From Caecitellus pseudoparvulus (lineage: Eukaryota; Protista; Bigyra: Bicosoecida), in assembly GCA_965644315.1 (NCBI GenBank), contig CBFFRQ010000205.1:1-16365 (forward strand): 16,365 bases of DNA, read 5' to 3'. Shown piece by piece: positions 1 through 16,365 of this stretch (within the stretch, counting starts at the first letter, position 1; every line of letters starts with the position of its first letter). The position numbers and the translations under genes are program-made. The notes below the pieces were generated by a model, which worked only from the letters and a program-made list of their open reading frames with translations, ran no database searches and had not been told where the DNA came from.

Positions 1-289
1 GTTGTGTGATGCAAGGGCGGGGCCGTGTCGATTGTATCGGTGTTCGCGTCGGTGCAGCGCATGTGTCCGCCAACCATCGGCCCAAACACCGCCGCCATTT
101 TCAACAGCCACCAGGCACAGCACAGGGAATGAATTGCATATCACCCGCACGGCCGCCGAGAGGTCTGCATCTCCATTTCCCTCTGCGCGGAGGAATCTTG
201 CCGCTCACCATAGGCATCGGACCTGACCGCATGTGTCGTTGTTTCTGCACCTACGGCGAAGGTTGGTCACCCGGGCACCTGGTGTGCCA

Positions 290-1672
290 CTAAGTCGATG
301 TCTGGGCGACCCGCAGCAACACCAAAGCCTTGTGCCCTTGTCGAGTGCTAGTACCGTGCCAGATGATGTCCTTGGTCGCTTGTATATCTTGGGAAGCGTG
401 CCTAAACTGCGGTGGGATAGCACGGTGTCCAGTCAGACCCAGCAGCTCTCGCACCACATCCACGTGCCTGTTTTGACAAGCAAGCCTGAAGCCAAACTCA
501 GGCTCACCCTCAGGCCCAGCATGCACATTCACTTCTCGATGCCCGGTCAAAGCCAGCAGCTCACGCACTACAGCCAAGTGCCCATACTTACAGGCAAGTC
601 GGAAGCCAGCCTCAGGCTTGCCATCAGGCCCAGCGTGCACATCCACCTCGCGATGCCCCGTGAGGGCCAGCAACTCTCGTACCACATCCAGGTGTCCATT
701 GCGACATGCCCATTGAAAGCCTTGCTCGGCCATGCCGCTGACTCCTGCATGTACGTCCACTGTCCGCTCGCCGCCCAACGCCAAAAGCTCACGCACAACA
801 GCCAAGTGCCCGTTCGCACAGGCAGCGATGAAGCCGAACTCAGGAGCGCCCTCAGGCCCTGCATGTACATCTACCTCGCGATGCCCGGTCAGCGCCAACA
901 GCTCACGCACCACGTCGATGTGCCCATGCTTACAAGCAAGCAGGAAGCCTTGCTCAGGATTGCCCTCAGGCCCAGCATGCACGTCCACCTCCCGATGCCC
1001 GGTCAGAGCCAACAGCTCACGCACCACACCAACATGGCCGTTCTCGCAAGCAACTCGAAAGCCAGCACCTTTACTGAAACTATCCCCAGCATGCACGTCC
1101 ACTTCTCGTTCACCTGTCAAAGCCAGAAGCTCACAAACCACATCTATATGTCCTCTCTGACACGCGACGCGGAAACTGCTTTCAAGATCACCATTGAATC
1201 CTGCATGCACATCCACTTCACGGTGTCCGGCTAGCGCCAGCAACTCGCGCACCACATCCACATGACCATTGTAGCAGGCAAATCGAAAGGCAGCCTCAGG
1301 ATCGTCAAGAAATCCTGCATGCACATCGACCTCGCGAGCACCGCTCAGAGCCAACAGCTCCCGCACCACATCAATGTGCCCATTCCGACAGGCAGCTCGG
1401 AAGCCATACTCAGGCCCTTCTTCATCCCCAGCATGCACATCCACTGCAAGCTCCCCCTCCAACGCCAGCAGCGCACGCACCAGCCCAACATGCCCAGTCT
1501 TGCAAGCCACCACAAAGCGAGCCGTTGTGTCAATGCTTGACAGGCCTCCCATCTCGGCACCCACACCATCACTACGCTCCTTCAGCATGCTCAGCAGCAC
1601 ATCTGCCTGCTCACCATTGCATGCGGCCTTCCATCGACCCACCAATGACTGACTGCCGCTGTCGTCCGTCAT
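290..1672 (-). CDS. Ankyrin-like repeat protein, copy 1 (460 aa; N-cap + 9 repeats + C-module)
   Basis: ORF 290..1837. Family homology begins at MTDDSGSQ (ATG at 1672, context CCACCACGCC-ATG). 38-aa repeats with ACxxGHxDVVRELL match the ankyrin helix-turn-helix. Confidence 0.85.
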   Translation of the reverse strand: MTDDSGSQSLVGRWKAACNGEQADVLLSMLKERSDGVGAEMGGLSSIDTTARFVVACKTGHVGLVRALLALEGELAVDVHAGDEEGPEYGFRAACRNGHIDVVRELLALSGAREVDVHAGFLDDPEAAFRFACYNGHVDVVRELLALAGHREVDVHAGFNGDLESSFRVACQRGHIDVVCELLALTGEREVDVHAGDSFSKGAGFRVACENGHVGVVRELLALTGHREVDVHAGPEGNPEQGFLLACKHGHIDVVRELLALTGHREVDVHAGPEGAPEFGFIAACANGHLAVVRELLALGGERTVDVHAGVSGMAEQGFQWACRNGHLDVVRELLALTGHREVDVHAGPDGKPEAGFRLACKYGHLAVVRELLALTGHREVNVHAGPEGEPEFGFRLACQNRHVDVVRELLGLTGHRAIPPQFRHASQDIQATKDIIWHGTSTRQGHKALVLLRVAQTST

Positions 1673-2231
1673 GGCGTGGTGGGAGGTTGCAGTTCCGCAA
1701 GTGCTTTCGCCAACCAACTCGCCTGCACAGCAGCACAGGCAGCACAACACAGAATCACAAGAGTAGCCAATATCCGATGTACAACGCAGATTGAAGGCTT
1801 GGGTCTTAATTTTGACGCAGTCGTCACAATGCCGCACCTACCTGGGCTGCATTGCTGCCTGACCCACGCCCATCCAAGCAAACGGGCGAAAAGCAAAGCG
1901 CGCCCAAGGCGAGCTGGGACGACCTCGCCCTGACGCCTCGCCCCATTGGCACGTCCACCACCCATACCAGTTCACTGCCAGACATGCGGAAATCGCTGCC
2001 TGCCTTGGAGTCCCGCACACTCCCCCGCTCCTCCCACACTTAGCTCCCAGCCGTACAAACCTCAGCTGCATTCTCCAGCTCCAGCACAAAGGTCATCCGA
2101 ATGCTGATCGTGATAGCGGCGGCTTGCACAGTGCAGCATGGTGCCCACACCTGTACTGCCCCTCAGTCAGTGCGTGGAGCCTTCCCTATTGAAGACACCA
2201 ACGCTGAACCAGTCTTTGATTTCAGATTTGC

Positions 2232-2936
2232 CTATTTCACAAAGGAGGACCGCAGCAGCAGCATGGCACTGCGGCCCTGCCGAGTGCTGGTGCCGTGCCA
2301 CACAGCATCTTTGGCCGGCTGCACAGCCACCTCGCCAGCGGCAAGTCGGGCCTGAAGAGGGACGGCTCGATGACCTGTGAGAGCCAGCAGCTCTCGAGCT
2401 ACATCATCATGCCCATTCTGGCAAGCACGCCAGAGGCCAGCCTCAGGCCTTCCCTCAGGACCCGCGTGCACGTCCACCTCGCGGTGCCCGGTCAGCGCCA
2501 GCAACTCACGCACTACATCCACGTGCCCATTCTGGCAAGCAGCTCTGAAGCCAGGTTCTGGATCACGCCTGCGCCTTGCATGCACGCTCACCTCGCGATG
2601 CCCTGTCAAAGCCAGCAACTCACGAACAACATCCACGTGTCCATTCATGCAGGCAAGCCAAAAGCCATACTCAGGCCCGAACCGGTCCCCTGCATGCACA
2701 TTTACAGCGATACCCCCCTCCAACGCCAACAGCGCACGCAGCAACTCAACGTGCCCTGTCTTGCAAGCCACCAGGAAGCCAGCCGTTGTGTCAGCGCTTG
2801 TCAAACCATCCAGATCCGCACCCACATAACCTACACTGCACCCCTCCAGCATGCTCAGCAGTACGTCTGCCTTCTGACTATCACATGCAGCCTTCCATCG
2901 CCCCACCATCGACTCCCCACTGCTGCCATCAGCCAT
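2232..2936 (-). CDS. Ankyrin-like repeat protein, copy 2 (234 aa; 3 repeats)
   Basis: ORF 2232..3152; start placed at the conserved MADG (ATG at 2936); same architecture. Confidence 0.85.
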   Translation of the reverse strand: MADGSSGESMVGRWKAACDSQKADVLLSMLEGCSVGYVGADLDGLTSADTTAGFLVACKTGHVELLRALLALEGGIAVNVHAGDRFGPEYGFWLACMNGHVDVVRELLALTGHREVSVHARRRRDPEPGFRAACQNGHVDVVRELLALTGHREVDVHAGPEGRPEAGLWRACQNGHDDVARELLALTGHRAVPLQARLAAGEVAVQPAKDAVWHGTSTRQGRSAMLLLRSSFVK

Positions 2937-2946
2937 GGCGTGGTGG
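2934..2946 (-). promoter_or_regulatory. Kozak-like initiation context CCACCACGCC-ATG (representative; present at all 10 visible starts)
   Basis: + strand CATGGCGTGGTGG at 1670, 2934, 4127, 5654, 7312, 9045, 10572, 11781, 12975 and 15090; purine at -3, and G at +4 in 9 of 10. Confidence 0.7.
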
Positions 2947-3071
2947 ATGCAGATTACGCACTTGATTCCCACGCAAACTACCTCGCCTGCACAGCGGCAA
3001 AGGAGGCTCAGCGCAGTATCTACATAGCTCCTGCACTCAAGTGTCCGTTGCGTGCTGAAGCAAGGTGTTGC

Positions 3072-3080
3072 TTTTGACAC
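3072..3080 (-). promoter_or_regulatory. Candidate cis-element GYGTCAAAA ~136 nt upstream of the ATG (representative)
   Basis: + strand TTTTGACRC at 1810, 3072, 4265, 7451, 15228 and equivalent sites; retained even in the diverged leaders of copies 1 and 5. Confidence 0.4.
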
Positions 3081-3298
3081 GCTCATGACAATGATGCCCC
3101 ATCTGCCCAGGCTACCATGCTGGCGCTCAGACCATAGCTCCCACCTCCACAAGGCTCAGGTGCAGTTCCTGCCTCTCGCACGCAGGTCATCCTCAGCCTG
3201 GCCGTGATGGTTGTCACATGTGCAGGGCAGCATACGACCCACACAAGGTCCGCTTCTGACTCTGTGCCTGGAGCCTCCACACCTGAGGCCAACAGCGG

Positions 3299-4129
3299 TT
3301 AGCCGGCCTGTGGCCACAGCCGTGTCTGCGCTGCTCGGGAAGCCCGCAGCAGCAGCATGGCCTGGCGACCCTGCCCAGTGCACGTGCCATACCAAATGGT
3401 ATCCTTGACCGCTTGCACGACTTGGGAAGCGTGCCTAAACTGCTGTGGGATAGCTCGATGCCCCTTCAGCGCCAGCAGCTCTCGCACCACAGCAACATGC
3501 CCATTCGCACAGGCAAGGCGGAAGCCAGCCTCAAGCTGTTCGTCCCACCCAGCGTGCACGTCCACTTCTCGATGCCCGCTCAGCGCCAACAGCTCACGCA
3601 CAACAGCCAAGTGTCCGTTCTCACAGGCAACCCTGAAGGCAGCCTCAGGACTACCCTTGAATGCGGCGTGGACATCCACCTCACGATGCCCACTCAAAGA
3701 CAGCAGCTCTTTGACTACATCTAAGTGCCCATAGCGACAGGCAACTCGGAAGCCAAGCTCAGGATTCCACTCATGCTCAACATGCACGTCCACCTCACGA
3801 GCACCGCCCAGTAGCAAAAGCTCACGAACCACCTCGACGTGCCCATAGCGACAGGCAAGCAAAAACCCATACTCAGCTGTCCCCCGAAATGCTACATGGA
3901 CGTCCACCTGACGATGGTCGCTAAAAATCAGCAGCCTCTGCAGCAGCCCAACATGCCCTGTCTTGCATGCGACCACAAAGCCAGCCGTTGTCTCATCGCT
4001 TGACAATCCTTCCAGACCCAGACCACCACCACAGCCCTCCAGCATGCTCAGCAGCACATCTGCCTGCTCCCCATCACATGCAGCCTTCCATCGACCCACC
4101 ACTGACTCACTCTCGCTGCCATCAGCCAT
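3299..4129 (-). CDS. Ankyrin-like repeat protein, copy 3 (276 aa; 4 repeats)
   Basis: ORF 3299..4345; conserved MADG start at 4129; near-identical to copy 9. Confidence 0.85.
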   Translation of the reverse strand: MADGSESESVVGRWKAACDGEQADVLLSMLEGCGGGLGLEGLSSDETTAGFVVACKTGHVGLLQRLLIFSDHRQVDVHVAFRGTAEYGFLLACRYGHVEVVRELLLLGGAREVDVHVEHEWNPELGFRVACRYGHLDVVKELLSLSGHREVDVHAAFKGSPEAAFRVACENGHLAVVRELLALSGHREVDVHAGWDEQLEAGFRLACANGHVAVVRELLALKGHRAIPQQFRHASQVVQAVKDTIWYGTCTGQGRQAMLLLRASRAAQTRLWPQAG

Positions 4130-5390
4130 GGCGTGGTGGGTGCAGTTTCCGCACTTGATTCCCACGCAAACTACCTCGCCGGCACAGCGGCAAAGGAGGC
4201 CCAGCGCAGTATCATCAAACCGCCTGTATTCCGCAATCCAGTACGTGCTGAAGCCAAGTGTTGCTTTTGACACGCTCATGACAATGATGCCCCATCTGCC
4301 CAGGCTACAGTGCTGGCGCCCAGGCCCCAGCTCCCACCTCCACAAGGATCAGGTGCATTCCCTGCCTCACACACGCTGGTCATCCCAAAGTTCGTCCATG
4401 ATAGGGACGGCTTGCACAGTGCGCCATGCGGCCCACACCAGCCTCGCCCCTCATTCAGAGCGTGGAGCCTTCCCTGCAGTAGACACGAATGATGCGCCAA
4501 CCTGCTACCTCGGCCGAATCTAGGCTGCCAACGACGCCCGCAGCATGAGCATTGTCTGGCGACCCTGCCGAGTGCTTGTGCCGTGCCAGAGGGCATCTCT
4601 GGCAGGCTGCACAGCCACCTCTCCAGCCTGAAGCCGCGCTTGGAGGGGGATGGCCCGATGCCCAGTGAGGCCAAGCAGCTCTCGGGCTATATCATAATGC
4701 CCATTCTGGCAGGCAAGCTGAAAGCCAGCCTCTGGTTTGCCCTCTGGCCCAGCATGCACATCCACCTCACGGTGCCCGGTCAAAGCCAGCAGCTCACGCA
4801 CCACCTCCGCATGGCCATTGTAACACGCAAATCGGAAGCCCCACTCCTGGTGAACGTGCACATCCACTTCACGGTGTCCGCTCAGCGTCAACAGCTCACG
4901 CACCACATCCACATGGCCATTTCGGCAGGCAAGCCGGAAGCCGAACTCAGGCATGCCGTTGGGCCCGACATGTACGTCCACCTCGCGATGCCCGGTCAAA
5001 GCCAGCAGCTCGCGCACAACATCAATGTGGCCACTCTGACAGGCAGACCAGAAGCCACACTCCCGATCAACGTGGACATCCACTTCACGATGCCCGGTCA
5101 GTGCCAGCAGCTCGCGCACCACAGCCACATGACCATTTGCACAGGCACGCCACAAGCCAGCCTCAGGCTTGCCGTCAGGCCCGGCATGCACGTCCACCTC
5201 ACGATGCCCCGTCAAAGCCAGCAGCTCGCGCACCACATCAATGTGTCCATTCTCACAGGCAAGTCGAAAACCAGCCTCAGGCGTGCCCATGTACGAAGCG
5301 TGCACATCAACCTCACGATGCCCGGTCAAAGCCAGCAGCTCCTGCACAACACCCAAATGCCCATTTCGACATGCAGTGCGGAAACCATAC
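4070..5390. repeat. Segmental duplicate of ~8988-10308 (offset 4918)
   Basis: ORF landmarks 4345/9263 and 4520/9438 share the offset, and the sequence is near-identical by eye; boundaries approximate. Confidence 0.85.
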
Positions 5391-5656
5391 CCAGGACTTC
5401 CGTTTCTCTTTGCATGCACATCTACAGCAAGACACCCTTCCAGTGCCAACAGCGCACGCAGCAGCCCAACATGCCCTGTCTTGCAAGCAACAACGAAGCC
5501 AGCCGTTGTGTCCTCGCTTGACAGTCCATCCACCTCCGCACCCACACCACCTCCACCACACCCCTCCAGCATGCTCAGCAGCATGCCTGCATCCTCGCCA
5601 TCACATGCAGCCTTCCATTGACCCACCACCGACTCCCCACTGCTGCCATCAGCCAT
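4520..5656 (-). CDS. Ankyrin-like repeat protein, copy 4 (378 aa; 7 repeats, two of them 34 aa)
   Basis: ORF 4520..5764; MADG start at 5656; repeats 2-7 near-identical to copy 7. Confidence 0.85.
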   Translation of the reverse strand: MADGSSGESVVGQWKAACDGEDAGMLLSMLEGCGGGGVGAEVDGLSSEDTTAGFVVACKTGHVGLLRALLALEGCLAVDVHAKRNGSPGYGFRTACRNGHLGVVQELLALTGHREVDVHASYMGTPEAGFRLACENGHIDVVRELLALTGHREVDVHAGPDGKPEAGLWRACANGHVAVVRELLALTGHREVDVHVDRECGFWSACQSGHIDVVRELLALTGHREVDVHVGPNGMPEFGFRLACRNGHVDVVRELLTLSGHREVDVHVHQEWGFRFACYNGHAEVVRELLALTGHREVDVHAGPEGKPEAGFQLACQNGHYDIARELLGLTGHRAIPLQARLQAGEVAVQPARDALWHGTSTRQGRQTMLMLRASLAA

Positions 5657-5973
5657 GGCGTGGTGGGTGCAGATTCCGCACTCCGCTATCTTCAACCAAC
5701 TCGCATCTACAACAGCACGAGCGACACTGCACAGCTTCGCTTGAGCAACTGCATTCTCATGCACGCTGTGTGCTGATGAAGTGGGCTGTTTTTTGCCACC
5801 GCCATCTCAATGCCCCATCTGCCCAGGCTGCAGTTCTGGCGCCCAGACCATAGCTCCCAACTCCACAAAGCCCAGGTGCATTCCCTGGCTCACACACGCT
5901 GGTCATCCCCAAGCCTGGCCATGGCCGTGGCAACTTGCACAGTGCACCATGAGGCCCAAACCAGCCTCGCCCC

Positions 5974-7314
5974 TCATTCAGAGCGTGCAGCCTTCCCTGA
6001 TGGAGACACCAACGCTGCGCCGGTCCGTGGCCGTGGACGCTTCCCTGCTCTCTTTGGGCTCCGCAGCAGCAACATGGCACGCCGCCCTGGTCGAGTGCTT
6101 GTGCCGTGCCAGACGGCATCTCTGGCTGCCTGCACAGCCACCTCGCCAGCCTCAAGGCGTGATTGCAGTGAGATGGCTCGATGGCCTGTAAGGCCCAGAA
6201 GTTCCCGCACCACATCCACGTGCCCATCACGACAGGCGTGTCGGAAGCCAGCCTCAGGCCCATTGAAATCCCAAGCATGCACGTCCACTTCACGGTGCCC
6301 GGTCAGCGCCAGAAGTTCGCGGACCACGTGCACGTGCCCCTCCCGGCAGGCAACCTGGAAGCTGGCTTCAGGCGTGCCAAGGCATGCAGCGTGCACATTC
6401 ACTGCACGATGCCCAGTCAGTGCCAGTAGCTCCCGCATCACGTCAAGGTGGCCATTTCCACAAGCATAACGGAAGCCAGTCTCAGACTCGCCCTCAAGCC
6501 CAACATGTACGTCAACCTCACGACGCCCAGTCAAAGCCAGCAGCTCACGCACCACGCCAATGTGCCCATTCTGGCAGGCATCTCGGAAGCCAGACTCAGC
6601 CCCAAACAGGTCCCCAGCATGCACATCCACCTCACGATGCCCCGTCAAAGCTAGCAGCTCACGCACAACATCAATGTGGCCATCACGACAGGCAAGTCGG
6701 AAGCCAGCCTCAGGCCCATCATCATCTCCAGCATGCACATCCACCTCACGATGCCCGGTCAAAGCTAGCAGCTCACGCACCACAGCCACATGACCATCAC
6801 GACAGGCACGTCGGAAGCCAGCCTCATGCCCACGCCAATCTTCTGCATGCACGTCCACCTCACGAGGCCCTGTCAGTGCCAGCAGCTCACGCACCACGTC
6901 AATGTGCCCGTTCTCGCAGGCTTCACGGAAGCCAGTCTCAGGCCAGCCATCAAGTTCTGCATGAACGTCCACCTCGCGATGCCCGCTCAATCCCAGCAGC
7001 TCCCGCACTACATCCACATGCCCGTTCTGGCAGGCAAGCCGAAAGCCATACTCAGATCCACTTTCATCTTCCGCATGTACGTTCACAGCAAGACCCCCGT
7101 CCAACGCTAGCAGCCCACGCAGTAATCCAACATGCCCCAGCCGGCAGGCAACCACAAACCCAGCTCTTGTATCGCCACCTGACAACCCTCCTAGCACCGT
7201 ACCAATATCAATGCCACGCTCCTGCAGTATATTCAGCAGTACATCTACCTGCTCACCATCGCATGCAGCCCTCCATCGCCCCGCCACGGAGTCTTTAGTG
7301 GTTGCACTAGCCAT
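5974..7314 (-). CDS. Ankyrin-like repeat protein, copy 5 (446 aa; 8 repeats; basic C-tail)
   Basis: ORF 5974..7401; start MASATT at 7314 in the same CCACCACGCC-ATG context. Confidence 0.85.
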   Translation of the reverse strand: MASATTKDSVAGRWRAACDGEQVDVLLNILQERGIDIGTVLGGLSGGDTRAGFVVACRLGHVGLLRGLLALDGGLAVNVHAEDESGSEYGFRLACQNGHVDVVRELLGLSGHREVDVHAELDGWPETGFREACENGHIDVVRELLALTGPREVDVHAEDWRGHEAGFRRACRDGHVAVVRELLALTGHREVDVHAGDDDGPEAGFRLACRDGHIDVVRELLALTGHREVDVHAGDLFGAESGFRDACQNGHIGVVRELLALTGRREVDVHVGLEGESETGFRYACGNGHLDVMRELLALTGHRAVNVHAACLGTPEASFQVACREGHVHVVRELLALTGHREVDVHAWDFNGPEAGFRHACRDGHVDVVRELLGLTGHRAISLQSRLEAGEVAVQAARDAVWHGTSTRPGRRAMLLLRSPKRAGKRPRPRTGAALVSPSGKAARSE

Positions 7315-8228
7315 GGCGTGGTGGGGGTAACAGTTCCGCAATTGCTGCCGCCAGCTCACTCGCCTGCAAACCGGCACAGGCGGCACGGCACAGTACCTCA
7401 AAAGTTGCTGGTGTCCAATGTCCCATGAGCGCTGATGAAATGGGAGTTAGTTTTGACGCAGCTATGTATATGTTGCACCCCCCTGACCTGCACTGCTGCC
7501 TGGCTCGCTCACGCCCATCCATGCTAACGGACTCAAGCACAGCGCTTGTATGGCGTGCTGGGTCGGCCTCGCGTGTCCCCCCTACCTCACCGGGACCCCC
7601 AACAACCACACAAATGCACCTTCGACCACGATAGCGTCGCCGCCCGTCTAGAAGACCTGCATGCTCCCCGCTTCGCGAGCAACTGCACACCATGGCAGGC
7701 TCCGAGCCGAGGGTGTGGCGGTGCACGGGCTCCCCACCCTCGCCACCAGTTCAGACCGCTCCAAGCATCCCTCCTATCCCTTATTACAGGGTCCCCACTT
7801 GCCCCAACATGTCCACCACGCGCAATGCTCACAGTAATCAGGGCCGCCACAAGATCTGCCTCCGCGTCCGCCGCCACACCGCCGCCACCAAGCAGGCACT
7901 CCTGACTATCCTCCGCCCGCTGCAGGTTGGGTGACCTGTGGAAGATGACGAGGTCAACCAGATCCGCCACCACCCCCAGCCGCCTCGCCACGGACCTGGC
8001 ACGCTGTCGGTGCAAAAGTCCAAGTTTCAAGGGCTGGCGCTCAAGTGCCACCTCCAAACCATGCACGCCTCAGCTGCACTAACACATTGGTCATACGCAA
8101 GATAACCGTGGTGGTAAAAACCAGCACGGTGCAGCATGAAGTACAAGCCTGCTCCGCCCCTCACTCAGAGCGTGGAGCCTTCCCTGCAACAGACACCAAC
8201 GCTGAGCCGGCCTGTGGCAAAAAAGCGC

Positions 8229-9047
8229 CTATGCTGCCACGAAGGTTCGCAGCAGCAGCACGATATTGCGACCTTGCCGAGTGCTGGTGCCATGCCAGAC
8301 AGCATCCTTGGCCGGCTGCACAGCCACCTCGCCAGCAGCAAGGCGAGCTTGGAGGGGGGTGGCTCGATGGCCAGTGAGGCCCAGCAGCTCCACCAGCACA
8401 CTAACATGGCCTCGAAAGCAAGCATACCGGAAGCCAGCCTCAGGATCCCCCTCAAAGTCTGCGTGTACATCCACCTCACGATCGCCTGTCAGGGCCAGCA
8501 ACTCTCGAATGACGTCCACGTGACCAGCATCGCACGTCGCCTGAAACGCAGCCTCAGGGATGCCCCATGGCCCCCCATTCACGTCCACAGTACGATCACC
8601 GCCTAACGCAAGCAGCTCACGCACCACCTCCAAATGCCCGTTCTGGCACGCAAGCTGGAAGCTGTACTCAGGATCGCCCTCAGGCCCCGCGTGCACATCC
8701 ACCGTTCTTTCACCGCTCAGAGCCAGCAGCTCCCGAACCACTTCCACGTGGCCGTTGGCACAGGCTCGTTGGAAACCATACTCAGGAGAGTCCCAAAAGA
8801 CTGCATGCACATCCACAGCAAGCTCCCCCCCCAACGCCAGCAGCCTCTGCAGCAGCTCAACATGCCCAGTCTTGCATGCGACCACAAAGCCAGCCGTTGT
8901 CTCCTTGCTTGACAGTCCATCCACCCCCGCACCCACATCACCTCCACCACACCCCTCCAGCATGCTCAGCAGCATGCCTGCATCCTCCCCATCACATGCA
9001 GCCTTCCATCGACCCACCACTGACTCACTCTCGCTGCCATCAGCCAT
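8229..9047 (-). CDS. Ankyrin-like repeat protein, copy 6 (272 aa; 4 repeats)
   Basis: ORF 8229..9263; MADG start at 9047; repeats near-identical to copy 8. Confidence 0.85.
   Translation of the reverse strand: MADGSESESVVGRWKAACDGEDAGMLLSMLEGCGGGDVGAGVDGLSSKETTAGFVVACKTGHVELLQRLLALGGELAVDVHAVFWDSPEYGFQRACANGHVEVVRELLALSGERTVDVHAGPEGDPEYSFQLACQNGHLEVVRELLALGGDRTVDVNGGPWGIPEAAFQATCDAGHVDVIRELLALTGDREVDVHADFEGDPEAGFRYACFRGHVSVLVELLGLTGHRATPLQARLAAGEVAVQPAKDAVWHGTSTRQGRNIVLLLRTFVAA
8275..8785. repeat. Duplicate of ~11011-11521 (offset 2736)
   Basis: Repeat regions of copies 6 and 8 are near-identical; boundaries approximate. Confidence 0.8.
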
Positions 9048-9437
9048 GGCGTGGTGGGTCCAGTTTCCGCACTTGATTCCCACGCAAGCCACCTCGCCGG
9101 CACAGCGGCAAAGGAGGCCCAGCGCAGTATCATCAAACCGCCTGTATTCCGCAATCCAGTACGTGCTGAAGCCAAGTGTTGCTTTTGACACGCTCATGAC
9201 AATGATGCCCCATCTGCCCAGGCTACAGTGCTGGCGCTCAGACCTTAGCTCCCACCTCCACAAGGATCAGGTGCATTCCCTGCCTCACACACGCTGGTCA
9301 TCCCAAAGTTCGTCCATGATAGGGACGGCTTGCACAGTGCGCCATGCGGCCCACACCAGCCTCGCCCCTCATTCAGAGCGTGGAGCCTTCCCTGCAGTAG
9401 ACACGAATGATGCGCCAACCTGCTACCTCGGCCGAAT

Positions 9438-10574
9438 CTAGGCTGCCAACGACGCCCGCAGCATGAGCATTGTCTGGCGACCCTGTCGAGTGCACGTGCC
9501 ATGCCAGGCGGCGTCTTTGGCAGCCTGCACAGCCACCTCTCCAGCCTGAAGCCGCGCTTGGAGGGGGATGGCCCGATGCCCAGTGAGGCCAAGCAGCTCT
9601 CGGGCTATATCATAATGCCCATTCTGGCAGGCAAGCTGAAAGCCAGCCTCTGGTTTGCCCTCTGGCCCAGCATGCACATCCACCTCACGGTGCCCGCTCA
9701 ATGCCAGCAGCTCACGCACCACCTCCGCATGGCCATTGTAACACGCAAATCGGAAGCCCCACTCCTGGTGAACGTGCACATCCACTTCACGGTGTCCGCT
9801 CAGCGTCAACAGCTCACGCACCATATCCACATGGCCATTTCGGCAGGCAAGCCGGAAGCCGAACTCAGGCATGCCGTTGGGCCCGACATGTACGTCCACC
9901 TCGCGATGCCCGGTCAAAGCCAGCAGCTCGCGCACAACATCAATGTGGCCACTCTGACAGGCAGACCAGAAGCCACACTCCCTATCAACGTGGACATCCA
10001 CCTCACGATGCCCAGTCAAGGCCAGCAGCTCGCGCACCACAGCCACATGACCATTTGCACAGGCACGCCACAAGCCAGCCTCAGGCTTGCCTCCAGGCCC
10101 GGCATGCACGTCCACCTCACGATGCCCCGTCAAAGCCAGCAGCTCGCGCACCACATCAATGTGTCCATTCTCACAGGCAAGTCGAAAACCAGCCTCAGGC
10201 CTGCTCGTGTACGAAGCGTGCACATCGACCTCGCGATGACCGGTCAAAGCCAACAGCTCCCGAACAACACCTAAATGCCCATTTCGACATGCAGTGCGGA
10301 AGCCATACTCAGGCCCACTCCGGTCCTCTACATGCACATCTACAGCAAGACCCCCCTCCAGTGCCAGCAGCCCACGTAGCAGCTCAACATGCCCTGTCTT
10401 GCAAGCAACAACGAAGCCAGCCGTTGTCTCATCGCTTGTCAATCCTCCCAGATCCACACCCACATCACCTCCAATGCACCCCTCCAGCATGCTCAGCAGC
10501 ACGCCTGCATCCTCGCCATCACATGCAGCCTTCCATTGACCCACCACCGACTCCCCATTGCTGCCATCAGCCAT
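9438..10574 (-). CDS. Ankyrin-like repeat protein, copy 7 (378 aa; 7 repeats)
   Basis: ORF 9438..10790; MADG start at 10574. Confidence 0.85.
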   Translation of the reverse strand: MADGSNGESVVGQWKAACDGEDAGVLLSMLEGCIGGDVGVDLGGLTSDETTAGFVVACKTGHVELLRGLLALEGGLAVDVHVEDRSGPEYGFRTACRNGHLGVVRELLALTGHREVDVHASYTSRPEAGFRLACENGHIDVVRELLALTGHREVDVHAGPGGKPEAGLWRACANGHVAVVRELLALTGHREVDVHVDRECGFWSACQSGHIDVVRELLALTGHREVDVHVGPNGMPEFGFRLACRNGHVDMVRELLTLSGHREVDVHVHQEWGFRFACYNGHAEVVRELLALSGHREVDVHAGPEGKPEAGFQLACQNGHYDIARELLGLTGHRAIPLQARLQAGEVAVQAAKDAAWHGTCTRQGRQTMLMLRASLAA

Positions 10575-10964
10575 GGCGTGGTGGATGCAGTTTCCGCACT
10601 TGATTCCCACGCAAACCAACTCGCCGGCACAGCGGCAAAGGAGGCTCAGCGCAGTATCTGCATAGCTCCTGCACTCAAGTGTCCGTTGCGTGCTGAAGCA
10701 AGGTGTTGCTTTTGGCACCCTCATGACTCTGATGCCCCATCTGCCCAGGCTGCAGTGCTGGCGCTCAGGCCCCAGCTCCCAACTCCACAAGGCTCACGCG
10801 CATTTCCTGCCTCACGCACGCAGGCCATCCCCTCGCCTGACCATGATGGTGCCACCTTGTGAAGGTCAGCATGCGGCCCACACCAGCCTCGCCCCTCATT
10901 CAGAGCGTGGAGCCTTCCCTGCTGGAGACACGAATGATGCGCCGACCTGCTACCTCGGCCGTAT

Positions 10965-11783
10965 CTAGGCTGCCAACGACGCCCGCAGCATGAGCATTGT
11001 CTGGCGACCCTGCCGAGTGCTGGTGCCGTGCCACACAGCATCCTTGGCCGGCTGCACAGCCACAAGGCCAGCATCAAGGCGGGCCTGCAGCGGGATGGTT
11101 CGATGCCCAGTGAGGCCCAGCAGCTCCACCAGCACACTAACATGGCCTCGAAAGCAAGCATACCGGAAGCCAGCCTCAGGATCCCCCTCAAAGTCTGCGT
11201 GCACATCCACCTCACGATCGCCTGTCAGGGCCAGCAACTCTCGAATGACGTCCACGTGACCAGAATCGCACGTCGCCTGAAACGCAGCCTCAGGGATGCC
11301 CCACGGCCCCCCATTCACGTCCACAGTACGATCACCGCCCAAAGCAAGCAGCTCACGCACCACCTCCAAATGCCCGTTCTGGCACGCAAGCTGGAAGCTG
11401 TACTCAGGATCGCCCTCAGGCCCCGCGTGCACATCTACCGTTCTTTCACCGCTCAGAGCCAGCAACTCCCGAACCACTTCCACGTGGCCGTTCGCACAGG
11501 CTCGTTGGAAACCATACTCAGCAATTCCCCGAAATGTCACATGCACATCCACAGCAAGACCCCCTTCCAGTGCCAACAGCCCACGTAGCAGCCCAACATG
11601 CCCCATCTTGCAAGCCACCACAAAGCCAGCCGTTGTCTCATCGCTTGTCAATCCATCCACCTCCGCACCCACATCACCTCCACCACACCCCTCCAGCATG
11701 CTCATCAGCACGCCTGCATCCTCGCCATCACATGCAGCCTTCCATCGACCCACCACCGACTCCCCATTGCTGCCATCAGCCAT
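10965..11783 (-). CDS. Ankyrin-like repeat protein, copy 8 (272 aa; 4 repeats)
   Basis: ORF 10965..11999; MADG start at 11783. Confidence 0.85.
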   Translation of the reverse strand: MADGSNGESVVGRWKAACDGEDAGVLMSMLEGCGGGDVGAEVDGLTSDETTAGFVVACKMGHVGLLRGLLALEGGLAVDVHVTFRGIAEYGFQRACANGHVEVVRELLALSGERTVDVHAGPEGDPEYSFQLACQNGHLEVVRELLALGGDRTVDVNGGPWGIPEAAFQATCDSGHVDVIRELLALTGDREVDVHADFEGDPEAGFRYACFRGHVSVLVELLGLTGHRTIPLQARLDAGLVAVQPAKDAVWHGTSTRQGRQTMLMLRASLAA

Positions 11784-12146
11784 GGCGTGGTGGATGCAGT
11801 TTCCGCACTTGATTCCCACGCAAACCAACTCGCCTGCACAGCGGCAAAGGAGGCTCAGCGCAGTATCTGCATAGCTCCTGCACTCAAGTGTCCGTTGCGT
11901 GCTGAAGCAAGGTGTTGCTTTTGACACCCTCATGACTCTGATGCCCCATCTGCCCAGGCTGCAGTGCTGGCGCTCAGGCCCCAGCTCCCAACTCCACAAG
12001 TCTCAGCTGCATTCCCTGCCTCACACACGCTGGCCACCTCCGAGCTTGGCCGTGATGGTTGTGACATGTGCAGGGCAGCATGCGGCCCACACAAGGTCCG
12101 CTTCTTACTCTGTGCCTGGAGCCTCCACACCTGAGGCCACCAGCGG

Positions 12147-12977
12147 TTAGCTGGTCTGTGGCCACAGCCGTGTCTGTGCTGCTCGGGAAGCCCGCAGCAG
12201 CAGCATGGCCTGGCGACCCTGCCCAGTGCACGTGCCATACCAAATGGCATCCTTGACCGCTTGCACGACTTGGGAAGCGTGCCTAAACTGCGGTGGGATG
12301 GCTCGATGCCCAGTAAGAGCCAGCAGCTCACGCACAACATCAACATGCCCATTCGCACAGGCAAGGCGGAAGCCAGCCTCAGGCTTTCCGCCCCAGCCAG
12401 CATGCACGTCCACTTCTCGATGCCCTTCCAGCGCCAACAGCTCACGCACAACAGCCAAGTGTCCGTTCTCACAGGCAACCCTGAAGGCAGCCTCAGGATT
12501 GCCCTTGAATGCGGCGTGGACATCCACCTCACGATGCCCACTCAAAGACAGCAGCTCTTCGACTACATCTAAGTGCCCGTAGCGACAGGCAGCTCGGAAG
12601 CCAAGCTCAGGATTCCACTCAGGCTCAACATGCACGTCCACCTCACGAGCACCGCTCAGTAACATTAGCTCATGAACCACCTCGGCGTGCCCATAGCGAC
12701 AGGCAAGCAAAAACCCATACTCAGCTGTCCCCCGAAATGCTACATGGACGTCCACCTGACGATGGTCGCTAAAAATCAGCAGCCTCTGCAGCAGCCCAAC
12801 ATGCCCTGTCTTGCATGCGACCACAAAGCCAGCCGTTGTCTCATCGCTTGACAATCCTTCCAGACCCAGACCACCACCACAGCCCTCCAGCATGCTCAGC
12901 AGCACATCTGCCTGCTCCCCATCACATGCAGCCTTCCATCGACCCACCACTGACTCACTCTCGCTGCCATCAGCCAT
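12147..12977 (-). CDS. Ankyrin-like repeat protein, copy 9 (276 aa; 4 repeats)
   Basis: ORF 12147..13193; MADG start at 12977. Confidence 0.85.
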   Translation of the reverse strand: MADGSESESVVGRWKAACDGEQADVLLSMLEGCGGGLGLEGLSSDETTAGFVVACKTGHVGLLQRLLIFSDHRQVDVHVAFRGTAEYGFLLACRYGHAEVVHELMLLSGAREVDVHVEPEWNPELGFRAACRYGHLDVVEELLSLSGHREVDVHAAFKGNPEAAFRVACENGHLAVVRELLALEGHREVDVHAGWGGKPEAGFRLACANGHVDVVRELLALTGHRAIPPQFRHASQVVQAVKDAIWYGTCTGQGRQAMLLLRASRAAQTRLWPQTS

Positions 12978-13286
12978 GGCGTGGTGGGTGCAGTTTCCGC
13001 ACTTGATTCCCACGCAAACTACCTCGCCGGCACAGCGGCAAAGGAGGCCCAGCGCAGTATCATCAAACCGCCTGTATTCCGCAATCCAGTACGTGCTGAA
13101 GCCAAGTGTTGCTTTTGACACGCTCATGACAATGATGCCCCATCTGCCCAGGCTACAGTGCTGGCGCCCAGGCCCCAGCTCCCACCTCCACAAAGCCCAG
13201 GTGCATTCCCTGGCTCACACACGCTGGCCATCCCCAAGCCTGGCAAAGGCCGTGGCAACTTGCGTGGTGCAGTGTGGAGCCCACAC

Positions 13287-15092
13287 CTACACCGCCTCTC
13301 GGTCAGAGCGTGCAGCCTTCCCTGCTGGAGACACCAACACTGAGCCGGACTGTGGCCGTGGACGCTTCCCTGCTCTCTTTGCGCTTCGCAGCAGCACCAC
13401 AGCCATACGCCCCCGTCGATTGTTGGTGCCGGCCCACACAGCATCCTTACCCGGCTGGACAGCTGCCTCTCCAGCCTGAAGGCGTGCTTCAAGGGGGATA
13501 GCTCGATGGCCGGTGAGGCTCAACAGCTCACGCACCACATCGGCATTTCCGTGTTCGCAAGCTCGAAAGAAGCCAGACTCAGCCCCATACAGGTCCCCCG
13601 CATGCACATCCACCTCACGGCGCCCATCCAACGCCAGCAGCTCCCGCACCACGTCTAGATGTCCGTTCCCACAGGCCAACCGAAAGCCACCCTCAGGCCC
13701 GCCCTCAGCCCCAGCATGCACATCCACCTCACGGCGCCCGCTCAACGCCAGCAGCTCCCGCACCACGTCTAGATGTCCGTTCCCACAGGCGAGCTGGAAG
13801 CCGGCCTCAGGCCCGCCCTCAGCTCCAGCATGGACATCCACCTCGCGGTCACCCGTCAGAGCCAGTAGCTCACGCACAACCTCAAGGTGCCCAGTCGCAC
13901 AAGCAGCCTGGAGGCAAGCCTCCTGGCGAGCGTGCACGTCAACGGCACGATGTCCGCTCAGCGCCAGTAGCTCACGCACCACATCGACATGTCCATTCTC
14001 ACAGGCAAGCCAGAAGCCATAATCAGCTCCTTCCTCAGGCCCAGCATGCACATTCACCTTGCGATGCCCACTCAACGACAGCAACTCGCGCACTACATCC
14101 AAGTGACCATTCTCACAGGCAAGCCAGAAGCCGGCCTCAGGCACGCCCCCAGCTCCAGCATGCACATCCACCTCACGATGCCCGGTCAAAGTCAGCAGCT
14201 CACGCACCACCTCCACGTGTCCGTTCTTACAGGCAAGCCCGAAACCTTGCTCAGGCTCGCCCTCACGCCCAGCATGCACATCCACCTCGCGATGCCCGGT
14301 CAAAGCCAGCAGCTCACGCACAACATCAATGTGACCTTTCGCACAGGCCATTCGGAAGCCACCTTCAGGAACACCCTGAGAACCAGCATGCACATCCACC
14401 GCACGGTCACCCGTCAACGCCAGCAGCTCGCGCACCACATCCAACTTACCATGCATGCAGGCAAGCCGGAAGCAATACTCAGGCTGCCCCTCAGGCCCAG
14501 CATGTACGTCCACTTCCCGAGCACCACTCAGTGCCAGCAGCTCTCTCACTACATCGGTGTGCCCCATCGTACAAGCGATTCGAAGGCCATGCTCAGGGAT
14601 ACCCTCAGACCCAGCATGAACATTCACTTGTCGATGCCCTCTCAGCGCCAACAGCTCGCGCACCACATCCACATGCCCGTTCTGACAAGCGAACCTGAAG
14701 GCATACTCAGAATCGCCCTCACGCCCTGCATGCCCAGCATGCACGTCTATTTCACGAGGCCCGGCTAGAGCCAGGAGCTCGCGAACCACTTTCACGTGTC
14801 CATTCATGCAGGCAAGTTGAAAGCAATAATCAGGCCTGCCCTCGGGCCCAGCGTGCACATCCACCGCGTGATCTCCAGTCAGAGCCAACAGCCCGCGCAG
14901 CAAATCGACGTGCCCGGTCTTGCAAGCCACCACGAAGCCACCAGTTGCGTCGTAACTTGACAAACCTCCCAGCTCCGGCCCAACACCACCATAACACTCC
15001 TGTAGCATGCTCATCAGTACGTCTGCCTGCTCACTGTCACATGCAGCCCTCCATCGACCCATCACTGACTCCCTGTCGCTGCCATCAGCCAT
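13287..15092 (-). CDS. Ankyrin-like repeat protein, copy 10 (601 aa; 12 repeats; basic C-tail)
   Basis: ORF 13287..15242; MADG start at 15092; includes one 41-aa and one 34-aa repeat. Confidence 0.85.
   Translation of the reverse strand: MADGSDRESVMGRWRAACDSEQADVLMSMLQECYGGVGPELGGLSSYDATGGFVVACKTGHVDLLRGLLALTGDHAVDVHAGPEGRPDYCFQLACMNGHVKVVRELLALAGPREIDVHAGHAGREGDSEYAFRFACQNGHVDVVRELLALRGHRQVNVHAGSEGIPEHGLRIACTMGHTDVVRELLALSGAREVDVHAGPEGQPEYCFRLACMHGKLDVVRELLALTGDRAVDVHAGSQGVPEGGFRMACAKGHIDVVRELLALTGHREVDVHAGREGEPEQGFGLACKNGHVEVVRELLTLTGHREVDVHAGAGGVPEAGFWLACENGHLDVVRELLSLSGHRKVNVHAGPEEGADYGFWLACENGHVDVVRELLALSGHRAVDVHARQEACLQAACATGHLEVVRELLALTGDREVDVHAGAEGGPEAGFQLACGNGHLDVVRELLALSGRREVDVHAGAEGGPEGGFRLACGNGHLDVVRELLALDGRREVDVHAGDLYGAESGFFRACEHGNADVVRELLSLTGHRAIPLEARLQAGEAAVQPGKDAVWAGTNNRRGRMAVVLLRSAKRAGKRPRPQSGSVLVSPAGKAARSDREAV
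13601..13828. repeat. Recent 2 x 114-nt tandem duplication inside copy 10
   Basis: 13601-13714 and 13715-13828 share private synonymous features such as ACGTCTAGATGTCCGTTCCCACAGGC. Confidence 0.85.
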
Positions 15093-15413
15093 GGCGTGGT
15101 GGAACCAGATTCCGCACTTGCCACCCTCGCAAGCCACCTCGCCTGCGCAGCAGCAAAAGAGACTCAGCGCAGTATCATCAGACCGCCTGTATTCCACCAT
15201 CCAATACGTTCTGAAGCCGGGTGTTGCTTTTGACACGCTCATGACTCTGATGCCCCATCTGCCCAGGCTGCAGTGCTGGCGCTCAGGCCCCAGCTCCCAA
15301 CTCCATGAGGCTCACGTGCATTCCCTGACTCACGCATGCTGGCCACATCCGAGCCTGGCCATGGCCGTGGCGACTTGCGTGGTGCGGCATGAAGTACGAA
15401 CCTGCTCCGCCCC

Positions 15414-16365
15414 TCACTCAGAGCGTGGAGCCTTCCCTGCAACAGACACGAATGATGCGCCGGTCTGTTGCCAAAGAAGTTTCTGGGCTGCTCGGGAAGC
15501 CCGCAGCAGCAGCATGGGACCTCGCCCTTGCCGAGTGCTGGTGCCGTGCCAGACAGCATCCTTGGCCGGCTGCACTGCGACAAGCCCAGCATCAAGGCGT
15601 GATTGCAGCGGGATGGCTCGATGCCCAGTGAGGCCCAGTAGCTCCACCAACACACTAGCATGGTCATTCTTGCAGGCGTACCGAAAACTGGCCTCGGGAT
15701 CGCCACAACATGCCGCATGCACATCGAGCTCGCGATGTCCGGTCAACGCCAATAGCTCACGCACGACATCGGTGTGCCCCCTGCGACAGGCGCGCCAGAG
15801 AGCAGACTGAGGCCTGTCCTCAGGCCCAGCATGCACGTCAACCTCACGATGTCCGCTCAACGCAAGGAGCTCTCGAACCACCTCCACATGCCCGTTCGCA
15901 CAGGCATACTCGAAGCCAGACTGAGGCCCTGCTCGACCCCTCGAATGCACATCCACCTCGCGATGCCCCGTCAGTGCCAGCAGCTCGCGTACCACAGCCA
16001 CATGACCATTACGACAGGCATATCGGAAGCCAGCCTCTGGCTTACCACCCCATCTAGCATGCACGTCCACCTCACGATGCCCCGTCAGCGACAGCAGCTC
16101 GCGCACAACAGCCAAGTGTCCATGCTCGCAGGCAACTCTGAAGCCAGGCTCAGGATCGCGCCTGTGCCTTGCATGCACGTCCACCTCGCGATGCCCGGTA
16201 AGAGCCAGCAACTCACGAACCACTTCCACGTGGCCGTTCTGGCATGCAAGCCAGAAGCCATACTCAGGCCCACTCCGGTCCTCTACATGCACATCTACAG
16301 CAAGACCCCCCTCCAGCGCCAACAGCCCACGCAGCAGCCCAACATGCCCCGTCTTGCAAGCCACC
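15414..16365 (-). CDS. Ankyrin-like repeat protein, copy 11 (5'-partial; 6 repeats)
   Basis: ORF runs off the right edge within the N-cap (VACKTGH); the track's first M is an artefact of the window edge. Confidence 0.85.
   Translation of the reverse strand, partial: VACKTGHVGLLRGLLALEGGLAVDVHVEDRSGPEYGFWLACQNGHVEVVRELLALTGHREVDVHARHRRDPEPGFRVACEHGHLAVVRELLSLTGHREVDVHARWGGKPEAGFRYACRNGHVAVVRELLALTGHREVDVHSRGRAGPQSGFEYACANGHVEVVRELLALSGHREVDVHAGPEDRPQSALWRACRRGHTDVVRELLALTGHRELDVHAACCGDPEASFRYACKNDHASVLVELLGLTGHRAIPLQSRLDAGLVAVQPAKDAVWHGTSTRQGRGPMLLLRASRAAQKLLWQQTGASFVSVAGKAPRSE

Follow-up and report, generated by a model that had tools for sequence, protein, structure and literature searches.

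An ankyrin-repeat gene array in the protist Caecitellus pseudoparvulus that looks like a binder repertoire with a constant C-terminal tail

Natural protein families in which one rigid repeat framework bears many different binding faces provide the starting material for innate recognition systems and served as the template for engineered binders. In the engineered DARPins, an N-cap is followed by repeats of identical framework and by a C-terminal cap region; the unit has 33 residues and carries a TPLH motif. The columns that are randomised in DARPins are the least conserved ones in natural ankyrin repeats, and thus variability at these columns is expected by default. The outer helix of ankyrin repeats is normally variable. 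Among the natural systems, the ASB proteins (PF07525, BC box and Cul5 box) and the ankyrin-PRANC receptors of poxviruses and giant viruses (PF09372) form large paralogous sets in which a variable ankyrin array precedes a short constant C-terminal module. This module, which needs its partner in order to fold, docks on a ubiquitin-ligase core common to the set. The ankyrin families of poxviruses and mimiviruses are host-range or counter-defence factors. In giant viruses such as the mimiviruses and Bodo saltans virus, tandem intronless ankyrin genes expand by duplication, and the latter reportedly carries large ankyrin arrays at its genome termini. The fungal HNWD/NLR proteins combine an N-terminal effector and a NACHT/NB-ARC NTPase with similar repeats that differ at few binding-face positions and vary in number. 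Concerted evolution keeps their repeats nearly identical in nucleotide sequence.

The window, that is, the whole stretch of 16,365 nucleotides analysed here, is an entire 16.4-kb contig from the 30.6-Mb genome of a marine protist. It contains 11 intronless ankyrin genes which are arranged head-to-tail, all on the minus strand:

290..1672, minus strand: g1, 460 aa, N-cap, 9 repeats and short C-module; a divergent member
2232..2936, minus strand: g2, 234 aa, N-cap, 3 repeats and a 48-aa C-terminal region; the protein used for modelling
2235..2372, minus strand: example of the C-module, 46 aa (g2 residues 189-234), without Pfam match and with low pLDDT
2937..3298, minus strand: example of a spacer of the conserved 310-390 bp class, 3′ flank of g3 and 5′ flank of g2
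3299..4129, minus strand: g3, 276 aa, 4 repeats; near-duplicate of g9
4520..5656, minus strand: g4, 378 aa, 7 repeats, two of them 34 aa long; near-duplicate of g7
5974..7314, minus strand: g5, 446 aa, 8 repeats; C-terminal region of the long form (71 aa), which includes a basic NLS-like stretch
7315..8228, minus strand: long spacer variant, 914 bp, with extra DNA partly similar to spacers of other ankyrin arrays
8229..9047, minus strand: g6, 272 aa, 4 repeats; near-duplicate of g8
9438..10574, minus strand: g7, 378 aa, 7 repeats; near-duplicate of g4
10965..11783, minus strand: g8, 272 aa, 4 repeats; near-duplicate of g6
12147..12977, minus strand: g9, 276 aa, 4 repeats; near-duplicate of g3
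13287..15092, minus strand: g10, 601 aa, 12 repeats (one of 41 aa, one of 34 aa); long C-terminal form
15414..16364, minus strand: g11, 316 aa visible, 6 repeats, long C-terminal form; N-cap lost at the contig end

A first-pass annotation had described 11 intact genes with an N-cap, a varying number of repeats and a C-module. With helix 2 as anchor we recovered exactly the repeat numbers that it had given for g1 to g11 (9, 3, 4, 7, 8, 4, 7, 4, 4, 12 and 6; 68 in total). The number of genes also stands; g11, however, is not intact as its 5′ end is cut off by the end of the contig. The repeat regions of the 11 genes are free of stops and frameshifts, as had been claimed. Three near-duplicate pairs (g4/g7, g6/g8 and g3/g9) are separated by a pS of only about 0.09, and the 11 genes therefore represent about eight independent gene types.

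The ankyrin nature of the proteins is evident from Pfam, where Ank_2 matches with 75-166 bits (E = 6e-21 to 3e-49) against a cutoff of 27.3, and where Ank, Ank_3 and Ank_4 likewise exceed their cutoffs. The N-terminal 70 residues, the N-cap, are two degenerate ankyrin repeats. An AF2 model of g2 shows a confident ankyrin stack with paired helices in each repeat (pLDDT 80-97). With this model Foldseek found 95 matches in the PDB with E no higher than 1e-3. The top ones are DARPins with a TM score of about 0.7 by target, and DARPins or further proteins with ankyrin repeats make up nearly all of the best 50 of the 95. This bears out the DARPin-like fold that had been proposed. The view that these are stand-alone proteins agrees with our searches too: Pfam found only ankyrin domains in the window proteins and no NACHT/NB-ARC, TIR, death-fold or other signalling domain, and neither a signal peptide or hydrophobic N-terminus nor a TM-like segment outside the ankyrin helices was found.

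The repeats of the window differ from those of DARPins in length, as 62 of the 68 units have 38 residues (34 residues in five, 41 in one) and the finger loop is five residues longer. Per-column entropy over the 68 repeats separates a framework, which is fixed to about 0.3 bit or less at G2, V6, V8, H9, A26, C27, G30, H31, V34, E37, L38, L39 and L41 (0.43 bit at F23), from columns with 1.9-3.4 bits. The latter are the loop columns 11, 12, 16 and 18, column 21 (the residue after E), columns 24 and 25 (the two residues preceding A-C) and columns 28 and 29 (the two following C), in agreement with the positions that the annotation had listed as variable on a nearly fixed scaffold. The pattern is unchanged across 494 repeats from 68 open reading frames of the family, collected from 21 stretches (the window and 20 further loci). 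In both sets the outer helix is fixed, which again distinguishes this natural family from DARPins. In the Pfam Ank register the two residues after the A-C pair fall on the positions 13 and 14 that are randomised in DARPins. The TPLH motif is replaced by G-F-x-x-A-C, and therefore the canonical framework positions T6, H9 and L10 are variable here as well. As predicted, the variable columns belong to the finger loop and to the side of helix 1 that is exposed; their placement on the concave face is based on helical periodicity and the Pfam/DARPin register, not on measured geometry. Among 460 distinct repeats we count 383 different 7-residue signatures. Each variable column has its own restricted spectrum of polar and partly aromatic residues; relative to base composition E, N, D, Q and Y are enriched and G, R, S and C depleted.

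The family is lineage-restricted, large and multigenic with at least 80-150 ankyrin-repeat proteins, found on dozens of host contigs and in part inside contigs of several hundred kb. The framework is common to all 68 reading frames mentioned above and the C-module to 59 of them, while the number of repeat copies per gene ranges from 3 to 46. Searching this genome gave 81 matches to the N-cap and at least 150 to the C-module, of which only two have internal stops. Public relatives all stem from DNA metagenomes, and near-identical orthologues of g1 were not found among public proteins.

How old are the repeats? Silent sites between them are saturated (pS about 0.6), while pN of the framework is 0.14 and its omega 0.07-0.10. 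The framework is thus kept by purifying selection and not by recent homogenisation as in the fungal NLR repeats; the C-module is under purifying selection as well. The parallel to the HNWD/NLR domains, which the annotation had drawn, therefore fails at the DNA level, where the repeats are only 60-78% identical. In each repeat, seven to ten positions can change almost freely. Variable sites change at 0.6-1.1 times the silent rate and never clearly above it in four designs, which compared the three duplicate pairs of the window, nearest-neighbour repeats chosen by total distance, nearest-neighbour repeats chosen by framework distance, and five gene pairs in positional alignment. Across the designs omega was 0.66 (CI 0.54-0.80), 0.79 (0.70-0.88), 0.60 (0.30-0.92) and about 0.8-0.9. 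No class-wide omega above 1, and hence no positive selection, was detected in these designs, in contrast to what is seen at the hypervariable positions of the fungal repeats; the sole higher value is one noisy within-class estimate (1.1-1.4). Lack of constraint on the surface would therefore account for the variability equally well. One pair of orthologues (pS 0.10) shows overall conservation of the repeat region, with a pN/pS of about 0.15 and, by eye, just two changes at variable-type positions. As the repeats are old and positive selection is not detectable, the look of a DARPin library is by itself no evidence of an arms race.

The last repeat is followed by a tail which, unlike the cap region of DARPins, is not ankyrin. 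This C-module has 46 residues with 16 nearly invariant columns, and in some members a basic NLS-like tail comes after it. Three C-terminal segments had no Pfam match at E up to 10, including SOCS box, F-box and PRANC, and a PDB sequence search with the module gave no significant match. The likeness to ASB and PRANC proteins is therefore one of design only and the family belongs to neither. Among 1.84 billion public proteins the C-module is present in only 14 cluster representatives, one of them a protein of 906 aa whose N-terminal region differs. Protein atlas features reached a maximum of 0.79, which is within noise, and a language-model neighbour scored 0.75, below the meaningful range. The pLDDT of the module is low in two AF2 models; in the second, which covered the last two repeats and the tail and used 32 sequences, the tail scored 31-53. 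It is thus predicted to be unstructured. In the short-tail genes the terminal TAG precedes 22 further in-frame codons. Over this stretch pN/pS is 1.01 (10 genes), so that we regard it as a decaying remnant and reject stop-codon readthrough at the TAG.

With its fixed framework and variable face the gene array looks like a binder repertoire. We suggest, with a probability of roughly 0.55, that the family is a repertoire of soluble intracellular binders which a constant tail joins to a shared partner. Each gene product would consist of the N-cap with its two degenerate repeats, a series of consensus-like 38-residue repeats and the constant C-module. Ligands, probably proteins, would differ from paralogue to paralogue and be bound on the concave face, and the invariant tail would probably dock every member onto one common partner or pathway, with the family acting as interchangeable adaptors. 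This probable docking role is suggested by the conservation of the C-module together with the prediction that it does not fold by itself. A more specific version, in our view rather improbable, is that the tail is an undescribed docking or degron-type module. It would plug more than 150 different ankyrin binders into a single effector machine such as a ubiquitin ligase or an antiviral signalling hub, and these binders would include long receptors like P0075 as well as stand-alone proteins of the type described here. This would amount to combinatorial intracellular recognition in which ankyrin repeats take the place of LRR, WD or immunoglobulin domains. For a genome of 30 Mb the family is very large, and its regularity is unusual; as its tail is constant and without known relatives, identification of the partner would reveal the purpose of the whole family.

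Should the repertoire be one of immune or allorecognition receptors, detection of viral or non-self proteins would fall to the paralogues, and the tail would set off a response. A large clustered family with variable surface and polymorphic repeat number would fit, as would relatives of the same repeat type on contigs labelled viral metagenome. We nevertheless consider it unlikely: omega at the variable sites is not clearly above 1, the one orthologue pair has a conserved repeat region with two variable-type changes, signalling domains are absent, and the repeats are old at silent sites. Moreover, PADLOC searches with the whole proteins g2, g10 and P0075 gave no match for g2 or P0075 and for g10 only the candidate family PDC-M72A (E = 4.9e-10). 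The near-neutral omega speaks instead for an ordinary expanded scaffold family without repertoire function, whose exposed residues drift and merely display the generic variability of ankyrin repeats at the columns chosen for DARPins. This explanation is doubtful to a similar degree, because drift does not readily explain residue spectra that are restricted and specific for each column, open frames kept in almost all of at least 150 copies, an outer helix that is fixed, or so few changes at variable-type positions in the one informative orthologue pair.

A giant-virus origin or exchange, by which host-range or counter-defence factors now reside in the host genome, appears very improbable. Tandem arrays of intronless genes and the terminal arrays of Bodo saltans virus are in its favour, as is the 41-45% identity to P0025 and P0049, two proteins filed under 'viral metagenome' in UniRef. 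These two lie on one common 179-kb contig, and on the two shorter contigs that we examined (79.5 and 42 kb) P0025 is found among ORFans near the end. The metagenomic viral proteins have the same D-V-H-A / A-C-x-x-G-H / V-V-R-E-L-L-A-L repeat type. However, the specific N-cap and C-module were not seen in them and only a short basic C-terminal end is shared. Furthermore, the family occupies dozens of loci in a cellular genome, also within contigs of several hundred kb, GC is uniform across the window at 57-63%, and viral hallmark genes were not found in the window. A binder repertoire whose tail would dock onto a shared partner remains our preferred reading.

Isolates differ in the array: on a collinear contig from a metagenome the g2 orthologue has four repeats instead of the three in the window, and a converted N-cap is seen. 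Nucleotide identity is 83-100% in the 5′ flank and N-cap versus 60-78% in the repeat DNA. The family turns over by tandem duplication, by gain and loss of whole repeats and by gene conversion that affects the 5′ flank and N-cap in patches. The 914-bp spacer matched no RNA family in Rfam and is not a transposon; its similarity to spacers of other arrays is only partial. About 35 nt upstream of the ATG are mostly conserved between the spacers, and the final 10 nt before the ATG, CCCACCACGCC, are invariant in all 10 of 10 spacers.

Stop-to-stop translation of the window, which is the entire contig C205 (16,365 bp) of a 30.6 Mb genome in 215 contigs, yields 11 long frames on the minus strand. Ten of them open with a conserved methionine of the M-A-D-G-S type, preceded by the invariant context C-C-A-C-C-A-C-G-C-C. 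Some genes have an in-frame extension upstream of this methionine, but g1, g4 and g5 have none, and the conserved methionine is therefore the likely start codon. The first-pass annotation listed 11 intact genes. Eleven frames are indeed present, but g11 (15414-16364) is truncated by the contig end, and three gene pairs arose by recent duplication (g4/g7, g6/g8 and g3/g9; pS about 0.09), which leaves about eight independent gene types in the array. The GC content is 57-63% across the whole window, and the strong and constant GC skew fits minus-strand coding. Open reading frames on the plus strand were rejected as genes, being antisense frames of GC-rich repeat DNA. Ankyrin models are the sole Pfam matches of the window proteins and lie far over the cutoffs. 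The one PADLOC match of g10 (13287-15092) covers residues 249-423 and is to PDC-M72A, a candidate defence family (E 4.9e-10); it falls within the ankyrin repeats and may be mere repeat similarity.

Anchoring on helix 2, we count 9, 3, 4, 7, 8, 4, 7, 4, 4, 12 and 6 repeats in g1 to g11, which matches exactly the 68 repeats read from the sequence before. The repeats are 38 aa long in 62 cases, 34 aa in five and 41 aa in one. According to the column entropies G2, V6, V8, H9, F23, A26, C27, G30, H31, V34, E37, L38, L39 and L41 are near-invariant, and the variable columns are 11, 12, 16 and 18 in the loop, 21 after the glutamate, 24 and 25 before A-C, and 28 and 29 after the cysteine. The same two classes recur family-wide, in 68 ORFs from 21 genome stretches that together supplied 494 repeats of 38 aa; the proposed near-fixed scaffold with its variable positions is thus borne out in the window and in the family. 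Giant members on contig C54 with 46 repeats (L010:1759-7359, a 1867-aa open frame) and 29 repeats (L012:5080-8661, 1194 aa) keep the same N-cap, the roughly 70 residues before the repeats, and the same C-module, the constant tail.

The AF2 model of g2 (2232-2936; mean pLDDT 78) has two confident helices per repeat and two further helix pairs in the N-terminal 70 residues, which makes the N-cap two degenerate ankyrin repeats. The best PDB fold matches of this model are DARPins. In the Pfam Ank register the A-C pair aligns with the canonical A-A, which places the two variable residues after the cysteine at DARPin positions 13 and 14. Positions 33, 1, 2 and 3 of DARPins are the counterparts of the loop columns, in a loop that is five residues longer here. 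Columns 21, 24 and 25 are variable, whereas the equivalent T6, H9 and L10 are framework in canonical ankyrins. In helix 1 the fixed residues are spaced i, i+3, i+4, i+7 with the variable residues on the opposite face; this surface placement derives solely from register and periodicity. Unusually, the outer helix (V-V-R-E-L-L-A-L) is fixed too.

Silent sites are saturated between repeats (pS about 0.6; framework pN 0.14) and the repeat DNA is merely 60-78% identical. This makes the repeats old and means that purifying selection on the protein, not recent homogenisation, maintains the framework. Since recent homogenisation defines the repeats of fungal HNWD/NLR proteins, the suggested parallel to these does not hold at the DNA level. 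Four designs measured the rate of change at seven codons of each repeat, those that vary most. Omega is about 0.8-0.9 in the three window duplicate pairs, 0.66 (CI 0.54-0.80) in 128 nearest-neighbour repeat pairs by total distance, a design biased downward, and 0.79 (CI 0.70-0.88) in 156 pairs for whose choice only framework codons counted and for which silent change was taken from the other codons; a noisy within-class estimate for the same 156 pairs is 1.1-1.4. Five independent gene pairs aligned by position give 0.60 (CI 0.30-0.92), with no single variable column above about 1.1. For the framework, omega is 0.07-0.10 in the designs that span the family; the three pairs from the window give about 0.25.

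Every complete gene carries after its last repeat the 46-residue C-module (alignment A3). Sixteen of its columns are near-invariant; among them are W-x-G-T-S-T-R-x-G-R and, at the end, a hydrophobic-basic stretch. The module has no Pfam match at E up to 10 and no match among PDB sequences, and two models, one of them from a 32-sequence alignment, give it a pLDDT of 31-53. The genome holds at least 150 copies, only 2 of them with stops, and 81 occurrences of the window-type N-cap. Among 1.84 billion cluster representatives a profile search detected the module in only 14 proteins; those common to both searches all come from ENA metagenome assemblies, and the three inspected contigs belong to one metagenome sample series. 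In one of these metagenome proteins (P0075, 906 aa) a 640-residue non-ankyrin N-terminal region without Pfam match precedes the same repeats and C-module. As the module is conserved, lineage-specific and predicted not to fold alone, we suggest that it could be a partner-dependent docking motif.

In about a quarter of the members a basic extension of 23 residues follows, which contains the NLS-like stretch K-R-x-R-K-R-P-R-P. The majority end before it; in the window's clade they do so at a TAG that stands opposite Gln, Gly or Arg in the alignment with the long-tail genes, and 22 codons beyond this TAG remain in frame to the old TGA:

2166-2234, minus strand, in-frame stretch after the TAG
4451-4522, minus strand, in-frame stretch after the TAG
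9369-9440, minus strand, in-frame stretch after the TAG
10896-10967, minus strand, in-frame stretch after the TAG

The pN/pS of the post-TAG stretch is 1.01 (10 paralogues) versus 0.72 for the intact extension. We therefore reject stop-codon readthrough and regard the hidden tail as a decaying remnant.

That the proteins matter is shown by purifying selection and intact frames. The evidence best supports reading the family as a repertoire of soluble, intracellular ankyrin binders with one shared tail-dependent partner: the variable face of each protein would bind a ligand, and the constant tail would dock the members on the shared partner. Literature searches gave no description of this family. 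An immune role of the repertoire is possible; the usual signatures of such a role are absent. Neutral drift on an exposed surface is a rival account of the variable sites, which evolve at 6-10 times the framework rate, yet not above the silent rate. Residue use at these sites is non-random, each column having a distinct spectrum in which E, N, D, Q, K and Y are over-represented, and 460 distinct repeats show 383 distinct signatures. More distant relatives keep the repeat type, and at the C-terminus they have only a short basic end in common with the family; two of them are labelled viral metagenome. The spread of the family over many host contigs makes a viral origin unlikely.

Among paralogues with only 60-78% identity in their repeat DNA, the 5′ flank and N-cap reach 83-100%, and one pair of copies has 100% identity over 300 nt. 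The copies compared are:

2818-3128, minus strand, 5′ flank and N-cap
4011-4321, minus strand, 5′ flank and N-cap
8929-9239, minus strand, 5′ flank and N-cap
10456-10766, minus strand, 5′ flank and N-cap
11665-11975, minus strand, 5′ flank and N-cap
12859-13169, minus strand, 5′ flank and N-cap
14974-15284, minus strand, 5′ flank and N-cap

The entire spacer also aligns well among paralogues. Either gene conversion or constraint is indicated for the flanks; homogenisation appears to act on them and not on the repeats. A block of about 35 nt just 5′ of every start codon (e.g. 2937-2971) is kept in 10 of 10 spacers, the two divergent ones included, and does not vary at all in its final 10 nt (CCCACCACGCC). 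The block is a candidate for a core promoter, an initiator or a 5′-UTR element of the family. The spacer at 7315-8228 measures 914 bp instead of the usual 310-390 bp; no RNA family was called in it, and its extra roughly 550 bp have only partial similarity, to array spacers on contigs C54 and C157.

Compared across isolates, as the first-pass annotation had proposed, the array is not invariant. A metagenome contig from another isolate (L009:1-2564, ENA ERZ23499031) is collinear with window 4581-2131, that is g4 (3′ end)-g3-g2. Its g3 orthologue has repeats identical at all variable sites, and its N-cap is replaced, converted from another paralogue (pS 0.21 versus 0.01 elsewhere). The g2 orthologue has four repeats instead of three through an exact 114-nt extra repeat, and one change at a variable site. 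At another locus a second orthologue pair (L031 and L029) differs by pS 0.10; its repeats show only 5 non-synonymous changes, of which about 2 hit variable-type positions. These few changes, small in number, hint that the surface of each paralogue may be conserved once established.
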